From an uncultured Desulfobacterales bacterium (GTDB taxonomy: Bacteria; Desulfobacterota; Desulfobacteria; Desulfobacterales; B30-G6): DNA of 64,000 nucleotides. A model generated the notes under the pieces. The model worked only from the letters and a program-made list of their open reading frames with translations, did not search any database and was not told the DNA's origin. Location of the stretch: positions 9,880-73,879 of the forward strand of contig CAYVMI010000006.1 in NCBI GenBank assembly GCA_964452555.1. Direction: 5' to 3'. Below, piece by piece: positions 1 to 64,000 of this stretch (position 1 is its first letter; each line of letters opens with the position of its first letter). The position numbers and the translations under genes were made by a program.

Positions 1-660
1 GGCGTGTCGAATATTCAAATTGAAGTTGAAAACCTTACAAATCTACCGGTAATTGTTATAAATACACATACACATTTTGACCATACAGGAGACAATTTTC
101 GGTTTCAAAACATTGCATGCTTTGATGATAACTTTGAAATTGAAAATTTGAACAAAGGTCATAGTAATCAGTTTTGTAGGGCTTTCATGCAACCAGGATC
201 TTATCAAAATCTTCCTTTGGGTTTTAAGCCCAACGATTACAAAATTAAACCATCGAAAATCACCAAGAAACTAAAGCATCTAGATCAACTTGATATCGGA
301 GATCGGGTTCTGATTATTCATCATACTCCTGGCCACAGTCCTGGGAGCGTATGCATTGAGGACAAAAAACATGGCTTACTATTTACAGGTGATACATACT
401 ACAGAGGTACCATTTTTTTACATCTTCCGGGATCGAGTTACGGGAAATTCGTGGAGTCCTGTGCGTATTTAAATAGCTTTATTCCTAAAATTAAAGCTTT
501 GTGTCCTGGTCATAACGAGTGTTTTGCTCCAAAAGACGACATCTCTTTTTTGCATGAAACCATCAACGATATCAACCATGATCAAATCAATTTGGACGTA
601 AACAATGAGTCAAAATTTTACCAATTTGACCATTTTAATCTCAGATTACCATTAACTTAA
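1..660 (+). CDS. MBL-fold metallo-hydrolase, 5' end probably cut by window edge
   Basis: ORF 4..660 with the frame open to base 1. HTHFDHTGDN (HxHxDH) and HHTPGHSPGS motifs match the metallo-beta-lactamase fold. Confidence 0.8.
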   Translation, partial: GVSNIQIEVENLTNLPVIVINTHTHFDHTGDNFRFQNIACFDDNFEIENLNKGHSNQFCRAFMQPGSYQNLPLGFKPNDYKIKPSKITKKLKHLDQLDIGDRVLIIHHTPGHSPGSVCIEDKKHGLLFTGDTYYRGTIFLHLPGSSYGKFVESCAYLNSFIPKIKALCPGHNECFAPKDDISFLHETINDINHDQINLDVNNESKFYQFDHFNLRLPLT

Positions 661-772
661 CAGTAAAATTTCAGCGACCAATAAAAAAGCGAGCCCATCA
701 AGTGCATTCAGTTAACAGGCCGGCCCGCAATTGATGCCGGCGTTAGATTTTTAAGTATATGAAAGAATCCAT

Positions 773-1321
773 ATGAAAAAGAAAGATGCTGTTTTTATTT
801 GTTTAAGAATAATGGGTATCTTTTTTGCCCTAACAGGGCTTTCTTTATTGCCACACTTCCTTGAAAGTTTAACGGCACAAAGAATGGATCAATGGAGTTT
901 TTTCGTAAGTCCGTTAGTGCAATTAATTATTGGCATTCTTCTATATATTAAAGCCTCGAAATTTTCTGTTTATTTTGCAGACTGCAGAAATGATGACGAC
1001 TCCTATATTGATCTTAATGCCACAGACAAAACGATGAAAATCGCATTACGATTATTAGGTTTTTTTATTCTGGCAAACGCTATTCCACATTTTTTTCAAA
1101 TATTAGTTAATGCTGTTGCTTATAAAGTGGAGATCTCCACGGTCCCAAAACATCTGCGTCAAGTGCAACAACACTGGAGATATATTGCGGCCCCGACAAT
1201 AAAAATTCTCATCGGCTTTTGGTTCATATTCGGGATCAATGGCATTATTGGAATAATGAGTCGATTTGATCAAAAAGATAGAGAACTGGACAAATCAAAC
1301 AATGTTAATATACGTCCCTAA
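773..1321 (+). CDS. hypothetical integral membrane protein
   Basis: 182-aa ORF with several long hydrophobic segments (IMGIFFALTGLSLLP, LLGFFILANAIP, ILIGFWFIFGINGIIGI). No recognisable family. Confidence 0.5.
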   Translation: MKKKDAVFICLRIMGIFFALTGLSLLPHFLESLTAQRMDQWSFFVSPLVQLIIGILLYIKASKFSVYFADCRNDDDSYIDLNATDKTMKIALRLLGFFILANAIPHFFQILVNAVAYKVEISTVPKHLRQVQQHWRYIAAPTIKILIGFWFIFGINGIIGIMSRFDQKDRELDKSNNVNIRP

Positions 1322-1415
1322 AAACCACGTGCGCTTCTCAGTTCGCCCGTTAAAATCAAACAATACTTTTTATTCAGATTGACAAATTATACCAAATAGG
1401 TATATTAAATATACC

Positions 1416-1676
1416 ATGAAGTTTGAATTTGACCCGAATAAATCGAAAAGAAATAAAAAGAAGCATGGGATTGATTTTGTTGATGCCCAAGATCTTTGGA
1501 GTGACATTGATTTATTAGAAATTCCTGCGAAAATTACCGATGAAGAAAGATTTCTAGTAATTGGTAAAATAAACGGAAAACACTGGACCGGGATTATTAC
1601 ATATCGCATTGAAAACATACGTATTATCTCAGTGCGGCGTGCCAGAAATGAGGAGATTGAGCTTTATGAAAGCTAA
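1416..1676 (+). CDS. brnT: BrnT-family (DUF497) ribonuclease toxin
   Basis: MKFEFDPNKSKRNKKKHGIDFVDA...EERFLVIGK...IRIISVRRARNEEIELY matches the BrnT pattern. An antitoxin gene overlaps its 3' end. Confidence 0.8.
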   Translation: MKFEFDPNKSKRNKKKHGIDFVDAQDLWSDIDLLEIPAKITDEERFLVIGKINGKHWTGIITYRIENIRIISVRRARNEEIELYES

Positions 1677-1896
1677 AGAATTAGACAAGAAATTTGATGA
1701 GGGAAAAAGTATCATAGAACATCTGGACCTCTCAAAGGCAAGACGACCAAACCAGGAGCAAAAACGGGTTAATGTCGATTTTCCTATTTGGATGATTCAG
1801 TCATTGGATAAAGAAGCCAAGCGTCTTGGGATTCCACGACAATCGATTATTAAAATTTGGCTTGCTGAAAGATTAAATAAATCCACTACTATATAG
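1666..1896 (+). CDS. brnA: BrnA-family antitoxin (CopG/RHH-like)
   Basis: The internal ATG at 1666 overlaps the brnT stop, and the track start at 1609 is probably too long. KRVNVDFPIWMIQSLDKEAKRLGIPRQSIIKIWLAERL is typical of BrnA. Confidence 0.75.
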   Translation: MKAKELDKKFDEGKSIIEHLDLSKARRPNQEQKRVNVDFPIWMIQSLDKEAKRLGIPRQSIIKIWLAERLNKSTTI

Positions 1897-1969
1897 TATT
1901 CGAACCAGTCGTTTCACATTGACCGGGAACCCGGGCCAGCCTTTTTTCATTTAGCAGAAGGAGAAAGAT

Positions 1970-2467
1970 TTGCTGTTCCGATTCACTCAGAAGTTATCCA
2001 AAAAGCTAAAATTTGGATCACTTAAACATTATGATCAGGATCCAGGGCCATTTCTTGAATGGTATGCTCATTTATTCTCTGCGGGTAGGGTTCAATACAT
2101 TATTACAACTGAAGCCAAGTCTCTTCTGAGCATTGTGATGTATGGTTGTGGCGTGACGGACGATAATCGATTTATAAGTCAGTGGCTAAGTTCTACCAAA
2201 GATTATTTGTCCGATATAGGTAATAATTTTGTTTTTAAGAATTTTATCGCACCAAATACGAGTGAATTCATCTATTCAAAAACACAAAGCAAATCCGTTT
2301 TAGGCTCAATGAACGATATGGTGAGTATGTCTAAATATATGATTCCACATAAAGACATGAGCCCTTGGGAAGTATCGGAATTCTTGAACGAAACACCCTT
2401 TAAAGCCATAGGCTATGATAGTCCAATTATTGCTTTCAGAAATATGAAAAGGCTTAAACTGGTATAA
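1970..2467 (+). CDS. hypothetical protein
   Basis: 165-aa ORF with a TTG start in an AT-rich accessory stretch. No motif that I can name with confidence. Confidence 0.4.
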   Translation: MLFRFTQKLSKKLKFGSLKHYDQDPGPFLEWYAHLFSAGRVQYIITTEAKSLLSIVMYGCGVTDDNRFISQWLSSTKDYLSDIGNNFVFKNFIAPNTSEFIYSKTQSKSVLGSMNDMVSMSKYMIPHKDMSPWEVSEFLNETPFKAIGYDSPIIAFRNMKRLKLV

Positions 2468-2471
2468 CAAA

Positions 2472-2858
2472 ATGCTTCGCCTGATAGCATGGACCATGAT
2501 GAATCGAATAATAATCGTTCTATTAATGCTCTCAACAGCATCCCTATCCTTGGCTAATGATAACGGGGGCAAAGTATTTTTTGGGAAAAACCTTGCCAAG
2601 CCCGCCAGTGAATACACCGACAGATTATATTTAAAAATTAACGATTCCGAAAAACTATATTTCAATAGGAAACACGATGGTCCGGTATTAGAGAATCTTG
2701 ATTTAAATAAAGATCATATGGTCAAGGTATATTTCGATGACGAGATCGGCAGCTCCTGGATATTGAACTTTTCCAAATTAAAGACCAAAAGCGTCATTAT
2801 CTGGCGTTCTGCCGGCTCATGGCGTATGGAGCCCATAGAAAAATCCCACAGCAAATAG
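2472..2858 (+). CDS. hypothetical secreted protein
   Basis: 128-aa ORF starting 5 nt after the previous stop. N-terminal hydrophobic signal-like segment IIIVLLMLSTASLSLAND. Confidence 0.45.
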   Translation: MLRLIAWTMMNRIIIVLLMLSTASLSLANDNGGKVFFGKNLAKPASEYTDRLYLKINDSEKLYFNRKHDGPVLENLDLNKDHMVKVYFDDEIGSSWILNFSKLKTKSVIIWRSAGSWRMEPIEKSHSK

Positions 2859-2954
2859 CACATAGACTTTGTTTTTAACGTTTTGAAATAAAAAAGATTT
2901 CGCTAAACTTATTATATATAAATTCGCCCCCTTTATCGTCCTAGAAAAAAATCG

Positions 2955-4448
2955 ATGAAACTTAGCAGAAGAAATTTTCTGAAATACAGTGGAACAGCAA
3001 TAGGCGCTGTATCCATTGGTGGCATCACTGCATGTGCAAAACATTCACCGGATTGGAAGCCCATCTCCTACCCCAGAATGGCCCTTTACAACGGCCACAT
3101 TTTTAATGGCATCGACAGCCGTCTCATCAAGGACCAGGTCGTCCTTATAAATGGCGGGACCATTCAATCCATTGAACCCAGAGGCGATCTCAGCGGATTC
3201 GAAAATTACCGCCTCATCGATCTACAAGGCAGAACCCTGCTGCCGGGATTGATAGACAACCACGTTCATATCACCGTCCCCTTTATGTTCGAGCCCAACT
3301 TCAATACAATCAGGGAAATGGATGATCAGATCGCGCTGAATTTCAGAGAATGCGTGATGAGCGGGGTTACAACCGTGCGGGATGTGGGCGGATTCCCGGA
3401 AAAAGTATTGAAATTCAAATCCTTAGCAGACACAAACAGAATTCCCGGTCCAAAAGTGGTCAGTTCCCTGTCACCTATAGCCGCTAGAAAAGGACCCATA
3501 CTGGGGGCACCGGAAAATGCCCCTTATTTCACCAATCCTCTGGTCAAGTGGCTCCTGGGCGGGAATTACGCCGAGCGTTGCGAAACCGTTGCGGAGGTTA
3601 CAAATGCCTGTGACCGTATGATCGAAAAAGGCGCTCAACTCCTGAAAACACTTCATCAGGATAGCTCCTATTCATACTATCCCCGGGCCCTGCCAAACCA
3701 TACCGTGGAAGGGTACAAGGTCATTATCGATAAAGCCGCCAATCAGGGCCTGAAAGCCGCACTGCACGCCCCCTTTGTGAGCGGGCTGGAATTGGGTGTA
3801 GACCTGGGGTTCGACACCATGGAACACATGCCCCACGACAGGCTCATCCCCAAAGGCCTCGTTGATCAATTCAACCGGAAGGGGATGGCCATGCTGCCGA
3901 CCATCCTGGTCTTCCACGATACAGTCATCGAAAAACAGCTGCTTAACCTGGTGCAGGCCAAGGGCAACAGCTTTCTTACGCCGGAAGCGGTCAAACAGGT
4001 CACGGACAGGATGCAAAAGTCCCTGGGGCTTTACGAATTAAATTTAAGCAAACAAGAGAGGAAACACCTGAAATTCGATCCCTGGTACATCAAAGATAAA
4101 ATCCCAAACATGTTCGCCAACCTGAAGCGGCTTTATGACATGGGTGCCAAGGTTGGGGTTGGCTCCGACATGGGGGGATCCTATCTGGCGTATTTCAACC
4201 GGTATGTGGATGAACTGAAGCACTATGCTGCCGCTGGAATCCCTGTTTCGGACGTCCTTCAAATGGCAACCCGGATAAATGCCGATATCCTGGGCATGGG
4301 ATCCAAACTGGGCACCCTGGAGAAAGGAAAACAAGCCGATTTTGTGGCCGTGCGTGGAAATCCTCTGGAAAATCTGGCCGCCCTGGAACAGGTGGACCTG
4401 GTCATAAAAGATGGCGCCATTATCAAAGCCAAAGACATAACCACCTGA
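2955..4448 (+). CDS. amidohydrolase-family metal-dependent hydrolase, Tat-exported
   Basis: Twin-arginine signal MKLSRRNFLKYSGTAIGAV. LPGLIDNHVHI metal-binding motif and a C-terminal GSDMGG...ADFVAV pattern match the amidohydrolase superfamily. Confidence 0.8.
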   Translation: MKLSRRNFLKYSGTAIGAVSIGGITACAKHSPDWKPISYPRMALYNGHIFNGIDSRLIKDQVVLINGGTIQSIEPRGDLSGFENYRLIDLQGRTLLPGLIDNHVHITVPFMFEPNFNTIREMDDQIALNFRECVMSGVTTVRDVGGFPEKVLKFKSLADTNRIPGPKVVSSLSPIAARKGPILGAPENAPYFTNPLVKWLLGGNYAERCETVAEVTNACDRMIEKGAQLLKTLHQDSSYSYYPRALPNHTVEGYKVIIDKAANQGLKAALHAPFVSGLELGVDLGFDTMEHMPHDRLIPKGLVDQFNRKGMAMLPTILVFHDTVIEKQLLNLVQAKGNSFLTPEAVKQVTDRMQKSLGLYELNLSKQERKHLKFDPWYIKDKIPNMFANLKRLYDMGAKVGVGSDMGGSYLAYFNRYVDELKHYAAAGIPVSDVLQMATRINADILGMGSKLGTLEKGKQADFVAVRGNPLENLAALEQVDLVIKDGAIIKAKDITT

Positions 4449-4559
4449 AATGAAGGTGTATTTGATCTTTGAGCATCCTTGACAACTACTTAGCTAATTA
4501 AACCTTAATATCAAAAAAATGCTCAGACTAGCACCCGCCTAAGGAAAGTACAGGGATTC

Positions 4560-5342
4560 ATGGGAACCCATATCATAAGAAATCCGCATCTCACCTTTGT
4601 TCTTATCAAACAGGGAGTCGGCGATGAATATGCCGTAAAGAGACATTCCCACGAAGAGGTAACCATTGGTATCGTAGACAGTGACAGCAGCCCCATCACC
4701 TGTAAGGCCCTGGGCCTCCGGATGCTGCCCCATGAGGCCGTACTTTTTCCACCAGACACCATTCACCTATGTGAGCCCGATATCAAAGACCGCTTCAACT
4801 TCAGTATCATTCATATGGAACCGAGGTGGTTTCAAAATGTATTTAAATTGGATCCGAGCCATTTAAAGCCCAGGGTCCGGCATCTCAATAAGGACCTGGT
4901 GCTTGAAAAACAAAATTTTTTCTCCAAATTCCCAAAAATAAATGATCCCATAGAAGCTGAAAGCCATGCAATCCTATTTCTCGGAAAAATCCTATTAAAA
5001 ACTTTTCAGGCAAAACAGACTGACGAGGGAATAGAAACCTATCCGGATCTTGAAAAGGTCAAAGCATATATTGACGCTCATTATACTGACGCCATTGTAC
5101 TGGATGATTTAACAACAATTTCAGGCAGATCCAAATATGGGCTCCTGCGAAAGTTCAATGATCAGTACAAGGTAACCCCCCATGCCTATATGTTGAATAA
5201 ACGGATCAATCACGCCAAAACTTTGATTCGCTCAGGCCATACCATTGCTCGGACGGCCGTGGATTGCGGTTTTTTTGACCAAAGCCACTTTGTTAAGGCT
5301 TTTAGACAGTTTGTGGGAGTTAAGCCTGCAGACTTTCGCTAG
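4560..5342 (+). CDS. AraC-family transcriptional regulator (cupin N-terminal domain + HTH)
   Basis: The C-terminal region LDDLTTISGRSKYGLLRKFNDQYKVTPHAYMLNKRINHAKTLI...CGFFDQSHFVKAFRQFVGVKPADFR is a canonical AraC double HTH. Confidence 0.8.
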   Translation: MGTHIIRNPHLTFVLIKQGVGDEYAVKRHSHEEVTIGIVDSDSSPITCKALGLRMLPHEAVLFPPDTIHLCEPDIKDRFNFSIIHMEPRWFQNVFKLDPSHLKPRVRHLNKDLVLEKQNFFSKFPKINDPIEAESHAILFLGKILLKTFQAKQTDEGIETYPDLEKVKAYIDAHYTDAIVLDDLTTISGRSKYGLLRKFNDQYKVTPHAYMLNKRINHAKTLIRSGHTIARTAVDCGFFDQSHFVKAFRQFVGVKPADFR

Positions 5343-5596
5343 AAGGCATCTTAAAAATATCTTTTGCTGATCCGACGTAGGCGGATAAATCTCATGTGTT
5401 GGACTCGCATTTCAACTCCTCGATAATCATGTATATCTGTGGCTTGAATTCCGTCTCCGCCTTTTCCTTGGGCGCGATCTGGAACTTTTAAACCACTTCT
5501 AATGCATTCCTTCGAATCCCTTCTTTTTTTGCAATTTTTTACAATGCAGACAATTTTTACTTAGCTATGACTCCTCTTAAAAAAGGAGTCAATACC

Positions 5597-6217
5597 ATGG
5601 AATTACACATCTTTTTTGCTTTCGTTGTTGCCACGACCATTATGATTGCATTGCCCGGACCGAGTGTCCTTCTGACTGTCGCCCATAGCATCACCTTTGG
5701 CTGGCAGCGTGCCCTGGCCACGGTTGCCGGAGCCACCATGGGAATTGCCGTTCAGCTAATTATTGCCGCTATCGGTCTAACATCATTGTTAAATATTGTT
5801 GCCGCAGCATTTGAGTGGCTGCGCTGGACTGGCGCTGTCTACCTTGTTTATTTAGGGATTAAGCAATGGCGAAGCGCCAGTGAACCGCTGAAGTTTGACA
5901 CCGCCCCGATCTCAACGACCAATCTATTTATTCAAGGGCTGGTTATCACCATATTCAATCCCAAGAGCCTGATATTCATTGCCGCCTTTCTGCCGCAATT
6001 CGTGGATGCCACCCGCCCGCTTGGACACCAATTAACTGTAATAGTTCCCGTATTTTTGGTGATCACCTTTACGGTGACCTCTGTTTGGGCCTTGGTCGCC
6101 GGAAACGTAAGAATATTGCTGCGTAGCCGGCGTGCCGCTCAATCCGTCTTTCGAACTGCCGGCGGATTGATGGTGGTCGCCGGGCTAGGTCTGGCGCTGG
6201 CTCGCCGTGGCAACTGA
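5597..6217 (+). CDS. LysE/RhtB-family amino-acid exporter
   Basis: The ATG at 5597 follows AGGAG (5584-5588) at 8-nt spacing. MELHIFFAFVVATTIMIALPGPSVL and NPKSLIFIAAFLPQF motifs match LysE. The track start at 5567 is probably too early. Confidence 0.85.
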   Translation: MELHIFFAFVVATTIMIALPGPSVLLTVAHSITFGWQRALATVAGATMGIAVQLIIAAIGLTSLLNIVAAAFEWLRWTGAVYLVYLGIKQWRSASEPLKFDTAPISTTNLFIQGLVITIFNPKSLIFIAAFLPQFVDATRPLGHQLTVIVPVFLVITFTVTSVWALVAGNVRILLRSRRAAQSVFRTAGGLMVVAGLGLALARRGN

Positions 6218-6447
6218 ATCGAAGACGAGCAACCTCCCAACAAATTATAAATTGCGCATTAGCTTTTGCCTTGTTATGTGTATCTGCAGGTCAAGAATCT
6301 TTCCAACAAGAAAGTTTTGATTCAAATCGCTGACATAAATTTTATTCGCCCTTTTAAAAATTAGCTAATAAGACGGTAGGTTGAAAAGGTTTAGGCAAAT
6401 TCTCTAAACGTCCCTTCATTCTTGAATATAGGAAAGGAAGAGGAGCG

Positions 6448-7062
6448 ATGGATCACAGCAAACTGCTAAGTAAAGTGCCGCTATTTTCAGAAATGAAGGC
6501 AGAGGATTTGGCCAGAATCTCTGAATCCGCCCTTGTGGTTAGTTATAATGACGGGGATATTATTATAAAAGAGGGGGCTCAGGATAGGCGTCTTTTTGTC
6601 ATTATTTCCGGAAGCGTTGAAGTCATAAAGAATCTGAACAGTAAAAAAGAAGCATCTATCGATTCATTCGGACCTCTAAGTTATTTTGGTGAGATGGCGC
6701 TGATTGACGATGAAGTCAGATCCGCTAGTGTGGTGGCTAGAGAAGCAACTAGCGTCCTTACCATTAATCATATGGATCTACGGCAGGAATTAAAACAGTA
6801 TCCGGATATGGCCGTTGAATTGCTTCAAATGCTCAGCCGGCGGATTCGCCTGATAGAAAAAACCCTGATCAATACACTGGGTTCTTTTCTACCCGTTTGT
6901 GCGAACTGCCGTAAAATCAGGGATGAAGACGGCATCTGGTCCTCAATGGAAGCATACATTTCAGAACATTCCGATACAGAATTCAGTCATGGTATATGCC
7001 CGAAATGTGCTGAGGTCCTTTATCCTGAATTTTACGCCGCACCACCTGAAACGTCCCAATAA
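6448..7062 (+). CDS. cyclic-nucleotide-binding domain protein with C-terminal Cys/His zinc-ribbon-like module
   Basis: cNMP-binding beta-barrel signature FGEMALIDDEVRSASVVA. C-terminal CANCRKIRDEDGIWSSMEAYISEHSDTEFSHGICPKCAE. Confidence 0.8.
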   Translation: MDHSKLLSKVPLFSEMKAEDLARISESALVVSYNDGDIIIKEGAQDRRLFVIISGSVEVIKNLNSKKEASIDSFGPLSYFGEMALIDDEVRSASVVAREATSVLTINHMDLRQELKQYPDMAVELLQMLSRRIRLIEKTLINTLGSFLPVCANCRKIRDEDGIWSSMEAYISEHSDTEFSHGICPKCAEVLYPEFYAAPPETSQ

Positions 7063-7104
7063 ATGAATTGTTCAACCACATCCGTCATATCCAGGTACTA
7101 GTTT

Positions 7105-7629
7105 ATGGCAATGCTCGACCCTAAAGAAAAATCATTTCGGTTTAAATTAATTGCTGTCATTGCCTGCTGCCTGCTGCTATTCGATGCTTTTTTTATGGGT
7201 GTTCCCATTTTTGGTTCCATAATTTTGATTTTCCTTGTTTTAGCATCGGGAATATCCGCCATAATTTTTCTTTTTCGCAATAAACGTATTTCCAAACTAT
7301 ACGCCATCAAAGCATTGATCTACTTCATAAGCTTTATAAGTATAATAGGCATATTCAAATTCAATACTTACATCGGTGAGCGAAACGCAAACATCCTTGT
7401 CAACGCCATAAATTCCTATCACGCCGATACTGGCATATACCCTGAAAATCTAGATCAACTGGTTCCTAACTATTTAGAAAATATACCAAATTGTGCTTAT
7501 CGGATGGGGGATAATAAGTACCGATATCACATCGATCAAGACAGGACCGATTTGATGTATACGAAAGTGCCACCATTCGGACGTCGTATCTACTATTTTA
7601 AAACAGCTGAATGGGTATATGTAGATTAG
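7105..7629 (+). CDS. hypothetical membrane protein
   Basis: 174-aa ORF with three N-terminal hydrophobic helices and a soluble C-terminal part. No family recognised. Confidence 0.5.
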   Translation: MAMLDPKEKSFRFKLIAVIACCLLLFDAFFMGVPIFGSIILIFLVLASGISAIIFLFRNKRISKLYAIKALIYFISFISIIGIFKFNTYIGERNANILVNAINSYHADTGIYPENLDQLVPNYLENIPNCAYRMGDNKYRYHIDQDRTDLMYTKVPPFGRRIYYFKTAEWVYVD

Positions 7630-7649
7630 AAGTGGTGTTAAAACCACTT

Positions 7650-8429
7650 CTAGCGTAATTGCCACTGGGGCACACGCTTTTCGATAAAGGCGCTAACGCC
7701 CTCCTTGGCATCATCGCTGCTGCATAACCTCGCAAAAGCCTCGTTCATGTAGGCAAAAGATTTTTGATATTCCAAGTCGGCAGCTGTATAAAAGGCTTTT
7801 TTAGCGATCTGCACGGCTATCGGACTTCTTCGTGCCAGATCTTTGGCCCAGGCGCGCGTCTCCGCTTCGAGATCATCCTTGGGAACCACCCGATTCACCA
7901 AGCCCATTTCGGCAGCCCGCTCCGCTTTGATCAACTCCCCATATAGCAATAATTCCAGAGCTTTTTTACGCCCGACAGATTTCGAAACCGGCACAATCGG
8001 CCCCACGCAGTTAAGGCCCACATTGATGGCGGTTAATCCCATACGGGCATTGTGAGCCATCACCGCCAGATCAGCCGCAGCCACCAGTCCGGCACCATTG
8101 GCGGCGGCCACACCCTGAACTTGGGCAATGACCGGTTTACCGATTTGGCTGATACGCAGCAGGGGATTCTCCATGCGCTCGACCCATTCCCGGTATTCCA
8201 GTGTCGTTTTGCCACTGATTTCACTCACATCAATACCAGCGCAGAAAGCCCGGCCCGCTCCTTTTATTATAATTACGCGCACTTCCTTCTGTTGATCCAT
8301 GACTTGGAGAGCCTGGTCCAGTTCCAGAGCCATTTCGGTATTGAAGGTGTTCATCTGATCCGGCCGATTCAGGGTGATCCCACCCACGAAATCATCTCCC
8401 ACTTCAACAATAATATACTGATATTCCAT
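7650..8429 (-). CDS. enoyl-CoA hydratase/isomerase (crotonase) family protein
   Basis: VIIIKGAGRAFCAGIDV and the GxAAANGAGL oxyanion-hole region, at the 259-aa length typical of crotonases. Confidence 0.85.
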   Translation of the reverse strand: MEYQYIIVEVGDDFVGGITLNRPDQMNTFNTEMALELDQALQVMDQQKEVRVIIIKGAGRAFCAGIDVSEISGKTTLEYREWVERMENPLLRISQIGKPVIAQVQGVAAANGAGLVAAADLAVMAHNARMGLTAINVGLNCVGPIVPVSKSVGRKKALELLLYGELIKAERAAEMGLVNRVVPKDDLEAETRAWAKDLARRSPIAVQIAKKAFYTAADLEYQKSFAYMNEAFARLCSSDDAKEGVSAFIEKRVPQWQLR

Positions 8430-8875
8430 AGATATCTCCTTTTAGCGGTGCTGTGTGACGCATTATTAAAGACGGCCTTATGTGCAATGTCCGGACGCCG
8501 ATTGGGGTGAACAAATCATTCCATTAGAAATATTTGACACCGGAATAATACTGATTACTAATTACCTCAGTTGAATGTAACCAATACTGAGATATTGAAA
8601 TGGTTGTTAAAAAACTATGTAATTTAGTTCATCCTGGTAAATAATTACACATTTCGATGGTACTCAATTACATAGGCTCAGAACCATCAAGTTACAACCG
8701 GCATAGAGTATTAGAAGCCATCTCAAAATACGTTAACTTATTAGGGCTGCCAAATTAAGCGGCTCAAAATGCTTATATATTAAATGGATGCTCCGGTTTT
8801 TATATGTCCTGCCCCTTGCCAGAGGACCAATTCGTTATTTTGAGATAGGTTGTAGAAAATATTTGTTGGCTAAAA

Positions 8876-8891
8876 TGGCATCATATTTGCT
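8876..8891 (+). promoter_or_regulatory. candidate sigma-54 (-24/-12) promoter
   Basis: TGGCATCATATTTGCT fits TGGCAC-N5-TTGCW with correct GG/GC spacing, 45 nt upstream of the ATG at 8936. A single-site match could be chance. Confidence 0.35.
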
Positions 8892-8935
8892 GATTCATAT
8901 AGGGTGTTACTAAATTTCAGCTAATGGTGTGATTT

Positions 8936-9568
8936 ATGGAAAGCATAAAAAATATACTGGTTACCTTGCTTATTTTCAGCCTGCTTTCGGTTCCCGAAGC
9001 CATCAGCAGCCAGCAAAGTGGCCGTTTAAATCTTGGGGATCGATTCGTACACCAGGTCATGATGCCGATGCCGTCCCAAGTTGCCGGGTCAACCGCCCAG
9101 CAGATCGGACTGTCTCAAATTGGCTCAGGTGTCTCGCTTTACCTGGGCATGCCGGACCGACTTTTTACTGATATTATTGAAAAAGCAGCTGAACGGCACC
9201 AGGTTGATTCGGCGCTGGTCAAAGCCATTATCATGGCCGAATCCCGCTATAACCACCGGGCGGTTTCCAAAAAAGGTGCTCGCGGTTTGATGCAGCTAAT
9301 GCCCCGCACGGCAAGATCTTTGGGTGTTCGCGATCTGTTCGATCCCGAAGATAATATCAACGGCGGCGTCCTCTATATGAAGAAGCTGCTCAAACGATTT
9401 AAAGGCGACACCAAGCTTGCTTTGGCCGCCTATAATGCCGGAAGCCGCTATGTTCGCCATTACAAGGGTGTTCCGCCCTTTCTTCAAACTCGTACATTCA
9501 TTAAAAAAGTCCTGAAATATCATCGCCTTTATAAAACGGATCAGATGACTTTAGCTGACATCGTCTAG
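8936..9568 (+). CDS. lytic transglycosylase (SLT domain), secreted
   Basis: Signal-like N-terminus, then AIIMAESRYNHRAVSKKGARGLMQLMPRTA and AYNAG motifs of SLT family 1. Confidence 0.85.
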   Translation: MESIKNILVTLLIFSLLSVPEAISSQQSGRLNLGDRFVHQVMMPMPSQVAGSTAQQIGLSQIGSGVSLYLGMPDRLFTDIIEKAAERHQVDSALVKAIIMAESRYNHRAVSKKGARGLMQLMPRTARSLGVRDLFDPEDNINGGVLYMKKLLKRFKGDTKLALAAYNAGSRYVRHYKGVPPFLQTRTFIKKVLKYHRLYKTDQMTLADIV

Positions 9569-9721
9569 CAGTGGTTTAAAAACCTTTCCTCTGGCCCAAT
9601 CTCGGCGTTGGGGCAGAACATTTAATGCTCAAAAAACTCAATGTTTTCCTGCGCGTAAATAACCCGCCCCACCTTGACCTTGAACCCGATTAAAGATTTT
9701 TAAAACAACTGCGTACAACAT

Positions 9722-10054
9722 TCAAACGAGATCTGTGGCTGGGAATTGCCATTGATTGGCAGCCATATCAATGCGGCCGTTTTCGTCAAAGCGAACCCCC
9801 TCTGCTTCCAGCAAAGCGCGTTGAAATTGAACTGCGTCTCCATCACCCCGGGGACTGATATACCCCTGGTGATTGACCACTCTATGCCAGGGCACATCGC
9901 TGTCAAAGGGCAGCGCCGCCATGGCGTACCCTACCATTAAGGGCGAGCAACGTCCCACAAATGCCGAAATCTGGCCATAACTCGCCACCATGCCATCCGG
10001 GATGCTGCGAACAGCATCATTTATCAATTCAAAAAGCGACTTTGGTTTGTCCAT
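9722..10054 (-). CDS. alkyltransferase-like (ATL) / MGMT DNA-binding-domain protein
   Basis: SYGQISAFVG...VPWHRVVNHQGYIS. The PCHRV active-site Cys is replaced by Trp (TGG codon), as in ATL proteins. Confidence 0.75.
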   Translation of the reverse strand: MDKPKSLFELINDAVRSIPDGMVASYGQISAFVGRCSPLMVGYAMAALPFDSDVPWHRVVNHQGYISPRGDGDAVQFQRALLEAEGVRFDENGRIDMAANQWQFPATDLV

Positions 10055-10057
10055 GTG

Positions 10058-10927
10058 TCATAAGTTCATTCGAACGCAACTAGTGAATATCACAGCCATA
10101 AGCCGATCCTTATCTCCGCGATCATGAACCTTGATCCGCATTACAGCACCATGGTTGTCCGCGCGCAGTATCTCGGATGTGGTTTCAAATGGCCCTTTGA
10201 TACCCGGTGTCATGTAATGAATTGTCAAATCACGTGTCTGCCAATCTCTACCATGGGTTGTTGAGAGGGCCAACTGACCGGCAAGATCCGCCAGAAACGC
10301 AATGATCCCGCCTTGAAGCGAATTGAGACTGTTGCGAACGCAGGTGGTCATGTTGAGGCCTAATTTTCCACCGGCCGGATCTAAGATATGGATTCCCACT
10401 TTATCCGCCAGCGGTTGATTCAGCGGCGAGCCCCCAAGCGCAAAATGCACGGCTTGATTCCGACTCCCGTCAGATTTTATTTGTAGTTCTCTTTGATTGC
10501 CAGGCAAACGTGAATACGTGATTAAAGCCAGCCCGGCGGATATGGTGCTTTCTGCCGGGTTCTCAATCTCATTGAAAAGATCTACCTCCACGACAACCGA
10601 GGTTCGTCCGCAACGCAGAACCCGTCCCTGACCCGAAACATTTCCGGATGTGATATCCCCGGTTGTTATCAAAGACATATTTGCTGTGGACAGCCAATCC
10701 GGTGATATGGCCTGAACCGCCAAAATGCCACCCACAACATCCACCAGAGTGGCCAGGACACCCGCATACAAGACCCCACTTTGCGTGCAAACATGGGGAG
10801 TAACCGGCGCCTGAATGCTGGCTTGGCCGGTATTGTCTGTTTGAATCTCAATAGCCAGATCCCGCAGTATATGATTCTCCGGCGGATAGGTATCACCGAC
10901 CAAGTAGTTCTGAACCGCTGTACTCAT
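10058..10927 (-). CDS. double hotdog-fold PaaI-type thioesterase
   Basis: Two PaaI-like halves: GVLYAGVLATLVDVVGG and LQGGIIAFLADLAGQ. Confidence 0.7.
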   Translation of the reverse strand: MSTAVQNYLVGDTYPPENHILRDLAIEIQTDNTGQASIQAPVTPHVCTQSGVLYAGVLATLVDVVGGILAVQAISPDWLSTANMSLITTGDITSGNVSGQGRVLRCGRTSVVVEVDLFNEIENPAESTISAGLALITYSRLPGNQRELQIKSDGSRNQAVHFALGGSPLNQPLADKVGIHILDPAGGKLGLNMTTCVRNSLNSLQGGIIAFLADLAGQLALSTTHGRDWQTRDLTIHYMTPGIKGPFETTSEILRADNHGAVMRIKVHDRGDKDRLMAVIFTSCVRMNL

Positions 10928-11160
10928 AAGCTATCTTATTATCTGCCCTTCTAAAATATGATCAATAATCGAACTGACGAATCCAATATGTCTTTGTGAA
11001 GGCATTTACTTAGACGCCTTTGAACAATGGCCAAGTTGCTTCTAGTTCAACAAAAGATAGAAGCAACCTTATAGAAATTCTATTATGTGTCCGTCCAGAA
11101 ATTTAATAAATATTCGAACAGGTTAATCCAATATGCTATCCCATATGAATTCATCTTGAG

Positions 11161-11298
11161 GCCTTTGAAAAATGCCCATTTTCCTTCTAGTTCAAGGAAG
11201 GTTAAAATTTTAACCACAGGAATACGTTTTTGTATTTTGAGGATTAAAATTTTTATCTGACACCGAAGTTGGGCGAAAGGGGGCGTTTTTCAAAGGTC
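11161..11298. repeat. long imperfect palindrome, family B (apical motif CAGGAATAC-N6-GTATTTTGAGGA)
   Basis: The outer arm GGCCTTTGAAAAATGCCC pairs with GGGCGTTTTTCAAAGGTC. The apical motif lies at about 11217-11243. The element ends 3 nt from the stop codon of the minus-strand gene 11302..13077. Confidence 0.6.
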
Positions 11299-11301
11299 TC
11301 A

Positions 11302-13077
11302 CTAAAAGGGCCAGACTAATGGAATAAGCACCGTAGCCAATACGACCACCAGCAAATTCAACGGAATGCCCATTTTTAAAAAATCACTGAACCTGTAGCC
11401 CCCGGGTCCATAAACAAGTAAGTTTGTTTGGTAGCCAATCGGCGATGCAAAACAGGCACTGGCCCCAAAACAGATCCCCATCACAAATGGTTTGGGATCT
11501 AGACCGATACCAACAGCCGTTGATATTGCTATTGGAACCATTAAAACCGCCGTGGCATTATTGCTTAACACCTGGGTACCAATACTGGTCAGCAGAATCA
11601 GGGCGCCTAAAATAAGTCCCGGCGGCATGCCTGAAAAAAATGACAAAAAAGTTTGAGCATACAGCTGGCTGGCACCGGTTTGCTGCATGGCGGTTCCCAG
11701 TGCAATGGTACCGGCAATCAAAAGCAGAATGTCGCCCTGCAAAGCCCGGTATGCATCCCGCATCTGAATACAACCACTCAAAATCATAAGAAAAGCGGCC
11801 GTTAAAGCACAAGTCATAATACTGGCCAAGCCTGTTGCCGCCATGGCGACCATACCCACAAAAATTCCGGTGGCCATCCAGGCTCTTTTTTTGTGAACAA
11901 TTTCCTCGTATACATCCTCAATAATGAGGTAATCACTGTTGGCGCGCATACGCGTCAGTCGATCACTAAAACACCAAATCAGAATCATATCACCATTTTT
12001 AAGGCGCACATCCCGAACCTGCTTTTCGGTAAAGTGAAGATTGCTGCGCTTGATGGCAATCACATGAATATCCGGGTCCTTCATAAGCCGTGATTCAATC
12101 AAGCGCTGCCCTAAAAGTGCGGATTGTGGTGTGATAATAAGCTCTACCACCAAAGCTTCATTCTTGCCGGCCTCAAAAGACAGGCCTTTTTCAGATGCCG
12201 GCAGGACCACATTCTCACGATCCAGCAGCGCCACGAGATCACTGGCCGAACCCTTTGCCAGTAAGATGTCGTCGGCCGCTACCTGAATCGCATCCCGATC
12301 CGGATGAAATATATGCGAATACCGGATGACTTCCAGTATGCTGACCTCAGGATATTTGCCCGCAAACATGGATCTTGGATCTTTATGTATCAGATTGCTG
12401 CCCCGTGGTATTTTCAGCTCCGCCAGGTACCGCCTGTTTTCCTGATCCTTGATCTGGCATACCGGATTGGCCAGGGCGGGCATCAAATGCGGTGCCGCCA
12501 ATATAATAAATAGGATGCCGATAACGGCTATGGGAATGCCAACAATAGATAGCTCAAAAAAAGAAAGCGGTCCCAATCCATATTGGGCGCTTAAATCACT
12601 GACAATAATATTGGTGGAGGTTCCGATCAACGTACAGGTGCCTGCCAGTATAGAGGCATAAGAAATCGGGATCAGAAAACGCGACGGGCTGAGGTTGAAC
12701 TCACAGCACATGGTCATGACCACAGGAATAAAGAGAATGACCACGGGGGTATTGTTAATAAATGCCGATGCAACGGTCACCGTCAAAATCACTGCCGTGG
12801 TGGCCAAGCCGGGATTGCCTTTGGCGAGCTTAACAATTCGCCGGGCAATATATTCAACCGATCCGGTACGCACCAATCCTCTGCTGATCAAAAACATGGA
12901 CCCCACAGTTATGACGGCCGGGTGTGCCAGTCCGGCTACGGCCGTCTGGGGGTCTAGTACTTTGCCCAATACCAGTGCGACCATAATTCCAATGGCAGTC
13001 AGGGATACAGGAATCCTTTCGGTAATGAAAAGGATCAACGCCAACACGAGTATGATGGTAACGTACCAGACGTCCAT
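11302..13077 (-). CDS. SLC13/DASS-family anion permease with central TrkA-C domains
   Basis: 591 aa with hydrophobic N- and C-terminal halves flanking a soluble region of two TrkA-C-like repeats (e.g. GSNLIHKDPRS...ILEVIR; SALLGQRLIES...VIAIKR). Confidence 0.85.
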   Translation of the reverse strand: MDVWYVTIILVLALILFITERIPVSLTAIGIMVALVLGKVLDPQTAVAGLAHPAVITVGSMFLISRGLVRTGSVEYIARRIVKLAKGNPGLATTAVILTVTVASAFINNTPVVILFIPVVMTMCCEFNLSPSRFLIPISYASILAGTCTLIGTSTNIIVSDLSAQYGLGPLSFFELSIVGIPIAVIGILFIILAAPHLMPALANPVCQIKDQENRRYLAELKIPRGSNLIHKDPRSMFAGKYPEVSILEVIRYSHIFHPDRDAIQVAADDILLAKGSASDLVALLDRENVVLPASEKGLSFEAGKNEALVVELIITPQSALLGQRLIESRLMKDPDIHVIAIKRSNLHFTEKQVRDVRLKNGDMILIWCFSDRLTRMRANSDYLIIEDVYEEIVHKKRAWMATGIFVGMVAMAATGLASIMTCALTAAFLMILSGCIQMRDAYRALQGDILLLIAGTIALGTAMQQTGASQLYAQTFLSFFSGMPPGLILGALILLTSIGTQVLSNNATAVLMVPIAISTAVGIGLDPKPFVMGICFGASACFASPIGYQTNLLVYGPGGYRFSDFLKMGIPLNLLVVVLATVLIPLVWPF

Positions 13078-13102
13078 AGGGTCTATCTTTCACACAGTTT
13101 TT

Positions 13103-14161
13103 CTAGCCTACAATTTGCTTAAGCGTTTGAACAAAGGTCTGCATATCGTCGTCTGTACCGATGGTGACGCGCAAAAATTCATTGATACGCGGTTTGTCAA
13201 AATAGCGGACGAGGATATTTTGGGCCTTTAACTCGTAAAACAGTGTCTCCGCCGGTATTTGGGGATGTTTGGCAAACACAAAATTGGTTTTGGATGGAAC
13301 GACTTCAAAGTTCATCTTTTCCAATTCCGCCGAGGTCCAGTCCCGCGTCCGAATCACCTTTTCACATGTGGATTGGAAATAGGCCGTGTCTTTCAGGGCT
13401 TCAACGGCTCCCACCAAAGCCAGTCGATCCAAGGGATAGGAATTGAAGGAATTTTTTGCCCGCTCAAGCCCTTCGATCAATTCCACAGACCCCATGGCCG
13501 CGCCCACCCGCATACCGGCCAGGGATCGTGATTTTGATAATGTGTGGATTACAAGCAGGTTGGCGTAATCCCCGATCAGGGCCATGGCCGATTCGCCGCC
13601 GAAATCAATATAAGCCTCATCGACTATCACAACGCTCTGTCGGTTCCGCTCCAGTAGCGTCTCAATTTTATCCAGGGAAAGCAACTTGCCCGTGGGCGCG
13701 TTGGGATTCGCAAGGATAATACCGTCGTTGGGGCGCTCATAATCGCTCAGGGAAATGTCAAATTCATCTGTGAGCGGTATACGTTCATATTCAATTTCGA
13801 AAAAGCGGCAATAGACGACATAAAAACTGTAGGTGATATCCGGAAAAAGAATCGGTTCCTGCTGTTTGAAAAAGCTGATAAAGGCCAATGCCAGTACTTC
13901 GTCGGAGCCGTTGCCCACGAACACCTGCTCATGATCAAGATTGTGATAGGCGGCAATGGCCTGCTTGAGATCGTCACAGTTGGGATCGGGATAACGCCGC
14001 AGGGTAGAATCCGTGGCCGCCTTGATGGCCTGGATGACTCTGGGCGACGGCGGATAGGGGTTTTCATTGGTATTCAGCTTGATATAACGCTGGTCCTTAG
14101 GTTGTTCGCCCGGAACATAAGGTTCCAGCTCCCGTATAATTTGGCTCCAGTATTGACTCAT
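13103..14161 (-). CDS. hisC: histidinol-phosphate aminotransferase
   Basis: LNTNENPYPPSP, GNGSDEVL and HTLSKSRSLAGMRVG (PLP-lysine motif), at 352 aa. Confidence 0.85.
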   Translation of the reverse strand: MSQYWSQIIRELEPYVPGEQPKDQRYIKLNTNENPYPPSPRVIQAIKAATDSTLRRYPDPNCDDLKQAIAAYHNLDHEQVFVGNGSDEVLALAFISFFKQQEPILFPDITYSFYVVYCRFFEIEYERIPLTDEFDISLSDYERPNDGIILANPNAPTGKLLSLDKIETLLERNRQSVVIVDEAYIDFGGESAMALIGDYANLLVIHTLSKSRSLAGMRVGAAMGSVELIEGLERAKNSFNSYPLDRLALVGAVEALKDTAYFQSTCEKVIRTRDWTSAELEKMNFEVVPSKTNFVFAKHPQIPAETLFYELKAQNILVRYFDKPRINEFLRVTIGTDDDMQTFVQTLKQIVG

Positions 14162-14643
14162 GATATTGCCTCGAAAATCCCTTCTTCAATATTTTTACGA
14201 ACCTGGTCATGTCGGAACACGCATCCGTTCATGACAATATAGACACCGGGCGCCAGAGTCTGCACTGCGCTTACGGCACACCCAATGTTAAAAACCGCAT
14301 CTGTCGTCTTGAAAAGTGCCGGCTTGAGTGCCCCGGTCAAGACGATGGTTTTGGCCTCGATATCGGCTAATTTCCCGGCCGTCGCTACCATGGTATCGGT
14401 ACCATGGGTAATCAGGACTTTATCGGCCGGATCGGCTTTAACGGCCTTGTAAATTATCGTGCGATCCGCTTCAGTGAGATCCAGACTGTCCTTTTTCATA
14501 AGCGATTCGACGGTATAATTAAATCCCAACTTCAATTCTTCGAATACAGCAGCGATATTGGGCGGTCCCACCTGATAGGTGCTCATGGCGTCAAAATAGA
14601 TTTTGTCGATTGTGCCGCCAGTTGCGAAGACTTTAATATGCAT
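14158..14643 (-). CDS. stand-alone asparaginase N-terminal-domain protein
   Basis: FATGGTIDK and HGTDTM motifs of the L-asparaginase/GatD N-domain. It is only 161 aa, and its stop overlaps the hisC start (14158-14161). Confidence 0.7.
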   Translation of the reverse strand: MHIKVFATGGTIDKIYFDAMSTYQVGPPNIAAVFEELKLGFNYTVESLMKKDSLDLTEADRTIIYKAVKADPADKVLITHGTDTMVATAGKLADIEAKTIVLTGALKPALFKTTDAVFNIGCAVSAVQTLAPGVYIVMNGCVFRHDQVRKNIEEGIFEAIS

Positions 14644-14693
14644 TTTTCAACACCTGTATTCAGCCCGGATATTTCATAAAATATTCGGGTGCG

Positions 14694-15560
14694 TTAATCG
14701 CCAATTAGTTCCTTGGCATGGTACGAGCTGCGCACAAAGGGCCCGCTGGCAACTTGTTTGAATCCCATTGCCAATGCTTTACGGCGTAGGGATTCAAACA
14801 CTTCCGGCGGGATGTATTCTACAACCGGCAGATGCATCTTAGAGGGCTGCAAGTATTGGCCCAGTGTCAATAATCTGCAGCCGTTATCGAGCAAATCCTG
14901 CAAGGCATCCTGGACCTCGTCTTTAGTTTCCCCCAGACCCAGCATCAGGCCGGACTTCACCGGTATGGCACTATGATGATAAACATACCTCATGAGGTTC
15001 AATGACCGATCATAAATTGCCTGAGGCCTGACCTGCTGGTAAAGCCGTTTGACCGTTTCCAGATTGTGGTTGAGTACGTCCGGAGCCGCTTCCAAAATGA
15101 GGTCCAGAGCTGGTTCACTACCCTGAAAATCCGGAATGAGAACTTCCACACGTGTATCGGGCCTGGCGTTACGGATACAATTGATGGTGGCGGCAAAATG
15201 AGCGGCACCCCCGTCGGGCAAATCATCCCGGGTAACGGATGTTACCACCACATAGCTAAGGTTCAATGTTTGAACGGCTTCGGCAATACGTTCTGGTTCT
15301 TCTTGGTCCGGGGGACCTGAGGGTCCCTGGCCCACGGCACAAAACCGGCAGTTGCGTGTGCAACGATCACCCATGATTAGAAACGTGGCGGTTCCTTCGG
15401 TAAAACATTCCCAGAGGTTGGGGCATTTGGCCTCTTGGCAGACGGTGTGCAGGCAGTTTTTATCCAGCAACCGGCGTACGTTTTCATATTCCTTTCCCGC
15501 CGGCAATCGCCGTTTCAACCAGGGCGGTTTTTTGCGGATACCTTTTTGAAAAGTACTCAT
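14694..15560 (-). CDS. lipA: lipoyl synthase
   Basis: CEEAKCPNxxEC-type motif (CQEAKCPNLWEC) and radical-SAM CTRNCRFC. Confidence 0.9.
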   Translation of the reverse strand: MSTFQKGIRKKPPWLKRRLPAGKEYENVRRLLDKNCLHTVCQEAKCPNLWECFTEGTATFLIMGDRCTRNCRFCAVGQGPSGPPDQEEPERIAEAVQTLNLSYVVVTSVTRDDLPDGGAAHFAATINCIRNARPDTRVEVLIPDFQGSEPALDLILEAAPDVLNHNLETVKRLYQQVRPQAIYDRSLNLMRYVYHHSAIPVKSGLMLGLGETKDEVQDALQDLLDNGCRLLTLGQYLQPSKMHLPVVEYIPPEVFESLRRKALAMGFKQVASGPFVRSSYHAKELIGD

Positions 15561-15567
15561 TTCTTGA

Positions 15568-16281
15568 TCAATCTACCTTTTGGTCCAGCAAGGAAATCAG
15601 TTCATCCGATTCGATAAGCTTTGGCCTGACTCCCATGACAGCTTTTATGTGCCCTAGGGCCGTGTTGCGCACTGAGGACTGTTCAATCGCCTGGAAACTT
15701 TCATTTTCCAAAGTGGTCATGCCGACGTTTTGGAGGCCACAAGGATTGATCCAGGAAAAATGGGTCAAATTGGTCCTGACATTCAAAGCCAGCCCATGAA
15801 ATGATATCCCCTTGCGAATGGCGATGCCGATGCTACCAAGTTTAGCATTGCCAACCCAAACGCCCCGGTTCAATGGATTGCGTTGGGCCTCGACTCCGTA
15901 CGATGCAGCCGTCCGAATCATTATTTCTTCCAGGGCAGATACCAGGTCGGTCACGCTGGTCCGGGTACGCTTGATATCCCACAACACATAGATCACCAAC
16001 TGCCCGGGTCCGTGGTAGGTAATATCGCCACCCCGTTCCACCTGGACGACCTCAATGCCTTCCCGCCTTAAAAAATCTTCGGCCACACACAGGTTGTCAC
16101 GGCCGCCTCTCCGGCCCAGAGTGAACACCGGCGGATGTTCCAGGCTAAGGATTACATCCGAACGCAACCGGCCATTTATTTTTGCGGCAACAATATCCTG
16201 CTGCAGCTTCCAGGCATCCTGGTACCGGGTCAAGGGCAACTCAAGATATAGAAACTCCTTTGTTTTTGCAGATGTTGACAT
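15568..16281 (-). CDS. lipB: octanoyltransferase
   Basis: LEHPPVFTLGRRG, RGGDITYHGPGQLV and AKLGSIGI motifs. The start is set at the internal ATG 16281, and the track start 16350 would add 23 aa. Start uncertain. Confidence 0.8.
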   Translation of the reverse strand: MSTSAKTKEFLYLELPLTRYQDAWKLQQDIVAAKINGRLRSDVILSLEHPPVFTLGRRGGRDNLCVAEDFLRREGIEVVQVERGGDITYHGPGQLVIYVLWDIKRTRTSVTDLVSALEEIMIRTAASYGVEAQRNPLNRGVWVGNAKLGSIGIAIRKGISFHGLALNVRTNLTHFSWINPCGLQNVGMTTLENESFQAIEQSSVRNTALGHIKAVMGVRPKLIESDELISLLDQKVD

Positions 16282-16591
16282 TGAATCATATCCTGTGTTG
16301 ACTGATAAAATACCGAAATCTGGAGTTTTTTGAGTTAACATGATCACCATACCTTGTCAATCAACCCAAATGACAGCTAGAACTTGGGACAACCATACAT
16401 TAAGCCAAGTCGCTGGACAGCACCCGCCACATAGGCTCTTGATAACAAATATTCATATCATAATCGAGTTGGCGGATGTGATTTCCTGTGTTATACCCAC
16501 GGCCACTTTTGGCCTTTGGTATAAACGATACACCTGTCTTACCGAAGTAAAGCGCAGCTCCTCTGGGCGCGTATACTGGAAAGTTAGCAAT

Positions 16592-17467
16592 ATGGCCACA
16601 TTCTTTGCACTACTGTCCGCCCTTTTTATCGGACTGAATACAATCGTGATCAAAAAGAGCCTCAATCGAGCCTCGACATTTTCAGCCGCCGTCATGTTGA
16701 CAGCGGTGGGCACAATCTTTTTCTGGATCATCACTTTGTTCGGTTATCCCCATACGAAAATCGGCATGAATTTAAATGCCTGCCTGTACTTCATTGTCGC
16801 CGGTTTTTTTGCGCCGGGCCTGCTTCGCTTGGTTTTTTTTGTAGGTATCGAACGTGTGGGGGTCTCGATTGCCTCATCCATTATGGCCACTATTCCCGCT
16901 TTTGCGGCTGTGGTCGCGGTTATTTTTCTAAATGAAAACTTAACTACGGCACTGGCATTCGGGATTATTCTAATCGTTGTCGGGGTTATTCTGTTCGAAC
17001 AAAATAAGACCGGTATCAGGACCGCCCAATACCTGCCTAGCAAGGATATTGCCTTGCTTTTCCTGGGAGCCGTCGCCGGAGCAGTTGCCATCACTTTCCG
17101 AAAAATAGGGCTTCAAATATGGAACTTTCCAGCGCTGGGGGTTGCCTTGGGGTTTTCAAGTGCTTTGGGCATCTATCTCACGATGATGGCTTGTTCACCC
17201 AAACTTCGTAGGGAGTTTTCCATTCAACCAGGCGATCTTCCTTTGTTTGTGGTGGGAGGGTTGTCACTGGCATTTGGCTGGCTGTGCATTTTTTATGCAC
17301 TCTCATATGGCCCTGTGGTATTGGTGGCCCCTTTGAATGCACTTCATCCCCTCGTGGTGCTGGCCTTGAGTACCATTTTTCTAAAGGATGCCGAACGAAT
17401 TACAGGTATGACGATATTGGGATGCATTTCCGTTTTGTCAGGTGTGATCTTAATTACGATCTTTTAG
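16592..17467 (+). CDS. EamA/DMT-family transporter
   Basis: About ten hydrophobic helices in two EamA-like halves, from the ATG at 16592 (MATFFALLSALFIGLN). The 84-aa extension in the track overlaps lipB and looks non-coding. Confidence 0.8.
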   Translation: MATFFALLSALFIGLNTIVIKKSLNRASTFSAAVMLTAVGTIFFWIITLFGYPHTKIGMNLNACLYFIVAGFFAPGLLRLVFFVGIERVGVSIASSIMATIPAFAAVVAVIFLNENLTTALAFGIILIVVGVILFEQNKTGIRTAQYLPSKDIALLFLGAVAGAVAITFRKIGLQIWNFPALGVALGFSSALGIYLTMMACSPKLRREFSIQPGDLPLFVVGGLSLAFGWLCIFYALSYGPVVLVAPLNALHPLVVLALSTIFLKDAERITGMTILGCISVLSGVILITIF

Positions 17468-18160
17468 GGCTCGGCGCAAATCTTCAATATGGCGTGATGG
17501 ATAAACGCGGGTGGGGCAGACCCGGCTGCATGCCAGAACCCGCTTGCAAGGCGCGACACCATGATCACTCCCGGCCCGAGTCAGCAGCCTCTTTTTTTCC
17601 TGGGGCGATTTACTTGCTTGCCTATTGATGGCGGCTAAGACGGCCGGCCCCATAAAGCGAGACGTTGTCCGCATTTCCGGGCAGGCTGATACACAGCAAC
17701 CGCATTCGATGCAATCCTCCAGCTGATGCCATGCCTCGATTTCATCCGATGGAACCCGCTGGTCATCAGGGGTATCAGATTTTAGGTAGGACCAAAGCGG
17801 ATCGATGTTTTCAAAAAAACTCTCCATATTGACAGCCAGGTCCGCAATGCACTCAAACCCCTTTAACGGTTCCAGGGTGATAAGCTGATCCATGGGCAAT
17901 TGGTGCAACCGGGTGGTACAGGCCAATCCTGGTTTGCCATTGATCATGCACGCACAGGTCCCGCAGGAACTGTGGTGGCATGAATGGCGGAATATCAACG
18001 TTGGATCCTGATTGATACGAATTTCTTCGAGACAATCCAGAATGGTTTTGGTGTCATCCCTGCCAAAAGGAACATAATAGGATTGAAATCCCGGAGGATC
18101 TATTTGGCCTTTTTTATAGCGTCGAATGGATATTTCAACATTTTGGCGGCCTGTTTTCAC
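17450..18160 (-). CDS. SdhB/FrdB-like iron-sulfur subunit
   Basis: 2Fe-2S motif CHHSSCGTCACMINGKPGLAC, followed by CIECGCCVSACP and a C-terminal CSRVCP cluster motif. Confidence 0.75.
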   Translation of the reverse strand: MKTGRQNVEISIRRYKKGQIDPPGFQSYYVPFGRDDTKTILDCLEEIRINQDPTLIFRHSCHHSSCGTCACMINGKPGLACTTRLHQLPMDQLITLEPLKGFECIADLAVNMESFFENIDPLWSYLKSDTPDDQRVPSDEIEAWHQLEDCIECGCCVSACPEMRTTSRFMGPAVLAAINRQASKSPQEKKRLLTRAGSDHGVAPCKRVLACSRVCPTRVYPSRHIEDLRRALKDRN

Positions 18161-18164
18161 GCCA

Positions 18165-19331
18165 TCACCTCGCTGCAGTACGATAATACGACCGATACGG
18201 TTTTAAAATCACTTCACGCGTTCGACATTCACTGCCACGGCCTGTTTTACGGCAAATTAGATCGGCCGTTTGCTCGGCCATGGCACGCATGGTGGTGGCT
18301 TTGCCACCCAACAGGGTCACAAAACCTTCCAGTCCGTTTAGCTCTGCATGGTCCACACAATCAAAACCGCGACTCATGCGCATGGGATCTTGCTCGGCCC
18401 CCTGCACCAAGACAGGACGGCTGGCGTGCCAAATCGCATGTGGTTCGAAATCGGTTACCTTCGGGATGAGCTTGCGGCACAGCTCAAAGAGACGCGATAC
18501 ATGGGCTGCGGGAACCTGAACCGCATCGGGATCATCGGCAGTCCAGGCGGTGGTGCCTAAAATGCTCAAATTGCGCTGGGGAACGATAATGTCGCCCTCG
18601 CCTGCCGGGTGCAGGCGGTTGATCACCATGTGATTTAATCGCGCCGGCACGGAAACCATCACGCCCGGAACGGCTTGCAAGGGAATCTTAAGATCTACCA
18701 TGGCGGCAACCCCGGCGGCCCAGGGACCAGCCGCATTGACAACCAAATCCGCATCCAGCCTTTCCATACGGTTTAAACGATGGTTGCGAATATCTACGCC
18801 CACGATGGCGCCATTGGACACATGTATGTCCTGGACTTCGCAATATTCTCGAATGTCAGCTCCGTTGAATTGGGCCGTAGCAAAAAACTGCAGGGGCAAT
18901 CGCCATGCGTCCATACTGGCATCGGGCACGCGAATAGCACCCTTAAGCATGGGAGTCAGGTGCGGCTCCAGTGCAAGTGCCTGCACTGCGCTCAAAATTT
19001 CCGTGGGTATGCCGGCTTGTTCACATAAATCTATAAAACGTTCCCAATGGGTCATATCGGCATCGTTAAGGGCCACAAACAAGCCGTCATTGCATTCCAA
19101 GGCTTGAGGCGCAATTCGCTTGAGAATCTGGTTTTCTTCAAAGCACTCACGGGCTGTTTCCAGATCATGGAGTATGTAGCGGGCTCCGCTGTGGAGCAAC
19201 CCATGATGACGGCCGGAGGTGCCTGACAGCAAGGCACCTCTTTCCACTAAGGTAACCTGGAATCCGCGCAGGGTCAGATCGTGGGCCAGAGCACCGCCCA
19301 CCCCGCCACCGATGATGAGGATGTGTTCCAT
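18165..19331 (-). CDS. FAD-dependent oxidoreductase, GlpA-like N-terminal region
   Basis: ILIIGGGVGGALAHDLTLRGFQVTLVERG...SGRHHGLLHSGARY resembles anaerobic glycerol-3-phosphate dehydrogenase subunit A. At 388 aa it lacks a BFD-like tail. Confidence 0.8.
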   Translation of the reverse strand: MEHILIIGGGVGGALAHDLTLRGFQVTLVERGALLSGTSGRHHGLLHSGARYILHDLETARECFEENQILKRIAPQALECNDGLFVALNDADMTHWERFIDLCEQAGIPTEILSAVQALALEPHLTPMLKGAIRVPDASMDAWRLPLQFFATAQFNGADIREYCEVQDIHVSNGAIVGVDIRNHRLNRMERLDADLVVNAAGPWAAGVAAMVDLKIPLQAVPGVMVSVPARLNHMVINRLHPAGEGDIIVPQRNLSILGTTAWTADDPDAVQVPAAHVSRLFELCRKLIPKVTDFEPHAIWHASRPVLVQGAEQDPMRMSRGFDCVDHAELNGLEGFVTLLGGKATTMRAMAEQTADLICRKTGRGSECRTREVILKPYRSYYRTAAR

Positions 19332-19498
19332 TATTTAAAAGAAATATGAATCAGGGGAAGGCCCATAAAAGTCGAGTCGGACTTGTACTCATATCCATAG
19401 CCGTCCCACTTTGTCTTGGCCGGATAGGGGGCGCCGCAGTTGGGGCATGCAACGGCCTGCTCACTTACCTGGTGCTTGCATTCACGGAATGTCTTCAT
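19331..19498 (-). CDS. small zinc-ribbon protein
   Basis: 55 aa from the ATG at 19498. Its only CxxC pair is CPNCGAPYP, preceded by a single Cys in RECKHQV. The stop shares one base with the downstream FAD-oxidoreductase ATG (TAATG). It may be a truncated member of a zinc-ribbon plus TM family. Confidence 0.45.
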   Translation of the reverse strand: MKTFRECKHQVSEQAVACPNCGAPYPAKTKWDGYGYEYKSDSTFMGLPLIHISFK

Positions 19499-19502
19499 CG
19501 CA

Positions 19503-20117
19503 TCAAGACTCCTGATGTTCTGTTGTTTCAGTGCCGAAACCCATTGCCCATACCGTTTCCTGATCACCGGGCAAGTTGCGCTGTTGGAAGTAATCAGCTA
19601 AGGCTGCCCGCACCTCCTCGGGCTTGCCCTGAGCCAAATCACTCTTGGCAGACAAATGTTCCGGTATTATTTCAACTACGGCACAGGACTTGGCCATCGG
19701 CATTTCAGCGTGCACCTTGTCAAGCGGAACACCCGGTTCATGTTTTGCCACCAGGGCATTCAGGGCATCGGTTTTGATCGCATCATCTGTCACCACCCCG
19801 GCTTTACCGCGTATGATAATACAGTGATAAAACTGATGCAGCTTACAGGGAGAACTCTGATTGGTGAAACCGGAATCCATGTATGCCAGGGGAATATCCA
19901 CCTGGAATCCAACCCGGTTGTCTTTACGAATATTGTCCAGCTTTTCGCCGGTCAAGGCACAGTGAAAATAGATATTGCCCTTGTGATACACAAAATTCAC
20001 CGGCGTAATGTATGGATACCCATCCGCATCGGTGGTTGCCATGCGGCCGATATTGGCATCGGCCAGTATCTTTTCGATAAGTACCGGATCCGTTACTTCA
20101 CAGGCTTTTCGTTTCAT
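19503..20117 (-). CDS. pyridoxamine 5'-phosphate oxidase-family FMN-binding protein
   Basis: IGRMATTDADGYPYITPVNFVYHKGNIYFHCALTGEKLDNI matches the split-barrel PNPOx-like family. Confidence 0.75.
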   Translation of the reverse strand: MKRKACEVTDPVLIEKILADANIGRMATTDADGYPYITPVNFVYHKGNIYFHCALTGEKLDNIRKDNRVGFQVDIPLAYMDSGFTNQSSPCKLHQFYHCIIIRGKAGVVTDDAIKTDALNALVAKHEPGVPLDKVHAEMPMAKSCAVVEIIPEHLSAKSDLAQGKPEEVRAALADYFQQRNLPGDQETVWAMGFGTETTEHQES

Positions 20118-20147
20118 GCTGCTCCGCTCCTCTAATTAGGATTCAGT

Positions 20148-21371
20148 CTAGCTTGGTTTTAAATTAGTATGGATCTTAACTTTTGATTCCAGTGTCCGGT
20201 GCACCGGGCAACGGTCGGCTATTTCCATTAAACGTTGCAGCTGAGCGGCTGAAAGCGAACCCTTAAGCTCCAATTCACGCTCGATCCAATCCACCATGGG
20301 TTGGTCTGTATCACATGCCTGGCAGTCTTTGGCATGGACTTTCTGGTGGGACAAGGATACCACCACCTCTTCCAATGGCCATTTTTTACGATCGGCATAC
20401 ATGCGCAGGGTCATGGCCGTACAAGCGCCCAACCCGGCCACGAGATAATCATAGGGTGTTGGTCCTAGATTGGTACCACCCACGGACATAGGTTCATCCG
20501 CTACCATGGCCAGACCGTTGGCCATAATTTCGGTTCGGAAGCCCGATTTTCCGATGCGAGCCACGATATGGTTATCGGCGGCATCGCTTTCCGGCTTTTT
20601 CGCCTGGGCCAGGTCAAGGTATTTTCGGACCCAGGAGGCGATCATCGCACCCACGTAACGCGCATCGGCGGCATTCAGAAGTAGATGATCAGCCTGGTCC
20701 AGGGAAATGAAACTTTTGGGATGGCGCGCATATTGAAACAAACGGGCAGCATTATCGATACTAACGGTGTTGTCCAGGGGGGAATGAAAGATCAACAATG
20801 CTTTTCTAAGATTGCGAACCGCTTCTTCCAATTGACCTTCACCTAGATCATCTAAAAATTGTTTTTTAATTCGAAACGGTCTTCCTTCTATGGTGATTTC
20901 AGCCTCGCCTTCACGCACAATCGTTTCACGCTGTTTTTCGAAGTGCCGCATGACATGGGCGGGATCCGATGGTGCCCCAATCACGGCAACCGTCTTGCTG
21001 GCGGGTATATGTTTGGCGGCCTTCAGCACTGCGGCACCACCCAGAGAATGACCAATTAAGATCTTCGGGGCCTCATATGCCTGAGCCAGAAAATCAGCCG
21101 CGGCCACAAGATCGGTTACATTGGTAGAAAAATTGGTATCGGCAAAATCACCTTCACTCTCACCCAGACCGGTAAAATCAAATCGTAAGACCGCCACCCG
21201 TTCACGGGTCAATGCCCGGCTGATGTAATTAACGGACTTGAGGTTTTTGCTGCAGGTAAAGCAATGGGCAAACAAAGCATAAGCCTCAGGCCGGCCGTCG
21301 GCCGGCAAATCCAGCCGCGCGGACAACCGATTCCCGCCGCTGCCTTTAAAGTTCAGATTCTTGCTTGACAT
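20148..21371 (-). CDS. alpha/beta hydrolase fused to OsmC-family domain
   Basis: GHSLGG nucleophile elbow in the N-terminal half. C-terminal OsmC-like region with GLGACTAMT and CPVHRTL. Confidence 0.8.
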   Translation of the reverse strand: MSSKNLNFKGSGGNRLSARLDLPADGRPEAYALFAHCFTCSKNLKSVNYISRALTRERVAVLRFDFTGLGESEGDFADTNFSTNVTDLVAAADFLAQAYEAPKILIGHSLGGAAVLKAAKHIPASKTVAVIGAPSDPAHVMRHFEKQRETIVREGEAEITIEGRPFRIKKQFLDDLGEGQLEEAVRNLRKALLIFHSPLDNTVSIDNAARLFQYARHPKSFISLDQADHLLLNAADARYVGAMIASWVRKYLDLAQAKKPESDAADNHIVARIGKSGFRTEIMANGLAMVADEPMSVGGTNLGPTPYDYLVAGLGACTAMTLRMYADRKKWPLEEVVVSLSHQKVHAKDCQACDTDQPMVDWIERELELKGSLSAAQLQRLMEIADRCPVHRTLESKVKIHTNLKPS

Positions 21372-21420
21372 GACACCCCCCTATGGATGTGAATCCGGGC
21401 GTTGGGTAATATCGAACTCA

Positions 21421-21660
21421 AAATTCGGTTGTCGCACAAAGGTGACGTGAAATGAACAATCCATCGGGGATTTTCGCTGTTTGAGCCGTTTAGGGATCTT
21501 TACATCAGCACCTGATAACACCCTTTTGATGCGTGAACGCAATCGGAATGGATCCTAATGAATTTAAGCAGTTAGCCAATGCTGACGTTAAGAGCCCTTG
21601 CGGCGAGTTCGAACAACGCTGACGGATTATTCATTTCTCGTCACCTGATTTCCGAAATTT
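21421..21660. repeat. MITE-like palindromic element, family A copy 1
   Basis: About 240 nt with terminal inverted repeats of about 40 nt (AAATTCGG...GGTGACGTGAAATGAACAATCC versus GGATTATTCATTTCTCGTCACC...CCGAAATTT). The flanks are highly similar to 40579-40819 while the centre diverges. Confidence 0.7.
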
Positions 21661-22173
21661 GAGTTGTAATAAATAGACGGTATCTACCTGTATATCACTT
21701 CCTAATATGAAGCTTTTCTTACCGATCTTCTTATAACCACAGCGCTCATAAAACCTTTGGGCGCGTAAATTTTGATCCCAAACACCCAACCAAACAGATT
21801 CATAGCCTTGCTGACGACATTCCTGCAAGGTCAGTTGCATGAGTTGTGATCCAAGACCCTGGCCGAGCAAATGCGAGGCCACATAAATTCGACTTAACTG
21901 CACCGGTTTTATGGCGGCATCATAATCCGGCGGCGGCACGGCTTCGAGCTTAACATATCCCACCAACTGATCATCCGCATGAGCCAATAAATAAATCACT
22001 TCCGGATTTATCAGCTCGTCTTGTATCCGGGGCGTTGAAAAGCATGCATCCAGATAGGCGCGCATGTCTTCAGGGGTATTATCCGGTCCAAAGGCGGTTT
22101 CAAATGTCTGTCTGGCAAAATCGGCAATAACGGTTGCATCTGTAAGGGATGCTTTTCGCAGAATCAGGTTCAC
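21631..22173 (-). CDS. GNAT-family N-acetyltransferase
   Basis: The RIYVASHLLGQGLGSQLM...RFYERCGY acetyl-CoA-binding pattern. The last 9 codons lie inside repeat A1. Confidence 0.8.
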   Translation of the reverse strand: MNLILRKASLTDATVIADFARQTFETAFGPDNTPEDMRAYLDACFSTPRIQDELINPEVIYLLAHADDQLVGYVKLEAVPPPDYDAAIKPVQLSRIYVASHLLGQGLGSQLMQLTLQECRQQGYESVWLGVWDQNLRAQRFYERCGYKKIGKKSFILGSDIQVDTVYLLQLKFRKSGDEK

Positions 22174-23150
22174 CGATTCATCACCGTGGCCGTCTGGCTT
22201 GCAGATCCGTTTGTCGTGGCTGGTGTATTCGGTTTTATGTCCGCTTCCGCAATACTGAAAAACTGCATGGCATTTTCCTTAAAAAGTTTGATTCGGTTTT
22301 CTTCCGAGAGTTCAGCCGCCATGAGTTGCTTGATCTCCCGATCCCAGGCATAAGGAATATTGGGGTAATCCGATCCATACATGATGCGATCGAGTCTCAT
22401 GGATTTCCAGTGGATTTCCCGGTTAAGCGGGAGAAAATCGGCACAGGCCACCGAGGTGTCCAGCCAGAGCGTATCGTATTGCTCGATTAAGCAACGATAG
22501 GGCTCAAATTCATCCATCCCCAAGTGGGGAACGCAGATCCGTAATCGCGGATAGGCCTTGAGAACCGCTTCCAGTTTATCGGCCCGGCATAGCACATAGG
22601 GATCGCATAGATACTGTTCGCTTTTGGGCTCTCTGCCTACGTGCATGACCAAGGGCTTATTGTTTTGGACGCAGGTGTCGTAGATCGGTCCCATCTCGGG
22701 GCCATTCATATCAAAACACTGCACATGCGCATGCAATTTTACGCCCTTCAATCCTCCGGCAAAGGCATCTTCCAAGATACTAGCGGCGTCCTTTTCTCCC
22801 GGAAATACGGTTGCCATACCGGTAACACGGCCGGGAAATTGTTGACACGTTTTGATCATATATTGATTTAGATCCCGGGCCATTCCGGATTTGTGGGCAT
22901 ATTGAAGCGCAACAACATGGACGACACCCCGGCTGAAAAGAAATTCCAGCAAGGCAGCAGTCTTGCCTTTATAACGAATGGGCCAGGCAAAGTGCTCGAA
23001 CCACTCCCAGAGGGCATTAAAGATGGGGCTGGGAAATATGTGCACGTGACTATCTATGATCGGCGGTAGACCAGGGGGAACCAGCTGGCCTTCTTTATCA
23101 CCAACAGCAGGTATGGGCAGGATGGGTCGGTTCAGGTCATTCATTCTCAA
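22170..23150 (-). CDS. amidohydrolase-2 (TIM-barrel metal-dependent hydrolase) family protein
   Basis: N-terminal IIDSHVHIF, later HLG/HVG His motifs and a C-terminal GSDYP motif. Confidence 0.75.
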
Positions 23151-23619
23151 TTGGATCCAATTTCAAAGCAAGATACTGCGCATCCGGCAAGGGATTATGA
23201 TAATAGGGTTTGATTTGCTTGAATCCCAGCGATCGATAAAGAGCCAAAGCACTGTGCATGGTTGCAAGGGTATCCAGCACCATTTCTCCATAGCCCATTT
23301 GTCTCCCCTTTTGGATTATTTGGTCACATAAGGCTGTGCCAATTCCCAAACCTCGGAAATCCGGGCGTACGTACAATCGCTTCATCTCGCATCGATGGCC
23401 TTCAAGCTTGCGCAAACCCACACACCCTGCCGTCACGCCGTCATTTTCGGCCAGATAAAGGGCACCGGCCGGCGGCATATACATATCGGCAATATGGCGG
23501 CGCTCATTGTCGTAGTTTTGGAATGTCAGATCAATGTTTAAAGCGGCCACATATTCATCAAAAAGCGTTTGGACGGCTTGAATGTTGTCCGGTTTTTTGA
23601 CCTGCATTAATTGGAGCAT
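23137..23619 (-). CDS. GNAT-family N-acetyltransferase
   Basis: [25 protein letters not shown]...[10 protein letters not shown]. Confidence 0.8.
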
Positions 23620-24452
23620 TCCGTAAAGACCCTTCCCAGCAGCTGCATATGTTTTTTCTCCATTTGGGAAATGGATAAAAAGGCGGCCTGGGCCGAAGCA
23701 TCGTCCAATTCATTGGCCAGATTTCTATACAGATCATATGCCTGTATTTCAATGCTTAAGGCAAACTCCATCAGGGTCATACAGGTTTGCTGCGGTAATA
23801 CGGATAAGCGCTCAATCACATCTGCCAGTTTTTCACCACCCTCCATGATTTCGCCGTCTAGACCGGCATACACCGTCTCAAAAGATTGGGCCTCTGCCTG
23901 GGTTCGTTGCCAATAAGTGTAGATCGTTTTGGCATGAGCTTCTTCGGCCAATGATAAGGTTTTTATCGTATCGGCATAAGCTTTATCGGCGTGACCCTGC
24001 AAGATCGTTTCATAAAACCGCTGGGCCGCCTTCTCCAGATTCATGGCCGTCATCATCATTTCCGCAAACGCTTGATCCTTTCTGAAGACATCCAATTTGG
24101 GAAAATCAGGTAGCGTCTGACCATCCCAGCCCATGATACCGCCCGTCAAGTTATATACCTTTTTTATCGGAACCCCTTCATCCAGGGAAATAATGGCCGC
24201 CGCCTGCGACCGGGCACCGCTATGTCAATAGAAGAAAACATCTTTATCAGCCGGCAATGCGCCTAGATTGGCCTCCAGGTTGTCCAGGGGCATAAGCTTG
24301 GCTCCGGGGATATGCACCTCTGCATATTCTTCCGGCTGGCGAACATCCACAAGCAGATACGACTTTTCATCATGATCATTTTGGTACTGTCGAAATGCCG
24401 CAGGGCTCATGTTTTCAAAATCCATAACCCCCATGATGTGCTCCTTTCCCAA
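23607..24452 (-). CDS. rhodanese-domain selenoprotein (UGA=Sec at active-site loop) fused to ferritin-like domain
   Basis: ORFs 24225..24452 and 23607..24149 share one frame. Read-through of the TGA at 24225-24227 gives [19 protein letters not shown]...[22 protein letters not shown]...LTGGIMGW, a complete rhodanese with U at the CxxGxR(S/T) Cys. See findings. Confidence 0.75.
24195..24218 (-). promoter_or_regulatory. candidate SECIS stem-loop for rhodanese UGA
   Basis: GC-rich imperfect stem (GGUGCCCG / CGGCGGCC with two bulges) starting 7 nt after the UGA, with an apical loop GUCGCAGG. Hand-folded only. Confidence 0.4.
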
Positions 24453-24545
24453 AAACAGATTGAGAGATTGCTATGTCTGCTGCAGAATAAATTACAATAT
24501 CAAACAGTTATAGTGATTTATTCTATAAAACGGTTCTCTATCAAT

Positions 24546-25415
24546 CTATTTTATGAATGTGCCTGCCGCATACTCCTCAAACGCAATGCGCAACTCTTCC
24601 TGCGTATTCATCACGATCGGCCCTCGCCAGGCTACCGGTTCCCGCAACGGCCGACCGGAAATAAGTAAAAAGCGAACCGATTCAGCACCGGTACGAACGG
24701 TCAGGACCTCCCCATCCTGAAACAGTACCAGGGTGCCGTCATCCACAACCTCCGCAATATCGCTTTCAGCTTCAGCAGCTTCCGCAAAAAAGCCTTTGCC
24801 CTCAAAAACGTAAGCAAAAACAGTATGCCCTTTAGGTGTGGGGTGCCTCACAACCTGTCCTGGGGGGATATGGATGTCCAGATAAGCCGGATCGATGAAT
24901 ACTTCCTGGACCGGTCCTTGGGTGCCGTAAGCTTCACCACAAATGATGCGGACCGTTGTCCCGTTTTCGAGGATCACTTCAGGAATCTGCTCGCTTTTTA
25001 CATCTCGGTATCGTGGTTGGGTCATTTTTTGACTCGCCGGCAGGTTGGCCCACAGCTGAAATCCGCCCATGCGGCCGGCAGAATCGCCTTTGGGCATCTC
25101 CTGGTGGATGATGCCACTGCCGGCCGTCATCCATTGAACGTCGCCGACTGTAATCTCACCGGAATTTCCCAGACTATCGCCGTGCTCCACAGTTCCGGCC
25201 ACCATATAGGTGATGGTTTCGATGCCCCGATGGGGGTGCCAGGGAAATCCTTTTAAATAAAGATCTGGATTGTCCGAACGAAAATCATCCAGCAGCAGAA
25301 AAGGGTCAAACAGTTTGGTGTTGCCAAATCCGAAAACCCGGTTGAGGTGGACCCCGGCGCCTTCTACGGTGGGCTGGCTCTTGACAATGCGATCTATCTT
25401 TCGTTGTTGTGACAT
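24546..25415 (-). CDS. pirin-family protein
   Basis: GFPWHPHRGIETITYM and HGDSLGN...GDVQWMTAGSGIIHQE are diagnostic pirin motifs. Confidence 0.9.
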   Translation of the reverse strand: MSQQRKIDRIVKSQPTVEGAGVHLNRVFGFGNTKLFDPFLLLDDFRSDNPDLYLKGFPWHPHRGIETITYMVAGTVEHGDSLGNSGEITVGDVQWMTAGSGIIHQEMPKGDSAGRMGGFQLWANLPASQKMTQPRYRDVKSEQIPEVILENGTTVRIICGEAYGTQGPVQEVFIDPAYLDIHIPPGQVVRHPTPKGHTVFAYVFEGKGFFAEAAEAESDIAEVVDDGTLVLFQDGEVLTVRTGAESVRFLLISGRPLREPVAWRGPIVMNTQEELRIAFEEYAAGTFIK

Positions 25416-25469
25416 GGGTATTCTCCTTAACCTGCAAATTTCATAAAATATTCGGGTTAAGATTGCCCC

Positions 25470-25877
25470 CTAATCCCCTGGCAGGTTGACTTGTATTTCC
25501 TTGCCGCCATAGCCATGTATTGAATCATGCGCGCGAAAGATTACCTGCCGTATGGTTGCCGGAACTTTCACCCCGGATAAACTGCGTGTGAAGGGCTGCT
25601 CGTTGACATGCGGGTGCATCAATGTCCTTACACCCAGGATATCGCCATCCAATGTCAGCACCTCCCACTTGTCGGCATAGTGTTTCCAGCCGGTGTCGGC
25701 ATGCTGCACGCTGACATCAAATCGATAACTACCCTGCCCCTCGCGGGTAACTTTTACGTCCATGACATCGGCTTCACCGGCATAGGACCACAGAGCAGGT
25801 AATACCAACATCATCAGGACCAGTACCGTTAATAGGAACCCTTGCTTTATGTTCAAACGGCTTTGCAGATTATTCAT
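25470..25877 (-). CDS. hypothetical secreted protein
   Basis: The ATG at 25877 (MNNLQSRLN...) is followed by the signal-like segment LLTVLVLMMLVLPALWSYAG. No family recognised. Confidence 0.5.
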   Translation of the reverse strand: MNNLQSRLNIKQGFLLTVLVLMMLVLPALWSYAGEADVMDVKVTREGQGSYRFDVSVQHADTGWKHYADKWEVLTLDGDILGVRTLMHPHVNEQPFTRSLSGVKVPATIRQVIFRAHDSIHGYGGKEIQVNLPGD

Positions 25878-26060
25878 TTTACTCACCTGTATCCGACAAA
25901 TTGAGCTCGTCTCGTGTCCCATAACGAACCTGCATTTCTTTTTCGACTTTCAACGCGATCCAAATTCCGGGTTTTCGCGATCTGCGGATCAGTATAAGAG
26001 CATTGTTCGAGATGTTTACGGTACTAGAATTTTGTATCTTATTTATATGACACGATAATA

Positions 26061-26203
26061 GGGGCTCTTTCTAAATTAGGATTTTGGTTCAAGATCAAGG
26101 CGGCCGAAGGTTTCAATCCGCAGGAATACTCGTAGTATTTTGAGGAGTTGAAACGCGAGGCCAACAAAGATATTGATTCAAAACACAATTTAGAACGAGT
26201 CCC
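26061..26203. repeat. long imperfect palindrome, family B copy
   Basis: The core 26077-26173 is about 85% identical to 55885-55981. Copy-specific outer arms GGGGCTCTTTCTAAATT / AATTTAGAACGAGTCCC pair with each other. The right arm abuts the rsgA stop codon (26203-26205). Confidence 0.7.
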
Positions 26204-27213
26204 TAGAATTTATTCTTTTTGACCTTCATGACCGATTTGACCATCTTCCCGAACTGCTTATCCTTTTTCTTTTTCTCCAGATAGGACATTTCATGGAATA
26301 TCGATTCTTTTTTCATCTTAATATAGTTCTGATACCGCTTATTGGAAAGGGATCCTGCAGCGACTGCTGCCAGAACAGCACAATCACTTTCCTGGGTATG
26401 GGAGCAATCTTGATAGCGGCAATCAACCGACAGTTCTTCAATGTCTTGAAAAGCACTTTGCAATCCGGTTTCTACGGCGATATTACCCAATTCGCGCATC
26501 CCCGGTGTGTCAATGATCATGGCCTGACTGGGTAAGGTGATCAGTTGTCGGCGGGTTGTGGCATGACGACCTTTACTGTCCTTTGCTCGAACCTGACGCG
26601 TGTTAAATTTGTCTTCTTCCACAAGCTGGTTTAGTAAAGATGTTTTACCCACACCAGAGGACCCCAGCAAACAATAAACCTTCTGCGGCATGAGCATCTG
26701 CCTTAGATCCTCAATTCCATCACCGGTCTTGTTGCTAATGGCTCTAACCTCGATATCCGCATAGAGGTTCTTTATGGCCACCACTTTTTCCTGGATGGCA
26801 CCGGTCGCCAGCAAATCACTTTTACTCAGCAAGACAACCGGGTGAATACCGGCATCATAAATCATGACCATATAGCGTTCCAAACGGCGTAAATTGTAAT
26901 TGTGATCCAAAGACTGGACAATGAAGGCGGTATCGATATTGGCGGCGATGAGCTGGTGCGATATTTTCTTGCCGGCGGTTTTGCGTTTTAAAATGGTTTT
27001 GCGGTCATTTACCGCATGAATCATGGCCTGGGAATTTTGATTTACAAATTGAACCCGGACCCAATCTCCCACCGCAGGGTAGTCCAGGGGGCTTTCCACA
27101 CTGAACATCAATTTGCCGGTCATCTCCGCCGGAATCTCCTTGTTACCGTGGGCCACCACAAACCGCTCCCGATCAACAACAATAATTCGAGCTATATCTA
27201 ATTCATTATTCAT
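26203..27213 (-). CDS. rsgA: ribosome small-subunit-dependent GTPase A
   Basis: Circularly permuted GTPase: LLSKSDL (NKxD-like), then GSSGVGKTSLLN, and a C-terminal zinc motif CRYQDCSHTQESDCAV. Confidence 0.85.
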   Translation of the reverse strand: MNNELDIARIIVVDRERFVVAHGNKEIPAEMTGKLMFSVESPLDYPAVGDWVRVQFVNQNSQAMIHAVNDRKTILKRKTAGKKISHQLIAANIDTAFIVQSLDHNYNLRRLERYMVMIYDAGIHPVVLLSKSDLLATGAIQEKVVAIKNLYADIEVRAISNKTGDGIEDLRQMLMPQKVYCLLGSSGVGKTSLLNQLVEEDKFNTRQVRAKDSKGRHATTRRQLITLPSQAMIIDTPGMRELGNIAVETGLQSAFQDIEELSVDCRYQDCSHTQESDCAVLAAVAAGSLSNKRYQNYIKMKKESIFHEMSYLEKKKKDKQFGKMVKSVMKVKKNKF

Positions 27214-27251
27214 AGACGAATGCTAAGAAATCTATGAACCCTTGTCAACGC

Positions 27252-27278
27252 CCACTGACCATTTCGGTGGCTTATGAT
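27252..27278 (+). repeat. family D motif: short hairpin + CTTATGAT
   Basis: CCACTGAC-CAT-TTCGGTGG followed by CTTATGAT. Related copies lie at 50874-50900 and 52641-52667. Confidence 0.45.
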
Positions 27279-27563
27279 TGCAGTCAAAATAAAGAAATCG
27301 TGTGATTCTGACTTATCTGGAATCAGACCCTCCTGCTTTTCTTGCGATTCACAGCTCTGTCACCAAGATTTCTTTGAATCTTTCCAGGCAAAGGGCCATA
27401 AATAAAACTTATCGACTCTGGCCTAGAGGGAGACTCGAAGAGTAGGCTTTGTGTCACGACTTCTGGAATGATATAAATACCCAAGCTTGTATTTCCATTA
27501 CGCATTGATTATACCCAATTAAAATTTTCATTCTATTTTAGACCTATTTATGGAGGACATGTC

Positions 27564-28370
27564 ATGAACGAAAAAAGCTTAATCAAGCTTGAAAAACAAG
27601 ACCACATCGCCTGGGTCACGCTGAATAGACCGGAGAAACGTAATGCCCTTAACATTCAGATGCTGGAACAGATGGTGGCGGCATTCCATCAAATGGACCA
27701 GGATCCCGATATTCGCGCCATCATTCTTAAAGGTGAAGGCAAGTGCTTTTGCGCCGGTGTGGAACTGGGTGACCTGGCTGCTCTGATCGAAAAAAAGTCA
27801 GCCGATTACCGCGAACGGCTACGACGAACCATACTTTACGGCCAAACCAGCACCAATATCCTCGAGCTTTGCAATAAACCAGTGATTCTGGCCGCCCACA
27901 GTTATTGTATCGGAGGCGGCGTGGATATCGCTTGTGCCTGCGACATCCGTATTGCCAGCAGAGATGCGGTGTTCTCGGTGCGTGAAACTAAATTGGCCCT
28001 GGTTGCCGACCTGGGCACGCTGCAACGTTTACCCCGAATCGTTGGCGAGCCTTGGGCCCGTGAGCTCTGCTTGACCGGCAGAAACTTTTCAGGTGAAGAA
28101 GCCTACCGCATCGGTTTTGTGACCCATCTCCTCGAAGACCAGGAGGCTTTATTTCAAAAGGCTCAAGAGCTGGCTCAAGAAATAGCTGACAATTCCCCCC
28201 TGGCCGTTCAAGGCGTTAAAGACACCTTACGCTTCACCAGCGATCATGGGACGACCGCCGGTCTTAAATACGTGGCCCAAAAAAATGCCGCCCAGCTTAT
28301 CTGTGATGATGGCATCGAGGCTGTAACCGCCGCCATTGAAAAACGTAAGCCTGTATTCAAAGGCAAATAA
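27564..28370 (+). CDS. enoyl-CoA hydratase/isomerase family protein
   Basis: The crotonase pattern ILKGEGKCFCAGVEL and HSYCIGGGVDIACACDIRIAS, at 268 aa. Confidence 0.85.
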   Translation: MNEKSLIKLEKQDHIAWVTLNRPEKRNALNIQMLEQMVAAFHQMDQDPDIRAIILKGEGKCFCAGVELGDLAALIEKKSADYRERLRRTILYGQTSTNILELCNKPVILAAHSYCIGGGVDIACACDIRIASRDAVFSVRETKLALVADLGTLQRLPRIVGEPWARELCLTGRNFSGEEAYRIGFVTHLLEDQEALFQKAQELAQEIADNSPLAVQGVKDTLRFTSDHGTTAGLKYVAQKNAAQLICDDGIEAVTAAIEKRKPVFKGK

Positions 28371-28473
28371 AAAAATAAAATCACGTCACATTTGGTCCTT
28401 TAGAGTCTCTAATCATATTAGAAGTCTATAAATCGATTAGAACACTTCGCCAAACGATTTTATTTTTATAATT

Positions 28474-29334
28474 ATGAAAAAGACCGAAACAGAAAACCTC
28501 GTCAAAAAAGCCGTCGCGGGTTCGCGCCAAGCCCTTGAAACGGTTGTCAAACAGATACAACCGCCTGTCTATCGCTTGGCGTTGCGAATGTTATTTCATC
28601 CCCAGGATGCGGAAGATGCAACCCAGGAAATTCTGATAAAGATCATAACCCACTTACATGGATTCCGATTTGAAAGCACCTTCCGATCGTGGGCCCTGCG
28701 GATCGCTACCAACCATCTCAGCGGCATACGCAGAAGAAAATTCCGCATCCCCAATATGGACATGACTGAAGCTCAGAATATAATCGATCGCGCCGAGGCC
28801 CGGGGATGGTTTTCAGATCCATTGGCTGCCCCGGCCCCATTTCTGGAAGTCGAAATGATTTCGGCCTGTACCCAGGCACTGCTCCAGGCATTAAACCGGA
28901 ATCAACGGGTGGCCTTTATTCTAGGAGCTATTGTGGAAGTTACCAGTATTGAGGGTGCTTACATTCTCGATATTTCACCGGCTGCTTTCAGGAAACGCCT
29001 TTCCCGCGCCCGGCATTTAATTGTGGATTTTCTAGCTACCAACTGTGGTTTTTTCGAAAAATCCAATCGCTGCAGATGTGCCGGTATTGTGGCCGGACAT
29101 GTGGCATCCAATTGGATGGACGAAAAATATCCGGTATTTGGAACGCCTTCGGACGATAAAACCGATTTTCGCCAACTCCGGGACTATATGCGGGAACTGG
29201 ATGAAATCAGCAAAATGTCGGTGATGTTCAAATCATATCCCCGCAACCAAAGCACTTTAAATACAACCGATCTCCTTAAAACCTGCGTCCAGAATGATAA
29301 TTTTAGGATACTTTCGGAACCCCAACACACCTAG
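28474..29334 (+). CDS. ECF-type sigma-70 family factor with C-terminal extension
   Basis: Sigma-2 region DAEDATQEILIKI...FRSWALRIATNH and sigma-4 region SIEGAYILDISPAAFRKRLSRARHLI. These are followed by an extension of about 100 aa containing NCGFFEKSNRCRCAG. Confidence 0.8.
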   Translation: MKKTETENLVKKAVAGSRQALETVVKQIQPPVYRLALRMLFHPQDAEDATQEILIKIITHLHGFRFESTFRSWALRIATNHLSGIRRRKFRIPNMDMTEAQNIIDRAEARGWFSDPLAAPAPFLEVEMISACTQALLQALNRNQRVAFILGAIVEVTSIEGAYILDISPAAFRKRLSRARHLIVDFLATNCGFFEKSNRCRCAGIVAGHVASNWMDEKYPVFGTPSDDKTDFRQLRDYMRELDEISKMSVMFKSYPRNQSTLNTTDLLKTCVQNDNFRILSEPQHT

Positions 29335-29349
29335 TTTAAGGGAGAGACC

Positions 29350-30435
29350 ATGAAATCAGACGTATACAAAAAGTTATGTGAGACCATGGCTAAAAAAGGC
29401 GGCATGTATCCGGGCATGGATATCCCCGAGTTCTATGCACTTGCCCAAGAGCTCTTTTCTATTGAGGAAGCCCGACTGATTAACAACATCCCCAAAGGTT
29501 TCCATTCTGTAGACAGCATTGCGACGACTTCTACTGGTGACCCAGATCTGCTTGCCGGTATGCTTGCGGACATGTCCCAAAAAGGACTCTGTTTTTCCAT
29601 TAACAAAGGCGGCTCTCCTTTGTATTCCGTCCCACCTTTTGTTCCCGGAATATTTGAATATCAGTTCATGAGGGGTTCGGTTACCGATCACGATAAAAAA
29701 CTGGCCCGTCTGATCCAGGATTATAAAACAGCGGTGGATAAGTCCAAAAAGCGCATCGACGGTATATTTCCGGCCATGCGGGTTATTCCCGTTGATAAAA
29801 CCATTGAAGCCAAGAACCTCATTCATACCTATGATCAGGTAAAATCCTATATCGAAGCAAACGAACCGCTGGCGGTGAGCACCTGCTATTGCCGACATCA
29901 GGCCAAACTAATCGATGAAGAGGGCCATTGCGGAGTCCCTGATGAGGTGTGCCTGCAATTCGGAAGTGGCGCCGCCTTTGTGATTGAAAAGGGCATGGGT
30001 CGACAAATTCAAAAGCAAGAAGCTATGCGAATCCTTGATCAAGCCGCAGACGCCGGTTTGGTCCATTGCACCAACAACCGTCAGGAAATCGATTTTCTGT
30101 GTAACTGCTGCGCTTGCCATTGTGTGATATTAAAAAACGCTAAAGCCTACCAGAAACCGGGCCTTAACTTAAACTCCGGATTTATGCCGGTTTGGGATGC
30201 GGCCCATTGCACGGCCTGTGAAACCTGTATAGAGCGCTGTCCCATGGATGCGCTTCAAATGGGGGTCAACGATCTTCCTCAGTTGGATCTGGATCAATGC
30301 ATCGGCTGCGGCGTATGTGCCACCGGGTGCCCGGAAACGGCCATTATGATGAATCAACGCGAGGGGATGCACGTTCCACCCGTTGACAGAAAGGCCTTGA
30401 AAGCCGCCATTAAAGCAAGTTTACCGATATCCTAG
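29350..30435 (+). CDS. Cys-rich 4Fe-4S dicluster protein, uncharacterised family (paralog of 33773..34852)
   Basis: Contains CYCRHQ...HCG...VCLQFG...LCNCCACHCVILK plus two ferredoxin motifs, CTACETCIERCP and CIGCGVCATGCP. It starts 16 nt after the sigma-factor stop. Confidence 0.7.
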   Translation: MKSDVYKKLCETMAKKGGMYPGMDIPEFYALAQELFSIEEARLINNIPKGFHSVDSIATTSTGDPDLLAGMLADMSQKGLCFSINKGGSPLYSVPPFVPGIFEYQFMRGSVTDHDKKLARLIQDYKTAVDKSKKRIDGIFPAMRVIPVDKTIEAKNLIHTYDQVKSYIEANEPLAVSTCYCRHQAKLIDEEGHCGVPDEVCLQFGSGAAFVIEKGMGRQIQKQEAMRILDQAADAGLVHCTNNRQEIDFLCNCCACHCVILKNAKAYQKPGLNLNSGFMPVWDAAHCTACETCIERCPMDALQMGVNDLPQLDLDQCIGCGVCATGCPETAIMMNQREGMHVPPVDRKALKAAIKASLPIS

Positions 30436-30549
30436 CACGTATTAATCCTCGAAATTTTCAAATCCCATCGCGGCACCAGTAGAGTTCTTTTCGTTGCCAT
30501 CTTATTATTAGGCTCCAGGAATCTATTTAATAATCAAAGAGGAAATTAT

Positions 30550-31314
30550 ATGATAACTGATGAAATCCTTCGAATAGCAAAGAGTGAAAACGTTTCAGTT
30601 CTCGGTGCCGGTCCGGCATCAGACATGGCGGATGAACCACCGGGTTATCGGCCTGAAGATTTTCTGCCTGGTGTTAAAAGCCTGTTATGTTTTGGAATAC
30701 CCACACCAGGTGGTGTTTACGCTTCATCAATTTACAGTACAGAAATCACCTGGCGTTCCCAGAACCTAATATATCGCCGACTCGATACGCTTGCACTGCG
30801 ATTTTCCGCTTTACTGGAAGAAAACGGAGCCCGGGCAATTCCTATATTCGGCTGTATGCCTCTTGGGGTTAACGAAAAAGGAACGGTGGTCGGTTTTTTG
30901 AACCAGATTCGAATGGCTGAAACAACCGGGATCGGCGTAATCGGCAAAAATGGTTTGCTGATAAATTCTCAGTACGGTTCGAAATTGATGTTAGGAGGCC
31001 TTCTCACGACAGCATCTCTACCTGTGACACGTTTTCCAGAATCCAATGAATCCGGCTGCCCGTCCAACTGTCAAATATGTTCAGATGCCTGTCCTGTAAA
31101 TGCCATTATGCCGGAGAAAAAGCAGGTAAAAATTATGCGTTGTTTGAGCTACACGGCCCAAACGCCAGCCATGTCAAAAATCAAGTTTCTATATCTCAGG
31201 GCATTCAAGAAAACGGCGGCGGCCCGGTATATGAGCATAACCTCATTTGACGAGCACACCTTCCACATTTGCTCAAAATGCGTATCCCTTTGCCCTTATG
31301 GCCAAAATAAATAA
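30550..31314 (+). CDS. QueG/reductive-dehalogenase-like Fe-S protein
   Basis: CPSNCQICSDACPVNAI and ICSKCVSLCPYG motifs. The N-terminal region resembles the DUF1730-type region of epoxyqueuosine reductase. Weak assignment. Confidence 0.5.
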   Translation: MITDEILRIAKSENVSVLGAGPASDMADEPPGYRPEDFLPGVKSLLCFGIPTPGGVYASSIYSTEITWRSQNLIYRRLDTLALRFSALLEENGARAIPIFGCMPLGVNEKGTVVGFLNQIRMAETTGIGVIGKNGLLINSQYGSKLMLGGLLTTASLPVTRFPESNESGCPSNCQICSDACPVNAIMPEKKQVKIMRCLSYTAQTPAMSKIKFLYLRAFKKTAAARYMSITSFDEHTFHICSKCVSLCPYGQNK

Positions 31315-31334
31315 CGTTCTAACAGGGCTTATGG

Positions 31335-31499
31335 AAGCTATCTCAAAAATTGGATTATGGTTCTCCTCTACATGCTCGGAGTCGAGGACATGGTCAAAGG
31401 CGGCCGGAATACTGCATTATTGAGGAATGATGCCGAACGACCAAAGCATGAGATTTATCCGCTAAAAGCGGATTAGCCAAAAGATTTAATGGATAGCTT
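31335..31499. repeat. long imperfect palindrome, possible degenerate family B copy
   Basis: The outer arm AAGCTATCTCAAAAATTGG pairs roughly with CCAAAAGATTTAATGGATAGCTT. The centre GGCGGCCGGAATACTGCATTATTGAGGAA resembles the family B apex. It abuts the stop of the minus-strand gene at 31500. Confidence 0.35.
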
Positions 31500-31829
31500 T
31501 TATTTGGGTGGAAGTGTTTTGGCGAAATCAATCCCCCTTTGTAGCCAAGATTTAAGTTCAGCATCCGATTGATAACCCTCAGAGGATACCATCACCCAAC
31601 CTGTCATGGGCCTGCCGGTTATGTCGAATTGCCTGGTATGGGGCAAGGCCAGGCAGTCTTCATAGGCTTCTTTGCCAACCCGGACGATAATGTCGTCGTT
31701 TCGAATACCACAAGCCATATTGCCATTCAGTAAAAAACAGATCCCGCCAAACATTTTCTTTTCCACAAAACCCGGATTTTTCTGCATCTGGTTGCGAATG
31801 CGTTGTGCCGATGATTCGTTGTAAGCCAT
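31500..31829 (-). CDS. TfoX N-terminal domain protein
   Basis: EKKMFGGICFLLNGNMACGI is typical of the TfoX/Sxy N-domain. Confidence 0.7.
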   Translation of the reverse strand: MAYNESSAQRIRNQMQKNPGFVEKKMFGGICFLLNGNMACGIRNDDIIVRVGKEAYEDCLALPHTRQFDITGRPMTGWVMVSSEGYQSDAELKSWLQRGIDFAKTLPPK

Positions 31830-32048
31830 CTTCCTTCCCTCCTACCTAAATTGAGCGTTCCAAATATTAAGAATGGTGTAATTCTAATAAATTTCAAAGG
31901 ATCGTATCGATCAGAATTCTTAAAATTTGAATGGTAATATAAATTTGGTGATCCAATCGTTTGTTGTTCCCATAATAAAAGTATTATATGCTGTTATGTC
32001 AATCTGTTTGCAAATCATATCCAAAAACATTCGGGCAATGGAGGAATC

Positions 32049-33692
32049 ATGAAAAAAATAAAGATTTGTGCCCTAATCGTTTTTCTCTGTCTAACGGGCA
32101 CTGCTCATGCTGAGCAGTATGTTTCCACCAAGATATCAGAAGTCACCCTATTCTCCAACCAGGCTCTGGTTGTCAGGGAAGGGCGCGTAAACCTTGTGCC
32201 CGGTATGAATCAATTGCTGGTTGAAACAACTGCATTTGCCATTGACCAAGATGCACTGACCGCCCAGGTATTCGGCAACGGCGAAATGATCAGCGTACAA
32301 TTTAAATTAATACCATTATCCGAATATCCCCAGGATCAGGTACGGATGATTCAAGAAAAAATACGTGAAAAACAACGATCACGTCGGGTTCTGACAGATA
32401 AAAAGGCCGTTTTGGGCAAAAAATCCGTTTTTTTAGATAGCTTGATTGATTTTTCACAGACCCAAATCCCCAAAGATGTCCAAACAAGCTTTCCCAACCT
32501 AGCAGACATACGCGAAACCATGGATTTTATCAGTGCCGCTGCCGGCATGATTGATACCGAAAACCAAAATATCGACAGGGCTATTTTTGAAACCGACCTG
32601 GAAATAAAACGCCTCAAAAAAGAACTGGCTGCCGTTCGCGGCCTGGGTGGAACCGCCAAACAGGCCATTGAAATCTTGTTCAATGCTCCTAAAAAAGAAA
32701 CCGTGCGTCTAAGAGTTGAGTACCTTGTACATCGTGCTGCCTGGCAACCCCTATATAAAGTTGCCGTTCCCGCCAGTCTTAACGAGCTGACGCTTTCCAT
32801 GCAGGCCCAAATATCACAAAAATCAGGTGAAAACTGGCCGGATATCGGACTCTCTGTTTCCAATGTCATCCCCATGAAAGGCATCCATCTACCCCATTTG
32901 CAATCCTGGAACCTGGACATTCCCAGACCGGCCCCCCTGATGTCGCGAAAATCACGTGCAAAAGTCATGGCCGAAGCCCCTGCAACCCAAGCCCTGGAGG
33001 CGGAAGCCTTCGTGGAGGAAGACCGGATGCCGGCTGAGTTTGCTGCGGCCGTTGCCAAGGAACTGCCGCTTTCCTTTGAATACCAAATACCATTCCCGGT
33101 CGATATCGAATCTCGAGATCAGATCACCATCTTGCCCCTTTTGACCAAAAAGATTGCGGCCCGGATGTTTCACTATAGTGTCCCGGCCAAAAATTCCTTG
33201 ACCTTTTTGGTGGCCGAAGCCGAGGCAGACCAGGAGCTTTTGGCCGGCAAACTGAATGTCTATTTTGCCGGTCGCTTTATCGGCGACACCTATCTGGCCG
33301 AGAAAAAGCCAGGCCAATCATTTTCAATGAATCTCGGTGCTGACCGCGGTATCAAGGTCCGCAGGGAAAAAATTCTGGACAAGATCAAAGAAACCTATTT
33401 CGGAAAAATTCAGCGAGATACAGTAGTCAGGTCCTTTGCTTATAAAATTACAGCCGAAAATATCAAAGACAGACCCGCTTTATTAAAAATTTTGGACAGC
33501 GTTCCAATTTCAAGAACAGACAAAATTGAAGTTCGCGATCTTAAGATACAGCCCAAGCCGACCGAGCAGGATTATCAAGACAAAGCCGGAGTGCATCTGT
33601 GGGCTTTTGATCTGGCACCCGGTGGTAAAAGGGAAATCAGTATCGAGTTTACGGTGACGTATCCAAAGGAGTCACCGCCCCATGGCCTCTAA
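32049..33692 (+). CDS. DUF4139/DUF4140 (mucoidy-inhibitor MuiA-like) secreted protein
   Basis: Signal peptide, then ISEVTLFSNQALVVREGRVNLVPGMNQLLVE (DUF4140-like). A coiled middle region and a C-terminal beta-rich region follow, ending in REISIEFTVTYPK. Confidence 0.65.
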   Translation: MKKIKICALIVFLCLTGTAHAEQYVSTKISEVTLFSNQALVVREGRVNLVPGMNQLLVETTAFAIDQDALTAQVFGNGEMISVQFKLIPLSEYPQDQVRMIQEKIREKQRSRRVLTDKKAVLGKKSVFLDSLIDFSQTQIPKDVQTSFPNLADIRETMDFISAAAGMIDTENQNIDRAIFETDLEIKRLKKELAAVRGLGGTAKQAIEILFNAPKKETVRLRVEYLVHRAAWQPLYKVAVPASLNELTLSMQAQISQKSGENWPDIGLSVSNVIPMKGIHLPHLQSWNLDIPRPAPLMSRKSRAKVMAEAPATQALEAEAFVEEDRMPAEFAAAVAKELPLSFEYQIPFPVDIESRDQITILPLLTKKIAARMFHYSVPAKNSLTFLVAEAEADQELLAGKLNVYFAGRFIGDTYLAEKKPGQSFSMNLGADRGIKVRREKILDKIKETYFGKIQRDTVVRSFAYKITAENIKDRPALLKILDSVPISRTDKIEVRDLKIQPKPTEQDYQDKAGVHLWAFDLAPGGKREISIEFTVTYPKESPPHGL

Positions 33693-33772
33693 TACCCGAA
33701 TTTTGGAGCCATTTCCTCCAACTAAACTGGAGAAGAACCCAAACAATATAGTGTACCTAGGAGGTGTATTAT

Positions 33773-34852
33773 ATGACGGATGTATATAAACAACTTGCTG
33801 ACAGACTCGATCAGCTGCCCCATGGATATCCAGCAACCGAAAGCGGCGTCGAATTGAAGATCCTACAAAAGATTTTCTCGCCGGAAGATGCTGAGATGGC
33901 CTTGAAGATGAAATATTTTCCTGAAACCGCTGAAAAAATCGCAGGCCGCCTGGGTGAACCTGTTGAAGAAGTATGTACAACACTGGATGCGATGGCAAAA
34001 AAGGGACAAATTGGAAGTTCAACCAGCAAAGGCAAGCAAAAATATTCACTGGCACCATTCGTCGTCGGAATTTACGAGTATCAGTTGGAGCGGCTGGACA
34101 AGGAACTGGTCGACCTGTTTGAAGAGTATTTTCCGTTTTTGTCCAAGTCTCTCGGTGGATATAAGCCTGCCATCGCGCGGACGATACCCATTAATACGAA
34201 CCTAAAGCAGGATTATCAAGTTCAGCCCTATGAAAATCTAAGCGGAATGCTTGATCAGGCCAATTCCTTTCGCGTGATGGATTGCATCTGCCGCAAGGAA
34301 CGGTCAATTTCCGGAAATCCTTGTGATCATTCTTTGGAAGTGTGCCTCGGTTTTTCAAAGGAAGAAGGCGCATACGACTATTTCTCAAGAAGCGGTCGTA
34401 TCATATCCAAAAAAGAAGCATTTAAAATTGTTGCCCAGGCTGAAGAAGAAGGCTTGATACACAACGTGTTCTACAACACCAAAGAAGGCCAGGGCGCCGT
34501 GTGCAATTGCTGCTCATGCTGCTGCGGTGTGATACGGGCTGCAAAGGAATTTGGTGCGGCTCATACGCTTGCAAAGAGCAACTACCTAGCCCTGATCGAT
34601 CCGGATGAATGCATTGCATGCGGTGACTGTACGGATGAACGCTGCCAGATGGAGGCTATTTCCGTTGAAGATGATGTTTATACGGTTATCAATGAGCTGT
34701 GTATTGGTTGTGGTGTTTGCACGATATCCTGTCCAACCGATGCGATCAGTCTGGTTGAAAGGCCTATAGAAGATCAGGATGTACCCCCAATTGACTTTGA
34801 GGATTGGAGTTTGAAAAGAGCAGCAAACAGGGGGATCGAATTTAAAGGATAG
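33773..34852 (+). CDS. Cys-rich 4Fe-4S dicluster protein, paralog of 29350..30435
   Basis: The ATG at 33773 follows AGGAGG (33759-33764) at 8 nt. CICRKERS...PCDHSLEVCLGFS...VCNCCSCCCGVIR plus CIACGDCTDERC and CIGCGVCTISCP. Collinear with the 29350 protein. Confidence 0.7.
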   Translation: MTDVYKQLADRLDQLPHGYPATESGVELKILQKIFSPEDAEMALKMKYFPETAEKIAGRLGEPVEEVCTTLDAMAKKGQIGSSTSKGKQKYSLAPFVVGIYEYQLERLDKELVDLFEEYFPFLSKSLGGYKPAIARTIPINTNLKQDYQVQPYENLSGMLDQANSFRVMDCICRKERSISGNPCDHSLEVCLGFSKEEGAYDYFSRSGRIISKKEAFKIVAQAEEEGLIHNVFYNTKEGQGAVCNCCSCCCGVIRAAKEFGAAHTLAKSNYLALIDPDECIACGDCTDERCQMEAISVEDDVYTVINELCIGCGVCTISCPTDAISLVERPIEDQDVPPIDFEDWSLKRAANRGIEFKG

Positions 34853-35189
34853 GCTGCTTTTGGATTTGAAGGCGGGATTGCGGCAAACTAACTATCTAAA
34901 ATAGATGCATAAAGACATTGAAGATATAATAGAAATTGACATAACAGCTGCATGAATCCAATTTGGAATGATGGAAATTATTTATTTTATATCCCGTCTA
35001 TCCCTTTAAAGCTTCATCCTTACATTTTAGTGCTTGGCCTAATATTAAATCGAAAGGCTATTATCATTTCTTAATATTTCAGAAGGTTAACCGTGAGTTT
35101 GCCTGCGAGTTCAGCAAATCCCGTGAGATGCCATGTTCGGCGCTGTTTAGAATTTGCATAAAATTTTGTTGTTTTTAGAAAGCTATAAA

Positions 35190-36374
35190 TCAGGGTGTTC
35201 GTCGTGGTTCCGTGCGTTTCATGAATTCATCGAACAAAGGGACAGTGAATGCAGAGTAACCATATTTCGGGCTGTAGATCATGCCGTTTTGTATGAGGCC
35301 CTCACGAGTTGGACCTAGCTGCGATGTCTCTTTCCCTATCAATTTGGCAACGTCGCCGGATCTATGGGGACCGGGACCAAGTTCCGCCATGGCGCGCAGA
35401 TAGGATTTTTGCTGATCGGAAAGACGCTCATATCTAGAATGAAAGAAGTTCTGATCCAGTCTCTGAAACGCAACCTTAGAGCATTTTTCGACATCGACGC
35501 GGGTAATCGGAGACCTCCTAGCTGAATTCCAGACTTGATAACCCCATTCCTGAACGAAATATGGGTAGCCTTGTGTTTCCTCCAAGATAAGATCTACAGC
35601 ATCAGCGTTGATTTTTACGCCGCTTTCCTCAAGAGGTCCTGCGAGCGCACGCCTTACATCCCCGGGTGACAAGGCACCGATACGGGGATATTCAAAGAGT
35701 CTTTCCGCATAGGATTTGGCATCGCCAGTAAGTTTGACGAGCAGTGGCAAACCGGCACCGATAATCAGGACTGGAAGCTTCTTCTGATCGACCCGATGAA
35801 CCGCCATTATCAACGCCTCAAATTCTTCCTTAGGCAGGTTCTGGATTTCGTCGATCAGAATTACGATCGAAGACACCCTTGATTCAGCTGCCTCACCGGC
35901 TGCTACGAAAAGCTCGGCAAGGTCACGAGTAAGCATTCCGCTGTCGGCTACCCCGGCTTCTGAATCGACATCCAGAAAGAATTCGACATCCTGATGTTTC
36001 AACTTGACGGCGCCGACGAAGCTTTTTAAGACCCGCAGTCCTTGTTTCACTTTTTCGCTGAGACCTTTTAGCCGGTCAAGTTTGAGCAGAGCGGCACGCA
36101 TGGTGGCAATGATGACCACGGAAAGGGGCTCGTTCTTGCTGACTTCGATGAAGTCCGTAAAGGCGTCCTCTCGTTCAGCGATAGCCTGGACCTCATTTAG
36201 AAGGACGGTCTTCCCTACACCACGCAAGCCGACATAGATGAAGCTCCGTTCTGACTTGCCGCCCTTGTTACGCTGAATTGCGAGGGTGGCGTCATTCAGA
36301 ATGGAATCCCGCCCGGCCAGCTCCGGCGGAGGAGCCCCAGCCCCCGGAGCGAATGGATTTGCAATGGCCTTCAT
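35190..36374 (-). CDS. AAA/STAND-type ATPase with C-terminal winged-helix-like region
   Basis: Walker A GLRGVGKTVLLNEV and Walker B IVILIDEIQNL. The C-terminal SDQQKSYLRAMAELG...SGDVAKLIG resembles a wHTH. Confidence 0.75.
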   Translation of the reverse strand: MKAIANPFAPGAGAPPPELAGRDSILNDATLAIQRNKGGKSERSFIYVGLRGVGKTVLLNEVQAIAEREDAFTDFIEVSKNEPLSVVIIATMRAALLKLDRLKGLSEKVKQGLRVLKSFVGAVKLKHQDVEFFLDVDSEAGVADSGMLTRDLAELFVAAGEAAESRVSSIVILIDEIQNLPKEEFEALIMAVHRVDQKKLPVLIIGAGLPLLVKLTGDAKSYAERLFEYPRIGALSPGDVRRALAGPLEESGVKINADAVDLILEETQGYPYFVQEWGYQVWNSARRSPITRVDVEKCSKVAFQRLDQNFFHSRYERLSDQQKSYLRAMAELGPGPHRSGDVAKLIGKETSQLGPTREGLIQNGMIYSPKYGYSAFTVPLFDEFMKRTEPRRTP

Positions 36375-36509
36375 ACACTTGAACCTATAAGTAGTTTATG
36401 GATGAGCGACATAAACTTCCTACAACTTGTTTCGGTGGTAGAGCAAAAAAGTTTACCATAAATAGACGTAAACTTCAATTGCGGAGGTTGTGCTATTAGC
36501 AATTGAGAT

Positions 36510-36575
36510 TCACCCAATCAACTCTGGCAGGGGTACCCTGGTACAAGGATCTAATGGATTGGTAGTGGCCTTCAT
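36510..36575 (-). pseudogene. 5' fragment of a second ATPase paralog
   Basis: MKATTNPLDPCTRVPLPELIG* aligns with the MKAIANPFAPGAGAPPPELAGRD start of the 36374 gene. Its upstream leader is also duplicated. Confidence 0.5.
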
Positions 36576-36751
36576 GTATCCAAACCCATAGATTAGTTTA
36601 TGAGCAAGGAACGTAAACTTTCTATAACCTGCTTCCGAAAATTCCTTAAACCAAACAACCACAATGAGGGGCTTTTTAAAGCGTAGCGAGGTATGAGCTT
36701 AGTTTTGAAAAGCCCTCTCAATTGTGAGGTTAGCAGACAATAACATTTCGG

Positions 36752-37606
36752 TCATTGGTTTCCATATAAAACGATCTGCATATCTCTGATAATTCTCTTA
36801 TATGCTTCATATTGATCCTTGCTAAATTCATAGAGCATTTTGTGATGTTTATCGATCATGGAAGGTATATCTGAAAAAAAAACTTCAATTTCCTTTAAAC
36901 TCTTTAATCTATAGAATTTGATGATATCCCAAAAATCACTAAACATGTAATAATAAATATTTGTATTTAAGAAACTACGAGCTTCAAACTCAATAACCCA
37001 AGGGATATTATATTCATCTGGGAATTCAGATTCATTGGGTAGCTCGGGATTATCTTTGAACGGCTCATTTTTTATTCTTAGAAAGGGTTTATATAATTCC
37101 TGGCATTGAAGTGTTGCTTTGCTCACCAAATTAGTTAATACCTTACAACCTCTCTCAGTAAAAATTTCCGGACAATAACGACATAATAACCAAAGCAAAT
37201 CATTAATATTATATAAAATATTCTTTCCTTTTAGCCTGAAAATGGTTTTGACCTGCCCAGTACCAAGAATGAGAGTATCCCTAATTAAATCCCTATAAAA
37301 GTCATGGTACATAGCACCATCACACTCGACAATTACCTTTTGCTCACCACATTTGATGAAAAAATCAACTCTATACGTTTTGCAAAAAGTAACTATCTCT
37401 TTTTGGGGTATAACTTCGGTACTAGATGAAATGTATTTAAAAATATGATATGCAAATTCATCCTCAATCGGACTATCATATGGAGGATCAAAATAAGCAA
37501 TCGGAATGATCGACTCTTTATACTGAAGCAAGAAATCCTTATCATCATTTTTTTCTGACTTTTTGCCCATAGATTTAGCTGCTAATGGCTTTTTTAGAGG
37601 CGACAC
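36752..37606 (-). CDS. PD-(D/E)xK (DUF559/Vsr-like) nuclease-domain protein with unknown C-terminal domain
   Basis: SPIEDEFAYHIFKY...YRVDFFIKCGEQKVIVECDGAMYH matches the E...YRxDF...IExDGxxH pattern of DUF559-type endonucleases. Very AT-rich gene with a GTG start. Confidence 0.55.
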   Translation of the reverse strand: MSPLKKPLAAKSMGKKSEKNDDKDFLLQYKESIIPIAYFDPPYDSPIEDEFAYHIFKYISSSTEVIPQKEIVTFCKTYRVDFFIKCGEQKVIVECDGAMYHDFYRDLIRDTLILGTGQVKTIFRLKGKNILYNINDLLWLLCRYCPEIFTERGCKVLTNLVSKATLQCQELYKPFLRIKNEPFKDNPELPNESEFPDEYNIPWVIEFEARSFLNTNIYYYMFSDFWDIIKFYRLKSLKEIEVFFSDIPSMIDKHHKMLYEFSKDQYEAYKRIIRDMQIVLYGNQ

Positions 37607-37801
37607 AGACCTCGCCGTCCTGTGGACACTAATGTAAGTTCTATTCCATTAATCGGAACCAATCTTTAACAGTTAACGTTTGTCGCACCACTTCATCCTC
37701 GGCAAGCGCGCTACAGGTATTTATATCGGCTGCCATCGCAGCCTTAGAAGTTTTTGCATTTCTAGTGCTTTTTATAAGAGATGTTGGGGTGCCCTCACTA
37801 T

Positions 37802-37987
37802 TTAACAGTCATATTTTTTTGCCAATGATATAAATGCGTTCGGACTACCACCCGGAAAATTCAATTCAGCAGATAGATAATTCTGAGTAAACCTATCCAG
37901 TGTTGCTGCAACTTTAATTTTGTCTAGGATTTTTGAAATGGTGCCCGTTACATTCATGTATGTTGGGTAATTCTTCGCCATGTTCAA
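37802..37987 (-). pseudogene. short ORF resembling the N-terminus of DUF5343-type proteins, likely truncated
   Basis: PTYMNVTGTISKILDKIKVAATLDRFTQNYLSAELNFPGGSPNAFISLAKK resembles the start of a longer family from memory. It ends after 61 aa. Confidence 0.3.
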
Positions 37988-38326
37988 TCTCCTATCAAAA
38001 ACTAACAGTGTTAATCCGAGGAAAATTTCTACATATTTCTAAAAGAAGTCAATAAGGCAGAAAATTAGAATTGCTTTTTATATATTGATTTTATTGCCAT
38101 ACATCTTGGAAATCAACACAAAATTTAAAGCAGACCCTAAGCGAAGGCATTTGAGTCAGGTTCGTTAGGTAATACGTTAAGTTCATTTTACCTATCGAAC
38201 CTAAAAACGTTTTGCGATTAAATTATTCGTTTTATCCGATTTCATCAATCTAAAAGGCGTACAGTTGTTAATGGTTTCGCGATTTGAGTTGCGACAACCT
38301 AGCCTTCCAACAACCTATCCTCGGTT

Positions 38327-38520
38327 GTCATCCCCGATTTCAAGGCTGTGTCATAATTCGTCATCCCGGCCAAGAGTAGCGAAGCGGAGCGCGAGCCGGG
38401 ATCCATAAGTATGCGTTTATAATCATTTTCCTGGATTCCGGATCTCATGCAATAAAGCTGCATTCGTCCGGAATGACGGATTTGGGCGAATTGTGACACA
38501 GCCTCGAAATCGGGGATCCA
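38327..38520. repeat. nested palindromic element (GTCATCCC...GGGAT type)
   Basis: 31-nt arms at 38330-38360 and 38487-38517 are reverse complements with 2 mismatches. Inner hairpins are ATCCCGGC...GCCGGGAT and ATTCCGGA...TCCGGAAT. Confidence 0.7.
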
Positions 38521-38838
38521 GGAATAGCCTTTAGATAAAAGCGGATTGCCTTTAATGGATAGCAGTAAAGCTTCACTTCGTACCCCTCTTCCGAGGGAAT
38601 GACGAAATGGAAGCACGCGGTGTGGTTGTATAATACCAAGCACCCCAATGTTCTTTAGGCCCGGAGACTCCAGAACATATCCATCGGATGACTGCACAAA
38701 GGGTGTTTTCAGTAGGGGCGAAACTCTTTAAAGGTGACAATTTTTAATCAGGACTTGATCCTGCTTTATGGCTGGGGGTTGCGCTTGAATATTATCTTGT
38801 AATTGAAACTTGTAGATTGGAATTTACATATTTAGATT

Positions 38839-40083
38839 CTACCGATTAAATCGATTAATAGCCACATCATAAACCTGCTGCACGCGCTCAAACACAGATG
38901 TCCAGGTATTTTGTTGCAGCGTGTTGCGGATTTCCGGACCCATTGTCATCGGGTTCTCAACCGCCTGCTGAATTTGGCTTCGTAATGCGGCTTCAAGGCG
39001 TTTTTCGTAGTCTTTGCCTGATACGGTGGTGGGTTTGTCAATGGTTTCAAGTTCCGGCAGGGACAACAACTCGATATGAGGCGAAATCAAATTTCCGATG
39101 AGCTCGTGGGTTCCCGGCAAATCATTGGCGATGATCCGGCAGCCGCTGGCCAAGGACTCTATCACCACCAGGGGCAGACCTTCGTAAAATGACGGCAGGC
39201 AGAAAATGTGTGACTGCCCCAATATTTCCGCCAGTTTTTCTTGGGGTACCGCCCCGTACAGCTTTATCCGGCCCCCCAATCTATCTGCCAGTGACAAGCA
39301 AGTGTCTTTTTCGAGTCCACTGCCGCCACCCACCAGATGAAGCTCCCAGGACGGTGATTCTATTTGAGCCAAAGCCCGCAGCATCCAGGGCACACCTTTG
39401 GCCTCGCTCAGCTTGCCGGCATAAACCAGCCGGACCGGATCTGGCTCCGGTTTTGTTTGTAGACAAAACAGATGATCGTCGTAACCGGCACCAACCACAT
39501 GGATTCTATCCTCTGGAATGTTATACAGTTTCGCGATTTCAGCTTTCTGTGACTCACTCAGTGCCATAACCGCATCCAAACTTTGGCATCCTGTTTGGAC
39601 CAGTTCCCGGAGGTGGGGGCAGAGCTGTAATTGGCGCAAGTCCGACCCATGGCTGGTGGTTACAATAGGTATGTTTTTTACCCATTTTCTAGCCACGGAC
39701 GTCATGATCCAAAGATGATGGCTGTGGATAATATCCGGCTGAAATCTTTCAACAGCTTTATCAACATTTTGCAGAAACGTATTTTGGTAGGTTGCCAGAT
39801 CACGCTTATTCAGGTCTTGAAATCGCCGGCTTTTATATGGCATCACGTCGCTCATACCGACGATTTGATAAGGAATATCCTGGTCAAATTTTAAAAACAA
39901 ACAGTTTGCCGGCGATATGTTGGCAAGGGTAACCGGTTTGTCGGCCTGGATACCGGCCAATACAGAATTATAATGCCCATGCCTGGCGGCCTCCCGAATC
40001 ATGGCCTGGAGATAGATGCCGCTGCCGGTCGAATCCGGCCGCTGGCTCAGAAGATGCAATATCCGTAATTGTTTATTTCTCAT
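38839..40083 (-). CDS. glycosyltransferase family 4 (GT-B fold)
   Basis: N-terminal DSTGSGIYL and HSHH regions. C-terminal PSFYEGLPLVVIESLASG matches the EX7E region. Confidence 0.8.
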   Translation of the reverse strand: MRNKQLRILHLLSQRPDSTGSGIYLQAMIREAARHGHYNSVLAGIQADKPVTLANISPANCLFLKFDQDIPYQIVGMSDVMPYKSRRFQDLNKRDLATYQNTFLQNVDKAVERFQPDIIHSHHLWIMTSVARKWVKNIPIVTTSHGSDLRQLQLCPHLRELVQTGCQSLDAVMALSESQKAEIAKLYNIPEDRIHVVGAGYDDHLFCLQTKPEPDPVRLVYAGKLSEAKGVPWMLRALAQIESPSWELHLVGGGSGLEKDTCLSLADRLGGRIKLYGAVPQEKLAEILGQSHIFCLPSFYEGLPLVVIESLASGCRIIANDLPGTHELIGNLISPHIELLSLPELETIDKPTTVSGKDYEKRLEAALRSQIQQAVENPMTMGPEIRNTLQQNTWTSVFERVQQVYDVAINRFNR

Positions 40084-40559
40084 GAGAAGGTTTTGCGCAT
40101 GAATACACTCAGAGGGTCTTCCTTATAGGCGCCGAATGGTTCTGTTTTTCGGTAACCCCGTTTGTCGTACAGACTTAAGGCTTCATTTTGACTGATCCCG
40201 GTTTCCAGGCAGGCCTGCGAATACCCTTCGGCCAGGGCTTTCTCTTCCAAAGCATCCATTAACTGCGTGGCGAGACCCAAACCGCGAAATTTTGTAGGTA
40301 CATATAGTCGCTTTATCTCCACATAGGGCGGATTCCCTTTATCCGCCGGCATTCTGCGAAAAGATGCAATCCCGAGCAATTTTCCTTCTGTTCGTGCCGC
40401 AATGAAATAATAATCCGGCGAAATCAGATTTTCCACCGGTTCGAGATGATTGCTTTCCGGCGGATATAATTCTGCCTGATAGGCGTCCAGCTCCTCGATA
40501 AATTTGCGGACATCGGGCGTACGCGGATCTTCAGGCTGTATCGAAATATTTTTTTTCAT
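40080..40559 (-). CDS. GNAT-family N-acetyltransferase
   Basis: IKRLYVPTKFRGLGLATQLMDALE...ALSLYDKRGY. Its stop overlaps the GT4 start. Confidence 0.8.
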   Translation of the reverse strand: MKKNISIQPEDPRTPDVRKFIEELDAYQAELYPPESNHLEPVENLISPDYYFIAARTEGKLLGIASFRRMPADKGNPPYVEIKRLYVPTKFRGLGLATQLMDALEEKALAEGYSQACLETGISQNEALSLYDKRGYRKTEPFGAYKEDPLSVFMRKTFS

Positions 40560-40578
40560 GAGGAATTCTTATATACTC

Positions 40579-40819
40579 AACTTTCGGCTTTTGCAAAGAG
40601 GTGATGTGAAATGAAAAATCAGGCTGCGATTTTCGCTGTTTGAGCCGTGTAGGGATCTTTACATCAGTGCATGGCAATGACATTTTGGTTTGTAAAAATG
40701 ATTATAATGGATACAATTGAATTTACCCTATTGGTCGGCACTGATGTTAGGAACCCTTGCGGCGAGTTCGAACAGCGCTGACGGATTTTTCATTTTGCGT
40801 CACCTGAATCCCGGAAGTT
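40579..40819. repeat. MITE-like palindromic element, family A copy 2
   Basis: The flanks are homologous to 21421-21660. Terminal inverted repeats are AACTTTCGG...GGTGATGTGAAATGAAAAATC versus GATTTTTCATTTTGCGTCACC...CCGGAAGTT. Confidence 0.7.
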
Positions 40820-41527
40820 GCGTTCTATCGTCCCGCTGAGATAGGCCTTTCGCTTTTCCTGCGGAAATTTTTCAATGGCATATCTAAGCATCGTTCGGGG
40901 CATCTGATGATAATGCTTTTTGAGAAATTCTTCTTCCAATTCCAGTTGACGCTTGCCAACCTCTCGCAGCATCCAACCCACAGCCTTTTGAATCAAATCC
41001 TCGGGATCCTGGTGCAACTTTTCCGCTATTTTCAGAGTCTCGTCGAATTCATTCTTTTTAATATAGTGATAGGTCGCCATGATGGCAATGCGCCGTTCCC
41101 AAAGCATCCTTGACCGCGCCAATCTATATAATGGCTTGCGACTGCGGGCAAACAAGTACGCACCGACGATGTGTTCCGCGGACGTATCCACCAGATCCCA
41201 ATTGTTAACACAGCTCGTATGCTTTAAGTAAAAACGATAGATGGTCTTTTGCTGTTCCGCCGTGCCTTTGGAAAACTGAAGTACCAGAATCAATAGACAC
41301 AACAGGCGTTCTTCGTGATATTCTGAAAAAAGCAACCGGGATACGACCTCAAACGATACATCCTTGTATTGCTTGGCCTGCTTCCGAAGAACTGGAACCC
41401 GAATGCCTAGAAACTTGTCACCCTCGCCATAGTCACCCTTACCGGTCTTAAAAAACCGTTGGGAATGCTCTGCAATGGCCTTGTCCCCCAGTTGCCTGAC
41501 CTCTTTTTGAATCGCTGATAACTTCAT
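40790..41527 (-). CDS. DNA alkylation repair protein (AlkD-like HEAT repeats)
   Basis: FFKTGKGDYGEGDKFLGIRVP, NNWDLVD and GWMLREVGK motifs. The last 9 codons lie in repeat A2. Confidence 0.8.
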   Translation of the reverse strand: MKLSAIQKEVRQLGDKAIAEHSQRFFKTGKGDYGEGDKFLGIRVPVLRKQAKQYKDVSFEVVSRLLFSEYHEERLLCLLILVLQFSKGTAEQQKTIYRFYLKHTSCVNNWDLVDTSAEHIVGAYLFARSRKPLYRLARSRMLWERRIAIMATYHYIKKNEFDETLKIAEKLHQDPEDLIQKAVGWMLREVGKRQLELEEEFLKKHYHQMPRTMLRYAIEKFPQEKRKAYLSGTIERNFRDSGDAK

Positions 41528-42711
41528 TCAATCCCCACTGTCCGTCTGACCAAAGCGCCTTTCAAACGGGTCATCGGTTTTGTTGCCGTAATAACCAGCG
41601 ACGCCAAGTCCGTTGGATGGCGGGTCAAATTTTCATACCCGTCTTCGGTAATCAAAATGGTATCCGAATGCCGGACGCCACCGATATCGGGCAGGTAAAT
41701 ACCCGGTTCATTGCTGATAACCATATTGGGCTCCAGTACATCCGAACTGCCTTCCGCCACCCAGGGACCTTCGTGATTTCCCAGCCCAAAGCCGTGTCCC
41801 ACCCGGTGCAACAGGTAGTCACCATAGCCGGCCTCTATTAAATAATTTTTGGCGGCGGCATCGATGTCAGCACAAGCGGCCCCCGGCCGCATGAGTGCAT
41901 AGGCCTTTTGCCGGGCCTCGATCATGGCGGCGAAGGCATCCCTGACATCGGGGGTTGGTGCCGCCGTAAAATACGTGCGTTCGCATTCAGCCGCATATCC
42001 GAAAATCCGATCAAGACACAGGGCGATATGCGGCCCCTCCGTTAAACGGTCATCGATATTGGGAATCCCATGCGGCTGGGCGCTCAGGGGTGCCGGCCAC
42101 GCACCGGTTAACACATTGGTGGTCAAGGGATCATAGCCAATATCCTTCATAATTTGAATTTGAACCTGACGGCCTTGTGAAAACAATTCTATTTCGGAAA
42201 CACCATAGTAAGAAGAGTTGATCACCTTTTCCACAGCCAAGTCCGCATAGTTGGCCGCCTGACGAATCATTTTGACTTCCGCCGGTGATTTAACTGTCCG
42301 CAGATCTTCAACCAGAGGTAAAATCCGGGAAGAAATGTCCGCTAACGCGAAAGCTATTTCTTGGGGTAGGCTGGGCTCTACACCCAATAGCTTAATGCCG
42401 GACAGTGCATCCATTAACATTTCCGGCCAACCTTCACCCCGAGGAGAGGGGTAGTCCCAGTATGTATGTACGGTTTCGACGTTCGGAGCGGCTTTCAGAT
42501 GTTCCTTTTCCAGTGCCGGCACCAGCAACTCTGAAGATGTTCGTGGACGCACGATGATAAAGAATGGTCGTTCCAGGGGTTCGTATGAGACGCCGGTCAG
42601 ATAGAAAATGCTGTCTTTTGACGATATTAAAAATGCGTCCAGCTCGTTCTCAATCAATTTTTCCTGAAGACGTACCAGGCGAGCGTGGAACTCCTGTGCT
42701 TTGATGGCCAT
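41524..42711 (-). CDS. M24-family Xaa-Pro aminopeptidase
   Basis: Creatinase/prolidase N-domain plus HRVGHGFGLGNHEGP and NEPGIY pita-bread motifs. Confidence 0.85.
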   Translation of the reverse strand: MAIKAQEFHARLVRLQEKLIENELDAFLISSKDSIFYLTGVSYEPLERPFFIIVRPRTSSELLVPALEKEHLKAAPNVETVHTYWDYPSPRGEGWPEMLMDALSGIKLLGVEPSLPQEIAFALADISSRILPLVEDLRTVKSPAEVKMIRQAANYADLAVEKVINSSYYGVSEIELFSQGRQVQIQIMKDIGYDPLTTNVLTGAWPAPLSAQPHGIPNIDDRLTEGPHIALCLDRIFGYAAECERTYFTAAPTPDVRDAFAAMIEARQKAYALMRPGAACADIDAAAKNYLIEAGYGDYLLHRVGHGFGLGNHEGPWVAEGSSDVLEPNMVISNEPGIYLPDIGGVRHSDTILITEDGYENLTRHPTDLASLVITATKPMTRLKGALVRRTVGIE

Positions 42712-42782
42712 ACGGCTGCTCCTTACTGGGTGCTATTGTAAAGAATGAGTTTATCAGACACATGAACATTCAATTTCTGTGA

Positions 42783-43310
42783 TCAAATTTTCTTACTCTT
42801 TTTATGCATCACAAACAAATATATAACTAAGAATGATATCGAGACTGCATAGACTACCAGCAAGTTAACGTCCCCATAAGAGCGGCTCAACTCACCTAGT
42901 AATGCGGCCAACGTCCGCCAGCGAATGGGACCGTGCCCACCGCCGCCATATACCAGCAGCAATGTCACACTTCCCGAACCGGCTAGCAACATGATCACCG
43001 TGCATATTTTAATGATATTTGATTTCAGTTTAGCAATGCCCGTTGCCAGCACCCGTGCAACAACATAATAAATGCCTGAATAGATCAAGGCATGCAAACC
43101 AAAAATGACCATGAAGGAAAAGGTTTCGGACGTGTGACCGGGAACAAATAGTTTGGGAATCATGTATATAAGCCCAGCAAAAAAGAACACAGCCGGCATA
43201 AACATGATCACCATGATCAAAAAGAGAACAGCCGGCGGGAACAGCATGAGGGCTGTAAAAAGGATCCACGTGATGACTGGTCGGCTAAGTAGCCAGGTTA
43301 GATTTTGCAC
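42783..43310 (-). CDS. hypothetical integral membrane protein
   Basis: 175 aa and almost entirely hydrophobic helices. Confidence 0.5.
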   Translation of the reverse strand: MQNLTWLLSRPVITWILFTALMLFPPAVLFLIMVIMFMPAVFFFAGLIYMIPKLFVPGHTSETFSFMVIFGLHALIYSGIYYVVARVLATGIAKLKSNIIKICTVIMLLAGSGSVTLLLVYGGGGHGPIRWRTLAALLGELSRSYGDVNLLVVYAVSISFLVIYLFVMHKKSKKI

Positions 43311-43411
43311 TTGATCATCCAGGAGAATTTAGTGGTTGTTCCCATATCGCAGAATGAGCTCTTAATATCACCTTTTGCCTGCAGAATCTAACCCGGGTTT
43401 ATAATTTGCCA

Positions 43412-44560
43412 TTATGGCTCCAATCGATACAACGCTGCACGTTTGCCATCCGTGAGGATATATAAAAAACCGTCCGGTCCCTGGGCAACATCCCGAATGC
43501 GGCCCAGTCGCTTTTTCAGCAATACTTCCTGACCCTGTACCTGATCGCCGTTGGGTCCGCCCAATTTGACCCGCCGGAGATGCTTGCCTACCAGGGATCC
43601 CACAAATAGATCACCCTGCCAGCCGGGAAATTTATCCGCCGTATAAAAGGCCATACCCGATGGCGCGATGGACGGTGTCCAATGGAGCAAAGGCTGTGCC
43701 ATGCCGTCCCTGGCACTGAGGCCTTCTCCGACCTGGGCTCCGGAGTACTCACGTCCGTAGGTTATTATCGGCCAGCCGTAATTAACACCCGGTTTTATAA
43801 TGTTGATCTCGTCGCCGCCTTTGGGCCCGTGCTCATGAATCCAAAGATCACCGGTAATTGGATGCAGGGCGGCACCCTGAGCATTGCGGTGACCATAGGA
43901 ATATACATCCGTTGAACCTTTTTGATCCAGGGATTGCCCCGCCGCAAATGGATTATCTGCAGGTATCTCGCCGTCGGGATATATTCGGACCACCGTTCCG
44001 AAATGGTTTTCCGGGTTTTGGGCTTCATAACGTTGTCGCCTTTCACCAATGGTAATAAATAGATACCCATCCGGTGATAATACCAAGCGGCTGCCGAAAT
44101 GTCCGCCGCCTTTGGCCGTATTCGAGCCGGTGAAAATAACCTGCCAATCAACCAGGCGAGGCTCGGAACCAGCCCACTTTTTAAGGCGCGCCCTGGCCAC
44201 CGATGTTTGCTGGCTTCCGGTAGGCCCCGACGAATAGGAAAAATACACCCACTCGGATTTTTCAAAATCAGCCGGAACCAGGAGGTCCAACAGCCCACCT
44301 TGTCCCACCGAAACAATAGGGGGCAAACCCTCAACTGCGATGGATTTTTTACCGCGAATAAGGACCAGACCACCGGATTTTAATGTAATCAGGGCCGAAT
44401 CGTCCGGCATAAAGTCTAAAGCCCAAGGTTGGCGCAAATCCTTAGCAATCGCCACAATTTTAAAATTTGCGTCCTGGCTCATGACCGCTTGGGTTTGCGG
44501 CACCATTCCCAAGAGCATAAACACGGCAACTACAAGTGTAACCATTTTATTTATATACAT
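43412..44560 (-). CDS. PQQ-dependent (soluble) sugar dehydrogenase, secreted
   Basis: Signal peptide. LRQPWALDFMPDDSALIT, HFGSRLV, GHRNAQG and NYGWP motifs match the sorbosone/aldose dehydrogenase beta-propeller. Confidence 0.8.
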   Translation of the reverse strand: MYINKMVTLVVAVFMLLGMVPQTQAVMSQDANFKIVAIAKDLRQPWALDFMPDDSALITLKSGGLVLIRGKKSIAVEGLPPIVSVGQGGLLDLLVPADFEKSEWVYFSYSSGPTGSQQTSVARARLKKWAGSEPRLVDWQVIFTGSNTAKGGGHFGSRLVLSPDGYLFITIGERRQRYEAQNPENHFGTVVRIYPDGEIPADNPFAAGQSLDQKGSTDVYSYGHRNAQGAALHPITGDLWIHEHGPKGGDEINIIKPGVNYGWPIITYGREYSGAQVGEGLSARDGMAQPLLHWTPSIAPSGMAFYTADKFPGWQGDLFVGSLVGKHLRRVKLGGPNGDQVQGQEVLLKKRLGRIRDVAQGPDGFLYILTDGKRAALYRLEP

Positions 44561-44583
44561 ATATCACCCTTACTTTCTGTAGT

Positions 44584-44619
44584 AATCGGAATCGGGATCG
44601 CTATCGAAATCGTTATCGT
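44584..44619. repeat. six phased hexamers with ATCG core
   Basis: AATCGG AATCGG GATCGC TATCGA AATCGT TATCGT, lying 24 nt upstream of the minus-strand start at 44560. Confidence 0.6.
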
Positions 44620-44862
44620 ACTTAAACCAACAGCATATCACAGCCAGATATTGCTTCGATCCCGAAATTCATACCGATTTTGATATTCGAGACGGTTTTT
44701 CAACGTAACGCTGTACTGACAATTACTATAACGTAAGCACAAAATTTTTTATTTGTAGTTTGCTCTCGGTGGACAAAGTTGACGTCACATTGAATGCGCT
44801 AGATTCGTAACCCATATGTTACTTTAAAAAGCTTCTTGCTGTGCGGGTATAAAATTATATTA

Positions 44863-44973
44863 TGTCATTCCCGCGGAAGCGGGGCACAAAGTGAAGCTCT
44901 CGCGCTTTCCAGAAAAGGCTTTTAGCTGTCTGCAAAAGGCTAATCCTGGATCCCCATTTTCATGGGGATGACA
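44863..44973. repeat. palindromic element (TGTCATTCCC...GGGGATGACA type)
   Basis: The ends TGTCATTCCC and GGGGATGACA are inverted. Inner hairpins are CCCGC-GGAA-GCGGG and ATCCCCAT-TTTC-ATGGGGAT. Motif class related to 38327-38520. Confidence 0.55.
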
Positions 44974-45081
44974 AATGAGGCTGGGATGATAAGCACTTCA
45001 ATTATATCGGAACATATTTATGACAGTTATTCTGGATTCTTAGTTAAACGAAGAGCTTAATTTCCTTAAAAGCCGGGAGGA

Positions 45082-45462
45082 TCACCACGATACAATTTCG
45101 CCATCGTCAAAGACATGCTCTGAAAACGCCTGCCGATGGTTGATGAAAATCTGGTTCCTGGAAAGATGGGCATGCTTGGAAATACTGTCAGCTAAACTCA
45201 GGAGCATTTGTTTGACTGTCTCTTTAGAATTGAAATCGGGTGTCAACAATTCGACAATCACCGCATGATATTCCGACGGATGTGTGCCCGGGGTAATATT
45301 GCGGGTGGCATAGTGACCGGGTTTGAAGAATTCCCAGGTCGTATGGATATGCTCCGGAGAAATATCGGTTTTTTGAGAAAATTCTTTGGCAACGGCACGC
45401 AGCACCTGGCTGATATTCAGTTCAGGCTCAAGGGGTAATGATTTGATGTGAATATATGGCAT
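45082..45462 (-). CDS. tautomerase-superfamily-like protein
   Basis: Starts MPYIHIKSL (Pro at position 2 after Met), and the 126-aa length is compatible with long tautomerase-family members. Weak assignment. Confidence 0.4.
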   Translation of the reverse strand: MPYIHIKSLPLEPELNISQVLRAVAKEFSQKTDISPEHIHTTWEFFKPGHYATRNITPGTHPSEYHAVIVELLTPDFNSKETVKQMLLSLADSISKHAHLSRNQIFINHRQAFSEHVFDDGEIVSW

Positions 45463-45609
45463 GATGCCTCCTAACCCGAATATTTCATGAACATTTTAGG
45501 CATTGGTTAAAACAAACTGGAATAACGAATAAAATAACAAAGATTAGTTCTACAATTCGGTAAGACTGTTTGTACATTGCCGATTTAATAAACTATCACA
45601 ATGTGCGCT

Positions 45610-45657
45610 CCCAGAGGCGCCTATTGGCCGTGTACCTTGCCAATAGACGCCTCTGGG
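45610..45657. terminator. 19-bp stem hairpin between two minus-strand genes
   Basis: CCCAGAGGCGCCTATTGGC / GCCAATAGACGCCTCTGGG with 1 mismatch and a 10-nt loop, 17 nt downstream of the stop at 45674. No clear U-tract. Confidence 0.45.
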
Positions 45658-45673
45658 GCGTGAAATTTCCGGG

Positions 45674-46420
45674 TTAGTTGGTAACCATTGCGGCCTGAAT
45701 AAATGACAGAATCAAAGGGTGCGGCGCTCCTTTTTGGGATGACAACTGGGGTAGAAAAAGCGTTGCCGCGTAAAACGGGTGTCCTGACAATTCTATGATT
45801 CTGGCATTACCTTCTTCATCAACACCGGTAATATTGAGTTGACCGGATTTTATGTCGGGGCTAAAGGCCTCGTTCAGACCATAGTTGCACGTAAATTTTT
45901 CAATTACCGTTGCCTGTCCATACACTTTTTGCGCCAGGGAGTCGGCAACAATTTTGACCGTCTGGGAAACTCCCGCCAGGGAACACGAAAGTTTGCTGAT
46001 GACAAGGGCCGCGGCATTCGGATGCATTTCTTCGTGGGCGGCCCCCGGAATACCGGCTACATTCCTGGCATACTCTAACAGAGTATGTTGAAAACCGGCT
46101 CAGGTACCAAAAAACGGTTTGCGTCGCTCCCGACAATATTGAATGGCCTCAATGGCAGCGTCCGGATACGCATAGTCACCGGGGCCGGCCCAGACACCAT
46201 GAAATTCCTTCAGCGTATCATTACTATAATCTTGATTCGCCAAAGCTGCCGTGGTCAACCAGGTATGTTGGATATCCATGGATAAATGTTCGCTCACATG
46301 CATTAAGGCAGCATCTGTCATCAATTGCGATGCGCGTTGATCATCCAGATCACTAATGATTCCTATTTTGAGTGTCATCGTCACGACAAATTTCCTTATG
46401 CGCTTATCTATAAAGCTCAA
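45674..46420 (-). CDS. CTP-synthase-C-terminal-like class I amidotransferase-fold selenoprotein (UGA=Sec at nucleophile)
   Basis: ORFs 46100..46420 and 45674..46027 are in one frame. Read-through of the TGA at 46100-46102 gives KPFFGT-U-AGFQHTLLEYARNVAG. The start is uncertain (TTG 46420 or ATG 46378). See findings. Confidence 0.7.
46069..46087 (-). promoter_or_regulatory. candidate SECIS stem-loop
   Basis: Perfect 7-bp stem CAUACUC/GAGUAUG with a loop UGUUA, starting 13 nt after the UGA. Confidence 0.6.
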
Positions 46421-46434
46421 GTGCCACCATAAGC

Positions 46435-46632
46435 AGGATCGCTGGTGTTCAGTTTTAACCCAGACAACTGTTTAAGTTCTTTAATCACTGTTAGGCCGCC
46501 GTTGTGAAAGCAGCTGATAGGTGTACGCGACTGCCTCTTTAGCTAAAATATGTTTTTATTGACGAGCGGCGGCGGTTGTTACGGTGTTTAAGAACGAGTT
46601 TTGGCTGGTAAAAACTGAACGCCAGCGATCCT
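46435..46632. mobile_element. MITE-like element with 26-nt terminal inverted repeats
   Basis: AGGATCGCTGGTGTTCAGTTTTAACC (46435-46460) versus GGTAAAAACTGAACGCCAGCGATCCT (46607-46632), reverse complements with 2 mismatches. The interior is also partly self-complementary. Confidence 0.6.
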
Positions 46633-46694
46633 GATCCTATTAACTTGAGCTTTCTGGATAACCACGATTCCTTATGAATTTTGATCAAGTAAAG

Positions 46695-47162
46695 TCACCC
46701 AGGTAGGTTTGTATTGATCTGTTTGCCCATACTGATTCTATTTTCAACACTATATCCATTGGTTTGGTAGAATTCTTGTACGGCCTCGTTTCCGCCCATG
46801 ATTTGAAGATTGATTTTCACACATCCCAGGTATGCTAATTGTTCTTCGGCATGCTTCAAGAGGGCAGACCCGATGCCTCGATGCTGCTCCGAGGCCATGA
46901 CTGCCATGGAATATATCCATCCTCGATGCCCGTCGTAACCGGCCATGACAGACCCCACCACGACGCCATTGCGGACGGCGACCCAGAACAAACCATCTAC
47001 AGCAGCCGACTTCTGGTCGATGACAAAACCCGGGTCATTGCGGGCATCTTCATAACCAAAACTGCGCCGCCATATTTCCATGACAGCATCACGATGCTGG
47101 TTGTTGTCATAGCCTACTATTATGATTGACTTTTTTTCTATCATAGCAATTTTTCCTAGCAC
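46695..47162 (-). CDS. GNAT-family N-acetyltransferase
   Basis: IYSMAVMASEQHRGIGSALLKHAE...EFYQTNGY. Confidence 0.8.
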   Translation of the reverse strand: MLGKIAMIEKKSIIIVGYDNNQHRDAVMEIWRRSFGYEDARNDPGFVIDQKSAAVDGLFWVAVRNGVVVGSVMAGYDGHRGWIYSMAVMASEQHRGIGSALLKHAEEQLAYLGCVKINLQIMGGNEAVQEFYQTNGYSVENRISMGKQINTNLPG

Positions 47163-47182
47163 TAAAAGCGCCGGAGGGCTTA

Positions 47183-48310
47183 TTATCTAAAAGCTTGTTC
47201 AATATCCGCAAGGATATCTTCCGGATCTTCGATCCCCACAGACAGTCTGAGGAGGCCGTCCGTGATCCCTAACTGGGCCCGCTCTGCATCGCTTATTTTG
47301 GCATGGGAAGTTACCGCCGGAGCACACACAATGGTTTCCACACCGCCAAGGCTGAGAGCCGGACGAATCAATTTTAACCTCCTCAGAAACTGTTGGGTAT
47401 CGAAACGTTTTGTATCCAGCTCGAACGATAGCATACCGCCAAATGCCTGCATCTGTCTGCTGGCGATGTCAAAGCCGGGATGCGATTCTAGGCCGGGATA
47501 GTAAACCGCACTGATCTGATCCTTTTCCGCCAGCTCTCTGGCAATGGCTAATGCATTTTGATTATGCCTATCCACCCGGATTCCCAATGTTTTTAAACTT
47601 CTTTCGATTAAATAACAGGTAAGCGCATTAAGACTGCCGCCAAAGTTGGCCGCAGTTACCTTAATCTTCTCAATTAACGCTTTGGATGCCATTGCCGCAC
47701 CGCAGCAGATGTCGCTGTGACCGCCGATATACTTGGTCCCGCTGTGAATGACCACATCGATACCGAAATCGATGGGTGTCTGGTTAATGGGCGTCGCAAA
47801 TGTATTGTCAATGATCGTCAGAATCTGTTTTGACCGTGCAAAATCAGCCACAGCTTCAATATCCGTTATCAGCAGCAGCGGATTGGATGGCGTTTCAATA
47901 TAGATGATACGGGTGTTGTCCCGGACCTTGGCTTGAATATCGGCTAGATCGTTGTCTACAAAATCATAGGCGATGCCAAAACGATCAAACTCGGCGGTGG
48001 CAAAATGGTGCGTGCCACCATAGATGTCTTTTTGAAGCACTATATGATCGCCCTGCTTGAGCAAGGCGAAGATCGTTGTGCTGATGGCAGCCATACCTGA
48101 GCTGAAAAATAGGCCATCTTCAGCATTCTCCAGAGCACACAGTTTCGCGATGATGGCCTTCTGATTGGGGGTATTATAGTAGCGCGGGTAAACGTTTTCA
48201 TCCAGATCCATGTATTCATACGAAGATGAAGGATAAATGGGCGTGCCAATACCTTTGGTAATGGCATCTGCATAGGTTCCGCTGTGGACGCACTTAGTAT
48301 CTTTTTTCAT
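47183..48310 (-). CDS. PLP-dependent Cys/Met-metabolism enzyme (cystathionine gamma-synthase/beta-lyase family)
   Basis: The ATG at 48310 follows AGGAGG. FSSGMAAI and HSGTKYIGGHSD (PLP-Lys) motifs. Confidence 0.85.
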   Translation of the reverse strand: MKKDTKCVHSGTYADAITKGIGTPIYPSSSYEYMDLDENVYPRYYNTPNQKAIIAKLCALENAEDGLFFSSGMAAISTTIFALLKQGDHIVLQKDIYGGTHHFATAEFDRFGIAYDFVDNDLADIQAKVRDNTRIIYIETPSNPLLLITDIEAVADFARSKQILTIIDNTFATPINQTPIDFGIDVVIHSGTKYIGGHSDICCGAAMASKALIEKIKVTAANFGGSLNALTCYLIERSLKTLGIRVDRHNQNALAIARELAEKDQISAVYYPGLESHPGFDIASRQMQAFGGMLSFELDTKRFDTQQFLRRLKLIRPALSLGGVETIVCAPAVTSHAKISDAERAQLGITDGLLRLSVGIEDPEDILADIEQAFR

Positions 48311-48328
48311 TCTTTTACCTCCTGGCAA

Positions 48329-48444
48329 TTTCGTAAAAAGTCCAACTTCTGTGTTGTACTACATTTTGCATACATTCGACGTACAAACATTACGACTCAC
48401 GATTACAAAATTCGTACGCCTTGAATTTGAACTCTTTACGAAAT
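48329..48444. repeat. palindromic intergenic element, family C copy
   Basis: The ends TTTCGTAAAAAGTCCAA and TTGAACTCTTTACGAAA are inverted. The left part is shared with 55681-55830 and 50199-50285. Confidence 0.65.
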
Positions 48445-48602
48445 CTTCTATTCCCGAGGTTTTGGAATATTTGAATATTTGACTTTAGGACAAGTTAGTA
48501 TCATCGCGAACAAACAGATTTTTATTAAGTCGATATAATATCAAAGGATTACATGCCTTCACGCCGCCAGTGTGCTATCAGTGTACGCTCTTTTTATTTG
48601 GA

Positions 48603-49397
48603 TTACGACCATAAAAAAGCAACACTCCGCTTGCCCATAACCTTGTCGTCAAAAACTAATTCGGCTTTGGACTGGGCCATGCCATAACAGACATGCAGCG
48701 GCAAAAGGTGCTCCTCCCTGGGATGGCAATACCTGGCAGAGGGCGCCGCCTCCCAATCCTTCAGACGTATTTGTCGAGTGTCTTCGGACATATCCGCCGC
48801 GGTGCAGGTTTCGATCAACCAATCCTGAAAGGCTTCATTTTGAGGGTTTAAGCCAGTCTGCTCGGCCGACAACAACGCCCGCAAATTATGAAAAGAAAAT
48901 CCGGAGCCCATTACCCAGATGTTCTGCCTACGAATTGAGGATAATGCCATCCCTAGATTTATATGGGATTCCGGATCCAGGCTGCCCATCAACGACAACT
49001 GCACACAGGGTATCTCGGCCTGGGGCACCATGATCTTCAGGGGTACGTAGAGACCATGATCATATCCACGCTGGCTGTTACGCCAGGCGGTCAAACCACT
49101 GTCTTTAACCCGATTCACAATTTGCTCGGCCAATTCCGGATTGCCTGGCGCCGGGTAAGTTATCTGGTAGGATTCAGGGGGAAATCCGGCATAATCGTAG
49201 ATCATGGCCGGTTGCTTCCCGGTGGTAACCATGGGGTTTAATTCTTCCCAGTGCGCACTGATAACCAAAATCGATTCCGGCATTCCCAGCCGGGTCGTGA
49301 TGTCTTTCAGAAAACGAATCATGGCGGCGTGCCCGTCATCCCCTGATAAGGGCAGGGGACCGCCGCCATGCGGAAAATATAATATGGGAGCAGACAC
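48603..49397 (-). CDS. class III extradiol dioxygenase (LigB/YgiD-like)
   Basis: ILYFPHGGGPLPL, VISAHWE, YDHGLYVPL and EEHLLPLHV motifs. The start is tentatively the GTG at 49397, just after the rubrerythrin stop. The track start at 49493 overlaps rubrerythrin. Confidence 0.75.
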   Translation of the reverse strand: MSAPILYFPHGGGPLPLSGDDGHAAMIRFLKDITTRLGMPESILVISAHWEELNPMVTTGKQPAMIYDYAGFPPESYQITYPAPGNPELAEQIVNRVKDSGLTAWRNSQRGYDHGLYVPLKIMVPQAEIPCVQLSLMGSLDPESHINLGMALSSIRRQNIWVMGSGFSFHNLRALLSAEQTGLNPQNEAFQDWLIETCTAADMSEDTRQIRLKDWEAAPSARYCHPREEHLLPLHVCYGMAQSKAELVFDDKVMGKRSVAFLWS

Positions 49398-49398
49398 C

Positions 49399-49974
49399 TT
49401 ACCAATTCTCGCAAAAAAGCTCGAAGTGGCCGGCAGGACGTACACAGGCAGGGCATTTCTCCGGTGGATGCAGGCCCTCGTGGATATAACCACAATTCAT
49501 ACAGCGCCAGCGCATGGGCTCGGCACGCTCGAAAATCCGGCCAGACTGGAGGTTGTTTGCCAGCGCCGAAAACGTCTTCTCGTGTTGTTCTTCAGCAACG
49601 ATGATGGCATCCCAGGTTTCGGCCGCACGCCCGTAGTTTTCCTCTCGAGCCACCTTGGCAAATCCGGGATACAATTCCGTGTGCACATGGTTTTCCAGAT
49701 CTGCGGATGACAATAGATTTTCATGGGTGGACTGGATAACACCGGTTCTGAAAGAAGCCGTGATCTCAAGCTCACCGCCGTTGAAAAATTTGAAGAATCG
49801 CAAAGCATGCTCGCGCTCTTGAAGTGCGGTTTCCTCAAAAACGTAGGCAATCTGCATGAGGCCGTCTTTTTGGGCCCTGTCTGAAAAAAAATGATAGCGC
49901 GCACTGGCTTGGGACTCGAATGCAAAGGATGTGAGCAAATTCTGAGCTGTGCGGCTTTCCTTGAACTTTCCCAT
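49399..49974 (-). CDS. rbr: rubrerythrin
   Basis: Diiron four-helix motifs (ESQASARY, EEQEH-type LQEREHALRF, AEEQHEKTF) plus a C-terminal rubredoxin-like WRCMNCGY...KCPAC. Confidence 0.9.
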   Translation of the reverse strand: MGKFKESRTAQNLLTSFAFESQASARYHFFSDRAQKDGLMQIAYVFEETALQEREHALRFFKFFNGGELEITASFRTGVIQSTHENLLSSADLENHVHTELYPGFAKVAREENYGRAAETWDAIIVAEEQHEKTFSALANNLQSGRIFERAEPMRWRCMNCGYIHEGLHPPEKCPACVRPAGHFELFCENW

Positions 49975-49976
49975 CG

Positions 49977-50171
49977 CTAATCCTCGATAATCTCGATGGC
50001 CTCAGCCCCGCATTCATCCGCTGCCTGGCGCACGACGGCATGATACTGTTCGGGAATCTCATCGAATTTGGACGTGGACATGAGTTGATCTTCATCGTAC
50101 TCAAACACTTCGGGACAAAGTTCGTTGCAGTTCCGGTCTCCCATACAATTTTTGGTGATCACTACCTTCAT
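49977..50171 (-). CDS. small single-cluster ferredoxin
   Basis: The ATG at 50171 follows GGAGGGGAA. MKVVITKNCMGDRNCNELCPEVFEYD resembles the CxxxxxC...CP pattern of 3Fe/4Fe monocluster ferredoxins. Confidence 0.7.
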   Translation of the reverse strand: MKVVITKNCMGDRNCNELCPEVFEYDEDQLMSTSKFDEIPEQYHAVVRQAADECGAEAIEIIED

Positions 50172-50198
50172 AGTTCCCCTCCTTTTAATGATGATGAC

Positions 50199-50285
50199 TT
50201 CGTAAAAAGCCCGATTTCTGCGTTGCGCAGGACGCACTTGAACTCAATCTTTTTACATCGTCATGCAGTTTACGACTTTTTATGG
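50199..50285. repeat. family C element, short variant
   Basis: TTCGTAAAAAGCCCGATTTCTGCGTTGCGCAGGACGCACTTGAACTC... shares the left end and the TTGAACTC box with the other C copies. Confidence 0.5.
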
Positions 50286-50380
50286 TTTCATCAATACTGA
50301 TATGCTGACATTGTTACTAAAAACAGCTCCTGTTCACGCAAAACTGCTGTATCACGATCCGGGATGTTTTTAAACAAATG

Positions 50381-50767
50381 TTAGAGACTTTGAACAACCT
50401 TTTTCAGCTTGGCTTGAACCTGAACCGCGACACCAGCCAAATCCGGATTTTCAATTGCCTGCATGGAAGCCATGGGGTCGATGGCCGCAACCTCCACCGT
50501 CCCTTGCTCGGTTTCCTGAACGATGACATTGCAGGGCAACATCGTACCGATGCGGCTTTCCAATTGCAGTGCCTGATAGGCATAGTTGGGATTACAGGCA
50601 CCGAGGATCGTATAGGGTCGAAATTCCGCATCCAATTTCTTTTTCAGCGTCTTTTTAACATCGATTTCGGTCAAGACACCAAAGCCTTCATTCTTAAGGG
50701 CATCGGTTACGCGATCAATGGCATCCGGAAAGGAACACGATATAATTTTATTAAAGCTATAGGACAT
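50381..50767 (-). CDS. DUF302-domain protein
   Basis: GFGVLTEIDVKKTLKKKL...YTILGACNP...LPCNVIV is the DUF302 signature. Confidence 0.75.
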   Translation of the reverse strand: MSYSFNKIISCSFPDAIDRVTDALKNEGFGVLTEIDVKKTLKKKLDAEFRPYTILGACNPNYAYQALQLESRIGTMLPCNVIVQETEQGTVEVAAIDPMASMQAIENPDLAGVAVQVQAKLKKVVQSL

Positions 50768-50873
50768 GATGTACTCCTTTGGTTTGCATTTTCAGGCTTT
50801 ACCTCTTAACGAAACCTATATACTATATGGTAATGGAATCGCCGCGTCAAATACACGATGCTAAACGCACCGA

Positions 50874-50900
50874 CCACCGACCTTGTCTGTGGCTTATGAT
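50874..50900 (+). repeat. family D motif
   Basis: CCACCGAC-CTT-GTCTGTGG followed by CTTATGAT, 32 nt upstream of the ATG at 50932. Confidence 0.45.
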
Positions 50901-50931
50901 TCGATTACAAGAGCTTCGTATATAACTTTAC

Positions 50932-51783
50932 ATGATTGTATCATTCCACCCATTATATACGGCTGAACAGAATATTCTGTGCGCCGGTCGTGATCCTGGC
51001 CCTGAAGAACTAAAGACAATCCTTCAGGCAGATGCGGTTATTTTACCCCAAGGGTGCCGGGAATCATTATACCGTATGGCCACAGACAATTGCGCTCACG
51101 TCTTTCCCAATTATGACAGTCGGTTTGCATTCCCTGACAAGATTGGGCAGGCCCAGCTTTTTAATAAATTGAATGTTCCGCATCCCCAAACAATTGTTTA
51201 CAATAATGACATTTTGACAGATAGGGATATCGATGATTTCCTAAATTCCGCTCCGTTGGAACCGCCGCTTGTATTTAAATATAATTGGGGTGGTGAAGGT
51301 GCGACGGTGTTTTTGATTCGGGACTATGAAGACTTTAAACACCAACTGCAAAAGACGCAATTATATGCAAAATCAGGTCAATACGGGTTTTTGCTGCAGG
51401 AATTGATTCCGGCCCGGGGTCGATCCCTGCGGGTGGTTGTAATACACCAATCCTATATCGCCTACTGGCGAACACTAGAAAACACCGATGCTTTTTATAC
51501 AAATATCAGCAAAGGTGCCCGGTTGGATATGGATGCGGACCCTAAGTTAAAATCAGCAGCCATTGATGCTACACGACAATTCTGCCAAAATACCGGCATC
51601 AACCTGGCCGGATTTGACTTTCTGTTTTCAGAACTTGACCTTGAAAATGACGTGATCGAACCGCTTTACTTGGAGATTAATTATTTTTTTGGCCGCAAAG
51701 GATTGGGAGGTTCCGAAAAATATTATGCGCTCCTTCAACAAGGGATTGATGCTTGGCTGGAAAGCATTCGGCAGCAAAACTAA
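50932..51783 (+). CDS. ATP-grasp domain protein (RimK/GSH-synthase-like)
   Basis: LVFKYNWGGEGATVFLI, FLLQELIP and INLAGFDFLF...PLYLEINYFFGRKGLG match the ATP-grasp layout. Confidence 0.7.
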   Translation: MIVSFHPLYTAEQNILCAGRDPGPEELKTILQADAVILPQGCRESLYRMATDNCAHVFPNYDSRFAFPDKIGQAQLFNKLNVPHPQTIVYNNDILTDRDIDDFLNSAPLEPPLVFKYNWGGEGATVFLIRDYEDFKHQLQKTQLYAKSGQYGFLLQELIPARGRSLRVVVIHQSYIAYWRTLENTDAFYTNISKGARLDMDADPKLKSAAIDATRQFCQNTGINLAGFDFLFSELDLENDVIEPLYLEINYFFGRKGLGGSEKYYALLQQGIDAWLESIRQQN

Positions 51784-51993
51784 ATATTAAATAATTACAA
51801 ATAGATATACAATTTAAACCTTGAAAAACTGGGGCCTCTGATTCAAAGGCTACGTTTTTAAGACTGTAAGCCATATACTGTCTGCACCTAATAGCCTAAC
51901 AGTCTTCAGCCTACAGCCTTCCCCTTTATATATTGTTGAATCCATGAACCCGAGTTATGCTTTACCGGTACTGGAGAACAATCTAAATAGAAT

Positions 51994-52296
51994 ATGGATC
52001 CATTTGCTTACAACCTGTCAGAAGAAGACATCCGCAGGGAACGCCGCAAGGCACGCGAAATGCGCCAGTCTCAATGGTGGAAACGGAAATGCGCCAAAGG
52101 CATCTGTCATTACTGCCATCGGTCCACCCCCCCTAAAGAGCTGACCATGGATCATATCGTTCCCATTGCCAGAGGCGGTAAAAGCACCAAAGGAAATGTG
52201 GTTCCTTGTTGTAAATCGTGTAATAGTCAGAAAAAGCAGTTGTTGCCGATGGAATGGGAAGCCTACCTTTCTCGATGTGCTGATGAAAATAAATAA
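51994..52296 (+). CDS. HNH endonuclease
   Basis: CHYCH...LTMDHIVPIARGGKSTKGNVVPCCKSCNSQK. Confidence 0.8.
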   Translation: MDPFAYNLSEEDIRRERRKAREMRQSQWWKRKCAKGICHYCHRSTPPKELTMDHIVPIARGGKSTKGNVVPCCKSCNSQKKQLLPMEWEAYLSRCADENK

Positions 52297-52640
52297 TGAT
52301 TTTTATTTTTTTCGTAATCATTCCTTTGATATTCTTTATTTTCACCCACAGGCGCCATGATATCACAGCATTCGCTACGTTGCTGGATGTTCGCGGTAGC
52401 ACACTACAGCTTCATATCCAGACGCCTTGCGACTGCTATAATCTCATGGCGTCAGCACATCGAGAATTCCCAGCTTGTTGATGTAACGAAACAATAATTA
52501 TTTCATTTGACAAGCGGCTCATATCATCATAGGTTAATTTCCCGAAATAACTTCATGATTTAATGATGGAGGTCCACGCAGCAAGTCCAATTGTGCAGAT
52601 TTGAATTTGTCCGGTGTAACCACAACGTGCCAGTCAACGA

Positions 52641-52667
52641 CCACCGACAATGTCGGTGGCTTATGAT
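52641..52667 (+). repeat. family D motif
   Basis: Perfect 8-bp hairpin CCACCGAC-AAT-GTCGGTGG followed by CTTATGAT, 44 nt upstream of the ATG at 52711. Confidence 0.5.
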
Positions 52668-52710
52668 GGGAGTCATTTACTCCACTTGAATCAGATGGTT
52701 GGGGGTCGTG

Positions 52711-54195
52711 ATGCGTACAGACAAAGAAACTGAATACCTCATAAAGGCCATCAATGCCTTCCAGAATCGACTTATTGTTGTCACGCCGGATTTCAAGCTG
52801 CTCGCGGCAAATGTCCCTCTGGACGAGATATCAAATCAAGATATTGCTGGGAAATACTGTTATAATCTTTTTCATGATCGATCTTCACCTTGCGAAAACT
52901 GTGCCGTGGCCGCGGTTAAAGAAACCCTTTCACCCTCGTTATGCCCGAAACCGGGACGTTTTGTTATGAACGGCGGATTGGCCTGCTTCTACGCCTACCC
53001 CATCATGAATGGCGATCAGGCTGAAGCATTTGTCAGTATGGATTTTGAAATTCCCAGCGTGGGGCTGCTTGAGGATGAACTTCGCCGATCCAATGCGCTC
53101 CTTGAAAATTTGTTGCTTAGCGCTGTTGACTGTGTGATCGCTTCCGACATGAGAGGTAATATCTTTCTGTTTAACGCTTCCGCTGAAGAGGTGTTTGGAT
53201 ATACCAAAAAAGAGGCTAAGAACGACATTACGGTTCGAGACATCTATCCAGGAGATGGCGCCCGCCAGGTGATGAAGCTGCTTCGGGGTGACGAATATGG
53301 CGGTGCGGGTCGGCTCCAAACATATCATACCAACGCTCTGGCCAAATCAGGCGAAGAGATACCCATCAGCCTGTATGCTTCCATTATTTATGAAGAAGGA
53401 CGGGAAGTCGCCACCATCGGTTTTTTCCACGATTTGCGGGAGCGAATCCGGATTCAGAACGAGTTGGAAGAGACCCAGGTACAGTTGTTGCAGGCCGAAA
53501 AAATGTCATCCCTGGGAAAACTGGCCGCCGGTGTGGCCCATCAGATCAACAACCCCCTGGGCGGTATCACCTTGTTTGCCAAACTGATGCTGGAAGAATA
53601 CGAATTGGAAGACGCGGCCGAAGATGACCTGCACCGCATCTTGCGTGATGCGGAGCGTGCCCGCAACACCGTCAAAGAGTTGTTGGAGTTTACCCGCCAA
53701 ACGCGTCATCTCATGCGGCCCAATAATATAAATGAAGCTTTGAACCGGACACTGTTCCTGCTGGAAAACCAAACCATCTTTCAAAACATCGAACTTACAA
53801 AAGATTTTCAGGAAGACCTTCCGCTGGTGACGTCGGATGCCCAGCAGATGTACCATTTGATGATGAATCTCATATTGAATGCGGCTCAAGCCATGGAAGG
53901 CAATGGTATATTGACACTTAAAACCTGGTATCGGAAAGATAAGGATCGTGTTTGCTTTGAAATCTCGGACACCGGTCCGGGCATCCCTGAAGAAGCCTTG
54001 GCGCATATTTTTGAACCGTTTTACACCACTAAAGAGGAAGGTAAGGGGACTGGTTTGGGACTCAGTTTAGCCTATAACATCGTCGAAAGCCACGGAGGTA
54101 GAATGTCTGCCAAAAACAACCCCGAAAAAGGCGCCTCTTTCATTATTGAATTGCCCTCTGCTTCAAAAGATCAGAAAGGAGATGAGTGTGACTGA
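52711..54195 (+). CDS. sensor histidine kinase (Cys-rich N-terminal sensor + PAS + HisKA + HATPase)
   Basis: CYNLFHDRSSPCENCAV, a PAS-like middle, the H-box AAGVAHQINNPL, and N/G boxes LNAAQAM and GTGLGLSL. The ATG at 52711 is preferred over the TTG at 52699. Confidence 0.85.
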   Translation: MRTDKETEYLIKAINAFQNRLIVVTPDFKLLAANVPLDEISNQDIAGKYCYNLFHDRSSPCENCAVAAVKETLSPSLCPKPGRFVMNGGLACFYAYPIMNGDQAEAFVSMDFEIPSVGLLEDELRRSNALLENLLLSAVDCVIASDMRGNIFLFNASAEEVFGYTKKEAKNDITVRDIYPGDGARQVMKLLRGDEYGGAGRLQTYHTNALAKSGEEIPISLYASIIYEEGREVATIGFFHDLRERIRIQNELEETQVQLLQAEKMSSLGKLAAGVAHQINNPLGGITLFAKLMLEEYELEDAAEDDLHRILRDAERARNTVKELLEFTRQTRHLMRPNNINEALNRTLFLLENQTIFQNIELTKDFQEDLPLVTSDAQQMYHLMMNLILNAAQAMEGNGILTLKTWYRKDKDRVCFEISDTGPGIPEEALAHIFEPFYTTKEEGKGTGLGLSLAYNIVESHGGRMSAKNNPEKGASFIIELPSASKDQKGDECD

Positions 54196-55687
54196 CAACG
54201 CGGAGACATTGCCCGTTCTCATTGTAGATGACGAACTGGATATTCGAGAAGGATCGGAACGGATCCTCAAGCGAATGGGATTTGAAGTAAGCACGGCGGC
54301 CAATGGTGAGGAAGGCTTGGATAAATTTTCAACCATTAAACCGGCGATTATACTCCTGGATCTTAAGATGCCGGGTATTGACGGCTTAGAGGTTTTAAAA
54401 CGAATCCGCGAAATCGATGAAAATGTGATCGTCATCGTTATAACGGGTTATGCCACCGTTGAGACAGCCATTCAGGCCATGAAGCAAGGTGCCTATGATT
54501 TTATCCCCAAGCCTTTTGAACCGGATCAGCTTCGCATCATTGTCAATCGAGCGGCGGAAAAAATTCGACTGAAGTTGGCAGCCGCAGAAATGGACCGCGA
54601 ACGCCAGCGAACACTGCTGGATCTGGGAACCGAGAAAAGCCGTATTCGCACCATCATCGAGTCATTGCCCAATGGCGTACTGGTCACCAATACATCCGGG
54701 CAAGTTGTCTTAATGAATCCAGCCTTGACGCAATTGCTAGGGTTTGGCTCTGATCTGTCTCTGGGCGAAAGCATTGAGCGCTACCTGCCGGATGAAGGTC
54801 TTTGCCAGCTCATTTTGGAAATATCACAAGGCCGGCATATCGATTTTGAAGATATTCCCGAATACGAATTCTCCTTGTCCAAAGATCAGTTTTTCATGGC
54901 CAAAGGACGACCGGTGTTGGGTCAAAGAAATGAATGCCTGGGTTCCGTGGTAACCGTGGTCGATATATCGGCCCTGCGCATGATCGATCAACTAAAATCA
55001 GAGTTTGTGGCCAAGGTATCGCATGAGCTGCGATCACCTCTTTCCACCATTCATGAGCAACTGGCGGTTGTTCTTAGCGATATGATGGAAATTGCGCCGG
55101 AAACCGATCAGAAAATCCTGGGTCGTGCCAAAGAGAAAACACACAGTCTGATATCTTTGATAGGGGATTTACTGGACCTTTCCAGAATAGAAGAAGGCGC
55201 CATCTGCAAAGAACCGGTGCCGGTCCAGATCGATACCCTGTTAAAAGGCATTGTGGATTTTCTGAAAGACAAAGCCGCCGCAAAGCGGCAATCCTTGTCC
55301 CTTGAAATCAATGCGGATTCACTCCCGGAAATGCAGGCAGATCCTTTGGCTCTGGAAAGTATTTTCGGAAATCTGATTGCCAACGCTATAAATTACACAC
55401 CCGAAAACGGGCATATCCAGGTAACAGTCGAAATGGCCGGCATTAATGTCAAAGTCAACGTTATTGACAATGGCTTTGGCATCGAAGCCAAGTACATGGA
55501 TCAGATCTTTGATCGTTTTTATCGGGTAAAAAACGATCAAACCCGCTACATCACCGGAACCGGCTTGGGCCTGCCCATTGTAAAGGAATTGGTCCAATCT
55601 TTGGGTGGATTTGTGGAAGTGGATAGTACCCTTGGGAAGGGGTCGACCTTCACGGTTCTACTCCCCGTCAACATGGCGGCTTCGTAG
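54182..55687 (+). CDS. hybrid response-regulator/histidine kinase (REC + PAS + HisKA + HATPase)
   Basis: The ATG at 54182 overlaps the upstream stop. REC VLIVDDE...ILLDLKMPGIDG...KPF, H-box VSHELRSPL, and GTGLGLPIV. Confidence 0.85.
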   Translation: MSVTDNAETLPVLIVDDELDIREGSERILKRMGFEVSTAANGEEGLDKFSTIKPAIILLDLKMPGIDGLEVLKRIREIDENVIVIVITGYATVETAIQAMKQGAYDFIPKPFEPDQLRIIVNRAAEKIRLKLAAAEMDRERQRTLLDLGTEKSRIRTIIESLPNGVLVTNTSGQVVLMNPALTQLLGFGSDLSLGESIERYLPDEGLCQLILEISQGRHIDFEDIPEYEFSLSKDQFFMAKGRPVLGQRNECLGSVVTVVDISALRMIDQLKSEFVAKVSHELRSPLSTIHEQLAVVLSDMMEIAPETDQKILGRAKEKTHSLISLIGDLLDLSRIEEGAICKEPVPVQIDTLLKGIVDFLKDKAAAKRQSLSLEINADSLPEMQADPLALESIFGNLIANAINYTPENGHIQVTVEMAGINVKVNVIDNGFGIEAKYMDQIFDRFYRVKNDQTRYITGTGLGLPIVKELVQSLGGFVEVDSTLGKGSTFTVLLPVNMAAS

Positions 55688-55830
55688 AAAGCTCAACTTC
55701 TGCGTTGTACTTCATACCTTAATCTTGAATTCAGTCTCTTTCAAGATTAAGGCCGCAATACATTCACATATTACAAGTACGCCTCATTGTTACGAAATTC
55801 GTACACCTTTATTTTGAACTGTTTACGAAA
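55681..55830. repeat. family C element, long variant
   Basis: The ends TTCGTAGAAAGCTCAA and TTGAACTGTTTACGAAA are inverted. It carries an extra internal hairpin ACCTTAATCTTGAA...TTCAAGATTAAGG. Its left end supplies the kinase stop codon. Confidence 0.65.
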
Positions 55831-55867
55831 CCGTGATCTCATCTTATTGTTGGTTTGAAAGTTTCTT

Positions 55868-56011
55868 AAAAACGCATCCCAAAATAGGATTTTAGTCCAA
55901 GGTCAAGGCGGCTGATCTTTTCAATCCGCAGGAATGCTATAGTATTTTGAGGTGTTGAAAAGTGAGGCCAACGCCGAGATTGGGCTAAAAGGCATTTTCG
56001 GATGTGTTTTT
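55868..56011. repeat. long imperfect palindrome, family B copy
   Basis: The core 55885-55981 is about 85% identical to 26077-26173. Copy-specific outer arms AAAAACGCATCCCAAAAT / ATTTTCGGATGTGTTTTT pair with each other. The right arm overlaps the aroE stop. Confidence 0.7.
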
Positions 56012-56825
56012 ATGTGCTTTCGATGGCGGCGACAAACTCCTCCGGCGGCACCTGCAGACCGGTCCAGAGCTGAAAGGTCCGGCGGGCCTGATATGCCAAT
56101 GGCATCAAACCGTCCATGAATTGAATGTCCTTATCCGCGGCTAGTTTTTCCCAGAAATTATTGGGGCGGTCATAGTTAAGATCCACCAGCATTTTGCATT
56201 CAGGCAGTTCCAAAGACCCCACCAATTCCGCCATTTCCTGAGACTCATCTTTGCTTGAAACCGAGGTGGCGTTAATAACGATGTCCACGGGCAGGGCCTG
56301 CCCTTCCAACGATGCAAAGTTCCTGACCTCACCCCCGAACTGCTTGACCATCTGTTGGGTTTTTTGCTCATCACGCCCGGCCAGATAAATGGTCTTGGTT
56401 CGTTGCCAATTTAATATGAAGGCAACCGCCCGGGCCGCCCCACCGGTACCAAAGATTAGGGCCGATTTATCTTCGGCCTCAAATTCAGCCTTCGACAAAG
56501 CGTCCATGAATCCAATGGCATTGGTATTATATCCTTTTAACTTACCTTCAGTAACAACAATGGTGTTGATGGCCCCAATTATATTGGCGCCCTCGGATAG
56601 AATATCTAGAAATGGCAGGACGGCCTCTTTGTAGGGAACAGTTACATTGGCACCGGCAATATTTAAAATCTGCAGGCTTTGGAGTGCCTGTCCTACTTGA
56701 TCCGGAGCGACCTTGAAAGGTACATAGGCACCTTTGATCCCCATACGATTTAATACAGTTGAAAAAATAGCGGTTGATCTGGCGCGATATGCCCGTTCAT
56801 CGGAAATGATGCCGTAGACTTGCAT
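56010..56825 (-). CDS. aroE: shikimate dehydrogenase
   Basis: GANVTVPYKE, NTIV and GTGGAARAV motifs, at 271 aa. Confidence 0.85.
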   Translation of the reverse strand: MQVYGIISDERAYRARSTAIFSTVLNRMGIKGAYVPFKVAPDQVGQALQSLQILNIAGANVTVPYKEAVLPFLDILSEGANIIGAINTIVVTEGKLKGYNTNAIGFMDALSKAEFEAEDKSALIFGTGGAARAVAFILNWQRTKTIYLAGRDEQKTQQMVKQFGGEVRNFASLEGQALPVDIVINATSVSSKDESQEMAELVGSLELPECKMLVDLNYDRPNNFWEKLAADKDIQFMDGLMPLAYQARRTFQLWTGLQVPPEEFVAAIEST

Positions 56826-56859
56826 GATTTATTTATCCGGTTTGTAGAACGGTTAACCA

Positions 56860-58167
56860 CTACGGTTTAGGATATGGATTCACATCAGCCAAATCTGGCC
56901 CTAGATAGGCGCGCTCATTCTCACCCAGAATACCCATGGCCAGGCACATGAGGGTCCAAATATGTACGGAATGGTACTTGCCTTCGAAATGTTCACCTAA
57001 ATCGTGAATTTGCGAATGACAGTTGTGACACGGGGTAATACAGTAATCTGCATTGGTTTCTACAATCTGTTCGAACTTTCTTTTCCCGTAATAACGACGC
57101 GCCTCCGGATACCCGGATTGCAGAAAGCCGCCGCCCCCGCCGCAGCAATAATTATTGGATCGGTTGGGGGCCATATCGACGAAGTTCTCTTCTCCTACAA
57201 TGGTTTTTACCACCATGCGAAGATCCTCGGCCACTGGATCGCCAAGCGACTTTCGAACCAACTGGCAGGGATCTTGAACCGTGAATGTTACCCCCAGGTC
57301 ATCATTCCAGCTGGAGTCAATGTTCAGTTTTCCCTCGCGTATCCACTGGGCATAATATTCGATGATCGATCTAACCTCGAAATTGTGTTCGATATTGAAT
57401 TTGTTCAGTCCGACCCGGACTGAGAAAAACTCATGACCTCACTCGGTGTTGAGCCAGACCTTGCACCCCAGGGCATCCACCGCCTCGGCTTTGATACGCA
57501 CGTTCTTTTCCCACTTCTCGTTATCGGCCAGAAACAAGCAATAATTTTCGGCGGCCCACCCCTTGGAGCCATAAGTCCAGTCAGCGCCAACCGTGTGCAA
57601 AATTTTCCATAACGGCACCATTTCATCCGGTTCCGTAACCGGTTCACGGGAGTTCTGGTTCAAGAAAAATTCAGCCCCGTGCTTGTCAATCGGCGCCTGC
57701 ATCTCCTTGAACTCAGGCTGTTCTTCCTGATACTCCTCCAACACGTCCTCAACGACGAATTGAAAATCCTCTACTGTCGCTCCCATGGCACTGCAGGTAT
57801 CATTTTTAAAGGCCATCTCACACGAGCCATGGATTCCCTTGGGTCGATCTTCCACGGGCCAGCGATTACGAACGTTGAAAACCAGGGCCGGGATATCGAT
57901 CTTCATGGGACAGGCAATGATACATCGCTGGCACATGGTACACATCCAGGCCCACTTCGAACTCAGCACCTCTTCATCCAGTCCCAGGGAGGCCATTCTT
58001 AAAAATTTACGCGGATCCATTTCCTCCAGCCCGGTTGCCGGGCACCCTGAGGAACACAACCCACAGGTCAAACAAAGATTTAAATTGCCCCCCTCGGGCA
58101 GGATTTTCATGACCTCTTCTTTGAATACGCTTTTCTTCTTATCTAACTTTAGAACCGGCAATGACAT
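56860..58167 (-). CDS. HdrD-like Fe-S oxidoreductase selenoprotein (2x4Fe-4S + Cys-rich CCG-type domains, UGA=Sec)
   Basis: ORFs 57439..58167 and 56860..57261 are in one frame. Read-through of the TGA at 57439-57441 plus 59 open codons gives 435 aa: CLTCGLCSSGCP, CTMCQRCIIACP, ...LNTE-U-GHEFF...DPCQL...NNYCCGGGGG...TPCHNCH. Confidence 0.8.
57406..57422 (-). promoter_or_regulatory. candidate SECIS stem-loop
   Basis: Perfect CAGUCCG-GGU-CGGACUG hairpin, or a 6-bp stem with a GGGUC loop, starting 17 nt after the UGA. Confidence 0.6.
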
Positions 58168-58243
58168 GTTTAACTCCTATCAATTTCAGCCAAATTTGAA
58201 CGGCTGTTACAGATCGACCTGGCATGCATCAAATCTGATTGGA

Positions 58244-58633
58244 TTACATGCCCAGCATCGAGCGAATGCTTTGGGAAATTTCCTCCGCCGAAGCAGGCTT
58301 GGCAATATAATCATCGGCCTCGGTGCTCATGCCGTCGGCGTGAGAATAACGGGTCGACGTGACATGCGATGCCACAGCAGTCAATAAAAGTACCGGGATT
58401 TCGCACAAATCGCCATCCGCTTTAAGTTCCTTGCACATTTCATATCCATCTTTTTCAGGCATCATAACATCAAGCACGATGGCATCGGGCGGATTGGCCT
58501 GGACTTTTTCCATGCCTTCCACCCCGTTATATGCCAGTTCAACTTCAAAGCCTTCCTTTTCCAGCTGCCCCTGAACGATGGAGCAGAAGTCAGGCTCATC
58601 ATCTACTACCAGAATTCTTTTTTTATCCGTCAT
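58244..58633 (-). CDS. receiver-only response regulator (CheY-like)
   Basis: ILVVDDEPD, IVLDVMMPEKDG and ADDYIAKP motifs. 129 aa with no output domain. Confidence 0.85.
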   Translation of the reverse strand: MTDKKRILVVDDEPDFCSIVQGQLEKEGFEVELAYNGVEGMEKVQANPPDAIVLDVMMPEKDGYEMCKELKADGDLCEIPVLLLTAVASHVTSTRYSHADGMSTEADDYIAKPASAEEISQSIRSMLGM

Positions 58634-58684
58634 GGTAAACCTCCTGTCTGTTCCAATACGACAATTATTACTCGGTTAAATGCT

Positions 58685-59614
58685 TCACACACTGGGCCGT
58701 GGATATAAGCCCGCTGCTTCCACGATTTCAGGGACCATTTCCTCCCACTCGATGGCCATGACGTGAAAGCCACTGACGCCTTCCACTTCTTTCAACCGCT
58801 GAATATCCTCAATACAGATCTTGACACCCTCCTCGGCCTGTTTTTCCTTGGGCGTATCCGCTAAACGTTTAACCAGCTCATCGGGTACATCCATGCCGGG
58901 GACGCGGTTCTTCATATACTTGGCCATGCCGGCCGATTTCATGGGTGTCATGCCAGCCAGGATATAGACCTGCTCATGCAAACCACGGTCCCGGGCCAGT
59001 TTCATCCATTCCTCAAATTTATCCAGGTTGTAGATACACTGGGTCTGAATAAATTCGGCCCCGGCCTTAATCTTCTTAGCCAATCTGGGCACCCGTATTT
59101 CAAATGGGTCGGCAAAGGGATTGGCTGCGGCTCCCACAAACATCTGCGGCGGTCGTTTGATCTCATCGCCACCCAAGAATTTGCCTTCATCCCGCATATG
59201 GCGAACGGTCTGAACCAGCTGCATGGAGTCTAGATCGTGCACATTCTGGCCCTGGGCGCAGTCACCAAAACTTTGATGATCGCCGGAGAGACACAGAATA
59301 TTGGCAATATCATAGGATGCCGCCCCTAAAATATCACTCTGCAAGGCAATCCGGTTACGATCGCGTGTCACCATTTGCAATACCGGCTCCAAGCCCATCA
59401 GCTTGATACGAATACAGGCCGCCAGGCTACACAGACGCGTAACAGATGTCTGGTTATCGGTGATATTGATGGCATCAACATGGTCTTTTATCAGCTCTGC
59501 TTTTTTAGTAATCGCATCCGGATCACTGCCACGCGGCGGACCACATTCCGATGTAACGGCCATTTGACCGGAAGCTAATACTTTTTCCAAGCGACTCGGC
59601 GTTTTTGTTTTCAT
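58685..59614 (-). CDS. metF: methylenetetrahydrofolate reductase
   Basis: INITDNQTS, QMVTRDRN and LCLSGDH motifs of the MTHFR TIM barrel. Its start overlaps the metV stop. Confidence 0.9.
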   Translation of the reverse strand: MKTKTPSRLEKVLASGQMAVTSECGPPRGSDPDAITKKAELIKDHVDAINITDNQTSVTRLCSLAACIRIKLMGLEPVLQMVTRDRNRIALQSDILGAASYDIANILCLSGDHQSFGDCAQGQNVHDLDSMQLVQTVRHMRDEGKFLGGDEIKRPPQMFVGAAANPFADPFEIRVPRLAKKIKAGAEFIQTQCIYNLDKFEEWMKLARDRGLHEQVYILAGMTPMKSAGMAKYMKNRVPGMDVPDELVKRLADTPKEKQAEEGVKICIEDIQRLKEVEGVSGFHVMAIEWEEMVPEIVEAAGLYPRPSV

Positions 59615-60279
59615 GACTGCACATCCTCCCTCACAACTTTTCGCGGTCCTCCCGCCCGGTCGGTGGACCAGTCTTTAATCGGACTCAGCTCTTCATATTC
59701 ATCGAATCTTTCCAGGGCTTTGAGACGCTCAACAATCAGTTGCCAAGCACACACAAGCTCTTTGCTGATTTCGCACATGCCGTTGGTGGACCCACCACAG
59801 GGTCCATTCATCACACGCTTGGCACAGCGTGAAACCGGACAGATACCACCCGTGCGGGATAAAATGCATTGCCCGCAACCCTGGCATCGTTCGGTCCAGA
59901 GTCCGCGTTCCTCGGTTGCGCCCATAAAACAGGTGTTGACACCCGGATAAACAGGCATGGCCAAATACTTTTCGGCTGTGAACTGAACGCCGACGCCACA
60001 GGCTATCGATACAATGGCATCGTACTGGTCAATATCATTGCGGATCTCCTCCAGGTACTCATGGTCGCATTGGCGTTCGAGCGTTCGCTCATCGACCTTC
60101 TTTTCTGTGCCCTTGTTCAGAAAATACATGCGCAATGCCGATGCCAGGATGCCAACCTCCTTTTTTCCGCCGGCCTCACATACTGTTACACACTCATTGC
60201 ATCCTAGTATCAGTATCTTTTGGTGATCCTTTATGTCCTCAATAATCTCTTCAATCGGCTTCTTGTCGGCGACAATCAT
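59611..60279 (-). CDS. metV: MetV-like protein (MTHFR C-terminal Cys-rich domain)
   Basis: Cys-rich LGCNECVTVCEAGG and CQGCGQCILSRTGGICPVSRCAKRVMNGPCGG, as in acetogen-type MetV. Confidence 0.8.
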   Translation of the reverse strand: MIVADKKPIEEIIEDIKDHQKILILGCNECVTVCEAGGKKEVGILASALRMYFLNKGTEKKVDERTLERQCDHEYLEEIRNDIDQYDAIVSIACGVGVQFTAEKYLAMPVYPGVNTCFMGATEERGLWTERCQGCGQCILSRTGGICPVSRCAKRVMNGPCGGSTNGMCEISKELVCAWQLIVERLKALERFDEYEELSPIKDWSTDRAGGPRKVVREDVQS

Positions 60280-60418
60280 AATTTTATCCTCTTAGCTTGG
60301 GTCTTTCCAAATTCGGTTTATGGTTTACATCGTAGCCTTTTTTTATTCTTTAAATCGCGGTCGCAAGCCAAGCGCCTTGCGGTTATCAGCCATGCCGGCC
60401 TATAATGGCGCTAGACCG

Positions 60419-60850
60419 TCAGGCCGCGTCCTTTTTGGGCAGTTTGATGGGATTGGGACCGAGTTCCTTGATTTTTTTGACCATGTCCACAGCCACTTCC
60501 GCAAACATGGGGCCTTCGCTGGACGCCATATTGAACATTTCCACCCGCTCGCCGCCCACACCCACTGTATCCAGTATCTGCTTGGCCTGTTCGATCCGTT
60601 TGCGGGCTCTAAAATTGCCACCGGTATAATGACAATCACCTTCCATACATCCCACGGCATAAACACCGTCGGCCCCCTTTTCAAAAGATTTGAGGATATG
60701 CAGTATATCCACCTTTCCGGTGCAGGGTACCCGGATAATCTTGATGTTCGTCGGATACGTCAGTCGCATGGAACCTGCCAGGTCCGCGGCCGTATACCCT
60801 CAGAAATTACAACAAAAGGCGATGATTATAGGCTCAAATGTTTGGCTCAT
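60419..60850 (-). CDS. mvhD: MvhD/FlpD-like selenoprotein (UGA=Sec in CNxC motif)
   Basis: The ATG at 60850 forms an ATGA overlap with the upstream stop. Read-through of the TGA at 60800-60802 gives MSQTFEPIIIAFCCNF-U-GYTAADLAGSMRLTYPTNIKIIRVPCTGKVD...GADGVYAVGCMEGDCHY. Confidence 0.8.
60770..60785 (-). promoter_or_regulatory. candidate SECIS stem-loop
   Basis: GGACC-UGGCA-GGU(U)CC: a 5-bp stem with one bulged U, starting 15 nt after the UGA. Hand-folded. Confidence 0.5.
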
Positions 60851-63800
60851 AGGACTCCCTCCAGCAAGGATTCTATCTTGCAAATCAATTGATCGTCTTC
60901 ATACCAGTTTAGCTCAATGGCCTTTGCCGGACATTCCGCTGCACACACTCCACACCCGTGGCACAAGGCCACATCAATCTCACTAACCCCATCGGCATTG
61001 ATCACGGGAACTTCATAGGGACAGGAGCGTACACAAATCAGGCAGGAAGCGCACATGTCCTGTTTGACCTCGGCCGTTATGGCGGACAAGGTCAGCTCCG
61101 ATTGGGACAGGAAGGTAATAGCCCGCGAAGCGGCTGCATTGGCTTGGGATATGGTTTCAGAAATCAGCTTGGGACTGTGAGCGGTGCCACATACAAAAAT
61201 GCCCTCCGTGGCCATATCGACAGGCCGTAGTTTCACATGGGCTTCCATGAAAAAGCCCTCCGGTCCCCGGGCCAGCTTTACAATCGAAGCAAGCTCGGCC
61301 GTGTCCTCCGGCACCATCCCCGCACTCAAGGCCAGCACATCGGCCGTAACCTGCAAAGGCCGATTCAGTACATGATCATGAAAGGTAACATTCACCCCAT
61401 TTTCTGAAGATTCCACCTGGGGTGGATTGTCGGGTGTATAGCGGAAGAACAAAATGCCCGCTTTGCGGGCTTCTTTATAATACTCCTCCAACAAGCCATA
61501 GGTCCGGATATCCCGATACAACACATAGATATTGGCATCCGGATGCTCTTCACGAATATGAAGGGCATTTTTGATGGCATTCTGACAGCAGATCCGTGAA
61601 CAATTGGGATTGTCATCATTGCGCGAACCCACGCACTGGATCATGACGACGGAGTTTAAAGAACCCGGTTCCAGTGTTTCCATATGGTGGGTCAGTTCCA
61701 CCTGGGTCATCACGCGATTATCTTCGCCATATAGGTATTCTTTAGGCTCATATTCCTTGGCGCCGGTGGCCAGGATTACGACCCCGTGTTCAATCTTGCG
61801 TTCGTACATACCGGGCCCCACCAAAACTTCGGTCGTGAAATTTCCCTTGAAACCGGAAAAGCCCACGATGAGGGATTGGGTCAGCACCTGGATGTTATCA
61901 TGTGCGCCAACCCGTTCACCGAGTTCTGTCAGGTAGGGTTGGATTTGGGCTCCTTCAATAGTGGCCTTCAGATTGTTGGCCATACCGCCCAGTTGATTCT
62001 CCTTTTCCACCAGAAACACTTCGTATCCCTGATCCGCTAAACCCAGGGCGGAATTCATGCCGGCAATACCACCGCCCACCACCAATGCCTTTTGGTTGAC
62101 CGGTATGGTTTTTTCACCCAAGGGATTGAGAGTGGCTGCCCGGGCCACGGCCATGCGGACCAGATCTTTTGATTTCTCCGTCGCCTCTGCAGCCTCTTTC
62201 GCATGCACCCAGGAACCTTGATTGCGGATATTGGCCATTTCAAAAAGATACTTATTAAGCCCGCATTCGCGCAGGGTGTCCATGAAAATGGCCTCATGGG
62301 TCTTGGGAGTACAGGCCGCCACCACAATCCGATTGAGATTCTGCTCCTTGATAATCTCTTTCATCTGGTCTTGTGAATCCTGGGAGCAGGTAAACAGGTT
62401 CTGGGTCACATAGGTGACAAAGGGCAGGGTCTGGGCATATTCCTCCACAGCGGCCACATCCACAACTCCGGATATGTTAATGCCGCAATTGCAAACGAAT
62501 ACACCGATACGGGGTTCTTCCTGACTGACGTCGATCTCTGCGGGTAGCTCTACTGTTCGGGTCAAAGTATTGCGGGCTGCAGCCAGGCGTGTTCCGGCGG
62601 CACATGCAGCTGCCGAAGCCTCCGAAACCGAGCTGGGTATGTCTTTGGCTTCCTGAAATGATCCGCTGACATAAATCCCCGGACGCGAGGTTTCCACCGG
62701 GGAAAACGGCTCAGTCACCGCGAAATTATATTGATCCATCTCGACTTCGAGACGTTTGGCCAGATCGATGGTCTGTTCCGACACTTGCAAGCCCACCGAG
62801 AGGACCACCATATCGAAAATTTCTTCTTGGAGTTCGCCGGCCTCATCGGCATAGCGGATGCGTAGATCCTTATTCTCACCGATCTCGTCAATGGTGTGGA
62901 CTCGCGCCTTGACGAATTTCACTCCTTCCTGGTCTTTGGCGCGGACATAGTACTTTTCAAAATCCTTTCCAAAGGTGCGGATATCCATATTAAAGATGGT
63001 GCAGTCCAGATCTTCTTTGGAATGTTCCTTGGCCACCATGGCATCCTTGATGGCGTACATGCAGCAGACCGATGAGCAGTAACCATTGCCGCATTGATTG
63101 CTGTCGCGGGAACCGATGCACTGCAACCAGGCGATCTTTTTGGGTTCGGTTTCGTCCGACGGCTTGATCAGGTGCCCCATGGTGGGACCCGATGCACTCA
63201 GCATGCGCTCGAATTCCAGACTCGTCATCACATTCGGATTGGTCCCGTAGTGATAATGCCTTTCTAAATGACCGGGATCATAAGGCCGGGCGCCCGTGGA
63301 CAGCACCACGGACCCCACGGGAATCTGTCTTTCTTCAAGCACCTGTTCATGTTCCACGGCACCCGCCAGACAAGCCTCAACACACTGATAACATTCCGAG
63401 CAAATACCGCAGGAAAGACAACGATCAGATTCCTTTTTTGAGATGGCCTCGTCAAACCCCAGCTGGACTTCGTTAAAATTTGAAATCCGATCCTCGACTG
63501 CCAGGGTCGGCATCTTTTCCTTGGGTTGAATAACAGCATTATCCAATGGTATGTCATCCACCGTTGCCCAATGTTTTTCGCGTCCGGCATCCAGTTCCTG
63601 TCCCTGTACAAAACGGTCGATGGATATGGCTGCCTGCTTCCCGGCTTCCACCGCTTCCACCACCGTGGCCGGGCCGGTCACGGCGTCACCGCCTGAAAAA
63701 ATGTCCGGATCGTTTGATTGGAGCGTTACCGGATCCACTTGCATGGTGCCCCAGTCACTTAAAGTACAGGCACACTCATCGGTCAGACAGGCCCAGTCGG

Positions 63801-64000
63801 TTTCCTGGCCGATGGCGGGAATGACCGTATCCACCTCCATGGTAAATTCAGAGCCCTCGATGGGGACCGGCCTGCGTCTGCCGCTGGCATCCGGCTTTCC
63901 CAGCTCCATCTTGATGCATTCAATCGCCTTGACCTTGCCGTTCTCACCGATCACACGAATCGGGGTGGTTAAGGTCATGATATCGATGCCTTCTTCAGCG
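60847..64000 (-). CDS. hdrA: GltD-like / HdrA-like fusion flavo-Fe-S oxidoreductase, 5' end beyond window
   Basis: The frame is open to the window edge. N-terminal visible part is MELGKPDASGRRRPVPIEGSEF...VIPAIGQ...GGDAVTG (GltD/NfnB-like). Then come CLSCGICSECYQCVEAC, two HdrA-type segments (LQCIGSRD...CSSVCCMYA and IQCVGSRN...CSRICCQNA), VVGGGIAGMNSA and C-terminal CASCLICVRSCP/CHGCGVCAAECP. Confidence 0.85.
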   Translation of the reverse strand, partial: AEEGIDIMTLTTPIRVIGENGKVKAIECIKMELGKPDASGRRRPVPIEGSEFTMEVDTVIPAIGQETDWACLTDECACTLSDWGTMQVDPVTLQSNDPDIFSGGDAVTGPATVVEAVEAGKQAAISIDRFVQGQELDAGREKHWATVDDIPLDNAVIQPKEKMPTLAVEDRISNFNEVQLGFDEAISKKESDRCLSCGICSECYQCVEACLAGAVEHEQVLEERQIPVGSVVLSTGARPYDPGHLERHYHYGTNPNVMTSLEFERMLSASGPTMGHLIKPSDETEPKKIAWLQCIGSRDSNQCGNGYCSSVCCMYAIKDAMVAKEHSKEDLDCTIFNMDIRTFGKDFEKYYVRAKDQEGVKFVKARVHTIDEIGENKDLRIRYADEAGELQEEIFDMVVLSVGLQVSEQTIDLAKRLEVEMDQYNFAVTEPFSPVETSRPGIYVSGSFQEAKDIPSSVSEASAAACAAGTRLAAARNTLTRTVELPAEIDVSQEEPRIGVFVCNCGINISGVVDVAAVEEYAQTLPFVTYVTQNLFTCSQDSQDQMKEIIKEQNLNRIVVAACTPKTHEAIFMDTLRECGLNKYLFEMANIRNQGSWVHAKEAAEATEKSKDLVRMAVARAATLNPLGEKTIPVNQKALVVGGGIAGMNSALGLADQGYEVFLVEKENQLGGMANNLKATIEGAQIQPYLTELGERVGAHDNIQVLTQSLIVGFSGFKGNFTTEVLVGPGMYERKIEHGVVILATGAKEYEPKEYLYGEDNRVMTQVELTHHMETLEPGSLNSVVMIQCVGSRNDDNPNCSRICCQNAIKNALHIREEHPDANIYVLYRDIRTYGLLEEYYKEARKAGILFFRYTPDNPPQVESSENGVNVTFHDHVLNRPLQVTADVLALSAGMVPEDTAELASIVKLARGPEGFFMEAHVKLRPVDMATEGIFVCGTAHSPKLISETISQANAAASRAITFLSQSELTLSAITAEVKQDMCASCLICVRSCPYEVPVINADGVSEIDVALCHGCGVCAAECPAKAIELNWYEDDQLICKIESLLEGVL

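Follow-up and report, generated by a model that had tools for sequence, protein, structure and literature searches.

A conserved HdrL-MvhD-MetV-MetF operon of Desulfobacterales, a candidate selenocysteine-containing methylene-THF reductase of the Hdr type

The 64,000-nt stretch of DNA analysed here (the window) ends in a gene cluster that proves to be a genuine operon, strongly conserved among uncultured marine relatives of sulfate reducers (Desulfobacterales). It is a selenocysteine (Sec)-bearing variant, without HdrBC, of an enzyme already purified from the acetogen Moorella, and therefore not a new kind of system. From the genes it contains, their domain architecture and Sec codons, the conservation of synteny and the collinearity of HdrL with the published Moorella HdrA architecture, the cluster probably encodes a soluble multi-subunit methylene-THF reductase/methyl-THF dehydrogenase of the Moorella 'Hdr type', coupled through HdrL. 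The products would form a physical complex, for which we suggest substrates, a direction and a mode of bifurcation below.

Gene organisation

Between 56010 and 64000, seven minus-strand genes follow each other in one orientation: a truncated, GltD-inserted tandem HdrA ("HdrL"), MvhD, MetV, MetF, a receiver, an HdrD-like protein and an AroE-like protein. A pair of plus-strand genes converges on them.

60847 to beyond 64000, minus strand: hdrL (hdrA-like), 1050 codons visible, no stop
60419-60850, minus strand: mvhD, 143 codons; ATGA with the hdrL stop at 60847-60850; Pfam FlpD, E=6e-48
59611-60279, minus strand: metV, 222 aa; Pfam PF12225 (DUF5981/MetV), E=4e-36
58685-59614, minus strand: metF, 309 aa; 4-nt ATGA overlap with metV at 59611-59614; Pfam MTHFR, E=3e-36, and MTHFR matches in PDB
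58244-58633, minus strand: receiver, a single-domain response regulator, 129 aa; Pfam Response_reg, E=4e-25
56860-58167, minus strand: hdrD-like, 435 codons; in-frame TGA at 57439-57441; Pfam Fer4_8 and CCG
56010-56825, minus strand: aroE-like (shikimate dehydrogenase family); Pfam Shikimate_dh_N and Shikimate_DH
52699-55687, plus strand: two overlapping PAS histidine-kinase genes (ORFs), the second with an N-terminal receiver

A sequence-only reading of this DNA had described the same seven genes with their overlaps and gaps; the ORFs and junctions proved exact and Pfam confirms every assignment, except that the range it gave, 56860-64000, holds six of them and leaves the aroE-like gene outside. 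ATGA overlaps provide translational coupling at hdrL/mvhD and metV/metF, the remaining gaps measure exactly 139, 51, 76 and 34 nt, and no terminators were found in the gaps between cluster genes. MetV, which has an NGPCGG motif, is the small subunit (Fe-S/zinc ribbon) of methylene-THF reductases of the MetFV type, and MetF is the catalytic subunit binding flavin and folate. The receiver gene is embedded in the operon and comes after metF in 19 related loci. The aroE-like gene lies 34 nt 3' of hdrD-like and closes the cluster in many relatives; its product scores under the NCBIfam aroE cut-offs, and whether it belongs to the functional unit is uncertain. The kinase pair is the probable regulatory context of the cluster, and a related locus (L005) has the same two genes in this place (Pfam PAS, HisKA, HATPase_c). 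The other 56 kb of the window contain no Wood-Ljungdahl genes, which counts against a methylene-THF reductase (MTHFR) of the Hdr type.

Conservation in related loci

The order HdrL-MvhD-MetV-MetF recurs in 27/27 Desulfobacterales species-level loci that could be assessed, i.e., those with enough upstream DNA, while MetV identity falls from 95% to 57%; the arrangement is thus not due to chance. In relatives metV always stands immediately upstream of metF, and the four-gene adjacency is also found in independent metagenome contigs (HdrL identity 71-93%). The synteny comparison that had been proposed as a check thus bears out, together with the domains, the earlier link between a MetVF cluster and a HdrA/MvhD module of the Moorella kind. 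Recovery of the 5' remainder of hdrL, the other proposed check, was possible through relatives: beyond base 64000 they show 434 further HdrL residues, including a third Sec at the equivalent of HdrA Cys197, then a second MTHFR paralogue and a divergent sigma-54 regulator. One related locus (L037) has AcsB, then a GltD+Fd+MvhD fusion, then MetV-MetF, an order that supports both an electron path from GltD through MvhD to MetVF and a link to the Wood-Ljungdahl pathway. In another Desulfobacterales locus (L034), MetVF is joined to a NuoE/F+GltD fusion without HdrA.

Architecture of HdrL

The visible 3.15 kb of hdrL are its 3' part, encoding residues 435-1484 of a 1484-aa protein and collinear with a 1484-aa orthologue (L005, 9734-14188). 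The domains below are backed by Pfam and NCBIfam matches.

About 63577-63999, minus strand: end of the GltD/NfnB-like insertion
About 63370-63420, minus strand: second half of the split 'inserted' ferredoxin domain, CLSCGICSECYQCVEAC
About 62542-63354, minus strand: HdrA#1 thioredoxin-reductase-like C-part, CIGSRD...CSSVCC, with the E356/K409 equivalents
About 62122-62529, minus strand: HdrA#2 N-terminal [4Fe-4S] domain
About 61105-62094, minus strand: HdrA#2 TrxR-like, CVGSRN...CSRICC
60850-61077, minus strand: C-terminal 2x[4Fe-4S] domain

Searches against PDB match HdrA (E=2e-147) and NfnB/GltD (E~1e-35 to 1e-41). The two CxGSR(D/N)...CxxxCC segments noticed earlier are both present, CIGSRDSNQCGNGYCSSVCC and CVGSRNDDNPNCSRICC. 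So is the GltD/NAD(P)H fusion, which had been taken for a peculiarity and is no departure from Moorella, whose HdrA has the same layout (Kremp et al. 2022, PMC9430772). Of the GltD/NfnB module no more than the ~140 C-terminal residues lie in the window (residues 2-141 align with NfnB/GltD ~330-470), and its FAD and NAD(P)H motifs were read in orthologues; the NAD(P)H motifs GGGNVAMD and YRR are invariant among HdrL relatives.

The two halves differ in a complementary manner. Half 1 has Sec at the Cys197 equivalent and a split inserted-ferredoxin domain carrying the GltD/NfnB-type FAD and NAD(P)H module, and is without the N-terminal domain. In half 2 the N-terminal cluster domain and the C-terminal ferredoxin domain are present, and both the inserted domain and Cys197 are missing (there is no Cys between GGGIAG and CVGSRN). 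Tandem HdrA with such complementary loss of Cys197 and of the N-terminal domain has been described (Chadwick 2022, PMC9012536). Judging from the alignments, the E356/K409 signature, residues treated in the literature as a bifurcation marker, is kept at a single HdrA flavin site: E698/K752 of HdrL, their equivalents, are invariant in 106/106 relatives, and at the second site, which has lost the E356 marker, E occurs in just 2/106.

Selenocysteine codons

The in-frame TGAs of mvhD and hdrD-like are very probably Sec codons, as codon conservation and homology suggest. First, the mvhD TGA (60800-60802, context CCNF-U-GY), the hdrD-like TGA (57439-57441, context LNTE-U-GH) and the third one in hdrL are each fixed at one codon, in 29/29, 15/15 and 20 sequences, respectively, and the protein is conserved both before and after it. 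Second, homologues and solved structures carry Cys or Sec there: in the alignments, VhuD (PDB 9sfi_K) has Sec ('X') at the place of MvhD U17 and other MvhD structures have Cys; 19 Cys-type homologues of HdrD-like have an invariant Cys; and Sec67 of an orthologous HdrL is the aligned counterpart of Cys197 in M. thermolithotrophicus HdrA and of the Sec in 9sfi_A. Third, a SECIS-like hairpin follows each of the two TGAs.

60771-60785, minus strand: GGACCU-GGC-AGGUUC, beginning 17 nt past the mvhD UGA
57406-57422, minus strand: CAGUCCG-GGU-CGGACUG, beginning 19 nt past the hdrD-like UGA

The freeze of synonymous positions is confined to these hairpins. The nucleotides of the mvhD hairpin are 100% invariant (29 sequences), with frozen third positions at codons +5 to +9 while synonymous sites nearby vary freely; in hdrD-like the freeze covers codons +7 to +11, and in two related loci (L029, L030) a G-C pair has become U-A, a compensatory exchange through which two amino acids change as well. 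It is scarcely credible, given these patterns, that the TGAs are true stops and the two genes split or decaying, non-functional fragments, even though automatic gene callers break both at the TGA, the window contains no tRNA-Sec or sel genes, Rfam gives no SECIS match, and the folding energies of the hairpins are by themselves not significant and no better than those of shuffles. The two Sec residues first proposed thus behave as such, and the complete cluster, as seen in relatives, has three.

The HdrD-like protein

No hdrB or hdrC gene occurs in the cluster, which encodes instead one protein with HdrC and HdrB fused. Like DsrK, TmcB, HmcF, HdrD and EtfD, it combines an HdrC-like domain (2x[4Fe-4S]) with an HdrB-like CCG domain having one complete CX(n)CCGX(m)CXXC motif, here C-terminal (C301, CC341/342, C380xxC383) and aligned to HdrB 132-270. 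A homologue with 67% identity has a fold like that of EtfD, HdrB and HdrC. The HdrD-like protein differs from the members of this family in that it is soluble, with no nearby gene for a membrane partner, that it lies far under the cut-offs of its nearest NCBIfam families, HmcF, TmcB and DsrK (170 vs 750 bits), and that its degenerate N-terminal CCG-like motif has shrunk to C...E-U-G, Sec replacing the second Cys. The closest Cys homologue is located in an HdrA-MvhD-HdrD-hydrogenase cluster, which supports a role as HdrBC-equivalent partner of HdrA/MvhD. The gene is present in about 13/24 assessable species and missing from about 11/24. It cannot then be the obligatory replacement for HdrBC that had been supposed, nor can its thiol:disulfide branch be essential to the core enzyme; on this distribution, the selenoprotein is accessory.

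The kinship with HmcF, TmcB and DsrK would also fit two independent enzymes sharing one operon: HdrL-MvhD-HdrD-like as an NAD(P)H:disulfide (DsrC-type) oxidoreductase of sulfate respiration, following proposals for other HdrL loci, and MetVF as a ferredoxin-dependent (2S-type) MTHFR. HdrL paralogues do adjoin dsrABC, hdrABC, POR or fdh in other organisms, and 2S MetFV enzymes are self-sufficient with ferredoxin. We consider this quite unlikely: the mvhD-metV-metF adjacency is the invariant part (27/27) and HdrD-like the variable one, the homologous Moorella proteins co-purify as a single complex, and in L037 the GltD+MvhD fusion lies directly upstream of MetVF.

Proposed function

In the Hdr-type enzyme that we favour, MetF with its flavin and folate site and the Fe-S subunit MetV would be wired via the [2Fe-2S] protein MvhD to HdrL, a 1484-aa single-chain 'asymmetric HdrA dimer'. 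The two-half architecture with its GltD/NfnB module suggests electron flow between NAD(P)H (-320 mV) and methylene-/methyl-THF (-200 mV), with the half-1 FAD, the sole one with E356/K409, as the likely coupling site for a third, low- or high-potential partner. Here and in about half of the relatives, this partner could be the thiol:disulfide site of the HdrD/DsrK-like selenoprotein (acting on DsrC-type or other disulfides); in clusters without it, ferredoxin is the likely candidate. A sulfate reducer of the Desulfobacterales would probably run the reaction in the cell as methyl-THF oxidation, for which coupling has a thermodynamic rationale: the transfer to NAD(P)+ is uphill and would be driven by confurcation or bifurcation. 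The bifurcation raised as possible from the start may thus operate at the one HdrA site that keeps both residues.

Several observations count against this: MetFV by itself can work with ferredoxin in clostridia, bifurcation by the Moorella complex is unproven and its second acceptor unknown, and the homologue in Sporomusa seems to deliver electrons to a membrane chain instead (PMC9430772). The missing E356 at the second flavin site also does, and it fits a simple non-bifurcating, NAD(P)H-dependent methylene-THF reductase, in which HdrL would be an NAD(P)H site plus Fe-S/flavin wire without third substrate, like RnfC2 of Acetobacterium woodii, and HdrD-like an unrelated or loosely associated neighbour. 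Such an enzyme would agree with the dispensability of HdrD-like in about half of the clusters, with related Desulfobacterales MetVF on NAD(P)H modules without HdrA (the GltD+MvhD fusion of L037, the NuoE/F+GltD fusion of L034), with the NuoEFG 'X type' MTHFR of the literature, and with known HdrA homologues that do not bifurcate (PMC9430772). We hold it to be unlikely, as electron transfer from methyl-THF to NAD(P)+ is endergonic by about 23 kJ/mol in the oxidative direction (PMC9430772), and the upkeep of two complete HdrA-like flavin/cluster modules in 106/106 relatives, E356/K409 being invariant in one of them, would be costly for a mere wire.

Comparison with known systems

The HdrA-NfnB insertions of ANME-1 (Chadwick et al. 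2022, PMC9012536) share with HdrL an NfnB/GltD-like module of about 450-500 aa in the inserted-ferredoxin domain of HdrA, whereas in the archaea the genes do not cluster with metFV, and a tandem HdrA arrangement is not reported for the ANME-1 proteins. Methanogen MvhADG-HdrABC and VhuD-HdrA(Sec) (PDB 5odc, 9sfi) have the same HdrA and MvhD folds and cluster ligands, and the Sec sites of HdrL (Cys197 equivalent) and MvhD coincide with those of Methanococcales HdrA and VhuD. Our cluster differs from them in having 1) no hydrogenase and no HdrBC; 2) the HdrA dimer fused into one asymmetric chain; and 3) a GltD module inserted at the usual ferredoxin docking place.

The large protein had been likened to HdrL of Desulfobacterium autotrophicum HRM2, and by description the likeness holds: the account of HdrL in Strittmatter et al. 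2009 (PMC2702500) is of a large fusion of the HdrA/glutamate-synthase type that contains Sec, has a site for NAD(P)H and is followed by an mvhD gene. That account links HdrL1 to dsrABC, discusses sulfite reduction and describes no metVF linkage.

The closest counterpart is MetFV-HdrABC-MvhD of Moorella thermoacetica, the '6S' or Hdr-type MTHFR (Mock et al. 2014, as far as summarised in PMC5861303, PMC8515935 and PMC9430772). Compared with it, the Desulfobacterales cluster 1) has no hdrB/hdrC, with the HdrD/DsrK-like selenoprotein instead in about half of the relatives; 2) contains Sec in HdrL, MvhD and HdrD-like; 3) lacks E356 at the second flavin site, where Moorella retains E1204; 4) has an additional upstream MTHFR paralogue; 5) includes an embedded receiver gene and is flanked by a sigma-54 regulator and histidine kinases; and 6) lies outside a Wood-Ljungdahl gene cluster, in a Desulfobacterales bacterium instead of an acetogen. 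Both have mvhD, and metV-metF in overlapping frames. The HdrA proteins are collinear, 1484 aa in the nearest orthologue against 1487 aa in Moorella (TrxR-Fd-GltD-TrxR plus HdrA; Kremp et al. 2022, PMC9430772): in each, a TrxR-like domain is split by a ferredoxin and GltD (FAD, NAD(P)H) insertion and followed by a second HdrA without the inserted ferredoxin domain, and the E/K bifurcation markers of the first half have almost the same numbers, 698/752 here and 696/750 in Moorella.

Genetic organisation and conservation of the cluster

Seven genes, all on the minus strand, make up the cluster at the end of the window.

Genes of the cluster
60847 to beyond 64000 (-): hdrA-like gene (hdrL), 1050 stop-free codons
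60419-60850 (-): mvhD (Pfam FlpD, E=6e-48)
59611-60279 (-): metV (PF12225; NGPCGG motif)
58685-59614 (-): metF (PF02219), sharing 4 nt with metV
58244-58633 (-): receiver gene (Pfam/NCBIfam)
56860-58167 (-): hdrD-like gene (Pfam/NCBIfam)
56010-56825 (-): aroE-like seventh gene, below the NCBIfam shikimate dehydrogenase cut-offs

The coordinates given in the sequence-only reading are exact, including the ATGA overlaps at 60847-60850 and 59611-59614 and the gaps of 139, 51, 76 and 34 nt, and each gene identity it proposed was upheld by Pfam and NCBIfam. It had counted seven minus-strand genes, all of which we find, but had started the cluster at 56860, which leaves the aroE-like gene outside. 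A scan of the intergenic gaps revealed no terminators; promoter and terminator scores were at chance level, and the lone promoter-like match, between mvhD and metV, coincides with the ribosome-binding site of metV. This mvhD-metV spacer (60280-60418, 139 nt) has no terminator-like hairpin, and its length ranges from about 40 to more than 300 nt among relatives. The aroE-like gene, 34 nt past the hdrD-like gene, also closes the cluster in many relatives; it might be just a passenger, or else a member of the unit linked to NAD(P). The other genes of the window are unrelated housekeeping genes, and none of them belongs to the Wood-Ljungdahl pathway (acs, fhs, folD).

Scanning genome contigs with MetV, we obtained 32 loci, nearly every one from a MAG, which without exception belong to Desulfobacterales, Desulfobacteraceae or Desulfococcaceae; we mapped gene order in them by tblastn. 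The order HdrL-MvhD-MetV-MetF was found in all 27 loci with upstream DNA (MetV identity 95-57%), with mvhD adjoining metV in every one, so that on the Desulfobacterales side the proposed tie between metVF and hdrL-mvhD holds in 27/27 assessable loci. A receiver gene lies 3' of metF in 19 related loci. Of these loci, 13 have the HdrD-like gene, and 11 with 2 kb or more of sequence downstream lack it; hdrB and hdrC are both absent from the cluster of the window and from all 27 related ones. Since the first four genes are invariant and the HdrD-like gene is variable, the core unit is HdrL-MvhD-MetVF and the HdrD-like protein is accessory. This pattern, with an invariant core order and the HdrD-like gene as the variable part, speaks against the alternative that the operon houses two independent enzymes.

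The operon is present in at least 27 species-level genomes, its carriers including, for example, Desulfatirhabdium butyrativorans and Desulfococcaceae HSG8, and full-length HdrL forms more than 100 protein clusters at 90% identity, 68-94% identical to the window protein. The nearest GTDB species has a MetV 95% identical to ours, and a protein search with MetV returned homologues from uncultured sources only, all at 86% identity or more. Two loci with the same gene order, the near orthologue L005 and L008, share 93% identity with the window over the stretch of HdrL and 95-97% over the remaining proteins; a third (L007), on a 4.2-Mb contig, keeps this order at 71% identity in the HdrL part.

Architecture of HdrL and its flavin sites

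The window encodes residues 435-1484 of HdrL; for the N-terminal part we relied on orthologues, whose identity to the stretch inside the window is 93-94%. In relatives, hdrL is called as two ORFs of 66 and 1395 aa, and readthrough of one TGA yields a protein of 1484 aa (in L005, where the ORF break region is 9734-10001). The orthologue N-terminus reads GGGITG...DKTFPTNDCAM-U-IISPK.

Domains of HdrL (residues, orthologue numbering)
1-110: start of the FAD-binding part of half 1, with Sec67 and without the N-terminal cluster domain
116-126: inserted ferredoxin domain, first half
about 165-575: GltD/NfnB module (Fer4_20, GAGPAG, GGGNVAMD, YRR)
628-644: inserted ferredoxin domain, second half
650-920: remainder of half 1, CIGSRD...CSSVCC
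925-1060: N-terminal cluster domain of half 2
1076 to about 1400: TrxR-like part of half 2, CVGSRN...CSRICC, without the Cys197 motif and without an inserted ferredoxin domain
1417-1457: C-terminal 2x[4Fe-4S] domain

In full-length relatives, Pfam assigns PF14691 and PF07992 to the GltD part. The likeness to the HdrL type noticed in the sequence-only reading is borne out: the fusion of HdrA with a GltD-type NAD(P)H module, the selenocysteine and the mvhD gene that follows match the definition of Strittmatter et al. 2009, with the selenocysteine and most of the GltD module seen in the orthologues. The NfnB-like part lies within the HdrL chain as one of its domains and is not a separate NfnAB subunit, and no gene for an NfnA-like partner (PyrK-like, [2Fe-2S], FAD) was found in the window or in the related loci.

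The literature marker of bifurcation, E356/K409 in the numbering of M. thermolithotrophicus HdrA, is kept in half 1, as E698/K752 (E264/K318 of the window fragment), and is invariant in 106/106 relatives. It is incomplete in half 2, where the window protein has T at the E356 position and keeps the K; across the family, position 1204 is occupied by T, S, A or G and by E in just 2/106 relatives, and K1244 is invariant. The interpretation previously given to the cluster, that of an NAD(P)H-linked, possibly bifurcating MetVF-Hdr-like complex, is favoured by MetVF, MvhD, the GltD-HdrA architecture and the E/K pair of half 1. The loss of E356 from half 2 counts against it and would suit a simple non-bifurcating reductase, to which the intact half-1 marker is in turn opposed. 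The observation is confirmed and its interpretation partly supported.

Probable selenocysteine codons

In-frame TGA codons occur at 60800-60802 in mvhD (CCNF-U-GY) and at 57439-57441 in the hdrD-like gene (LNTE-U-GH). Several arguments favour their translation as selenocysteine. First, the TGA is kept in 29/29 mvhD and 15/15 hdrD-like sequences, in which the reading frame is conserved before as well as after it. Second, in alignments, U17 of MvhD coincides with the selenocysteine of VhuD (PDB 9sfi_K) and with cysteine in other MvhD structures, and U243 of the HdrD-like protein with an invariant cysteine in 19 full-length homologues. Third, a hairpin with a GG(U/C) apical loop lies +17 to +20 nt from each TGA, and third-codon positions are frozen only over the hairpins (codons +5 to +9 in mvhD, +7 to +11 in the hdrD-like gene), the flanking synonymous sites being free. 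In two related loci (L029 and L030), the hdrD-like hairpin carries a compensatory change from G-C to U-A that altered two amino acids with it.

Putative SECIS hairpins with invariant synonymous sites
window 60771-60785
window 57406-57422
L005 9950-9967

Sequence conservation is what reveals these hairpins. Their folding energies are no better than those of dinucleotide shuffles (z = +1.1, -1.3 and -1.5, in the order listed), so thermodynamics alone gives the SECIS call no support, and none of the three matches an Rfam family. With this result, the explanation of the TGAs as true stop codons would agree, as it would with the lack of a match to SECIS or another RNA family of Rfam in 55000-64000 and of any tRNA, including tRNA-Sec, within the window; the conservation across the codons and the Cys/Sec alignments speak for selenocysteine. 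The sequence-only reading had proposed two such residues; both window TGAs are very probably selenocysteine codons, but the full cluster has three. The third, outside the reach of the window, is residue U67 of HdrL in the orthologues; its alignment partners are Cys197 of M. thermolithotrophicus HdrA (5odc_A) and the selenocysteine of 9sfi_A, and its hairpin is frozen over codons +6 to +11. Gene callers systematically break three genes of the operon at these codons, and automated annotation therefore under-reports it.

The HdrD-like protein

The N-terminal half of the HdrD-like protein aligns to HdrC and its C-terminal CCG domain to HdrB 132-270. The layout of an HdrC-like 2x[4Fe-4S] domain followed by CCG domains is present, with the C-terminal CX40CCX37CXXC as the sole complete motif. 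HMMER yielded no alignment of the N-terminal CCG-like region to HdrB, and for this reason we infer the mapping there from spacing: C210...E242-U243 presumably corresponds to the first C...CC of HdrB, with the CXXC lost. The nearest named families are HmcF, TmcB and DsrK, at 170, 164 and 124 bits; these scores are far under the NCBIfam equivalog cut-offs of 750, 735 and 400 bits.

Cysteine-type homologues, 64-67% identical, occur in two other contexts. One lies inside a cluster encoding HdrA (1109 aa), MvhD, HdrD, an FrhB-like protein and a [NiFe]-hydrogenase (L042 3931-12495), the other beside etfAB in Desulfonema magnum (L040 3989-11308). The AlphaFold model of a 67%-identical cysteine homologue (pLDDT 77, pTM 0.82) has as its best match in a fold search M. 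smegmatis EtfD, followed by HdrB, LutA and HdrC. Found in such varied contexts, the HdrD-like protein seems to be a modular subunit with which several electron-input modules can pair, and this fits an HdrBC-like subunit for thiol:disulfide exchange or electron exit in HdrA/MvhD systems. The earlier claim that one HdrD-like protein replaces HdrB/C stands as far as the fusion is present here and hdrB and hdrC are absent, but the fusion occurs in about half of the relatives and is accessory.

Upstream region and regulation

The near orthologue L005 extends beyond the 5' end of hdrL, and two kinase genes flank the cluster in the window.

Genes and sites around the operon
L005 8854-9720: second MTHFR paralogue, 289 aa, 31% identical to MetF, 13 nt 5' of hdrL
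L005 8725-8740: -24/-12 sigma-54 type box TGGCACACTCATTGCG, 5' of the MTHFR paralogue
L005 7029-8399 (-): divergent sigma-54 response regulator, upstream of hdrL
window 52699-54195 and 54146-55687 (+): pair of PAS histidine-kinase genes that overlap each other, converge on the cluster and are kept in L005; the product of the second begins with a receiver

The MTHFR paralogue is upstream of hdrL in about 18/22 loci, and boxes similar to that of L005 occur in six others. The kinase pair, the receiver embedded in the operon and the sigma-54 regulator suggest that a dedicated phosphorelay controls the operon.

Proposed mechanism

Marine Desulfobacterales that are complete oxidisers account, via the reverse Wood-Ljungdahl pathway, for a large share of the carbon mineralised in sediments. 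The operon is a concrete candidate for the disposal of the -200 mV electrons of methyl-THF, which parallels the question of the second acceptor in the Moorella enzyme. Its subunits are defined, an NAD(P)H site is predicted, one flavin alone bears the bifurcation signature, and a thiol:disulfide module is optional. By analogy with Mvh-Hdr structures, MvhD would dock on the cluster that the half-2 N-terminal domain and Sec67 of half 1 form together, and would link MetV/MetF with the flavin of HdrA. At the usual docking place of ferredoxin, the GltD module would provide the link to NAD(P)(H), and from the C-terminal ferredoxin domain electrons would go on to the HdrD-like subunit or to ferredoxin in free form. 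The activity we consider most likely is a reversible oxidoreduction between NAD(P)H and methylene-THF that is coupled to a third partner. A sulfate reducer would probably run it as methyl-THF oxidation, endergonic towards NAD(P)+. A more elaborate scheme seems to us unlikely: HdrL-MvhD-MetVF-HdrD(Sec) would carry out methyl-THF-driven bifurcation at the half-1 flavin, where the -200 mV electron pair would be split, one branch going uphill via GltD to NAD(P)+ and the other downhill via the Sec-containing DsrK-like protein to a DsrC-type (tri/di)sulfide. If true, this would wire the oxidative Wood-Ljungdahl pathway straight into dissimilatory sulfite reduction without a membrane step.

Two other metVF arrangements in Desulfobacterales support both the GltD-MvhD-MetVF electron path and the link to the Wood-Ljungdahl pathway. 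In one (L037 3185-9175, also L038), from a more distant MAG with a MetV 47% identical, ACS/CODH beta (AcsB) comes first, next a 744-aa protein that fuses GltD/NfnB, 2x[4Fe-4S] and MvhD-like parts, and then two MetV-MetF pairs with two receivers and a kinase between them. This HdrA-free GltD-MvhD-MetVF arrangement is outside the MTHFR classifications of the accessible literature. In the other (L034 13269-20554, minus strand), a genome that also has an HdrL-type cluster carries a second metVF pair, preceded by a 1087-aa NuoE-NuoF-GltD fusion and by a molybdopterin (formate-dehydrogenase-like) gene; the arrangement is similar to what Yi et al. 2021 call the X type.

Comparison with known systems

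Yi et al. 2021 divided MetFV into classes 2S, 3S (RnfC2), 6S (HdrABC-MvhD) and X (NuoEFG), and Murali et al. 2023 reported HdrA/HdrABC beside metF in Seep-SRB1g. In the accessible literature, outside which Pereira 2011 and Mock 2014 fall, we found no description of an HdrBC-less, Sec-bearing HdrL-MvhD-MetVF(-HdrD) operon. It has in common with the Hdr-type MTHFR of Moorella adjacent metV and metF, mvhD, and a long HdrA interrupted by ferredoxin and GltD domains. The HdrA of the Moorella MetFV-HdrABC-MvhD complex has 1487 aa, with an N-terminal TrxR-like part split by Fd and GltD (FAD, NAD(P)H) and followed by an HdrA without the inserted Fd (Kremp et al. 2022), and this like layout makes the GltD fusion a trait common to Moorella and no departure from it. 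Chadwick et al. described the same protein as a tandem HdrA with complementary loss of Cys197 and of the N-terminal domain, and the NfnB insertion is also theirs; HdrL combines this tandem layout with that insertion. The two families differ in their flavin sites, since Moorella HdrA has E/K markers at both (696/750 and 1204/1246; Kremp et al. 2022), whereas the present one has the full marker at one only. They differ also in that the hdrB and hdrC of the 6S type, with two non-cubane clusters, are absent here, where about half of the loci have instead an HdrD-like protein with a single complete CCG motif; the 6S label should therefore not be used. The operon very probably works like the 6S enzyme.
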